From contig PFGS01000096.1 in NCBI GenBank assembly GCA_002783525.1, positions 1-29,995 on the forward strand: a DNA stretch of 29,995 nucleotides, in the 5' to 3' direction. Shown here piece by piece: positions 1 through 29,995 of this stretch (positions within the stretch are counted from its first letter, which is position 1; each line of letters begins with the position of its first letter). Both the position numbers and the translations under genes were made by a program. The notes below the pieces were generated by a model. That model was given only the letters and a program-made list of their open reading frames with translations, had not been told where the DNA came from and searched no databases. This DNA is from Ignavibacteriales bacterium CG12_big_fil_rev_8_21_14_0_65_30_8. Its GTDB lineage: Bacteria; Bacteroidota; Ignavibacteria; Ignavibacteriales; Ignavibacteriaceae.

Positions 1-495
1 AAAGTTCAAAATATAAATATTTGGGATAAAATAGGTTTTGTACCTGGACACGGAAACAGTAATACCCCACACGAATATTCTTTTATTGATAAAAACCCGT
101 TTGATGCAACTTCATTTTATTATAGACTAAAACAAATTGATGTTGACGGTAAATATGTTTTATCAGATGCTATATTAGTTAATCTAAATGTACCTGATAA
201 ACCAAAGCTGCTTCAAAATAATCCCAACCCTTTTAATCCTTCTACTTCAATTAAATTTTTTATTCCAAATCAATCTGATGTAAAAATAAAAGTTTATGAT
301 CTACTTGGAAGAGAAGTAACAACTCTTATAAATAAGAATGTAAGTGAAGGATATCATATTGTGTTTTGGAATGGAGTTGATAAAAACGGAGAGTTTGCTT
401 CAAGTGGAGTTTATTTATACAGATTAACGGCAGTTGCTTCTACTGGCTCAACAACTGTTTTTACTGAAACAAAAAAGATGACACTTTTAAAATAA
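1..495 (+). CDS. 3' end of a T9SS-secreted protein (C-terminal sorting domain with FlgD-like Ig features); 5' truncated by the window
   Basis: Frame 1 is open from base 1 to TAA 493-495. It reads ...YYRLKQIDVDG...LLQNNPNPFNPSTSIKF...KVYDLLGREVTTL...WNGVDKNGEFASSGVYLYRL...TKKMTLLK*, the typical T9SS CTD pattern. Not in the supplied ORF track. Confidence 0.9.
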   Translation, partial: KVQNINIWDKIGFVPGHGNSNTPHEYSFIDKNPFDATSFYYRLKQIDVDGKYVLSDAILVNLNVPDKPKLLQNNPNPFNPSTSIKFFIPNQSDVKIKVYDLLGREVTTLINKNVSEGYHIVFWNGVDKNGEFASSGVYLYRLTAVASTGSTTVFTETKKMTLLK

Positions 496-516
496 TTAAA
501 CTTAAAAATTTTATTT

Positions 517-550
517 AAGGCAACTTTTTTCAAGTTGCCTTTTTTATTTT
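517..550 (+). terminator. Rho-independent terminator
   Basis: Perfect 10-bp stem AAGGCAACTT (517-526) / AAGTTGCCTT (532-541), 5-nt loop, followed by a T-run, 21 nt after the stop codon. Confidence 0.85.
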
Positions 551-622
551 AAAAAATCCTTCACACCAAAATCTACTATTGTTATATTTAATTATGTAAT
601 TTTAAAAATTTCTATTATTGAA

Positions 623-1846
623 ATGAAAAAAACATCACTCATCTTTTTCATCATAACTTTATTTTTAACAAATCTTTTTGCCCAGCAGGATGTTAGAATA
701 ATGACCTACAACTTGCTGAATTATGACAGCTCTGTAGATACTTCAAGAAACACTTACTTTAGAGAAATAATAAATGCAACAAATCCTGATATATTAGTAG
801 TTGAAGAAATATTGAACCAGAATTCTGTAGATGTGTTTTTAAGTAATGTGATGAATGCCGTTAATTCTAACTATAGAGCTGGAATTTTTATAGATGGATT
901 TGATACAAAAAATGCTATTTATTATGACAACACAAAATTTCAATTTGTACTAAATACAGTTATAACAACAGAGTTAAGAGATATAAATGAATTTAAAGTA
1001 GTAAATATTTCAAGCAATGATACTTTAAGAATTTATGCTGTTCATTTGAAGGCCAGTACAGATATAACCAATGAAAATAAAAGGGCCGACGAAGTTGATT
1101 CATTGAGAAAAGTTACCGATGCACTCTCCACTAGCAGTAACTTTATCGTATTAGGTGATTTTAATATTTACAGTTCATTTGAACCGGCATATATAAAATT
1201 AACTGACCAAACTAATTCAGGTTATTTTATTGACCCTATAAGTATGAGCGGTACCTGGAATAATTCAATTTATTCCGCTTATCATACCCAGGCTACAAGA
1301 TCAAGCTTTGGTGGATTGGACGACAGGTTTGATATGATCTTATACTCAAATGCAATTAATCAAAAATTAAGAATTGAATATGTAACTGATTCAACTATAC
1401 CTTTTGGTAATGACGGAAATCATTATAATAAATCAATTAATGATCAACCAAACACAGCAGTATCTTCTACAGTTGCTGATGCTTTGTTTAATGCTTCTGA
1501 TCATCTTCCTGTTTATGCAACATTTAAATTTCTGAATGCCACGGATATTAAATATGAACAAACTGTACCTGCTCAGTTTTCATTAAGTCAAAATTACCCC
1601 AATCCATTTAATCCGGAAACAGCTATCAGCTATCAGCTTTCAGCATTCAGCTTTGTAACTTTAAAAGTTTATGATCTACTTGGAAGGGAAGTTGCGACTA
1701 TAGTAAATGAAGAAAAACCATCCGGTAATTATGAAGTTAAATTTAATGCAGAAAATTTATCCAGTGGAATTTTTTTTTATAGATTAACTAGCGTTAGTGG
1801 TTCAAGTAAATTTGTACAGACAAAAAAAATGATACTGCTTCGCTGA
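623..1846 (+). CDS. Secreted endonuclease/exonuclease/phosphatase (EEP, DNase I-like fold) with T9SS C-terminal domain
   Basis: Signal peptide (..LFA|QQD); EEP motifs TYN, VEE, HL, GDFN, DRFD, SDH; CTD QNYPNPFNP..KVYDLLGREV..KKMILLR. Confidence 0.88.
   Translation: MKKTSLIFFIITLFLTNLFAQQDVRIMTYNLLNYDSSVDTSRNTYFREIINATNPDILVVEEILNQNSVDVFLSNVMNAVNSNYRAGIFIDGFDTKNAIYYDNTKFQFVLNTVITTELRDINEFKVVNISSNDTLRIYAVHLKASTDITNENKRADEVDSLRKVTDALSTSSNFIVLGDFNIYSSFEPAYIKLTDQTNSGYFIDPISMSGTWNNSIYSAYHTQATRSSFGGLDDRFDMILYSNAINQKLRIEYVTDSTIPFGNDGNHYNKSINDQPNTAVSSTVADALFNASDHLPVYATFKFLNATDIKYEQTVPAQFSLSQNYPNPFNPETAISYQLSAFSFVTLKVYDLLGREVATIVNEEKPSGNYEVKFNAENLSSGIFFYRLTSVSGSSKFVQTKKMILLR
1620..1654 (+). repeat. 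Five tandem imperfect heptamers CAGC(T/A)(A/T)T inside the CTD coding region
   Basis: CAGCTAT CAGCTAT CAGCTTT CAGCATT CAGCTTT read directly from the sequence. Confidence 0.85.
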
Positions 1847-2385
1847 GGCTTTTTAAAAAAGGTACTGTTTTATTAATAATTTTAATATCTCAATTAAAAG
1901 AGTATATAGTCGGAAAATATTGTTATTCTTTTTATTACACCATTAATTAAAAATGCTACATCTACAAATTTTACAAATAATCCAACTGGTCTTCTATTAC
2001 TTTTAGCGTATTTAATTTCGCTATTATTTGTGATTTATTTCAGATATAAAAATAAAAACAAAGCTGCTTTTATTTCATCCAACTCACTTATATTAACTCT
2101 TATGTTGAGTGTCATATATTCAATTTGTCCTAATATTTTAATTTCTATTTTAAATTCAGAACACAGTCTAACAATATCTAATTCCTCTGCATCCGAATAT
2201 AGGCTTAGTAATGGCAAATTTGGTTTATAATAGAGATGACTTTAGCTAATACTTATACAATATATATGTACCGTTCATTTAATGATAAATTGAAACTTTC
2301 AGATATTAATAACGATGAAAGTCATTATTGAATTCAATTAAATATTGATCTTTAAGGTAAATGATAGTTTGTATCTTGTAATACA

Positions 2386-2416
2386 TTGAAATACAATCAT
2401 TTAAGACTTATATTTG
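2386..2416 (+). promoter_or_regulatory. Candidate Bacteroidota-type housekeeping promoter (-33 TTG / -7 TAnnTTTG) for miaB
   Basis: TATATTTG at 2409-2416, TTG at 2386-2388, 20-nt spacer, about 22 nt upstream of ATG 2439. Confidence 0.6.
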
Positions 2417-2438
2417 CCTACTATTTTAAAAAGTGATA

Positions 2439-3785
2439 ATGCAAAAAAACAAAGTATATATAGAAACATACGGATGCCAGATGAATATGGCTGACACTGA
2501 ATTAGTACAGGGAATTCTATTAAAACAAGGTTATGAATTAACTGAAAATTCAAACGAAGCCGCCGTTGTTTTATTAAACACATGCAGCATAAGAGAAAAA
2601 GCTGAAGAAAGAATTTACGGTAGACTTGGAAATTTTAAGAATGTAAAACAATCAAATTCAAATTTAGTTGTTGGTATTTTGGGCTGCATGGCAGAACGTT
2701 TGCGCAAAGATTTAATTGAAGAGAAAAAAATAGTAGATCTTGTTGTTGGTCCTGATGAATACAGAAAATTACCTGAATTAATAGATGTTGCGTTTAACGG
2801 CGGTAAAGGAATCGGTGTTCAGCTTTCAAAAACAGAAACCTATGACGACCTTATTCCATACAGAGAAGACGGACTGCAAGCCTGGATATCGGTAATGAGA
2901 GGTTGTGACAAATTCTGTACATTCTGTGTTGTTCCTTTTACAAGAGGAAGAGAAAGAAGTCGTTCATTAAATTCTATTGTTGAAGAAATAAAACATCTTT
3001 CTGAAAGAGGATTTAGGGAAGTAACACTGCTTGGACAAAATGTTAATTCATATTCTGATAACGAATATGATTTTGCTGATCTTCTTGCTGCATGTGCTGA
3101 AGTTGATCCTTATTTGAGAATTAGATTTACAACTTCTCACCCGAAAGATCTTTCAGATAAATTACTTTACACAATATATGGACATCAAAACATATGTAAT
3201 TATATTCATCTTCCGTTTCAGTCAGGTTCAAACAAAATTTTGGAAGCAATGAACAGAACTTACACGATTGAACATTATTTAGAGCTAATCAATAAAGCTA
3301 AAAAAATAATTCCTAATGTTTCTTTTTCTACTGATATAATTGCGGGTTTTCCAACCGAGACAAAGGAAGATCATCAAATGACTTTGGATGTTTTAAGAAA
3401 GGTTAGATATGACGGTGCTTATATGTTTAAATATTCACCAAGGGAAGGGACAAAAGCATATAAAATGAATGACGACGTTTCCGAAGAAATAAAAGTTAAA
3501 CGATTGCAGGAAATTATAGATCTTCAACATCAGATTTCTTTAGAAAAAAACAATGAACAAATTGACACGGAAGAAATTATTTTAATAGAAGGTTACAGTA
3601 GAAAATCAAACGACAATTTAGCAGGCAGAACAGATGGAAATAAAGTAGTAATAATTCCATTTGATGAAAAAATTAAAACAGGAAGTTATGTTAAGGTAAA
3701 AATAAACAGAGCCACCTCAGGAACTCTTTTTGGCGAATTTATTGACTTTTATGATGTAAAATCTAATCTTGCCGTTACAGTATAA
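2439..3785 (+). CDS. miaB: tRNA-2-methylthio-N6-dimethylallyladenosine synthase MiaB
   Basis: N-terminal ETYGCQMN, radical SAM GCDKFCTFC, LLGQNVNSY, C-terminal TRAM domain. ATG 2439 preferred over GTG 2433. Confidence 0.95.
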   Translation: MQKNKVYIETYGCQMNMADTELVQGILLKQGYELTENSNEAAVVLLNTCSIREKAEERIYGRLGNFKNVKQSNSNLVVGILGCMAERLRKDLIEEKKIVDLVVGPDEYRKLPELIDVAFNGGKGIGVQLSKTETYDDLIPYREDGLQAWISVMRGCDKFCTFCVVPFTRGRERSRSLNSIVEEIKHLSERGFREVTLLGQNVNSYSDNEYDFADLLAACAEVDPYLRIRFTTSHPKDLSDKLLYTIYGHQNICNYIHLPFQSGSNKILEAMNRTYTIEHYLELINKAKKIIPNVSFSTDIIAGFPTETKEDHQMTLDVLRKVRYDGAYMFKYSPREGTKAYKMNDDVSEEIKVKRLQEIIDLQHQISLEKNNEQIDTEEIILIEGYSRKSNDNLAGRTDGNKVVIIPFDEKIKTGSYVKVKINRATSGTLFGEFIDFYDVKSNLAVTV

Positions 3786-3798
3786 GGGAGTATGAAAA

Positions 3799-4530
3799 AT
3801 GAAAAAGCTACCAATAAATATTTTTCTTCTTTTAGTCCTTCTGCTTTCATCAGTAAATTTATTCTCTCAGGAAGTAAATATTGTTCCTTATTTAAAACAA
3901 ATTGATAACGGTCAAAAAATTCAGGCAATGGCACAGCTTGTAAAATTAAAAGATGATTATCCCGATGATCCATCAGTAATGTTTTTAGAAGGTGTCCTTA
4001 CACAAAATGGACAGGATGCAGTTGCCATTTATAATAAAATAATTAATGAACATCCTAAATCCAGATATGCAGATGCATCAGTGTTCAGAATTTATTCTTA
4101 TTATTATTCTTTGGGTCTTTACGGAACTGCAAATTCTTTTTTGAATAGATTAAAGAATGACTATCCAAATTCTCCCTATATTAAAATAGCAGAACAAAGA
4201 AATGTAAGTATTACTCAGCCTGAAGTAGAGCCAACACCGGCTCAGTCTGTTGTTCAAAAACCTGAACCTCAACAACCTAAAAGCAATATTGAGTATAAGT
4301 ACACAATACAAGTCGGTGCATTTACAAATAGTAATAATTCAAATAATTTAAAAGCAAAATTTGAAAGTGCAGGTTTCTATTCTTCTATCTCTGAAAAAAA
4401 TGTAGCCGGAACGATATTCCATATAGTATTTGTTGGAAAATTTGAAACAAAAGAAAGTGCAAAGAAAGCTCTTGATATAATTAATAGGCAATTTAACCTT
4501 GATGCAAGAGTTACTACTTTAAATAAATGA
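3799..4530 (+). CDS. Periplasmic TPR/BamD-like repeat protein with C-terminal SPOR peptidoglycan-binding domain
   Basis: Signal peptide; helical repeats (..HPKSRYA.., ..YPNSPY..); Pro/Gln linker; SPOR signature YTIQVGAF..N..NL..K. SD-like AGGGAG 8 nt upstream. Confidence 0.8.
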   Translation: MKKLPINIFLLLVLLLSSVNLFSQEVNIVPYLKQIDNGQKIQAMAQLVKLKDDYPDDPSVMFLEGVLTQNGQDAVAIYNKIINEHPKSRYADASVFRIYSYYYSLGLYGTANSFLNRLKNDYPNSPYIKIAEQRNVSITQPEVEPTPAQSVVQKPEPQQPKSNIEYKYTIQVGAFTNSNNSNNLKAKFESAGFYSSISEKNVAGTIFHIVFVGKFETKESAKKALDIINRQFNLDARVTTLNK

Positions 4531-4539
4531 TCTTCTTAA

Positions 4540-5310
4540 ATGTCTGAGTTGATTTTTATAGGTACAGGTTCTGCATTAGAATCTTTAGATCGTTTTCATT
4601 CCTCCTTTTTAATAAAATCGAAAAATTATAATTTATTGATAGATGCAGGGGATGGTGTTTCAAAGGCATTATTAAATCAACAAATAAATTATTTTTCTAT
4701 TGATGGAATTCTGTTTACACATTTTCATCCTGATCATTTTTCAGGATTTGGCGGACTAATTGTACAAATGGAAATTTTACAAAGAGAAGAACCATTAGAA
4801 ATATTTGCTCATAGCAAACTAATTCCATTTATTAAAGATTATTTACACCTTTCCTATCTTTATGAAAAAAGATTAAAATTCAAAATTAATTTTGTTGGGT
4901 ATGAACACGAGGAAGATTTTAATATTTGTGATAACCTAAAAGTAATCTCAAAGAATAACACACATATTGATATCTATAAAAAATATGGTGCAGAATTCAA
5001 AAATTATTTTTCTTCTTCAAGTTTTATACTTACAACTGAAAACAAGAAAATATTTTATACAGGTGATATCGGTTCCGGTAATGACCTGTATATATTTTCT
5101 GATGAAAAGATAAATTATATGATAACAGAAATTACTCATGTTTCAGCTGTAGATATTATTGAAGCAGTAAAAACAATAAAACCGGAAAAATTATATTTAA
5201 CTCATATTAGTGATGCAGATACACAAAAAATTAATAGTATTATTAAAGAAAACTCAAAGTTTTATATTTCCACGATTGAAGCAAAAGACGGACTAAAATT
5301 TAAAATATAG
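4540..5310 (+). CDS. MBL-fold metallo-hydrolase, RNase Z/BN-like
   Basis: FIGTGSA start, LLIDAG, HxHxDH motif THFHPDH, YTGD and late TH motif. Confidence 0.8.
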   Translation: MSELIFIGTGSALESLDRFHSSFLIKSKNYNLLIDAGDGVSKALLNQQINYFSIDGILFTHFHPDHFSGFGGLIVQMEILQREEPLEIFAHSKLIPFIKDYLHLSYLYEKRLKFKINFVGYEHEEDFNICDNLKVISKNNTHIDIYKKYGAEFKNYFSSSSFILTTENKKIFYTGDIGSGNDLYIFSDEKINYMITEITHVSAVDIIEAVKTIKPEKLYLTHISDADTQKINSIIKENSKFYISTIEAKDGLKFKI

Positions 5311-5382
5311 TATAAAAAATCTTTCCAAATCTCAAAAAATGTATTATATTTACTCCCTAATTGAAAAAAATAAGCAATTGTG

Positions 5383-5396
5383 TGTCATCTTGGCAG
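5383..5396 (+). promoter_or_regulatory. Candidate operator TGTCA-N3-TGGCA upstream of the Fis-family ATPase regulator
   Basis: Imperfect inverted repeat (one mismatch) ending 12 nt before ATG 5408, standing out as GC-richer in an AT-rich spacer. Confidence 0.4.
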
Positions 5397-5407
5397 AAAC
5401 ATAATAA

Positions 5408-6511
5408 ATGACAGTAGAAGAATTTAAAAATAAATACGGAATAATTGGCAATTCTAAAGAAATTAAGGATTTAGAAGATATTTCGTTGCAGGTTGCTCAA
5501 TCTGATATTTCTGTATTAATTTACGGGGAAAGCGGAGTTGGAAAAGAAGTCTTTGCTGCTGCAATTCACGGACAAAGTAAAAGAGCTAATTCAAAATTAG
5601 TAAGCGTAAATTGCGGAGCCATACCTGAAGGAATTTTAGAGAGCGAATTATTTGGTCACGAAAAAGGTTCCTTCACAGGTGCAGTCGGAAAAAGAAAAGG
5701 ATACTTTGAAATTGCAGACGGCGGTACATTATTTTTAGATGAAATTGCAGAAATGCCTTTAAGAACTCAGGTAAGACTTTTAAGAGTTTTAGAGACAAAA
5801 GAGTTTATGAGAATTGGCAGTGAGACAGTAACAAAAGTTGATGTAAGAATAATTGCGGCAACAAATAAAAATCTTCAGGAAGAAGTTGATGCAAAAAGAT
5901 TTAGAGAAGATCTATATTTTAGATTAAAAGCAGTAACACTTACAGTTCCACCTTTAAGAAATAGAAAAAACGATATTGATGATTTAGTAAAACATTTTAT
6001 TAATATTTCTGCAAAAGAAAACAACATTTCTCCACCAACAGTCACTGATGATGCATTAGATTTCTTAAGGGAATATAGTTGGCCAGGTAATGTGAGAGAA
6101 CTTAAAAACACAATTGAAACAGCAGTAATACTAAATAAAGAAAATATTCTTGACAAAAAAGTATTTGAATCATTATTATTTAGTGTTAAAGATACTATTG
6201 ATAAAAGAAATTTGCCTGTGTTTTTAAATAAGTCTTCTGATGATGCAGATAGAGAATTAATTTACAGAGCATTGTTTGAACTTAAAAAAGATATAATGGA
6301 ACTAAAAGATATTGTTGTGCATAAGCAGAGAGAAGATTTTGAAAAAGAGTTATCTCAAATACAGCAAGAGGTAATCCCGTTAGATAATATGGAATACGAA
6401 GCCATTAAAAATGCATTAGAATTTACACACGGAAACAAAAGAAAAGCGGCTAAACTTTTGAAAATTAGTGAAAGAACACTTTACCGAAAAATAAAAGAAT
6501 ATAATTTATAA
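5408..6511 (+). CDS. Sigma54-interaction-domain (AAA+) Fis-family transcriptional regulator with no N-terminal sensor or receiver domain
   Basis: Walker A GESGVGKE, GSFTGA loop, Walker B LFLDEI, RFREDLYFRL, WPGNVREL, C-terminal HTH ..ERTLYRKIKEY. Confidence 0.92.
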   Translation: MTVEEFKNKYGIIGNSKEIKDLEDISLQVAQSDISVLIYGESGVGKEVFAAAIHGQSKRANSKLVSVNCGAIPEGILESELFGHEKGSFTGAVGKRKGYFEIADGGTLFLDEIAEMPLRTQVRLLRVLETKEFMRIGSETVTKVDVRIIAATNKNLQEEVDAKRFREDLYFRLKAVTLTVPPLRNRKNDIDDLVKHFINISAKENNISPPTVTDDALDFLREYSWPGNVRELKNTIETAVILNKENILDKKVFESLLFSVKDTIDKRNLPVFLNKSSDDADRELIYRALFELKKDIMELKDIVVHKQREDFEKELSQIQQEVIPLDNMEYEAIKNALEFTHGNKRKAAKLLKISERTLYRKIKEYNL

Positions 6512-6520
6512 ATATTATAA

Positions 6521-7069
6521 ATGGGCAGAAACGATAAAATAATACCGGACTTTAAGAAAAATAATAAGAAGACAATTATTTTCTTGTTTATAGTCTGTTT
6601 CACAATTAATTTTAATGCTTGCGGTGTATATTCTTTTTCAGGTGCATCTGTTCCTTCGCATTTAAAGACAATATCTATTCCAATTGCTGAAGATAGAAGT
6701 GGTTCAGGTGAACCAGGATTAAGAGAATTAGTAACAGAAAAATTAATTCAAAAGTTTATTGATGATAATAGTCTGCAGGTTTCGGAAAAAGGAAAAGCAA
6801 ATGCTAATCTTGACTGCACAGTAACCGGATTTTCTGATGTGCCGAATATTGTTGCAGCCGGTGAAAATATTACATCAAGAAGATTAACCATTATTATTAA
6901 TGTAACTTATACTGATAATGTTAATAAAAAAGTAATTTTTGAAAAAGGATTTTCAAATTATGGTGATTATCCACCTGCTGGAAATTTAAATGATAGAAAA
7001 GAAGCAATTAACACAGCTATTGATAGAATTACAGAAGATATTTTATTAAGTGTAGTTTCAGGATGGTAA
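6521..7069 (+). CDS. lptE: LptE-family LPS assembly lipoprotein
   Basis: Lipobox-like NACG followed by YSFSGAS..KTISIP, the pattern of FCB-group LptE proteins. It follows the sigma54-type regulator, as is usual in Bacteroidota. Confidence 0.7.
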   Translation: MGRNDKIIPDFKKNNKKTIIFLFIVCFTINFNACGVYSFSGASVPSHLKTISIPIAEDRSGSGEPGLRELVTEKLIQKFIDDNSLQVSEKGKANANLDCTVTGFSDVPNIVAAGENITSRRLTIIINVTYTDNVNKKVIFEKGFSNYGDYPPAGNLNDRKEAINTAIDRITEDILLSVVSGW

Positions 7070-7075
7070 AAAAAA

Positions 7076-8539
7076 ATGGATAATTTCATACTTACTTTAT
7101 ATTTCATGACACTTTCCGTTCTGTTTATTTTCGGTTCACACGGATTTATAATGTTGTTTTATCACAGAAAATATGGAGATAAAAAACAAAAATCTGATAC
7201 TAAGTTAAACCAGAATTCTACAGTCACAATTCAACTTCCTCTTTATAATGAACTTTATGTTGTAAAAAGATTAATAGATTCAGTATGTAAAATTGATTAT
7301 CCTAAAGATAAATTGGAAATTCAGATTCTTGATGATTCAACTGATGAAACTTCTGAAATTGTTGCAGAAATTGTAACTGAAAAATTAAAAGAAGGGTTTG
7401 ACATAAAACAAATAAGAAGGGAGGATAGAAAAGGTTTTAAAGCAGGTGCCTTAAAAGAAGGACTAAAAACTGCCAAAGGTGAATTTATCGCAATTTTTGA
7501 TGCTGATTTTTTACCACAGGAAGATTTTCTAAATAAAACTCTTTCTTTTTTTACAAATGACAATGTTGGTATGGTGCAGACCAGATGGGAACATTTAAAT
7601 GGCAACTATTCAATTATAACAAAAGCTCAGGCTCTGGCTTTGGACGGTCATTTTGTCATTGAACAAAATGTAAGAAACAAAGCCGGATTTTTTATCAATT
7701 TTAATGGAACCGGCGGAATCTGGAGAAAATGTTGTATTGAAGATGCCGGGAACTGGCAAGATGATACTTTAACAGAAGATTTGGATCTTAGTTACAGAGC
7801 TCAATTGAACGGTTGGAAATTTGTTTTCTTAAATGACTTTACTTCTCCTGCAGAATTACCTTCTGAAATTAATGCATTAAAAGCTCAACAATTCAGATGG
7901 ACAAAAGGTGCAATTGAAACAGCTAAAAAAATTCTTCCATTAGTTTGGAAATCAAATGAACCAATGAGAATTAAACTGCAATCAACCTTTCATTTAACAA
8001 ATAATGTTTGTTTCCCATTTATATTGTTAACTGCAATACTAAATGTTCCGTTAATTTTTATTAAAAACAGCGGTGCACACGATCTTTATTTCGGAGTGCT
8101 ATCTCTATTTGTGCTTGCATTTATAAGCTCATTTTTATTCTATTTATATTCACAAAAAGATATTCGACAGGATTGGAGAAGAACAATTGTATTATTCCCA
8201 TTGTTTATGGCCGGCAGTATGGGTTTTGCTGTAAATAATTCAAGAGCAGTTTTTGAAGGACTGTTAAATAGAAAAAGTGAATTTGTACGTACTCCAAAAT
8301 TTAAAGTTATTTCTTCAAATGATACTTGGACTGATAAAAAATATTTAACTAAAAAAGTAAATACAATGGTAATTATAGAATTGATCATGGCAATTTATTG
8401 CTTAATTGGTGTTGTATCTTCAATTTACTTTTTAGAAATTGCAGCTTTACCGTTTCATTTATTATTTTTTATTGGATTTTCATTTGTCTCAATAACTTCA
8501 TTAAGACATGTTTTATCAAAAAAAATAACAACTACTTAG
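7076..8539 (+). CDS. GT2 glycosyltransferase, cellulose-synthase-like (CslA/mannan-synthase-like) membrane protein
   Basis: VTIQLPLYNE, DDS, KAGAL, DAD, TED and QQFRW (D,D,D,QxxRW); one N-terminal and several C-terminal TM segments. Confidence 0.9.
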   Translation: MDNFILTLYFMTLSVLFIFGSHGFIMLFYHRKYGDKKQKSDTKLNQNSTVTIQLPLYNELYVVKRLIDSVCKIDYPKDKLEIQILDDSTDETSEIVAEIVTEKLKEGFDIKQIRREDRKGFKAGALKEGLKTAKGEFIAIFDADFLPQEDFLNKTLSFFTNDNVGMVQTRWEHLNGNYSIITKAQALALDGHFVIEQNVRNKAGFFINFNGTGGIWRKCCIEDAGNWQDDTLTEDLDLSYRAQLNGWKFVFLNDFTSPAELPSEINALKAQQFRWTKGAIETAKKILPLVWKSNEPMRIKLQSTFHLTNNVCFPFILLTAILNVPLIFIKNSGAHDLYFGVLSLFVLAFISSFLFYLYSQKDIRQDWRRTIVLFPLFMAGSMGFAVNNSRAVFEGLLNRKSEFVRTPKFKVISSNDTWTDKKYLTKKVNTMVIIELIMAIYCLIGVVSSIYFLEIAALPFHLLFFIGFSFVSITSLRHVLSKKITTT

Positions 8540-8540
8540 T

Positions 8541-9356
8541 TTGGCTAAATCATTATTCGAAATATTTAACGATAAAGTAAGTTTGATTTATGAATATGAT
8601 AAATCAAGTCCTCTTTTTGTTAGAAAAGCAAACACAGAAATACTAAAAAATAATATTGATGATGCAATTGATGTCTTAATGAAGGGAATCGAAAATTATC
8701 CTGACTATCCCACGGCATATTTCATTCTTGGTAAAGCTTACGCACTAAAAAATCAATTTAAAGATGCTGAAGATTCATACAAAAAAGGATCTGACCTTAT
8801 TTATTCCAATCCTACTTTTGATTTTTATATGGATGAAATTGAAAATTTAAAATCAGAAAGATTAGTGTTTAATCCCGAAAGAGGAAAAGCTTTTTTAAAG
8901 ACAGAAAATAATATAACAGAAAAAGAAGAACCATCTTTAAATTTTGATGAAAATGTTGAGATTGATAATAGTGACGTTGTTCAAGAAACTACGGAGGATT
9001 TAGTTAAAGATGCAGAAGATATTGAAATTGAAAAAGTAAAAAAGGAAATTAAAAAAAGTACCGGCATTCATGAAGATTTTGAAGAAAAACTTGATGAACT
9101 TGCAAACGAAATTTCTACAGCTAAATTACCTCCAGTTGATAGCACTCCAATCGATAATGTTTCAACAAAAGAGTTTATAAGTGAAGATCCAATGATTATT
9201 TCTGAAACTCTTGCAAAGATATATGAAGCACAAAATGAATTTAAAGAAGCAATTAAAATCTATGAAAAGCTAATAATAAAGCATCCCGATAAAAAAGAAG
9301 AATTTACGAACCGAATATTATCACTAAAGAACAGATCCGACAAAACATCCGATTAA
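8541..9356 (+). CDS. TPR-containing hypothetical protein
   Basis: TTG start 1 nt after the GT2 stop; TPR-like helices at both termini (AYFILGKAY; SETLAKIYEAQ..AIKIYEKL) around an acidic linker. Confidence 0.7.
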   Translation: MAKSLFEIFNDKVSLIYEYDKSSPLFVRKANTEILKNNIDDAIDVLMKGIENYPDYPTAYFILGKAYALKNQFKDAEDSYKKGSDLIYSNPTFDFYMDEIENLKSERLVFNPERGKAFLKTENNITEKEEPSLNFDENVEIDNSDVVQETTEDLVKDAEDIEIEKVKKEIKKSTGIHEDFEEKLDELANEISTAKLPPVDSTPIDNVSTKEFISEDPMIISETLAKIYEAQNEFKEAIKIYEKLIIKHPDKKEEFTNRILSLKNRSDKTSD

Positions 9357-9370
9357 AAAAATTCAATCTT

Positions 9371-9985
9371 ATGATTGATTTAAATAATCTTTCCAAATTA
9401 AACAAGAAATTTTACTCAAAAGATGTAAACATTGTAGCTAAAAAATTACTAGGCAAAGTTTTAGTGCATAATATTGGCGAAACAAAGCTTGCAGGTATTA
9501 TTGTTGAAGTTGAAGCATACGAAGGTAAAACAGATAGAGCTGCTCACACATTTATTGGAAAAACTAAAAGAAATGAAATTATGTTTAACGAAGGCGGATA
9601 TTTATATGTGTATTTTACATATGGAGTTCATTTTTGCTGTAATGTTGTTACAGGCAAAAAGGATGAAGGAACCGCTGTTTTAATAAGGGGAATAGAGCCA
9701 ATTGTTGGAATTGATAAAATGGAAAAAAGTAGATTCGGTTCTAAAAATATACAAGCTAAAAAAATATATGATCTGACAAACGGACCCGGGAAAATTTGCC
9801 AGGCATTTCAAATAAATAAATCTCATTACGGATTTGATTTAACAGATGATAAAATATACTTGCTCAATTACAAAAAAATTAAAGACGAAAACATTATATG
9901 CACAACAAGAATTGGTATAAAAAAATCAATAGATTTACCTTGGCGTTATTATATTAAAGATAATCCATTTGTATCTAAAAAATGA
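9371..9985 (+). CDS. mpg: DNA-3-methyladenine glycosylase (AAG/MPG family)
   Basis: AKKLLGK, IVEVEAY, LYVYFTYGVHFC.NVV, AVLIRGIEP, NGPGK, RIGI..PWR motifs. Confidence 0.92.
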   Translation: MIDLNNLSKLNKKFYSKDVNIVAKKLLGKVLVHNIGETKLAGIIVEVEAYEGKTDRAAHTFIGKTKRNEIMFNEGGYLYVYFTYGVHFCCNVVTGKKDEGTAVLIRGIEPIVGIDKMEKSRFGSKNIQAKKIYDLTNGPGKICQAFQINKSHYGFDLTDDKIYLLNYKKIKDENIICTTRIGIKKSIDLPWRYYIKDNPFVSKK

Positions 9986-11010
9986 TCAAACCAAAAAATT
10001 TACTTATTATCCGAACTGACAGAATTGGTGATGTGGTTTTAACAGTACCTTTAGCTGAATTAATTAAAAAATATTATCCAGATTGTAAAATCACTTTTCT
10101 TGTAAGAAAATACACCAAAGAAATTTTATATAATCACCCGTTTATTGATGAAACAATTATAGCTAAAACAAAAGGAAACAAATTAACATTCTTTGAAAAT
10201 TATAAAATTCTTAAAAATAAAAACTTTGATACGGTGGTTGTAGTTAGTCCAAGTTTTATAATTTCACTTATTATTTTCTTATCTAATACTGAAAATAGAA
10301 TTGGAACAGGTTACAGATGGTATTCATTTTTATTTAATAAAAAAGTATTTGTTCACAGAAAATTTGCTGAAAAGCACGAGTTGGAATTTAACGTTGAATT
10401 ACTAAAAGAAATAGGTATTGATGAAATAATAAATTCGTCAAATGTGAAGTATTCTTTGCAAGTTAATACCAATAATAAAGAAAAAATAGAGAATCTTTTA
10501 AGAGTAAATAATATATTATTATCAAAACCAATTTTTATTATTCATCCAGGTAGCGGTGGCAGCTCAGTTGATTTACCTGCAAATAAATTCAAAGAGTTAA
10601 TACAAAAAATATTAACTGATTTTGATGTTAACATTATTATTACCGGAAGTAAGGAAGAAAAAATAATTTGTCAAAATTTAGTGGTTAATGATTCAATTTT
10701 TAATTTTACCGGAAAGTTAAGTTTATCTGAATTAATTTATTTAATTAATGAATGTAAATTATTTATTTCTAATTCTACCGGTCCTTTGCATATTGCTGCT
10801 GCTTTGAATAAAAATGTTGTAGGTTTTTATCCAAATTTATTGGCATGTTCTTATAAGAGATGGGGACCTTTTGGCTCAAAAACAAAGGTTTTTATACCTC
10901 AAAATGAATGTAAAAATTGTAAATTGGAACAGTGTTCATCAGAAGAATGTATGAATAATATCGATATAGATGATGTAATAAATTATATAAAAAATATAGA
11001 GAAAACATAA
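9982..11010 (+). CDS. GT9 glycosyltransferase (LPS heptosyltransferase WaaF/RfaF-like)
   Basis: LLIIRTDRIGDVVL, IIHPG, GKLSLSEL, ISNSTGPLHIAAA, RWGP; 4-nt overlap with mpg. Confidence 0.9.
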   Translation: MIKPKNLLIIRTDRIGDVVLTVPLAELIKKYYPDCKITFLVRKYTKEILYNHPFIDETIIAKTKGNKLTFFENYKILKNKNFDTVVVVSPSFIISLIIFLSNTENRIGTGYRWYSFLFNKKVFVHRKFAEKHELEFNVELLKEIGIDEIINSSNVKYSLQVNTNNKEKIENLLRVNNILLSKPIFIIHPGSGGSSVDLPANKFKELIQKILTDFDVNIIITGSKEEKIICQNLVVNDSIFNFTGKLSLSELIYLINECKLFISNSTGPLHIAAALNKNVVGFYPNLLACSYKRWGPFGSKTKVFIPQNECKNCKLEQCSSEECMNNIDIDDVINYIKNIEKT

Positions 11011-11021
11011 ATCAAAATAAT

Positions 11022-11834
11022 GTGAATAGAATGAAAGTTAAATTACAAATAGCATCTTTAGTATTAATAATATATTTAATTTCTACTCAATGTAGTTATG
11101 CACAATCTAAAGTAGATTCATTTAGAGTAATTGAAAATAACGCTTTTAAATTAGGTGAAAATCTTACTTTTAAAATTAAGTATGGTTTTGTTACTGCTGG
11201 TATTTCTAAAATGTATGTTAAAGATGAAAAGACATTATCCGGTAGAAAAGTTTATCATGTAATTTTTGAAGTAAATTCTGTTCCTAGTTTTGATTGGATT
11301 TATAAAGTACGAGATAGATACGAAACTTTTATTGATAAGGAAGGTCTTTTCCCGTGGAGGTTTGAACAGCATATTAGAGAGGGTGGATACAAAAGAGATT
11401 ATTCAGCATATTTTGATCAGAGAAATAATAAAGCATTTACAAGTGAAGGAATATTTGATATTCCAGAATATGTACACGATATTATTTCAGCTTTTTATCT
11501 TGCAAGACTTTTTGATTATTCAGATTTAAAAGAAAATGATGAAATTCATCTTAAGAATTTTAATAACGGTAAAACTTTTAACCTTGATGTTGTTTTTAGA
11601 GGCAGAGAAGAAATTGAAGTTCCGGCAGGTAAATTTAAATGTATAATTATTGAACCTTTGGTAAAAGGCGGTGGATTATTTAAAAGCGAGGGAAGTATTT
11701 ATATTTGGTTAACTGATGATTCTCTTAAAGTTCCTGTAAAAGTAAAATCAAAAATTGTTGTCGGTTCTATTGATGCAGTACTATCTGAATATAGCGGATT
11801 AGCAGGTGAAATTTATGCTAAAATTCCCGATTAA
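11022..11834 (+). CDS. DUF3108-family exported protein
   Basis: Signal peptide; F..GE.L.F.I.YG..AG, YKVRDRY.T, VPAGKFKC, IWLTDD..KVPVK..SKI.VGS..A.L pattern. Confidence 0.75.
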   Translation: MNRMKVKLQIASLVLIIYLISTQCSYAQSKVDSFRVIENNAFKLGENLTFKIKYGFVTAGISKMYVKDEKTLSGRKVYHVIFEVNSVPSFDWIYKVRDRYETFIDKEGLFPWRFEQHIREGGYKRDYSAYFDQRNNKAFTSEGIFDIPEYVHDIISAFYLARLFDYSDLKENDEIHLKNFNNGKTFNLDVVFRGREEIEVPAGKFKCIIIEPLVKGGGLFKSEGSIYIWLTDDSLKVPVKVKSKIVVGSIDAVLSEYSGLAGEIYAKIPD

Positions 11835-11902
11835 GACAACAAATTATTTCCATTTATAATAAATTTTTAGGAATTCCATTTTAAATTATATATTTTCTTT
11901 AT

Positions 11903-12874
11903 ATGGAAAAAAACCTTAATGAAGAAAACAATACTGACCAAAATTCTGATATAAATAGAGATGCTAGAATTACATTAAATGGTTTTGAACCGCAAATTTC
12001 TCCTATAACAGCAGCATTTATTGGATTAATAGGCGGCTTTTTTCTCTATCAGTTTGTTGGCGGATTATTAACTTTTATAATTTTTGGTTTTAATATTAAT
12101 GATGCCCATGTAAATGGCTTACGCATAATGACTATGCTGAGTCAGTTACTTTTTATTTTATTACCTGCCCTATTGTTCAGCAAATGGTTTTATAATGATT
12201 TAAATAGAATTCTAAAATTCAAAGCACCAGATTATAGAGAGATAATATTATTTATAATCGGTATTTTTATTCTCACTCCATTACTACAAAACTATGTTTC
12301 TATCCAGAATTATTTTATTAATAAAATGGCGGAAGTTTCTCCATTTATTAATTCTATAAAATCTTTATTAGATTCATTAAATAAATTAGTGGAAAATTCT
12401 TATCAAAATCTTTTGTCAACAAAAACTATATTGGATGCAATTTTTGTAATATTTGTAGTTTCTATTGTTCCGGCAGTTTCTGAAGAAATGATGTTCAGAG
12501 GTTTTATTCAAAGTAGTTTTGAATTAAAACTTAAAGCTAGGTGGGCAATTGTTATCACTGCAGTATTTTTTGGTTTATACCATTTTAATCCCTACGGACT
12601 GGTCCCGTTAATAATTTTAGGACTTTATTTTGGTTTTGCTGCTTATATGAGCCGCTCTATTTTTGTATCTATGATACTACATTTTACAAATAATTTTCTT
12701 GTCGTTATAATGTATTTTATTATTGGCGATAAAGATCTTATAGATTCTTCAGCTACCGGTAATATTGATGTTAGAATATCATTTTTTCTATTAATGATGT
12801 TCGGAGTTATGTTCATTGCTATAGTTTATTTTATATTCCTTTTTTATAAAAAGAAAAAAATTGAGATTATATAA
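11903..12874 (+). CDS. CPBP/Abi-family intramembrane glutamic endopeptidase
   Basis: Multi-TM; EEMMFRG, FFGLYH and HFTNN motifs. Confidence 0.88.
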   Translation: MEKNLNEENNTDQNSDINRDARITLNGFEPQISPITAAFIGLIGGFFLYQFVGGLLTFIIFGFNINDAHVNGLRIMTMLSQLLFILLPALLFSKWFYNDLNRILKFKAPDYREIILFIIGIFILTPLLQNYVSIQNYFINKMAEVSPFINSIKSLLDSLNKLVENSYQNLLSTKTILDAIFVIFVVSIVPAVSEEMMFRGFIQSSFELKLKARWAIVITAVFFGLYHFNPYGLVPLIILGLYFGFAAYMSRSIFVSMILHFTNNFLVVIMYFIIGDKDLIDSSATGNIDVRISFFLLMMFGVMFIAIVYFIFLFYKKKKIEII

Positions 12875-13203
12875 TGGCTGTATGTCCAAATTGCAAATAT
12901 GAATATGTAAAAGGGATAACTATTTGTCCTGATTGCAGAACAAATCTTGTCGATCCAAATTTACTAAAACAACCACCAGCATTAGAAGAAAAAGATTGGA
13001 AAATTATTTTTACTTCAGATCAAGAATATGAAATGCAGATGCTAAAAGATAATTTAGCAAGTGCAGGAATTGAAGCTATGATTTTTTCTCAAAAAGACAG
13101 AAATATACCAACACCAGGCGATCTTTCAATCATTAGTTTATTAGTTAGAAATGAATCTGTAGATGATGCTATAAATTTTATCAATGAAGTTTTAGGGGAA
13201 TAG
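12874..13203 (+). CDS. Zinc-ribbon plus DUF2007-like small protein
   Basis: CPNC..CPDC ribbon followed by W..IF....EYE..MLK..L.SAGI; TAATG overlap with the upstream gene. Confidence 0.7.
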   Translation: MAVCPNCKYEYVKGITICPDCRTNLVDPNLLKQPPALEEKDWKIIFTSDQEYEMQMLKDNLASAGIEAMIFSQKDRNIPTPGDLSIISLLVRNESVDDAINFINEVLGE

Positions 13204-13213
13204 ATAGTAATAA

Positions 13214-14038
13214 ATGACTTTTAGCAATACCTTCCTTCGTGTTTTAGTATCAGTAATTACAATTCCACTTATTCTTTTTATTTGTTATATAGGCGGAGTT
13301 GTATTCTTTATTTTCGTAATGTTTATTGCGTTGGTTTCATATTTTGAATTTACTTCGTTTATAAAAAAAATTGATATAAGTGTAAATTTTTGGGTTGGTT
13401 TTGCCGGTGTTTTGTTTTCACTTCTTAATAATAGATATCATTATTTAGACACATATTCTTTTGTGCTTCTATTTATGCTAATACTTGCTGCTTCAGAACT
13501 ATTCAGAAATGAAGGTTCTACTATAGCAAATATAGGTTCTACATTATTTGGAGTTATTTATTTAGGATTTTTTTCAAGTGCAATTATAGGTATTAGAGAA
13601 ATATTTTCACAAGTAGGAGGTCTATACACTAGAGGCGGTTTTATAATTATTTCAATGTTAGCAACTATTTGGATCTGCGACTCGGCTGCATTTTTTATTG
13701 GAACGGCTTATGGTAAACATAAATTATTTCCCAGAGTAAGCCCTAAAAAAAGCTGGGAGGGAGCTATCTCCGGTTTTATTTTTGCAATTGGAACTATGCT
13801 CTTAGCAAAAATATTAGTCCTGAATTTCTTTAGCTGGAGTACAGTAATAGCAATAGGATTTATAATTGGTGTTTTCGGTCAAATGGGGGATTTGATAGAA
13901 TCACTAATAAAAAGAACTGCAAATGTTAAAGACTCATCAAATCTTATTCCGGGTCACGGTGGAATTTTTGATAGATTTGACTCACTTCTATTTACTGCAC
14001 CAATAATATTTTTATATCTTACATACTTCAGTAAATAA
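13214..14038 (+). CDS. cdsA: Phosphatidate cytidylyltransferase
   Basis: IWICDSAAF, SPKKSWEG, GDLIESLIKR..KDS..LIPGHGGIFDRFDS. Confidence 0.95.
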   Translation: MTFSNTFLRVLVSVITIPLILFICYIGGVVFFIFVMFIALVSYFEFTSFIKKIDISVNFWVGFAGVLFSLLNNRYHYLDTYSFVLLFMLILAASELFRNEGSTIANIGSTLFGVIYLGFFSSAIIGIREIFSQVGGLYTRGGFIIISMLATIWICDSAAFFIGTAYGKHKLFPRVSPKKSWEGAISGFIFAIGTMLLAKILVLNFFSWSTVIAIGFIIGVFGQMGDLIESLIKRTANVKDSSNLIPGHGGIFDRFDSLLFTAPIIFLYLTYFSK

Positions 14039-14052
14039 AAATAATTTAGATC

Positions 14053-15348
14053 TTGAAAAAAAAAGAAACCGTAAATATAATTACGCTCGGGTGTTCAAAA
14101 AACACCGTTGATTCCGAGCGTTTGATGAAACAGATCAATTGTAATAATTTTAATTTAATTGATGATCCGAATAAAGCAGATACTTTAATTATAAACACCT
14201 GTGGTTTTATCGAAGCTGCAAAGGAAGAATCTATAAATACAATTCTTAACGCAGTTAAACAAAAAAAAGAAGGTAAGATAAAAAAAGTAATTGTTGCCGG
14301 ATGCCTGTCAGAAAGATATGCCGATGATTTAAAAGAAGAGATACCTGAAGTTGATGCTTTTTTTGGAACCGAAAAATATGAAGATATATTAAACGAAATT
14401 GGCGGAAAACTTAAAAGAGAACTTTTGGGTGAAAGGACTTTATCCGGTCCTCCTCATACAGCTTATTTAAAAATTTCTGAAGGATGTGACCACCCCTGCT
14501 CTTTTTGTGCCATTCCGCTTATGAGGGGTTTACATAAGTCAAAACCAATTGAAGTGCTTGTAAAAGAAGCCGAGTTTTTGGCAAAAAATAATACTAAAGA
14601 ACTAATATTAATAGCGCAGGATACAACAGATTACGGGAAAGATATTTATGGTGAAAGATGTCTGCATAAATTACTTTCAGAATTGAGTAAAATTGACGGA
14701 ATTAAATGGATTAGAGTAATGTATGCTTATCCATCTCATTTTCCCCAAGAAGTAATTAAAGAAATTGCTGAAAATCCTAAAATTTGCAATTATATTGACA
14801 TCCCTCTTCAACATATTTCCGATAGTGTGCTAAAATCAATGAGAAGAGGAGTAACATCTAATAAAATTAAAGAATTAATTACTGATTTTAGGACAAAAAT
14901 ACCAAATGTTGTAATAAGAACCACTTTTATAGTAGGTTATCCAAATGAAACCGAAAATGAATTTTATTTGTTATGTAAGTATATAGAAGAAGCAAAATTT
15001 GACAGAATAGGTGTATTTACTTTTTCAGTGGAAGAAAATACTTCGAGTTATATTCTTGGAAATCCCATTTCAGAAAAAGTTAAAGAAGAAAGAAAGAATA
15101 AATTAATGGAAATACAAAAAGATATTTCTCATGAAAGCAATCAAAAAATAGTTGGCAAAAATATGGATGTGCTTATTGAAAGGCAGGAAGGTGAATTTTA
15201 TGTGGGCCGCACTTATCGTGATGCACCTGAAGTTGATGGAGAAATACTTATACCAACAAATACTAAAAAAATAATTTTTGGTAATTTTTATAAAGTTAAA
15301 ATTTATGATTGCAATGAATATGATCTATTCGGAAAGATTGTGTTTTAA
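14053..15348 (+). CDS. rimO: Ribosomal protein S12 methylthiotransferase RimO
   Basis: TLGCSKNTVDSE, NTCGFIEAAKEES, SEGCDHPCSFCAIP, IAQDTT.YG, DAPEVDG, TRAM; TTG start. Confidence 0.95.
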   Translation: MKKKETVNIITLGCSKNTVDSERLMKQINCNNFNLIDDPNKADTLIINTCGFIEAAKEESINTILNAVKQKKEGKIKKVIVAGCLSERYADDLKEEIPEVDAFFGTEKYEDILNEIGGKLKRELLGERTLSGPPHTAYLKISEGCDHPCSFCAIPLMRGLHKSKPIEVLVKEAEFLAKNNTKELILIAQDTTDYGKDIYGERCLHKLLSELSKIDGIKWIRVMYAYPSHFPQEVIKEIAENPKICNYIDIPLQHISDSVLKSMRRGVTSNKIKELITDFRTKIPNVVIRTTFIVGYPNETENEFYLLCKYIEEAKFDRIGVFTFSVEENTSSYILGNPISEKVKEERKNKLMEIQKDISHESNQKIVGKNMDVLIERQEGEFYVGRTYRDAPEVDGEILIPTNTKKIIFGNFYKVKIYDCNEYDLFGKIVF

Positions 15349-15358
15349 TGGAGGAAAG

Positions 15359-16645
15359 ATGAAAATTATAACTAGATATTTTATTACTGCAATAATATTG
15401 TTTACTTCAATAATAGTTGGGCAAACTCATAAAACTCCGGTAAAAACAGACCTCGGAGTAGATAATTCTTTTGCACAAGATTTTTTAAATTATAAAACAG
15501 AAAAAGATGGGCAGACTAAAGTAGAAGCTTTTATTCAGGTTCCATATAATAATATTAAATTTATTAAAAGTGATGACGGCTTTTTAGGAAGATATACCAT
15601 AACTTTATCTTTTTTTGATGAAAAAGGAGAAAAATTATTTGCTGAGAAAATATGGAATGAAAAAATATTTATTAAAGATTATAAAACTACAACCTCACGT
15701 TTTACTTATAACATAAGTAGAAAGACTTTTACAGTTAGACCGGGAATGTATGTAATAAGAACAGCTATTGCTGACAAAGAAACTAAAAAAGAGTTAGTAA
15801 AAACTTTGAAGTTTAATGTGCATGATTTCTCAAATGAAGTTGATATAAGCAGTATTTTATTTATTGAAAACAATAACAGTAATGATATTAGCAAAACTAT
15901 AGTTCCAAATGTTACAAGAAATGTTGCTAATCAGCACTTTGGAGTTCCAATTTATTACGAGATTTATTCAAACAAAAAAGATACCGTTTCAATTAATTAT
16001 AAAATATCTGATAAAGAGGAAGAAGATATTTTTACTGAAACTGTAAGTTCTAAAATCGATTCCGGAGTTAATCATATATTATATACAGCTAAAGACACAA
16101 CAATTAGCTTAGGTACATATCAGTTTGAAATATCAATTTCCAATTCTAATAATGAAATGTTAGCGCAATCTAAAAAATTATTTATTTCAAGATGGGCAGG
16201 AGCCCCAACAAATATTGAAGATCTGGAAGCAGCCATTGACCAATTAGAATATATTGCAAGCGATGAACAAATCGATTATATAAATGAAGGCAAAACCAAG
16301 GAAGAAAAAATAAAAAGATATAGAGAGTTTTGGAAATCAAAAGATCCTAATCCGGCAGATGAAGATAACGAAGTGTTTAATGAATACTATAGAAGAATAA
16401 ATTTAGCAAATATCAATTTTTCGCACTATAACAGTCCCGGATGGAGAACGGACAGAGGAATGGTTTATATTGTTTTAGGGCCGCCAAACAATATTGAGAA
16501 CCATCCATTTGATAGCTATAATAAACCTTATGTTGTTTGGGAATATTATGACTTACTTAGAAATTTCACTTTTGTGGATGTAACCGGATTTGGTGATTAC
16601 AGATTAGCAAATCCATTGGATTTTGATTATTACAGATACAGATGA
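15359..16645 (+). CDS. GWxTD domain-containing exported protein
   Basis: GWRTDRGMVYIVLGPP motif with FW..KDP.P upstream; signal peptide from ATG 15359, which has a GGAGG SD (the ORF track start at 15278 overlaps rimO). Confidence 0.88.
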   Translation: MKIITRYFITAIILFTSIIVGQTHKTPVKTDLGVDNSFAQDFLNYKTEKDGQTKVEAFIQVPYNNIKFIKSDDGFLGRYTITLSFFDEKGEKLFAEKIWNEKIFIKDYKTTTSRFTYNISRKTFTVRPGMYVIRTAIADKETKKELVKTLKFNVHDFSNEVDISSILFIENNNSNDISKTIVPNVTRNVANQHFGVPIYYEIYSNKKDTVSINYKISDKEEEDIFTETVSSKIDSGVNHILYTAKDTTISLGTYQFEISISNSNNEMLAQSKKLFISRWAGAPTNIEDLEAAIDQLEYIASDEQIDYINEGKTKEEKIKRYREFWKSKDPNPADEDNEVFNEYYRRINLANINFSHYNSPGWRTDRGMVYIVLGPPNNIENHPFDSYNKPYVVWEYYDLLRNFTFVDVTGFGDYRLANPLDFDYYRYR

Positions 16646-17607
16646 TACTTACTGTTACTTTAAATCCTTTATTAGAAAGAAGGTACTTTTTTAAAAAAGT
16701 AACTGAAGGAAAAGGCAACCGTGCAACTGATCAAGATTTTAGAGCAGGTGGAAAAGGAATTAATGTAAGCCGGCAGTTAAATGTTCTTAAAGTAAAAAAT
16801 CATGTCTTCACTTTTTTCGGTGGAAAAAACGGAAAACTATTCAAAGAAATTCTCTCCAGCGAAAATATCGATTATTCTTCAATTCAAACTAAAACAGAAA
16901 CTAGAGACGGAACAGTTACAGTAAATAATAGCTCTAATTCTGTAACAACATTTTTTGGAATAAATTCTAAAATAACAAAAGAAGAAGTAGCAGCTTTTAA
17001 AACAAAACTGGAAAAAATGATAGTGAATTGTGAAATCGTCGTTTTCTCCGGTAGTTCACCCTGTGAAAACACAGATTCAATTTTCCCATTCGGAATTGCA
17101 AAAGCTAATGAGTATAATAAAATATCTGTATGTGATACTTACGGAAGGCATTTAGAAAATTGTATCTATAGCACGCCAACTATAATTCATAATAATATCT
17201 CTGAAATAGAAAACACTTTTAATATTTCATTAAGTAATGAAAAAGAGAAATTAGATTATCTTCGATCTTTATATAAAAAAAATATAAAGCAGGTATATTT
17301 AACCGATGGAAGTAATCCATTTTATTGTTCAAATTTTGATTATCATTTTAAGATCACTCCACCGCAAATTAAAACTGTTGATGCTTTAGGAAGCGGCGAC
17401 AGTTTTACGGCAGGAATTATTTATACTTGGCATAATAAACTTACTTTTGAAGAAGGATTAAAAATTGCTACTTCTTTGGGAGTGCTAAACGCTGCATCTG
17501 CCAACACTTCCCAAGCTGATTTTATCCAGGCTCAAAAAATATTTAAAAATATTATTGTAAATTCTGTTGGTAAAAAAATGATAAAAATTGATGCAACACC
17601 AACTTAA
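16642..17607 (+). CDS. PfkB-family sugar kinase (1-phosphofructokinase/LacC-like)
   Basis: MILTVTLNP, AGGKGINVSR, DALGSGDSF anion-hole motif. Confidence 0.88.
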   Translation: MILTVTLNPLLERRYFFKKVTEGKGNRATDQDFRAGGKGINVSRQLNVLKVKNHVFTFFGGKNGKLFKEILSSENIDYSSIQTKTETRDGTVTVNNSSNSVTTFFGINSKITKEEVAAFKTKLEKMIVNCEIVVFSGSSPCENTDSIFPFGIAKANEYNKISVCDTYGRHLENCIYSTPTIIHNNISEIENTFNISLSNEKEKLDYLRSLYKKNIKQVYLTDGSNPFYCSNFDYHFKITPPQIKTVDALGSGDSFTAGIIYTWHNKLTFEEGLKIATSLGVLNAASANTSQADFIQAQKIFKNIIVNSVGKKMIKIDATPT

Positions 17608-19357
17608 AATAATATTCATACTTTCTCTTTTTTTAATTTCATCCTTTTTCCCTCAAACAATTGAATCAATAAATTTAGCCGGTAACAAGAATTTCTCACA
17701 CTCTGATTACCAGGAATGGATAGCACTGCAATCCGGGCAAACTGTTTTTGAAGGAATAAAGGACACAATACTTAATAGAATTGCTTTTAACTTAAATCAA
17801 AGAGGATATTTCCATTATACATTTAACTCAGTCAAATTAGATGAAATAGATGAAAAAAATAGTGTTGAAATTAATCTTGAATTAGATGAAAATGAACCGA
17901 CATATATAAATAAAATTAATTTGGATAGAGTTAATAAAATAGATTCAGAATTTGTCTATTCTGAGTTCAATAATTTTGAAGGGAAAATATTAAATAAATA
18001 TGAATTGGAAAATTCTATTACTGATATTCTGGCTTATTATGAAAATTCAGGCAATCCTTTTTCTGTCGTAAAAATAAACTCGCTTAACTTTTTTTATGAT
18101 TCCTTGAACACAGAATATAAAGTTGATATTAATATATCAATAGATACAAAAAAGAAAAGCACTATTGATGAAATTGAAATTACAGGTAATGAAAAAACTA
18201 AAGATTACGTATTAGTTAGAGAGTTAAGAATACAACCGGGGCAGGAATACTCGCAGCAAAATATTAATATTTTACCCGAGAGATTAAATAAACTGGGCTT
18301 CTTTCAACCAATTGAAAAGCCGGAATATTATATTAATTCAAAAGGGAGAGGTGTTTTATCTTTTAAAGTAAAAGAAATTCAAACAAATAATTTTGACGGA
18401 ATTATTGGCTATATACCAAGCACTGCTCCAAATGAGTCGGGTTATGTTACAGGATTAGTAGATTTGAGTTTAAGAAATCTTTTTGGTACGGGAAGAGCTG
18501 CATCTATTAAATGGCAAAGATTAAATCGTTCATCTCAAATATTAGATCTTAAATATCTTGAACCATGGATATTTGGATTTCCTATAAATATCTCAACAAG
18601 AATATTCCAAAGAAAAGAAGATTCATCCTATGTGCAGAGAACTTTTGACGTTTCACTTCAATATCTTGCAACCGAAGTTTTATCAGCAGGTGTTACACTT
18701 TCTTTAGAATCTGTAATTCCATCTGATAATTTAACAAACCAATTCACTGTTTTTAATTCAACAATAGTAAATACTGAATTGAATTTAAAACTTGATACTA
18801 GAAATGATCTATACACACCAACAAACGGAATTCAATTTATTAATTCATATACTTTCAGACAAAAAACAATAAACGGACCGGCACAATTTATAGCACCCGG
18901 TACACCAACAAAAATCAATCTCCAAAAATTTGAATTATCATTCGATGCTTACTTTTCTTTTATAAACAGACAAGTATTAGCTCTTAAATTACATGGCGGA
19001 GAATTACGCGGACCATTTTTTGAGATCAGTGATCTTTTCAGAATGGGTGGTTTTAATTCACTAAGAGGATATAAAGAGGACCAATTTTTAGGCTCAAGAG
19101 TAATTTGGGGAAATTTGGAATACAGATTTTTACTTACTAACAGAACTTACTTTTTTGTTTTTATGGATAACGGTTATTTTTTAAGGAAGGAAGATGTAGA
19201 CAGAAACATACCTATAATTGAAGAATACAAAATAGGATATGGTTTAGGAATAAATCTGGAAACAGGACTAGGGATATTGGGCATTAGCTTTGCTCTCGGG
19301 CAAGGAGATTCATTTTCAGACGGGAAAATACACTTCGGAATCATCAATAATTTTTAA
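17591..19357 (+). CDS. Omp85 (BamA/TamA-like) outer-membrane protein with POTRA domains
   Basis: Signal peptide; POTRA motifs (IEITGNEKTKDYVLVREL); barrel with NLFGTGR, SLRGY loop motif and C-terminal Phe. Start is 17588 (TTG) or 17591 (ATG). Confidence 0.85.
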   Translation: MQHQLKIIFILSLFLISSFFPQTIESINLAGNKNFSHSDYQEWIALQSGQTVFEGIKDTILNRIAFNLNQRGYFHYTFNSVKLDEIDEKNSVEINLELDENEPTYINKINLDRVNKIDSEFVYSEFNNFEGKILNKYELENSITDILAYYENSGNPFSVVKINSLNFFYDSLNTEYKVDINISIDTKKKSTIDEIEITGNEKTKDYVLVRELRIQPGQEYSQQNINILPERLNKLGFFQPIEKPEYYINSKGRGVLSFKVKEIQTNNFDGIIGYIPSTAPNESGYVTGLVDLSLRNLFGTGRAASIKWQRLNRSSQILDLKYLEPWIFGFPINISTRIFQRKEDSSYVQRTFDVSLQYLATEVLSAGVTLSLESVIPSDNLTNQFTVFNSTIVNTELNLKLDTRNDLYTPTNGIQFINSYTFRQKTINGPAQFIAPGTPTKINLQKFELSFDAYFSFINRQVLALKLHGGELRGPFFEISDLFRMGGFNSLRGYKEDQFLGSRVIWGNLEYRFLLTNRTYFFVFMDNGYFLRKEDVDRNIPIIEEYKIGYGLGINLETGLGILGISFALGQGDSFSDGKIHFGIINNF

Positions 19358-19389
19358 AAATATCTATAATATATGTTTTTTAATAATAG

Positions 19390-19416
19390 ATGTTGTAACT
19401 TATAATGTTATAACAT
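19390..19416 (+). promoter_or_regulatory. Tandem palindromic operator candidate (MarR-type) upstream of yceI
   Basis: ATGTTGTAACTT (19390-19401) and the perfect palindrome ATGTTATAACAT (19405-19416), 15-bp period. Confidence 0.6.
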
Positions 19417-19463
19417 ATATTGGCTCAACAAATTTATTATTATTAAAAAATAAAAGGTTAAAG

Positions 19464-20069
19464 ATGAAAAAATTCAAATTATTATTTACAGTTATTATTA
19501 TATTATTTGTTACGCAAACATTTGCACAAACATCAAAATGGGAAATAGATAAAGTTCACAGCAAAATCGGATTTTCCGTTACACATTTATTAATATCAGA
19601 AGTTGACGGAACATTTAATGACTTTGATGGATCTATTATTACAAATAATAACAGCTTCGAAAATGCTCAAATAGAATTCACCCTAAAAACAAACAGCATT
19701 TATACTGATAATACAAGAAGAGACAACCACTTAAAATCACCGGATTTTTTTGATACTGAAAAATACCCTGAAATAAATTTTAAGAGTACATCTTTCAAAA
19801 AAATAGAAGGAAACAATTACAAATTAATTGGTGATTTCACTATTAAGGATATTACAAAGCAAATTGTATTAGAGGTTGTTTTAGGTGGCACGATTAAAGA
19901 TCCTTGGGGCAATGAAAGAGCAGGTTTCAAAATAAATGGAAAAATTAATAGATTCGATTACAATCTGAAATGGAATAACCTGCTGGAAGCAGGAGGTGCA
20001 GTAGTTGGAAAAGAAGTTGAATTAAATTGTAAAGTAGAATTAATTAAACAAAAAGATGAGAAGAAATAA
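19464..20069 (+). CDS. yceI: YceI-family periplasmic lipid/polyisoprenoid-binding protein
   Basis: W.IDKVHSKIGFSVTH, RDNHLKSPDFFD, DPWGNERAGF; signal peptide from ATG 19464. Confidence 0.9.
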   Translation: MKKFKLLFTVIIILFVTQTFAQTSKWEIDKVHSKIGFSVTHLLISEVDGTFNDFDGSIITNNNSFENAQIEFTLKTNSIYTDNTRRDNHLKSPDFFDTEKYPEINFKSTSFKKIEGNNYKLIGDFTIKDITKQIVLEVVLGGTIKDPWGNERAGFKINGKINRFDYNLKWNNLLEAGGAVVGKEVELNCKVELIKQKDEKK

Positions 20070-20605
20070 TGATAAATGAATTAATAGAAAAACGATTTAG
20101 TCCCTATTCATTTAGTGATAAAGAAATTGCTAAAGAAGATTTATTAAAATTATTTGATGCTGCAAGAAAATCACCATCATCTTATAACGAACAACCTTGG
20201 AGATTTATTGTTGGGACTAAATTAAATAAAGAAACATATAACAAAATATATGATACTTTAATGGAAGCAAATAAGGAGTGGGCAAATCAAGCATCGGTTT
20301 TAATATTAACTATAACTGCAAATGAATTCAGCAAAAATGGAAATAAAAACAATCATTCAGAATATGATCTTGGTCAGGCTGTAGCCTATTTAACTCTTCA
20401 GGCTATGGAGCTGGATATTTATCTACATCAAATGGCTGGTTTTTCAAGGGAGAAAGCTAAAGAAAATTTTAATATACCAAATGATTTTACTCCAATTACT
20501 GTTATTGCTTTGGGTTATAAAAATGAAGATGATAAAAAACCTGAAAAGGGTAGAAGAAATATTGAAGAATTAGTTTATGAAGAATCTTTTGGAAAAAATA
20601 AATGA
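20069..20605 (+). CDS. Nitroreductase family flavoprotein
   Basis: KRFSPYSF, AAR.SPSSYNEQPWRF, YDLGQA, HQMAGF. Confidence 0.9.
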   Translation: MINELIEKRFSPYSFSDKEIAKEDLLKLFDAARKSPSSYNEQPWRFIVGTKLNKETYNKIYDTLMEANKEWANQASVLILTITANEFSKNGNKNNHSEYDLGQAVAYLTLQAMELDIYLHQMAGFSREKAKENFNIPNDFTPITVIALGYKNEDDKKPEKGRRNIEELVYEESFGKNK

Positions 20606-21051
20606 AAATAGAAGAAGAAATAAAGCAGAAACATTTTAAAAGTGAATATCACAAAGCAATTGTAAACATTATTTTTACTTACAACTGGCTTATTAAAAAT
20701 CATGTTGAAATATTAAAACCATTTGATATAACACTTCAGCAATATAATATACTCCGAATTTTAAGAGGACAGTATCCGAATCCTTCAACAATTAAATTGA
20801 TGAAAGAGAGAATGCTTGATAGAATGTCGGATTGCTCAAGAATTGTAGAAAAATTAGTCAAAAAAGGTTTAGTTGAAAGAAATTTATGTAAAGAGGATAG
20901 AAGAAATGTTGATGTTTTGATTACAAAAAATGGATTGGCTTTGCTTAAAAAACTGGATAAAAAATTTGAAACTATTGATAAAGATCTGATACACCTAAAT
21001 ACTTCTGAGGTAAAAACACTAAATACTTTATTGGATAAGTTAAGAGGATAA
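20602..21051 (+). CDS. MarR-family transcriptional regulator
   Basis: ITLQQYNILRIL, SRIVEKL.KKGLVER...EDRR...ITK.G. Confidence 0.92.
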   Translation: MKIEEEIKQKHFKSEYHKAIVNIIFTYNWLIKNHVEILKPFDITLQQYNILRILRGQYPNPSTIKLMKERMLDRMSDCSRIVEKLVKKGLVERNLCKEDRRNVDVLITKNGLALLKKLDKKFETIDKDLIHLNTSEVKTLNTLLDKLRG

Positions 21052-22221
21052 TTATACTACAAAAACTTTTGCAATTTCTTTTAACAATGATGGTTTATTT
21101 TTTAATGCTATCATAAAAAATCTACCAACTGTTCTTTTTTTCTCGGGTAATTTTAACATAGATTCAATAAGGTTATTAAATTGTTCGTCTGTAAAATTAA
21201 AAAGACCGTCTTTAATCTTATCTAAAAAATCGTGTTTCTTACCTCTTAATTTCTTCCATTCTTTATGATAATTATTAATATAGTTTAAATCATTATTTTT
21301 TATTGATTGTGCTGCTAATCTTCCTGCAATACTTGCACCGATCATTCCACTGGAAATTCCTCCTCCGCTTAGCGGATTTACTTGTCGTGCTGCATCACCA
21401 ACAAGCATAATTCCGGGCGCTGCCATTTTTTCTAAAGCTACAACGGACGGAACTCCGCCTGCAACTTGTGTTAGAATATTAGCAGTTGGAAAAAAATTTT
21501 CTAAATTATTATTTAAATATGAAAGAGCAGATCTTTTTTTACCAACTCCTCCGCTCACTCCAAGCCCAATATTTGCCGTACCTTTTCCTTTTGGAAAAAC
21601 CCAAAAATATCCTTCAGGAGCAACTTCTTTACCAAAGTAAAAGAATAAAGCATCCTGATCACATTTTACATTTGAAGCTGTAACCTGGAAACAAGATTCC
21701 ATATCTCTAAAATCAATATGTGTTTCTAATCCTGCCCACCGTCCTACTCTTGATTCAACTCCATCAGCACCTATAACAATTTTACATTTTATTTGTTTTT
21801 GTTCACCTCTAAATTCAAATTTTACTCCTGCTACTTTTCCGTTTTCTTTTATAAGATCATTAACATAAGCCCGGGTTAAAATTTCTGCACCGGCAACAGA
21901 TGCAGTTTTTGCAAGTTCATAATCAAATATTCTTCTTTCAAGCATGTAGCCTTCAACTTTTCCTAAATTGATCACAACCTTTTTTCCGTTTGGAGCAACA
22001 AAACCAAATTTTGTAATTTCTGCATTTATCCATCTTTTATCAGGTTTAATAAATGCCTCTAATCCTTCACGACTAATTGCTTCGCCGCATCTTACCGGGT
22101 AACCTACATCTCTGTCTTTTTCTAAAACTAATACAAAAGCTCCATTTTGAGCAGCATATCTTGCTGCAATTGAGCCTGCAGGCCCGGCACCAACTACAAT
22201 TATATCATATTCTTCTTTCAT
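21052..22221 (-). CDS. Geranylgeranyl reductase family flavoprotein (archaeal DGGGPL-reductase-like)
   Basis: VGAGPAG, PVRCGEA, RRIFD, IGADG, GYFWVFPKG (YxWxFP), LVGDAA..VNPLSGGGI. Confidence 0.88.
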   Translation of the reverse strand: MKEEYDIIVVGAGPAGSIAARYAAQNGAFVLVLEKDRDVGYPVRCGEAISREGLEAFIKPDKRWINAEITKFGFVAPNGKKVVINLGKVEGYMLERRIFDYELAKTASVAGAEILTRAYVNDLIKENGKVAGVKFEFRGEQKQIKCKIVIGADGVESRVGRWAGLETHIDFRDMESCFQVTASNVKCDQDALFFYFGKEVAPEGYFWVFPKGKGTANIGLGVSGGVGKKRSALSYLNNNLENFFPTANILTQVAGGVPSVVALEKMAAPGIMLVGDAARQVNPLSGGGISSGMIGASIAGRLAAQSIKNNDLNYINNYHKEWKKLRGKKHDFLDKIKDGLFNFTDEQFNNLIESMLKLPEKKRTVGRFFMIALKNKPSLLKEIAKVFVV

Positions 22222-22226
22222 AAAAA

Positions 22227-22451
22227 TTATTTTTCTAAAACACCTTCTTTATTAAATTTTATAACTTCAATAGGACACGACCAAATACATTTTGCACAAT
22301 TTGTACAACGTGGATCAATTATATATATCTCGGCTTCTTTTAATTCAATTGCATCTTCTGGACAAACACCAACACAACATCCGCAAAAATCGCATTTGTT
22401 TGGAAGAATATCTATTAATAGTTTTCCCGTTTTAGCTTGTCTGTAATTCAT
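22227..22451 (-). CDS. 2x[4Fe-4S] ferredoxin
   Basis: CDFCGCCVGVCP and CTNCAKCIWSCP. ATG at 22451 chosen; the true start may be further downstream, near LLIDILPNK. Ends 5 nt before the GGR start. Confidence 0.88.
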   Translation of the reverse strand: MNYRQAKTGKLLIDILPNKCDFCGCCVGVCPEDAIELKEAEIYIIDPRCTNCAKCIWSCPIEVIKFNKEGVLEK

Positions 22452-22600
22452 TTTTATTGGTAAAATTGGAATAAGTTGAATAGGAAGATAAGAAAGCAAA
22501 AAATTATATCAAAGAATGACATATAATAATTAAGTTACAATTATTTTGTAAATTTAATTAAGATTATTAGTTTGAATATAAGCTAAAACATTAAAAATTA

Positions 22601-23434
22601 ATGGATAAAATTAAAGCAGTTTTTAAAATTATTAGACCACTGAATATTTTAATTACTTTTATTTCTGTAATTGTGGGTGGAATAATTGCATTAAAATCAA
22701 ATTTTATTCCACAATCCCTTCTTTTTGCTGCATTAGCAGAGGCGCTCACATTTTCTTCCGGCAATATTATAAATGATATATTCGATCTTGAAATTGATAA
22801 AATAAACAGACCCGAAAGAGTTTTACCGAGCAGAATTATTACTATAAATTTAGCCGGAATTATTTATTTGTTGTTTGCTCTATTGGCAGTTTATATATCA
22901 TATAATATTAATCCAACAGTTTTTAAGATTATTCTAATTACAAACATCATTTTATTTTTATATTCTTTTATAATTAAGAAAATGATTTTGATTGATAATG
23001 TAATTGTATCTGTAATAGTAGGTTCTGCTTTTATTGTCGGTTCAGCATCAGTTGGAAATATCTCTGCCGGTTACATTCCTTTTGTATTTGCACTCTTGAT
23101 CAATTTTACACGAGAAATAGTAAAAGATATAGAAGATATAAAAGGTGATTCAGCAAGTGGAATCAAAAGTTTTCCGTCAGTATTCGGATTTGGTAATTCT
23201 AAAATTATAATTTTACTTTCAACAATTGTATTAATTATAATAACATTTTATCCTTATATTTTTGACATATATGGTTTTGTTTATCTTCTAATAATATTAA
23301 TAGTTGTTGATCCATTTTTAGTTTTTATTTTGATTAAATTATTTAAAAATGACACGATTGAAAATTTTAAAAAAGTAAGTATATACTTAAAAGTAACTAT
23401 GCTTTTTGGTTTAATAGCAATTTATTTAGGTTGA
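22601..23434 (+). CDS. UbiA-superfamily prenyltransferase, DGGGP synthase (geranylgeranylglycerol-phosphate geranylgeranyltransferase)-like
   Basis: IIRPLN start, NDIFDLEIDKINRPER and REIVKDIEDIKGD aspartate-rich motifs, about 8-9 TM segments. Confidence 0.8.
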   Translation: MDKIKAVFKIIRPLNILITFISVIVGGIIALKSNFIPQSLLFAALAEALTFSSGNIINDIFDLEIDKINRPERVLPSRIITINLAGIIYLLFALLAVYISYNINPTVFKIILITNIILFLYSFIIKKMILIDNVIVSVIVGSAFIVGSASVGNISAGYIPFVFALLINFTREIVKDIEDIKGDSASGIKSFPSVFGFGNSKIIILLSTIVLIIITFYPYIFDIYGFVYLLIILIVVDPFLVFILIKLFKNDTIENFKKVSIYLKVTMLFGLIAIYLG

Positions 23435-24057
23435 TGAAAAATTTTGATAATACTTTTCTTACTGATAAAGTAAAAATAATCGCCGGCTGTGATGAAGCAG
23501 GCAGAGGACCACTTGCAGGTCCGGTTGTTGCAGCTTCAGTAATATTTAAAAATGATTTATTTATTGATGGAATAAATGATTCAAAAAAATTAACAGAAAA
23601 ACAAAGAGAAGAATTATTCTCCCAAATTTTAGAAAAATCTAAATGCGTTGGTGTGTCAGTTATATCTCACGGCATTATTGATAAAATCAATATTCTTCAA
23701 GCATCACTTTTGGGAATGAAAACAGCAACCAATCGTTTAAAAATAAAACCTAACTTAGTTCTAATTGACGGAAATAAATGTTTTAATTCGGAAATAAATA
23801 ATATTGCTATCGTAAGTGGTGACTCAAGATCATTCTCAATTGCAGCAGCTTCTATAGTTGCTAAAGTAACTAGGGATAATATTATGAGACGATTGGATAA
23901 ATATTTCCCCCAATATTTATGGGCAAAGAATAAAGGATATCCAACCAAAGAACACATTGAAGCAGTAAAATTATACGGGCCAACACCATTGCACAGAAAG
24001 ACTTTCTTAAAAAATATTTTACCTGAATATTATAATTCTATTTTAGAATTAAATTGA
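23434..24057 (+). CDS. rnhB: Ribonuclease HII
   Basis: GCDEAGRGPLAGPV, DSKKL, LIDGN, SIAAASIVAKVTRD, HRKTF; TGATG overlap with the UbiA gene. Confidence 0.95.
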   Translation: MKNFDNTFLTDKVKIIAGCDEAGRGPLAGPVVAASVIFKNDLFIDGINDSKKLTEKQREELFSQILEKSKCVGVSVISHGIIDKINILQASLLGMKTATNRLKIKPNLVLIDGNKCFNSEINNIAIVSGDSRSFSIAAASIVAKVTRDNIMRRLDKYFPQYLWAKNKGYPTKEHIEAVKLYGPTPLHRKTFLKNILPEYYNSILELN

Positions 24058-24061
24058 AGAA

Positions 24062-24424
24062 ATGACTGATAAAAAGAAAATTGGAAATAAAGGAGAAGAA
24101 TTAGCTGCTGAATTTTTAGAAAAGATAAATTATAAAATAATAGAAAAAAATTATAGATTCGGTAAAGGTGAAATAGATATTGTTTGTGAGGATCCCAATA
24201 ATAAAAATCTTGTTTTTGTAGAAGTAAAATCCAGAACCAATTTAAATTTTGGCGATCCGATTTATGCTTTAACTAAAAGAAAAATGGTACAACTTAGAAA
24301 AATTGCTGATGCTTATATTTACGAAAAAAAAATTGATAATATTGATTGCAGATTTGATGTGGTTACCATTTTGTATAAGCCAAAAGAAAAACCGGATATC
24401 AAACATTACATTAATGCATTTTAA
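24062..24424 (+). CDS. yraN: YraN family (UPF0102) endonuclease-like protein
   Basis: GNKGEELAA.FL, GEIDIV, FVEVKSR, RFDVV. Confidence 0.9.
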   Translation: MTDKKKIGNKGEELAAEFLEKINYKIIEKNYRFGKGEIDIVCEDPNNKNLVFVEVKSRTNLNFGDPIYALTKRKMVQLRKIADAYIYEKKIDNIDCRFDVVTILYKPKEKPDIKHYINAF

Positions 24425-24435
24425 ATAATACTAAA

Positions 24436-24963
24436 ATGAAATTTATTAAAGCTTACATAAAATTTATTGACAAGCTTAATGATAAAATAGGCAATTGGGT
24501 TTCCTGGCTTACAGCACTACTTACACTTGTAGTTTGCTTCGATGTTTTTGTCAGATATTTTTTAAGAGAAAGCAGTGTCGGTTTTCAAGAGTTTGAGTGG
24601 CATTTATTTGCAATAATATTTTTGCTTTCAGCTGCATACACATTAAAAATAGATCAACATGTAAGAGTTGATGTAATTTACACACGCCTTTCTGATAAGA
24701 AAAAAGCGTATGTTGATTTTTTCGGTTCATTAATATTTTTGATACCATTTTGTGTTGTTTTAATAATGGCATCAAAAAATTTTGTAATAAACTCTTTTAG
24801 TATGGGTGAAACATCCCCCGATGCAGGCGGTCTTCCGGCCAGGTATATATTGAAAGCCGTTATTCCACTATCAATATTTTTACTGTTGCTTCAGGGTATT
24901 TCTTTAACATTTAAATCTTTTCTTACTATCAAAACCCAAAATAAATTTAAAGAGAAAAATTAA
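24436..24963 (+). CDS. dctQ: TRAP transporter small permease (DctQ)
   Basis: Four TMs; FEWHLFA..FLL.AAYTL..DQHVRVD; SPDAGGLP. Confidence 0.92.
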   Translation: MKFIKAYIKFIDKLNDKIGNWVSWLTALLTLVVCFDVFVRYFLRESSVGFQEFEWHLFAIIFLLSAAYTLKIDQHVRVDVIYTRLSDKKKAYVDFFGSLIFLIPFCVVLIMASKNFVINSFSMGETSPDAGGLPARYILKAVIPLSIFLLLLQGISLTFKSFLTIKTQNKFKEKN

Positions 24964-26279
24964 TGGAAATTCTACCCCTACTTTTCTTTTTAACTGTGCT
25001 CATATTTCTATTAATGGGATTTCCTGTTGCATTTACATTAGGCGGTATATCAATAATCTTTGGTTTGATAATTTTTGGATTCAATTATTTTTACCTTTTA
25101 CCCCTCAGAGTTTGGGGAATAATGTCCAACTATGTTTTGTTGGCAGTTCCCTTATTTATTTTTATGGGGGTTATGCTTGAGCGTTCTGGGATAGCAGAAG
25201 AATTGCTTGAAACAATGGCACTTTTGTTCGGAAAGTTAAGAGGTGGTTTGGCTATTTCTGTTTTGATCGTCGGTGCATTGCTGGGTGCTTCAACAGGAAT
25301 AGTTGGTGCAACAGTCGTTACAATGGGAGTTTTAAGTTTACCAGTGATGTTAAAAAGAGGTTATTCCACTGAAGCATCTACCGGAATTATTATGGCATCA
25401 GGTACTTTGGGACAAATAATTCCACCCAGCATTATTCTGGTTTTATTAGGCAGTGTTTTAAATGTACCTGTCGGTAATCTTTTTGTTGCTGCAATCATCC
25501 CGGGATTATTGCTAGTCTTTTTATTTTTATTGTGGATAATATATTTAGCAATATTCAAGCCTAAATCCGTACCGGCAATGCCCAAAGAACAATTAGCTGA
25601 ATTTCAGAAAGGAAATAAATTTAGAACAGTTGTCTCTGCTTTTTTACTCCCATTTTTTTTAATAACCGCAGTGTTAGGTTCTATTTTTGCCGGTATAGCA
25701 TCACCAACTGAAGCAGCTGCTGTTGGCGGCCTTGGTGCAACTATTCTTACAATATTTAGAAAAAAATTTAATATCAGTGTATTAAAAGAAGTTATGATTA
25801 AAACCACTTCACTTACAAGCATGGTTTTTATGATATTGGTTGGGGCGGCTGCTTTTGGACTTGTATTCAGAGGATTGCACGGTGACACTTATTTAACAAA
25901 TTTAATTGTAAATGCTAATCTGGAGCCGCATCATTTTATTGCAATAATAATGATAGTTATTTTTATTTGTGGTTTTTTTATAGATTTTATAGAAATTACT
26001 TTTATTATTGTTCCTGTTGTTGCACCTTTACTTATTCATATGCACATTGATCTTTTATGGATAGGCATATTAATCGCTATGAATTTACAAACATCTTTTC
26101 TAACACCTCCTTTTGGTTTTACAATTTTTTATTTGAAAGGCGTAGCCCCGGATAATGTTAAAACCTCACAACTTTACAAAGGTGTTGTGCCTTATGTAAT
26201 AATTCAATTAATTGGTTTGTTACTTGTACTGTTTTGGCCTGATCTAGCTTTATGGCTTCCAACTGTAATAGGAAATTAA
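24963..26279 (+). CDS. dctM: TRAP transporter large permease (DctM)
   Basis: LLAVPLFIFMG, GTLGQIIPPS, TPPFGF, YKGVVPY. Confidence 0.93.
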   Translation: MEILPLLFFLTVLIFLLMGFPVAFTLGGISIIFGLIIFGFNYFYLLPLRVWGIMSNYVLLAVPLFIFMGVMLERSGIAEELLETMALLFGKLRGGLAISVLIVGALLGASTGIVGATVVTMGVLSLPVMLKRGYSTEASTGIIMASGTLGQIIPPSIILVLLGSVLNVPVGNLFVAAIIPGLLLVFLFLLWIIYLAIFKPKSVPAMPKEQLAEFQKGNKFRTVVSAFLLPFFLITAVLGSIFAGIASPTEAAAVGGLGATILTIFRKKFNISVLKEVMIKTTSLTSMVFMILVGAAAFGLVFRGLHGDTYLTNLIVNANLEPHHFIAIIMIVIFICGFFIDFIEITFIIVPVVAPLLIHMHIDLLWIGILIAMNLQTSFLTPPFGFTIFYLKGVAPDNVKTSQLYKGVVPYVIIQLIGLLLVLFWPDLALWLPTVIGN

Positions 26280-26281
26280 AA

Positions 26282-27592
26282 ATGGATCTTTATAAAAAAA
26301 TATTTAATGCAGGAGTAGTTGGTGCCGGAGGTGGCGGATTTCCAACTCATATAAAAGCAAAATCAAATGTTGAATATGTAATAGCAAATGGTGCAGAATG
26401 TGAGCCATTGCTTCATAAGGATTACGAGATCATGGTCAATCATCCCTCTGAAATTGTAGAAGGTATGCAAATGATGATGGAGCAGACTAAATCAAACAAA
26501 GGATTTTTTGGAATAAAAGGCAAAAATCAAAATGCAATTTCATCAATAGATGAATTTTTAGATGAAAAAATTAAGATGAGTGTTCTTGGTGATTATTATC
26601 CAATTGGTGATGAATATGAACTTGTTTATGAAACAACAAAAAGACTAATACCTCCTCATGGAATTCCTTTAGATGTTGGATGTTTGGTTAATAATGTTGA
26701 GACATTTTATAATATTAAAAAAGCAACTGAAGATATTCCTGTAACAGAAAAATTTTTGTGTGTAACCGGAGCCGTGAAAAAACCTTTCTCTGCTTTTATT
26801 CCACTTGGAACCTCATTTAAAGAATTAATTAACTTTGCTGGTGGTTCAACTGAAAAAGAATATGCAGTGTTCGTTAGCGGTTTATTAATGGGCAAATTAA
26901 ATTTTGATATGAATGAAGTTGTAACAAAAACTACTGCAGGATTGATAGTATTGCATGTTGATCATTATATGGTTAACAGAATGGAAAGAAGCGTTAGTGA
27001 TATGAAAAGAATTGGTAAATCAGCTTGTGACCAGTGTAGTTATTGTACGGAATTTTGTCCACGCTATCTTCTTGGTTATGATGTTCAACCTCATAAAGTT
27101 ATGCGTTCTTTAGGTTTTACAAAAACAGGAGAAGCTGTTTGGAATCAATATGCTGATCTTTGTTGTTCTTGCGGATTATGTTCACTTTATTCTTGTCCGG
27201 AAGATCTTTATCCAAAGGAAGCATGTGATGAGGGTAAAGCGGAACTTAAAAACCGTGGAATTAAATATGAAATGACAAAGGACGTTAAAGTCCATCCAAT
27301 AAAAGACGGAAGAAGAGTACCCATAAAACAATTGATGCAAAAATTAAATGTCTTACAGTATAGTAAACCAACTCCTTTTCTGAAAAATTTTCCTACACCA
27401 TATAAAGTAAAAATTTATTTGAAACAACATGCAGGTTCACCTGCAGAAGCAGCAGTCTTAAAAGGTGAAAGTGTTTCTAAAGGAGATCTGATTGGGAAAA
27501 TTGATGAAGAAAAGTTGGGTGCAAATATTCATTCTTCTATAAATGGGAAAGTAGAAAAAGTAAATTCTGATTTTATAGAAATATCATCTTAA
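26282..27592 (+). CDS. pduS: PduS-like Fe-S flavoprotein (RnfC-like FMN domain, SLBB, two 4Fe-4S motifs, C-terminal barrel-sandwich)
   Basis: GVVGAGGGGFPT, NGAECEP, CDQCSYCTEFCP, CCSCGLCSLYSCP, LKQHAG.PA, GANIHSSI.G. ATG at 26282. Confidence 0.8.
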   Translation: MDLYKKIFNAGVVGAGGGGFPTHIKAKSNVEYVIANGAECEPLLHKDYEIMVNHPSEIVEGMQMMMEQTKSNKGFFGIKGKNQNAISSIDEFLDEKIKMSVLGDYYPIGDEYELVYETTKRLIPPHGIPLDVGCLVNNVETFYNIKKATEDIPVTEKFLCVTGAVKKPFSAFIPLGTSFKELINFAGGSTEKEYAVFVSGLLMGKLNFDMNEVVTKTTAGLIVLHVDHYMVNRMERSVSDMKRIGKSACDQCSYCTEFCPRYLLGYDVQPHKVMRSLGFTKTGEAVWNQYADLCCSCGLCSLYSCPEDLYPKEACDEGKAELKNRGIKYEMTKDVKVHPIKDGRRVPIKQLMQKLNVLQYSKPTPFLKNFPTPYKVKIYLKQHAGSPAEAAVLKGESVSKGDLIGKIDEEKLGANIHSSINGKVEKVNSDFIEISS

Positions 27593-27617
27593 AAGTTTAA
27601 AATTTAAAAGGTACAAA

Positions 27618-28163
27618 ATGAATTCAATAGGATTAATAGAAATGTCAAGCATAGCTGCCGGAATGCATTCGGCAGATATAATGTTAAAAACTTCTCAAGT
27701 AGAACTTATAATTTCTCGTTCAATTTGTTCAGGTAAATATATGGTTTTAATAGGAGGAGATGTTGCAGAAGTTGAATCAGCCGTAGAAGCTGCAAAACAA
27801 ATTTTGGATTATGCTATTATTGATACATTTGTAATTCCAAATGTTCATAAAGATATGTTCTTTGCACTTTCAGGACATACAAAAGCTGAGCACCTGGAAT
27901 CTCTAGGAATTATAGAAGCATTTTCTGTTGCATCATTAATTGAAGGAGCAGATGCTGCAGCAAAAGCAGCAAATGTAAAATTAATAGAAGTAAGATTAGC
28001 TATGGCCCTTGGAGGAAAAGCATTTTGTACTTTAACCGGAGATGTTGCTGCCGTTACAAGTGCTGTTGAAGCGGGTGCACAGGTGATTAGCAGCAAAGGT
28101 ATGCTTGTAAACAAAGTTGTGATTCCACAACCCAGACCGGAACTTATGAGTGAAATGATTTAA
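27618..28163 (+). CDS. pduT: Tandem-domain microcompartment shell protein (BMC-T, PduT-like)
   Basis: SIGLIE..SIAAG..SAD.MLK..V......ICSGKY.....GDV, with a second BMC domain; Cys37 matches the Fe-S-ligating Cys38 of PduT. Confidence 0.85.
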   Translation: MNSIGLIEMSSIAAGMHSADIMLKTSQVELIISRSICSGKYMVLIGGDVAEVESAVEAAKQILDYAIIDTFVIPNVHKDMFFALSGHTKAEHLESLGIIEAFSVASLIEGADAAAKAANVKLIEVRLAMALGGKAFCTLTGDVAAVTSAVEAGAQVISSKGMLVNKVVIPQPRPELMSEMI

Positions 28164-29267
28164 TTAGATATAATTCCTTTCAGCAATTTCATACCAATTA
28201 GAAATATTTTTCTGAAACTTTTTATAAGAAGCATAAACTTTTTTACTCATTGCATCATTAGATGTTATATTATCTACCACTTCTTTATTTAATTTTTTAA
28301 ATGTTGAAAGTACATCTTTGGGAAAAGGTAAATATTTAATTTTACCTTCATTCAATATTTTATAATAATATTCTGTGTTTTTAGATTCAAAATCTGCAAG
28401 CATTGATATATTTACTTTACCTGCAGCCACTCTAATAATTTCTTTTAGATCACTCGGTAATTCTTCAAAAGCATTTTTGTTTATTATGAGTTCTAAAGAC
28501 GAACCGGGTTCGTGCCAGCCTGGATAATAATAATATTTTGCAATTTTATTGAATCCCATTAAATAATCGTGATAGGGACCGATCCATTCCAAAGCATCTA
28601 TTACACCTCTTTCAAGGTCAGTATATAGTTCACCTGCAGGTGCTAAAACAGCAGAACCACCGGCTTTAGTTATAACTTTTCCACCAAGCCCGGGGATTCT
28701 CATTTTTAATCCTTTTATATCTTGAATAGAATTAATTTTTTTATTAAACCATCCTCCCATTTGTCCGCCTGTATTTCCACAGGGGAAAGGAATTAAATTA
28801 AAATCATTATAAAGTTCTTTCCACAAATCTAATCCGCCGCCAAATTCAAACCAGGCATTAACTTGTACCGCATTCATTCCAAATGGGACACTTCCAAAAA
28901 ATTGAGCTGCAGGTGCTTTACCTGCCCAATAATAAGCAGCACCGTGTCCCATCTCAGCTACACCGGAAGAAACTGCATCCAAAGTTTCTAATGGAGGCAC
29001 TAATTCATTTCCTCCGTATACATGAATTTTTAATCTGCCTTGAGACATAGCATCTATCCATTCAGCAAACTTATCTGCATATTCACCTAATATTGGAAAA
29101 TGAGGAGGCCAGGTAGTAACCATTTTCCATTCGTAATGTTTATTAGAAATTACTGCTGCAGAATTATTGTTTTGTTCAGTTGAACAACCTGTAAAAATAC
29201 CTGCACTAACTGCTGCTGTTGAAATTGCAGCAGTTTTGATAAAATTTTTCCTGTTGATTTTTTTCAT
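28164..29267 (-). CDS. dctP: TRAP substrate-binding protein (DctP, TakP/2-oxoacid-monocarboxylate type)
   Basis: WKMVTTWP, GHGAAYYW.GK, GNTGGQMGGWF, GLKMRIPGLGG, EWIGPYHD, YPGWHEPG; Tat-like N-terminus and lipobox-like FTGC. Confidence 0.92.
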   Translation of the reverse strand: MKKINRKNFIKTAAISTAAVSAGIFTGCSTEQNNNSAAVISNKHYEWKMVTTWPPHFPILGEYADKFAEWIDAMSQGRLKIHVYGGNELVPPLETLDAVSSGVAEMGHGAAYYWAGKAPAAQFFGSVPFGMNAVQVNAWFEFGGGLDLWKELYNDFNLIPFPCGNTGGQMGGWFNKKINSIQDIKGLKMRIPGLGGKVITKAGGSAVLAPAGELYTDLERGVIDALEWIGPYHDYLMGFNKIAKYYYYPGWHEPGSSLELIINKNAFEELPSDLKEIIRVAAGKVNISMLADFESKNTEYYYKILNEGKIKYLPFPKDVLSTFKKLNKEVVDNITSNDAMSKKVYASYKKFQKNISNWYEIAERNYI

Positions 29268-29350
29268 CTAGCAATCCTTAATTATTTTCAAATGTGCTGA
29301 GTAATTCAATTTCAGATAAAAATATAATAAAAATTTAGAATAACTTATTA

Positions 29351-29383
29351 TTCAAATAAAAAACAAGATAATTTTTATTTGAA
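29351..29383. repeat. Perfect 12-bp inverted repeat in the divergent dctP/uvrA intergenic region
   Basis: TTCAAATAAAAA (29351-29362), 9-nt spacer, TTTTTATTTGAA (29372-29383). Confidence 0.7.
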
Positions 29384-29441
29384 AATTATACCCATTTGCA
29401 AAAAAATTTGTAATTTGCTCACTTACCTTAATCGCAATATT

Positions 29442-29995
29442 ATGAAAAGAAAGAATAACTCAAACAATAAAAAGATAATTATTAAGGGTGCCAAAGAGCA
29501 CAATCTTAAGAATCTTTCTTTCGAAATACCAAGGAATAAATTAGTTGTTTTTACAGGTGTAAGCGGTAGTGGAAAATCCTCACTTGTATTCGATACAATT
29601 TATGCAGAAGGTCAGCGCAGATATGTAGAAAGCCTTTCTTCCTATGCCCGCCAATTTTTAGAAAGAATGAATAAACCTGATGTTGAATATATACAGGGTA
29701 TTAGTCCCGCAGTTGCAATAGAACAAAAAAAGGGAAGTAAAAATTCTCGTTCAACTGTTGGAACAAGCACTGATGTTTATGATTATCTTCGTTTGCTTTT
29801 TGCTCGTGTTGGTAAAACTATTTGTTTTGAATGCGGAAAAGAAGTAAAAAAAGATACAACTACAACTGTAATTGATTGGTTAACGGAAAGAGATGAAGAC
29901 GAAAAGTATTATTTAACTTTTCCTGTTAAAGATCACGAAGGCAGAACTGTAAAAGAAGAATTGGAATCACTTAAAAAAAGAGGTTTCTTTAGAAT
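29442..29995 (+). CDS. uvrA: Excinuclease ABC subunit A, 5' part (truncated by the window end)
   Basis: ATG 29442; [66 protein letters not shown]. Not in the supplied ORF track. Confidence 0.95.

Follow-up and report, generated by a model that had tools for sequence, protein, structure and literature searches.

The locus lies within a 29,995-nt stretch of DNA (hereafter the window) from a groundwater Ignavibacteria metagenome-assembled genome (MAG) that is 82% complete. The features discussed below are the following:

21052-22221, minus strand: predicted FAD-dependent geranylgeranyl reductase (GGR) of archaeal lipid type, 389 aa
22227-22451, minus strand: 2x[4Fe-4S] ferredoxin, 74 aa from its ATG, probable electron donor to GGR
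22452-22600: divergent spacer between the ferredoxin and UbiA genes, 149 bp
22601-23434, plus strand: predicted UbiA prenyltransferase of DGGGP-synthase (DGGGPS) type, 277 aa
23431-24057, plus strand: RNase HII (PF01351, 1.1e-37)
24062-24424, plus strand: YraN-like gene
13214-14038, plus strand: CdsA, CDP-diglyceride synthase (PF01148, 5.3e-59)

The open reading frame coordinates place the ferredoxin stop 5 nt from the GGR start and give a divergent region of 149 bp between this pair and UbiA, both in agreement with the original prediction, which had put the second distance at about 150 bp. The longest ferredoxin reading frame begins at an alternative TTG at 22499, and comparison with relatives supports the ATG as the likelier start. 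Within the spacer, approximately 75 nt beside the ferredoxin start are conserved across the genus in an alignment, and a scan of the spacer for promoters and terminators returned consensus-like matches only, with no excess over shuffled sequences. The RNase HII and YraN-like genes behind UbiA form a string conserved class-wide, with the order UbiA-RNase HII-YraN recurring in seven other genomes, and are probably functionally unrelated to the lipid genes. In a look-up that covered sequencing runs of any kind, all runs that contain the locus were of DNA, taken from groundwater or aquifer samples.

The UbiA protein matches its family strongly (PF01040, 3.4e-38), and this match, like those of the GGR and the ferredoxin to PF22578 and Fer4_7, is by its score not a chance one. 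The original prediction had called the protein DGGGPS-like on the strength of NDxxDxxxD and REIVKDIED motifs. A script located these as NDIFDLEID (58-66) and KDIEDIKGD (175-183), together with Y121/K126, and the residues N58/D62/D66, Y121/K126 and D176/D179/D183 align with N62/D66/D70, Y125/K130 and D180/D183/D187 of the M. jannaschii DGGGPS (MjDGGGPS), so that all three catalytic motifs defined for that enzyme (PMC9385802) are conserved. MjDGGGPS (6M31) is also the best PDB match, aligning over the full length (7e-33, 118 bits), as against 2.6e-12 and 50 bits for chlorophyll synthase and 3.6e-4 and 24 bits for AfUbiA; one difference from it is that the tunnel residue S171 corresponds to Ile167 in the alignment. 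The five top NCBIfam matches are all DGGGPS-type models (116-181 bits), followed by ChlG at 67 bits, and MenA scores 19. The protein falls below the equivalog cut-offs of both PRK12884 (181 bits; cut-off 269) and PRK12882 (169 bits; cut-off 296). These models appear to be narrow, because the sole UbiA-family match in a Sulfolobales genome is equally sub-threshold (186 and 155 bits, respectively). In a tree whose references were named archaeal genomes reached through their 16S pattern, the protein and its bacterial homologues form a 41-row clade with the Sulfolobales DGGGPS. This clade has a support of only SH-aLRT 83 and stands on a poorly resolved backbone. Judged by these comparisons, the window UbiA is of DGGGPS type, nearer to characterised DGGGPS than to MenA, UbiA, CyoE, ChlG or EboC.

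The GGR likewise bears out its original description as an archaeal-type reductase. Its family match is PF22578 (GGR_cat, 3.6e-25), it exceeds the cut-off of the superfamily model TIGR02032 (228 bits; cut-off 159), and its best PDB match is the Thermoplasma acidophilum GGR 3OZ2 (6e-69), with which it aligns over the full length while keeping all catalytic motifs. The three motifs that the original prediction had noted (YxWxFP, PxRCG and RxxFD) were found by script as YFWVFP (205-210), VRCGE (43-47, with the catalytic Cys45) and RRIFD (96-100), in addition to GAGPAG (11-16), VGDAA (274-278) and GGGI (286-289). The protein scores below the equivalog cut-offs of the DGGGPL-reductase models NF041160 (260 bits; cut-off 780) and NF041080 (178; cut-off 580), which are lineage-specific, for example for Thermoplasmatales; the superfamily model is the only one that it passes. 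It also falls well short of the MenJ model NF045655 (83 bits; cut-off 700) and of the BchP/ChlP models TIGR02023 (138; cut-off 343) and TIGR02028 (70; cut-off 505). For the Thermoplasma enzyme, NADPH is the reported in vitro reductant (PMC10821996); the window GGR, by contrast, is paired with a ferredoxin. In the GGR tree the Ignavibacteria form a clade with support of 100/99, and their separation from the Sulfolobus-type GGRs is supported likewise (100/99). The Ignavibacteria, the ferredoxin-linked euryarchaeal GGRs and a clade of paralogues make an unresolved three-way split, and an AU test does not reject the first two as sister clades (p 0.32). The possibility that the GGR is exclusive to this class within Bacteroidota was discarded, with above-cut-off members of the GG-red-SF superfamily occurring in many other families. 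A second GGR candidate in the genome, at 122 bits, lies below the cut-off and has the look of an SrsC-type flavoprotein, not of a lipid GGR; beside it lie a gene for a type III polyketide synthase and a reading frame resembling a methyltransferase.

The ferredoxin (Fer4_7, 1.1e-10) has the motif CxxCxxCxxxCP twice, at residues 20-31 and 49-60. Its eight cysteines are invariant in 23 relatives and its identity across relatives is 52-92%. The synteny comparison across Ignavibacteria found the ferredoxin accompanying GGR in all 25 relatives examined, and the pair beside UbiA in seven genomes, including that of the window; in eight further genomes the pair lies about 10 kb from UbiA, and in many other relatives the GGR, GGGPS and UbiA genes are unlinked. 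A model of the ferredoxin-GGR complex reached an ipSAE of 0.92, the best control giving 0.00. Among solved complexes 58 of 80 attain this mark, and among mismatched pairs 2 of 110, counts that apply only roughly here because our own alignments were fed to the complex model. The model supports a contact between the two proteins and, together with the gene order, makes the ferredoxin the probable electron donor to GGR. The nearest archaeal GGRs are all euryarchaeal, and in six euryarchaeal genomes a homologous ferredoxin (36-43% identity) lies directly upstream of the closest GGR. A precedent is Methanosarcina acetivorans, whose GGR works with a ferredoxin encoded next to it (Isobe et al. 2014, cited in PMC7852524 and PMC10821996). 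There, as in the window, a gene for a small 2x[4Fe-4S] ferredoxin sits immediately upstream of a lipid-type GGR; in the Methanosarcina genome that we examined, the ferredoxins are 41% and the GGRs 39-41% identical to those of the window. The window pair differs from that of M. acetivorans in its bacterial host, in approximately 10 extra N-terminal residues of the ferredoxin, and in being a pairing known from genes and a model.

Whether these enzymes belong to one pathway can be judged from their distribution over 48 genomes of the class that are at least 90% complete. The same 28 carry GGR, GGGPS (PcrB) and the DGGGPS-like UbiA, and the same 20 are without all three; genes kept or lost together in this way are the pattern expected from one working pathway. 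Bearing on this is the alternative that the locus makes a different saturated prenylated product, UbiA using an acceptor other than GGGP and GGR saturating a quinone or polyprenol in a MenJ- or dolichol-like manner. In its favour, telling UbiA subfamilies apart from sequence is difficult, and the window protein misses the NCBIfam equivalog cut-offs; GGR paralogues adjoin UbiA paralogues that are not DGGGPS, both in Methanosarcina and in another euryarchaeal genome; and the genome makes menaquinone, having a menB-menA-menC cluster. However, the true MenA is encoded elsewhere in the genome (318 bits; cut-off 264), the GGR reaches 260 bits with a lipid-GGR model compared with the low MenJ score given above, and the UbiA fits MjDGGGPS far better than AfUbiA. 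GGR and MenA are, moreover, uncorrelated in the class (the four presence/absence classes hold 14, 14, 12 and 8 genomes), in contrast to the coincidence of GGR with GGGPS (28 with both, 20 with neither). The saturated-quinone or MenJ-like alternative that accompanied the original prediction is contradicted because the presence of GGR does not track that of MenA, and we consider a different prenylated product in general to be quite unlikely.

The search for the remaining pathway genes gave a mixed outcome. GGGPS was not found in the 82%-complete MAG but is present in all six congeners, and its conserved neighbours map to the ends of two contigs of the MAG; the gene falls, by this mapping, in an assembly gap. 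The GGGPS of one relative (G004) passes the equivalog model TIGR01769. The searches that the original prediction had called for were negative for the other archaeal genes. For G1PDH, PF13685 gave weak matches (28-40 bits) both here and in the congeners, and the only one in the genome itself was rejected, the protein being AroB (TIGR01357, 360 bits). CarS (PF01864) was found in none of 41 genomes of relatives, and the search for a GGPP synthase in the MAG yielded a fragment of one polyprenyl synthase and nothing more. By analogy with the E. coli work cited in PMC7852524, we infer that the bacterial CdsA may activate the diether phosphate without CarS.

The missing G1PDH and CarS leave room for a second alternative, in which the genes are active but their product is a minor or specialised, condition-dependent lipid, for example one that is G3P-based, partly unsaturated or without a headgroup. 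GGGPS and DGGGPS tolerate G3P-based substrates, according to PMC9385802 and PMC7852524, and our literature search turned up no account of archaeol-type lipids in Ignavibacteria. A maintained complete pathway is nevertheless what the strict co-inheritance of the three genes and the conservation of the ferredoxin suggest, and CdsA is available for activation. This alternative, which would refine the main explanation and not contradict it, appears unlikely to us. The lack of a G1PDH match also brings up the proposal, stated by Coleman et al. 2019 (PMC6431249) for FCB genomes without this gene, that such enzymes run in reverse and serve the salvage or degradation of environmental archaeal lipids. 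The groundwater and aquifer communities from which the organism comes would fit such a role, but a chain-saturating, ferredoxin-driven reductase has no obvious catabolic role, no gene linked to the locus is catabolic, and the Cloacimonetes homologues are described in PMC7852524 as biosynthetic in E. coli. Salvage is thus a highly improbable explanation.

On genomic grounds, we consider it likely that two late steps in making an isoprenoid diether lipid of archaeal type are encoded at this locus of an Ignavibacteriales bacterium, and the archaeol-like ether lipid pathway of the original prediction is supported in this sense by family identity, motifs, pairing, co-distribution and the ferredoxin-GGR model. 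In such a pathway, a GGGP synthase encoded elsewhere would form geranylgeranylglyceryl phosphate, and the UbiA protein would attach the second geranylgeranyl chain by its DGGGPS activity. The product would then probably be activated by the bacterial CdsA, after which the FAD-dependent GGR would saturate the chains with electrons from the 2x[4Fe-4S] ferredoxin. This last step mirrors the ferredoxin-GGR pair of Methanosarcina acetivorans. The substrates, the product, its glycerol stereochemistry and its share of the membrane, bulk or minor, are what we infer from the genes.

According to Coleman 2019 (PMC6431249) and Villanueva 2021 (PMC7852524), GGGPS and DGGGPS occur across FCB phyla including Ignavibacteria, and GGRs occur in Cloacimonetes. 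The gene set has in this respect been described before from the FCB group, Ignavibacteria among them, and the locus is a further, well supported example of it. The Cloacimonetes, which belong to the superphylum of the Ignavibacteria, have these three enzyme families as well, and in them, too, G1PDH and CarS are missing and a bacterial CdsA is presumed to perform the activation. The arrangement differs in that Cloacimonetes have GGGPS and DGGGPS co-localised, whereas in the window it is the ferredoxin-GGR pair to which DGGGPS is linked, with GGGPS encoded in another part of the genome. A dedicated ferredoxin, an exact co-distribution over the class and a linkage to GGR go unmentioned in the portions of the two papers available to us. 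A matching divergent layout is found in an archaeon: in an Archaeoglobaceae MAG (two loci), a DGGGPS-GGGPS operon is divergent from a ferredoxin-GGR operon, with a short spacer between the UbiA operon and the ferredoxin-GGR operon as in the window. On its UbiA side, that cluster additionally contains GGGPS (PcrB, 261 bits) and a gene for arginine decarboxylase, and its proteins are only 25-36% identical to those of the window.

A further-reaching reading, which we advance only tentatively, is that Ignavibacteria with these genes produce diether phospholipids of archaeol type in vivo, fully saturated, and thereby have a natural mixed membrane, the pathway being of mosaic origin and inherited and lost as one unit. 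As part of this same joint and tentative claim, an FCB/crenarchaeal-like GGGPS and DGGGPS may have been combined with a euryarchaeal-type ferredoxin-GGR cassette. If the mixed-membrane reading is true, the 'lipid divide' would be directly testable in a native bacterium, because the class has cultured members; among the best 120 homologues of either protein searched, none came from a named cultured species. Whether any living bacterium builds archaeal-type lipids into its membrane, which matters for the 'lipid divide' and for views of how early membranes were made, is a question that the locus leaves unanswered. What it adds to the picture of the FCB group is that in Ignavibacteria the chain-saturating step would have its own ferredoxin and is often linked to the enzyme predicted to make the second ether bond.

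The locus is real. The original prediction had placed a ferredoxin and a geranylgeranyl reductase (GGR) divergent from a prenyltransferase of the UbiA superfamily, and ORF calls recovered all three genes at the positions it gave, with every motif that it quoted located in the proteins:

21052-22221, minus strand: GGR, 389 aa (GGR_cat in Pfam; GG-red-SF in NCBIfam, 228 bits against a cut-off of 159)
22227-22451, minus strand: ferredoxin, 74 aa from ATG (dicluster ferredoxin in Pfam/NCBIfam)
22601-23434, plus strand: UbiA gene, 277 aa (UbiA family in Pfam/NCBIfam)

The ferredoxin and GGR genes are 5 nt apart, and the divergent spacer between ferredoxin and UbiA is 149 bp. A longer ferredoxin ORF could start from a TTG at 22499, although an alignment of 23 relatives favours the ATG or a still shorter core. 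The approximately 75 nt immediately upstream of the ferredoxin start (22452-22530) are near-identical across three species of the genus, the remaining spacer being divergent, and may act as a promoter, operator or 5′ leader. Within the genus, a MarR gene convergent to GGR is also kept. The window is contig C235 of the MAG G000 (1.99 Mb, 307 contigs, 82% complete); near-identical homologues carry the names Ignavibacteriales or Ignavibacteria bacterium, and the DNA of the locus occurs in groundwater and aquifer metagenomes.

The UbiA protein had been described as resembling DGGGP synthase (DGGGPS), which forms the second ether bond, and this description was borne out: the protein belongs to the canonical DGGGPS type. 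Its closest solved structure is the M. jannaschii DGGGP synthase (7e-33, full length), with chlorophyll synthase at 2.6e-12 and AfUbiA at 3.6e-4, and its residues N58/D62/D66, Y121/K126 and D176/D179/D183 align with the catalytic residues N62/D66/D70, Y125/K130 and D180/D183/D187 of MjDGGGPS (review PMC9385802). The top five NCBIfam models are all of DGGGPS type (116-181 bits), followed by ChlG at 67 bits and MenA at 19. The protein falls below the NCBIfam DGGGPS equivalog cut-offs (181 and 169 bits), as does the only UbiA-family match of a Sulfolobales genome (186 and 155 bits); because the latter misses the cut-offs with almost equal scores, we read the result as reflecting narrow models and not as evidence against DGGGPS membership. 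In a 64-row tree with a poorly resolved backbone, the protein lies within a clade of bacterial homologues and the Sulfolobales enzyme (SH-aLRT 83), which accords with the placement of FCB DGGGPS near TACK archaea in the published work drawn on here (PMC7852524). Public annotation names its homologues geranylgeranylglycerol-phosphate geranylgeranyltransferase.

The closest solved structure of the GGR is the Thermoplasma acidophilum lipid GGR (6e-69), followed by Sulfolobus GGR (~1e-29). The ferredoxin accompanies GGR in all 25 relatives examined and lies directly upstream of it in 23; in G019, one of the two exceptional genomes, it is 1.5 kb from GGR, and in the other, G232, a ferritin gene separates the two. 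Its eight cluster cysteines are invariant among the 23 aligned relatives, and identity to the window copy is 52-92% for ferredoxin and 54-85% for GGR, the ferredoxin being at least as conserved in all but one relative. A model of the GGR-ferredoxin complex reached an ipSAE of 0.92 in each of three runs (best of three controls, 0.00). Solved complexes reached that mark in 58 of 80 cases and mismatched pairs in 2 of 110, a calibration that is approximate since our own alignments were used. The cluster-binding loops of the ferredoxin face GGR residues 35-44, adjoining the catalytic Cys45, in the modelled interface; the model supports a predicted binding of the ferredoxin to GGR. Two further observations concern GGR paralogues. 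A tandem duplication of GGR occurs in one genus of family f6 (L055:2297-4688 in G232; G070:C63:100966-103357), and the source MAG carries a second GG-red-SF paralogue on contig C198 (L053:2274-5194; 122 bits, under the cut-off), whose neighbours are a DpgA-like type III polyketide synthase (173 bits) and a methyltransferase-like ORF; this layout is reminiscent of SrsABC-type phenolic-lipid clusters.

The alternative offered in the original prediction was that the reductase is MenJ-like and the product a saturated quinone or another prenylated compound. On contig C297 of G000, a menB-menA-menC cluster (L058:594-3344) encodes a separate true MenA (318 bits against a cut-off of 264), which shows that G000 makes menaquinone through the classical pathway; no UbiA-family gene beyond this MenA and the window UbiA was found in its contigs. 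The GGR scores far under the cut-offs of the MenJ and BchP/ChlP models, and the distribution of MenA in the class shows no link to GGR (both, 14 genomes; GGR only, 14; MenA only, 12; neither, 8), which speaks against a role like that of MenJ. In the class, many genomes with GGR gave no match to the MenA model TIGR00751.

GGR is distributed with the other two putative ether-lipid genes. Among 41 relatives from its order, PcrB (the GGGP synthase, GGGPS, family), GGR and the UbiA orthologue are mostly present or absent together. An even sampling of the phylum, limited to a completeness of at least 90%, included 48 genomes of this class. Within these 48, the three genes (PcrB, E ≤ 1e-15; GGR, E ≤ 1e-40; UbiA orthologue, E ≤ 4.5e-36) occur in exactly the same 28 genomes, and none of them was found in the other 20; these counts are given without a statistic, as relatives are not independent. 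The split runs largely along families, with family f3 mixed (7/13), and therefore several independent losses or gains of the set are implied. Confinement of the GGR superfamily itself to the class was considered and rejected, since many other families of the phylum have members that pass the cut-off.

The proposed linkage of ferredoxin-GGR to DGGGPS holds in part of the class. The pair is directly divergent from UbiA in six genomes (G000, G003, G004, G006, G010 and G033), co-directional with it in G104 and about 10 kb from it in eight genomes from families f6 and f9; other genomes, such as the single-contig G008 and G132, carry them hundreds of kilobases from each other. In G232, the DNA separating the pair from UbiA is an envelope-gene block that also fills 9982-19357 of the window. 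This block (L055:4794-14553 in G232) comprises GT9 heptosyltransferase, DUF3108, Rce1-like, DUF2007, CdsA, MiaB-like, GWxTD and Omp85 genes; it is shared in synteny by this genus and a GC-rich family of the class, and in the latter it parts ferredoxin-GGR from UbiA. The window version has extra PfkB kinase, YceI, nitroreductase and MarR genes. A UbiA-RNase HII-YraN string is kept across the class.

Ten archaeal genomes, reached through an archaeal 16S pattern, were searched with the GGR and UbiA proteins. In six of them (Methanosarcina, Methanoculleus, Archaeoglobaceae, Methanomassiliicoccus, Methanocellaceae and the euryarchaeon G240) the nearest GGR is 36-41% identical to that of the window, and immediately upstream of it lies a dicluster ferredoxin of 57-65 aa that is 36-43% identical to the window ferredoxin. 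For Bathyarchaeia, Sulfolobales, Calditenuaceae and Haloferax, identity of the top GGR match is just 25-30%, and no neighbouring ferredoxin was found. In a GGR tree from which five long-branch rows were left out, the Ignavibacteria form a clade (support 100/99) separated, also at 100/99, from Sulfolobus-type GGRs; the Ignavibacteria, ferredoxin-linked euryarchaeal and paralogue clades form an unresolved three-way split, and a sister relationship of the first two was not rejected (AU p 0.32). Judged by these homologues and the tree, the ferredoxin-GGR cassette belongs to the type known from Methanosarcina acetivorans (Isobe et al. 2014, as cited in PMC7852524 and PMC10821996), and a euryarchaeal origin is plausible. 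One Archaeoglobaceae MAG has the same architecture as the window within a real archaeal lipid cluster: a DGGGPS-type UbiA, GGGPS and arginine decarboxylase, transcribed in the order decarboxylase-GGGPS-UbiA, divergent from ferredoxin-GGR.

Methanoculleus and G240 have the order ferredoxin-GGR-RNase HII (L180:134-2983, L199:820-2828), and RNase HII directly follows UbiA in Ignavibacteria (window 22601-24057; ferredoxin-GGR-UbiA-RNase HII in G104); this proximity may be coincidence, the RNase HII proteins being just 26-29% identical. A distant GGR paralogue in Methanosarcina adjoins a non-DGGGPS UbiA paralogue, as does a second ferredoxin-GGR copy in G240 (L198:50-2175, L208:1328-3989), which suggests that such reductase-prenyltransferase pairs in archaea serve other prenylated products.

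In a genome search for GGGPS, no PcrB-family gene was found in the G000 contigs of the 82%-complete MAG, but all six congeners have one. The copy in the congener G004, which scores 213 bits with the GGGP equivalog model TIGR01769 (cut-off 162), sits in a ~6-kb segment flanked by genes for a response regulator and a 407-aa protein. In G000 the orthologues of these two flanking genes occupy extreme contig ends, the beginning of C289 and the end of C274, with orientations that put the absent segment past the contig ends, and no orthologue of any of the seven intervening genes was found elsewhere in G000. We conclude that the absence reflects an assembly gap and not gene loss. Of polyprenyl synthases, a search of G000 found just a fragment at a contig end. 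No G1P dehydrogenase was found in G000, where the sole PF13685 match is AroB, and CarS was found in none of 41 genomes; both are likewise reported missing in Cloacimonetes and most FCB phyla, as far as PMC7852524 and PMC6431249 are drawn on here. The CdsA encoded inside the window could perform the activation step, as E. coli studies that PMC7852524 cites have shown.

Coleman et al. (2019; PMC6431249) include Ignavibacteria in the 12 FCB phyla that have orthologues of GGGPS and DGGGPS, and Villanueva et al. (2021; PMC7852524) found the Cloacimonetes enzymes active in E. coli, noted euryarchaeal-like GGRs in Cloacimonetes MAGs and, in the portions used here, report GGGPS-DGGGPS co-localisation among bacteria for Cloacimonetes only. 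Apparently unreported in those portions of the two papers are a ferredoxin dedicated to GGR, the linkage of DGGGPS to GGR, the exact three-way co-distribution in Ignavibacteria and the Archaeoglobaceae parallel, and they are increments to an already known picture. Genomics gives good support for reading the locus as archaeal-type ether-lipid genes, and an ether lipid would be its predicted product.

Follow-up and report, generated by a model that had tools for sequence, protein, structure and literature searches.

PduS and PduT of an Ignavibacteriales genome as the probable electron-relay module of a FRAG1-type microcompartment with scattered genes

The adjacent pduS- and pduT-like genes described here probably encode the MNdh/BMC-T^SE electron-relay module of a FRAG1-type microcompartment, an organelle with genes dispersed over the genome in Ignavibacteriales. 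The window, that is, the whole stretch of 29,995 nt that we analysed, is an entire contig (PFGS01000096.1) of a groundwater Ignavibacteriales MAG that is 82% complete (G000 from here on). This work directly established what the two proteins are and which motifs they carry, the shell genes of G000 and the restriction of the pair to shell-bearing genomes, and it yielded a computed model that supports docking. The pair adds a further example of an already described module, in a microcompartment type that is likewise described but functionally unsolved, and by itself it changes little; the value lies in the cargo candidates that the follow-up has exposed.

Results

The pduS-pduT pair

The initial annotation read the pair as a PduS-like gene followed 25 nt later by a PduT-like BMC-T gene with a pore cysteine, and the open reading frames, the Pfam and NCBIfam searches and the PDB alignments all confirm this. 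The pduS-like gene (26282..27592, forward strand, 436 aa; Pfam, NCBIfam), which corresponds to MNdh, the metabolosome NADH dehydrogenase, starts at the ATG at 26282, 2 nt past the dctM stop; the list of reading frames also holds an alternative upstream ATG at 26252, but ortholog alignments begin at residue 1 of the protein that starts at 26282. Pfam assigns it Complex1_51K (1e-41; flavin/NADH-binding, Nuo51-like), SLBB, a 4Fe-4S dicluster and, C-terminally, RnfC_N. PduS proteins typically show this circularly permuted order, and the permutation is also visible in a two-segment alignment to RnfC 7ZC6, in which the C-terminal RnfC_N-like barrel-sandwich domain (27380..27568, forward strand; PF13375, 4.6e-13), the permuted RnfC N-domain, aligns to residues 26-83.

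Regarding the motifs of PduS, all on the forward strand, the nucleotide/FMN-binding motif G-A-G-G-G-G-F-P (residues 14-21; 26321..26344) aligns with GG(A/G)xFPTH of RnfC, and most of its positions are invariant among the aligned orthologs. The first Fe-S motif, C249-x2-C252-x2-C255-x3-C259-P, is encoded at 27026..27061 and lies within the predicted interface with the PduT pore. The second, C294-(C295)-x-C297-x2-C300-x4-C305-P, is encoded at 27161..27199 and has a last spacer of 4 residues. All eight cluster cysteines (C249/252/255/259 and C294/297/300/305) are kept in 22/22 distinct orthologs, and the PduS orthologs across the order share 44-89% identity. A PduS search of genome contigs for related loci returned one locus, PFVA01000259, at 89% identity.

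The pduT-like gene (27618..28163, forward strand, 181 aa) carries tandem BMC domains (PF00936 twice, 4.7e-46), which from their sequence would form a trimeric pseudohexamer. The closest NCBIfam model is TIGR02526 eut_PduT, and the protein aligns over its full length to the structures 3NWG (1.5e-53), 3PAC and 3N79. In the alignment to the PduT-like structures 3NWG and 3PAC, the pore motif I-C37-S-G-K-Y falls opposite C-P-G-K; the C37-S-G-K codons lie at 27726..27737 (forward strand), and the alignment and ortholog conservation make C37 the putative [4Fe-4S] pore cysteine on the three-fold axis. The pore cysteine is present in 24/24 distinct orthologs, as C-S-G-K in 23 and as C-P-G-K in one. The published motif, described as universal, is C-P-(G/S)-K, with C38 as the cysteine in Salmonella (PMC11626177); cluster binding by the C-S-G-K variant is assumed here. 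Most PduT orthologs are 65-96% identical, and those of two genomes 54-56%.

Gene neighbourhood in the window

The pair splits a TRAP transporter locus in two. Directly upstream lie the membrane subunit genes dctQ (24436-24963, forward strand; Pfam DctQ) and dctM (24963-26279, forward strand; Pfam DctM), and downstream the solute-binding subunit gene dctP (28164-29267, reverse strand; Pfam DctP, 5.3e-55), which is convergent with pduT and abuts its stop. The initial annotation did not mention dctP in its account of the pair. The successive spacings are -4 nt (UbiA/rnhB), 4 nt (rnhB/yraN), 11 nt (yraN/dctQ), -1 nt (dctQ/dctM) and 2 nt (dctM/pduS), in agreement with the gaps of 11 nt or less first reported from the DGGGPS-like (UbiA) gene up to pduS. 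It is plausible, from this spacing and from recurrence in three congeners, that dctQM are co-transcribed with pduS-pduT, and the genes upstream too. A promoter and terminator scan of 21000-29995 gave counts equal to the shuffled expectation; in addition, the sigma-70 consensus is a poor model for this phylum. The only sequencing runs listed for 24436-29267 were groundwater and aquifer DNA runs of 2017, with no RNA run among them.

In relatives, pduS and pduT stand side by side in each of the 13 loci that were examined, whereas the flanks differ and the TRAP setting was seen in this genus only. Among the loci compared, the order dctQM-pduS-pduT recurs only in three congeners (L011, L036 and L037), and in a further congener (G002) dctQM are followed by other genes, without the pair. 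No dctP ortholog was found on searching five other genomes (G006, G008, G029, G047 and G049). In other genera the neighbours are ferrochelatase, peptidases, a SpoIIE-type phosphatase or TatD. The TRAP setting is thus a feature of this genus and not of the microcompartment system. The TRAP transporter was considered as a functional partner of the pair and dismissed, since the two are linked in this genus only.

Shell genes elsewhere in the genome

A domain search of the window agreed with the initial annotation that genes for BMC-H, BMC-P, an aldehyde dehydrogenase or a signature enzyme are missing from it. However, the genome search with PF00936 and PF03319 that had been proposed there found two BMC-H and three BMC-P genes on other contigs of G000, and therefore the pair is not an orphan, as it had been labelled. 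A BMC-H gene (92 aa; contig C32, 3559-3837) is followed by an extended BMC-H gene of more than 184 aa (C32, from 3844 up to where the contig stops), whose BMC domain spans residues 4-79; the full-length version in a congener has 221 aa and a tail without a Pfam match. Two BMC-P genes form a pair (PF03319; C59, 6950-7246 and 7254-7517) and a third stands alone (PF03319; C181, 1232-1507), a pattern that recurs in most relatives.

The shell genes and the PduS/PduT pair of G000 are thus spread over four contigs, and in relatives with large contigs the shell sites are also far apart, e.g. at 1.41, 2.19, 2.70 and 3.09 Mb in G008. Their neighbours are relA/ruvX, deoB/sigma-70 and dprA, and no signature enzyme adjoins them. 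The suggestion that the pair is a satellite of a metabolosome elsewhere holds in so far as there are shell genes on three other contigs; a main locus was not found, the shell genes being scattered.

This metabolosome had also been called uncharacterised, but its kind is already classified. The "fragmented" type FRAG1 is most prominent in Ignavibacteria and has the PduS/PduT pair in 24/57 loci (Sutter et al. 2021, PMC8217296). It is described with a BMC-P triplet and two BMC-H, one of them extended (PMC8217296, Supplementary Data 2), and it is catalogued as "shell protein only", without encapsulation-peptide matches (PMC8217296). The G000 gene set agrees with this description on every item, an assignment that rests on gene content, the written description and the taxon and stands apart from the shell-protein HMM typing of those authors. 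The initial annotation had stated that regular occurrence of the pair in a classified type would remove its novelty; since the pair is routine in FRAG1, that novelty is gone.

Distribution among relatives

A PduT ortholog occurs in 38/61 relatives, all 38 with BMC-P genes, and in 0/10 of the BMC-P-negative relatives, counts that overstate the support because the genomes are not independent. This co-occurrence argues against a shell-independent role of the pair. Furthermore, the pair is absent from 13/51 BMC-P-bearing relatives, including a 98%-complete congener (G006), and therefore the module is dispensable for the organelle. The NAD+-recycling module is in this respect an optional, mobile add-on to the FRAG1 organelle.

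Predicted docking of PduS at the PduT pore

The computed model supports the docking of PduS at the PduT pore. The predicted complex of a PduT trimer with PduS reached an ipSAE of 0.80, against 0.00 for the best control; this mark is reached by 58/80 solved complexes and 2/110 mismatched pairs, a calibration that is only rough for this job. The partner pLDDT was 89, and at least 85% of the contacts were common to the runs. In the predicted interface, residues 37-40 of all three PduT copies meet PduS 243-258, where the first cluster motif lies, and 306-308.

Candidate cargo

An acylating aldehyde dehydrogenase gene is present in G000 (contig C289), cut off at the contig end. Its orthologs were found in 46 relatives and in 0/10 BMC-P-negative genomes, and they carry a C-terminal tail of about 90 residues with two conserved amphipathic helices, resembling an encapsulation peptide. 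The AlphaFold2 model of the enzyme was poor (mean pLDDT 42.7), with the two tail helices present. A deoxyribose-phosphate aldolase whose N-terminus bears a conserved extension of 70 residues occurs in 42/61 relatives, all of them with shell genes, and in 0/10 of those without. In five further genomes, checked blind to BMC-P status, the extension and BMC-P agreed in 5/5. AlphaFold2 modelled the barrel of the aldolase confidently and the extension at low confidence (pLDDT 34-57). Searches for DeoC (deoxyribose-phosphate aldolase) and PduL in G000 found neither, in a genome whose 82% completeness does not let this imply absence; among the relatives, PduL is confined to three, each with a second, clustered BMC locus.

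The cargo-candidate genes in relatives stand apart from the shell-gene clusters. deoB, for its part, adjoins the BMC-P pair in 30/30 loci. Nevertheless, the BMC-H pair is linked to relA/ruvX in 27/30 loci, and because that linkage is equally stable we downgraded the deoB adjacency as functional proof: these shell genes generally keep housekeeping genes as stable neighbours.

Discussion

The proposed relay

In the MNdh/BMC-T^SE pair, electrons pass from FMN through three 4Fe-4S clusters and NAD+ is regenerated (Sutter et al., PNAS 2024, PMC11626177). The same work reports NADH-driven reduction of the pore cluster, which supports outward flow, finds the pair in FRAG types, often in satellite loci, and places the MNdh gene directly beside a Cys-bearing BMC-T^S gene in 97% of loci (PMC11626177). 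For the present pair we take NADH oxidation and the outward direction from this literature, while we infer the cargo and the acceptor. Three PduT chains would form a shell tile in which the three Cys37 together ligate a single [4Fe-4S] cluster at the pore in its centre, and the ferredoxin domain of PduS would dock over this pore from the lumenal side. NADH would then be oxidised at the PduS flavin, and its electrons would pass through the two PduS clusters and the pore cluster to a presumed cytosolic acceptor, so that NAD+ would be regenerated within a shell impermeable to cofactors. The probable NADH producer is an encapsulated acylating acetaldehyde dehydrogenase, with an aldehyde that probably comes from deoxyribose-5-phosphate aldolase.

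The co-occurrence of the cargo candidates with shell genes and the adjacency of deoB suggest a dispersed deoxyribose-phosphate metabolosome. FRAG1 may thus be SPU-like, using DeoB, the aldolase, the dehydrogenase and PduS/PduT, a proposal that we regard as evenly balanced between right and wrong. Deoxyribose-5-phosphate would be supplied by DeoB, whose gene lies beside the BMC-P pair. The aldolase, with its extension as a putative targeting sequence, would release acetaldehyde inside the shell, and the acylating dehydrogenase, with its encapsulation-peptide-like tail, would convert it to acetyl-CoA; the electrons of the resulting NADH would leave through the shell via PduS/PduT. FRAG has so far had no assigned function because the enzymes are not beside the shell genes and the published searches for encapsulation peptides were negative. 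Phyletic co-occurrence together with terminal extensions now gives two concrete cargo candidates and a substrate, which are testable in cultured Ignavibacteria.

Other explanations

The same shell wire could serve another use, with electrons moving into the lumen for a reductive cargo, or with delivery or repair of Fe-S clusters. The older proposal of electrons or clusters moving across the shell, cited in the initial annotation, leaves room for this, the computation here does not fix the direction, and a small 2x[4Fe-4S] ferredoxin gene lies 4 kb upstream (22227-22499). However, that ferredoxin is paired with a geranylgeranyl reductase gene and not with our pair, the only cargo candidates (acylating aldehyde dehydrogenase and aldolase) make NADH and consume no reductant, and the published NADH-driven reduction of the pore cluster favours outward flow (PMC11626177), so that we consider this use unlikely. 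Somewhat less likely still is the classical role, in which PduS, as a cobalamin reductase, would keep a B12-dependent enzyme supplied with recycled adenosylcobalamin. The activity originally attributed to Salmonella PduS was that of a cob(III)/cob(II)alamin reductase (work cited by PMC11626177), and G000 encodes a PduO-type adenosyltransferase and several B12-binding proteins; against this, the search for glycyl-radical or B12 signature enzymes that had been recommended at the outset found none in the 82%-complete genome. EutB was not found in G000 or four relatives, the diol dehydratase large subunit (PF02286) was not found in the genus in a search without a positive control, and a glycyl-radical (PFL-like) enzyme was not found in G000, G004 or G008. 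Moreover, B12 recycling cannot explain the pair outside the PDU and EUT types, as argued in PMC11626177.

A shell-independent redox module, tied for example to the TRAP genes on either side or to redox chemistry in the cytosol, had been offered as the second reading of the pair. The 2 nt between dctM and pduS, dctP abutting pduT, the recurrence of the order in three congeners and a window with no shell gene besides the pair's own pduT would all fit it. Nevertheless, the five shell genes elsewhere in G000 and a PduT ortholog that never occurs without BMC-P genes (38/38, and 0/10 in BMC-P-negative relatives) speak against it, and other genera do not show the TRAP flank, with no dctP ortholog in the five other genomes and with dctQM retained without the pair in G002. 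We know of no function of a BMC-T tile outside a shell, and this reading is highly improbable. Finally, the pair might be a decaying relic of a lost microcompartment, as its lack in 13 BMC-P-bearing relatives, congeners included, and the small genome of the window could suggest; yet both frames and the G000 shell genes are intact, PduT (65-96%, or 54-56% in two genomes) and PduS (44-89%) remain similar across the order and all cluster-binding cysteines are conserved, which makes decay barely credible. The relay module of a FRAG1-type microcompartment is our preferred reading.

Comparison with known systems

Like the published MNdh/BMC-T^SE pair (PMC11626177), the present one consists of pduS followed by pduT, with a permuted RnfC-like flavo-Fe-S protein that has two cluster motifs, a tandem-BMC tile with a pore cysteine and predicted docking at the pore, and it stands as a satellite at a distance from the other BMC genes, in a microcompartment type that has no B12 signature enzyme. 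It differs in its pore, where 23/24 orthologs from this order have C-S-G-K in place of C-P-(G/S)-K. The protein that has been characterised comes from a Clostridium GRM1 locus. PduS also resembles RnfC of the Rnf complex, its best structure match being 7ZC6 chain C (3.1e-50), with an FMN/NADH domain and two 4Fe-4S motifs. However, the N-terminal barrel-sandwich domain of RnfC sits C-terminally in PduS, no other rnf genes are adjacent, and the score is below the cut-off of the RnfC model TIGR01945 (233 vs 246 bits).

With the PDU system of Salmonella and Citrobacter the pair shares the PduS and PduT families, the gene order, the full-length alignment to 3N79/3PAC and the cysteine position, and yet the window proteins are closer to the PduT-like 3NWG than to Salmonella PduT. 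Unlike PDU, G000, at 82% completeness, showed no pdu operon, no diol dehydratase (in the search without a positive control) and no PduL; unlike PDU, EUT and GRM loci in general, no signature enzyme and no clustered locus was found in this 82%-complete genome.

The features shared with FRAG1 (PMC8217296) are these: Ignavibacteria, several shell sites, a BMC-P pair plus a single one, optional PduS/PduT, two BMC-H of which one has a long C-terminal extension, and no enzymes beside the shell genes. Beyond that catalogue, terminally extended forms of an aldehyde dehydrogenase and a deoxyribose-phosphate aldolase are found together with the shell genes in the relatives studied here, the BMC-P pair has deoB as its neighbour in 30/30 loci, and this genus has PduS/PduT inside a TRAP locus. 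Regarding the SPU (sugar-phosphate utilisation) metabolosomes, the candidate chemistry of deoxyribose-5-phosphate aldolase and acylating aldehyde dehydrogenase is alike, and in the published tree one FRAG1 BMC-P best matches the "mixed-spu" HMM (PMC8217296); nevertheless, SPU genes are clustered at a single locus, together with RpiB and in most cases PduL, whereas the genes described here are dispersed.

Gene order and properties of the PduS-like and PduT-like proteins

The window covers contig C235 in full, and the genome that carries the pair, G000, is a metagenome-assembled genome of 1.99 Mb in 307 contigs, 81.7% complete and with around 29% G+C, whose closest named relative is "Ignavibacteriales bacterium CG_4_9_14_3_um_filter_30_11". 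The ORFs around the pair were named by Pfam and NCBIfam. A UbiA/DGGGPS-like prenyltransferase gene (22601-23434) is followed by rnhB (23431-24057), yraN (24062-24424), dctQ (24436-24963), dctM (24963-26279), the PduS-like gene (26282-27592) and the PduT-like gene (27618-28163), and then by dctP on the minus strand (28164-29267) and uvrA from 29379 onward. ORF coordinates, domains and structure alignments bear out what the initial annotation had read here, namely a PduS-PduT pair with a 25-nt gap and tight upstream spacing. The stretch 21052-23434 holds genes that belong to the archaeal ether-lipid type. On the minus strand, a geranylgeranyl-reductase-like gene (21052-22221) and a small 2x[4Fe-4S] ferredoxin (22227-22499) are divergent from the prenyltransferase gene, and the same arrangement is present in two congeners (loci L036 and L037).

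In the PduS-like protein, Complex1_51K, SLBB and 4Fe-4S dicluster domains are followed by a C-terminal RnfC_N (Pfam/NCBIfam). Its top relative of solved structure was RnfC (7ZC6, 3.1e-50), to which it aligns in two pieces, indicating the circular permutation typical of PduS. Orthologs whose alignment begins at residue 1 back the start at 26282; 8/8 cluster cysteines are kept in 22/22 distinct orthologs, and the flavin/nucleotide motif is likewise conserved. Two BMC domains were recognised in the PduT-like protein, and 3NWG, 3PAC and 3N79, which are PduT-like structures, match it from end to end, with its Cys37 at the pore-cysteine position. All 24 distinct orthologs have this cysteine, and in 23 of the 24 (L011-L041, from the same order) the pore motif (window 27726-27737) is C-S-G-K. 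A non-PDU PduS/PduT pair has been characterised and renamed MNdh/BMC-T^SE; in it three 4Fe-4S clusters relay electrons from FMN to an acceptor on the outside, so that NAD+ is regenerated within the shell, and C-P-(G/S)-K was called the universal pore motif next to MNdh (Sutter et al. 2024, PMC11626177). C-S-G-K is a minor variation on this motif that characterises the lineage.

The predicted complex of three PduT chains and one PduS scored 0.80 and the best control 0.00; 58/80 solved complexes and 2/110 mismatched pairs reached this mark, a calibration that is only rough for this job. The partner pLDDT was 89 and at least 85% of the contacts were common to runs. At the predicted interface, residues 37-40 from each of the three PduT copies meet PduS at residues 243-258 (first cluster motif) and at 306-308. 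This model supports binding of PduS to the PduT trimer, with a predicted geometry as expected for an electron wire.

Shell genes and conservation in related genomes

The pair had been described as an orphan. However, when we searched the whole G000 assembly with PF00936 and PF03319, two BMC-H (hexamer) and three BMC-P (vertex) genes were found. The two BMC-H are in tandem on contig C32, following relA and ruvX, the second with a C-terminal extension running off the contig; two tandem BMC-P lie on C59 between deoB (phosphopentomutase; NF003766, 3.6e-162) and a sigma-70 gene, and the third BMC-P adjoins dprA on C181.

We examined the distribution in 61 genomes of the same order. BMC-P genes are present in 51 of them, nearly always as a pair plus a single gene, and the BMC-H pair in 46. 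A full-length PduT ortholog (54-96% identity) was found in 38 relatives, every one of which also carries BMC-P genes, and in 0/10 of the BMC-P-negative relatives. Furthermore, 13 BMC-P-bearing relatives, including the 98%-complete congener G006, are without the pair. Therefore, the pair depends on the shell, but the reverse does not hold.

The genes pduS and pduT are neighbours in 13/13 loci examined and their flanks vary: G008 has ferrochelatase there, G010 has S8 and U32 peptidases, G029 has a TatD/radical-SAM protein, and three genomes from two other families have an M64 peptidase, a SpoIIE-type phosphatase and a short-chain dehydrogenase. The order rnhB-yraN-dctQM-pduST-dctP recurs in congeners only (L011, L036, L037). 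Congener G002 has no pair behind dctQM, where an unrelated opposite-strand 382-aa gene (L075:4030-5178, contig C328) and an ABC ATPase follow instead, which means that the TRAP locus itself is variable within the genus. A dctP ortholog was also not found in five other genomes. Taken together, the TRAP link is a local accident of gene order, outside the system. Thus, the adjacency of the pair held up in relatives, but the linkage to the upstream and TRAP genes is confined to the genus.

Unlike these flanks, those of the other shell genes are stable housekeeping synteny blocks. GGDEF-deoB-BMC-P-BMC-P-sigma-70 is kept in 30/30 loci across the families sampled (L009:5693-8394, which is C59 of G000; L045-L073) and relA-ruvX-BMC-H-BMC-H(extended) in 27/30 (L008:864-4395, which is C32 of G000; L076-L105). 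Across the order, BMC-H1 keeps 89-99% identity and is thereby more conserved than the neighbouring RelA (47-80%).

In identity, the PduT of G000's genus is nearer to that of f3, another family (74-81%), than to that of its own family's other genera (54-76%), and G041 has two PduT copies. The sequences hint that the PduST module may move between lineages. Three relatives have a second, clustered BMC locus (G022:C121, G029:C1:1742713-1747082 and G054:C48) with its own PduT (39-41% identity), extra BMC-P and a distant aldehyde dehydrogenase (30% identity); the only PduL genes of the sample lie there, and this locus could correspond to MIC4, a type reported from Melioribacter.

Candidate cargo and possible function

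PduL, EutB, diol dehydratase and glycyl-radical enzyme were not found in G000 or its genus, the diol dehydratase search having no positive control. G000 does encode an acylating acetaldehyde dehydrogenase (TIGR02518-like; C289:3756-4595, equal to L044:1468-2307), cut by the contig end, which is a candidate producer of NADH. Orthologs are present in 46/61 relatives and in 0/10 BMC-P-negative genomes, and in two families the distance of the gene is 13-16 kb to the single BMC-P or 7-10 kb to the pair. The full-length orthologs (528-545 aa; L107, L111-L117) have a C-terminal tail, around 90 residues long, in which two amphipathic helices are conserved that resemble encapsulation peptides. One of them, at the extreme C-terminus (consensus G-I-S-E-E-E-I-x-K-I-I-x-E-F-K), has a hydrophobic moment that reaches or exceeds the 95th percentile for the enzyme core.

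Deoxyribose-phosphate aldolase was not found in G000 (82% complete) and is present in four congeners. In shell-bearing relatives this enzyme has a conserved N-terminal extension of around 70 residues (alignment A1, L128-L136 versus L137-L143), composed of an amphipathic helix, a C-x3-C-x-G-W-E motif and a G-A-x-R-I-A-A-G segment, and matching no Pfam family. The extension is missing or degenerate in six shell-less genomes, and only a remnant is left in G042, a shell-less genome whose genus also has shell-bearing species. Searching with the extension matched 42/61 relatives, all shell-bearing, and in a phylum-wide sample it was confined to this order and one genome of the same class. Five further genomes were taken blind to BMC-P status: three of them have the extension and also a BMC-P triplet, and the other two have neither the extension nor BMC-P.

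The dehydrogenase and the extended aldolase co-occur with the shell genes among related genomes, and deoB adjoins the BMC-P pair. This points to a putative function for FRAG1, the "fragmented" type of Sutter et al. 2021 with genes scattered over the genome, as a dispersed, SPU-like metabolosome for deoxyribose-phosphate. It is possible that the same electron wire runs in reverse or has another use. The encoded PduO-type adenosyltransferase and B12-binding proteins would suit PduS as a cobalamin reductase, but a B12-dependent microcompartment enzyme was looked for and none was found, and we regard this role as improbable. The shell-independent module that the initial annotation had also entertained, as well as the pair being a relic, are unlikely because of the distribution and synteny of the pair, its conserved cysteines and other motifs, and the predicted complex.

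Comparison with the FRAG1 type

FRAG microcompartments, as defined by Sutter et al. 2021 (PMC8217296), have a BMC-P triplet and no locus organisation, and Ignavibacteriae are one of several phyla that carry them. According to the supplement of that work, FRAG1 (57 loci) consists of shell proteins only, is most prominent in Ignavibacteria and gave negative encapsulation-peptide searches; a PduS/T homolog pair, in 24/57 loci, the BMC-P triplet and two BMC-H, one of them extended, are listed. MNdh/BMC-T^SE was found in FRAG types, often at satellite loci (PMC11626177). The later literature that we searched assigned no function to FRAG1. By gene content, each item described for FRAG1 was found in G000. 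Thus, the pair is indeed a satellite of a microcompartment encoded elsewhere in the genome, as had been proposed as one of two alternatives, but of a scattered type already catalogued. Its novelty, which had been claimed unless a classified type routinely bears the pair, is lost with FRAG1, and the pair is a further instance of a described module, not a new one. The most novel part is actually the cargo lead, for a type catalogued so far as shell-only.
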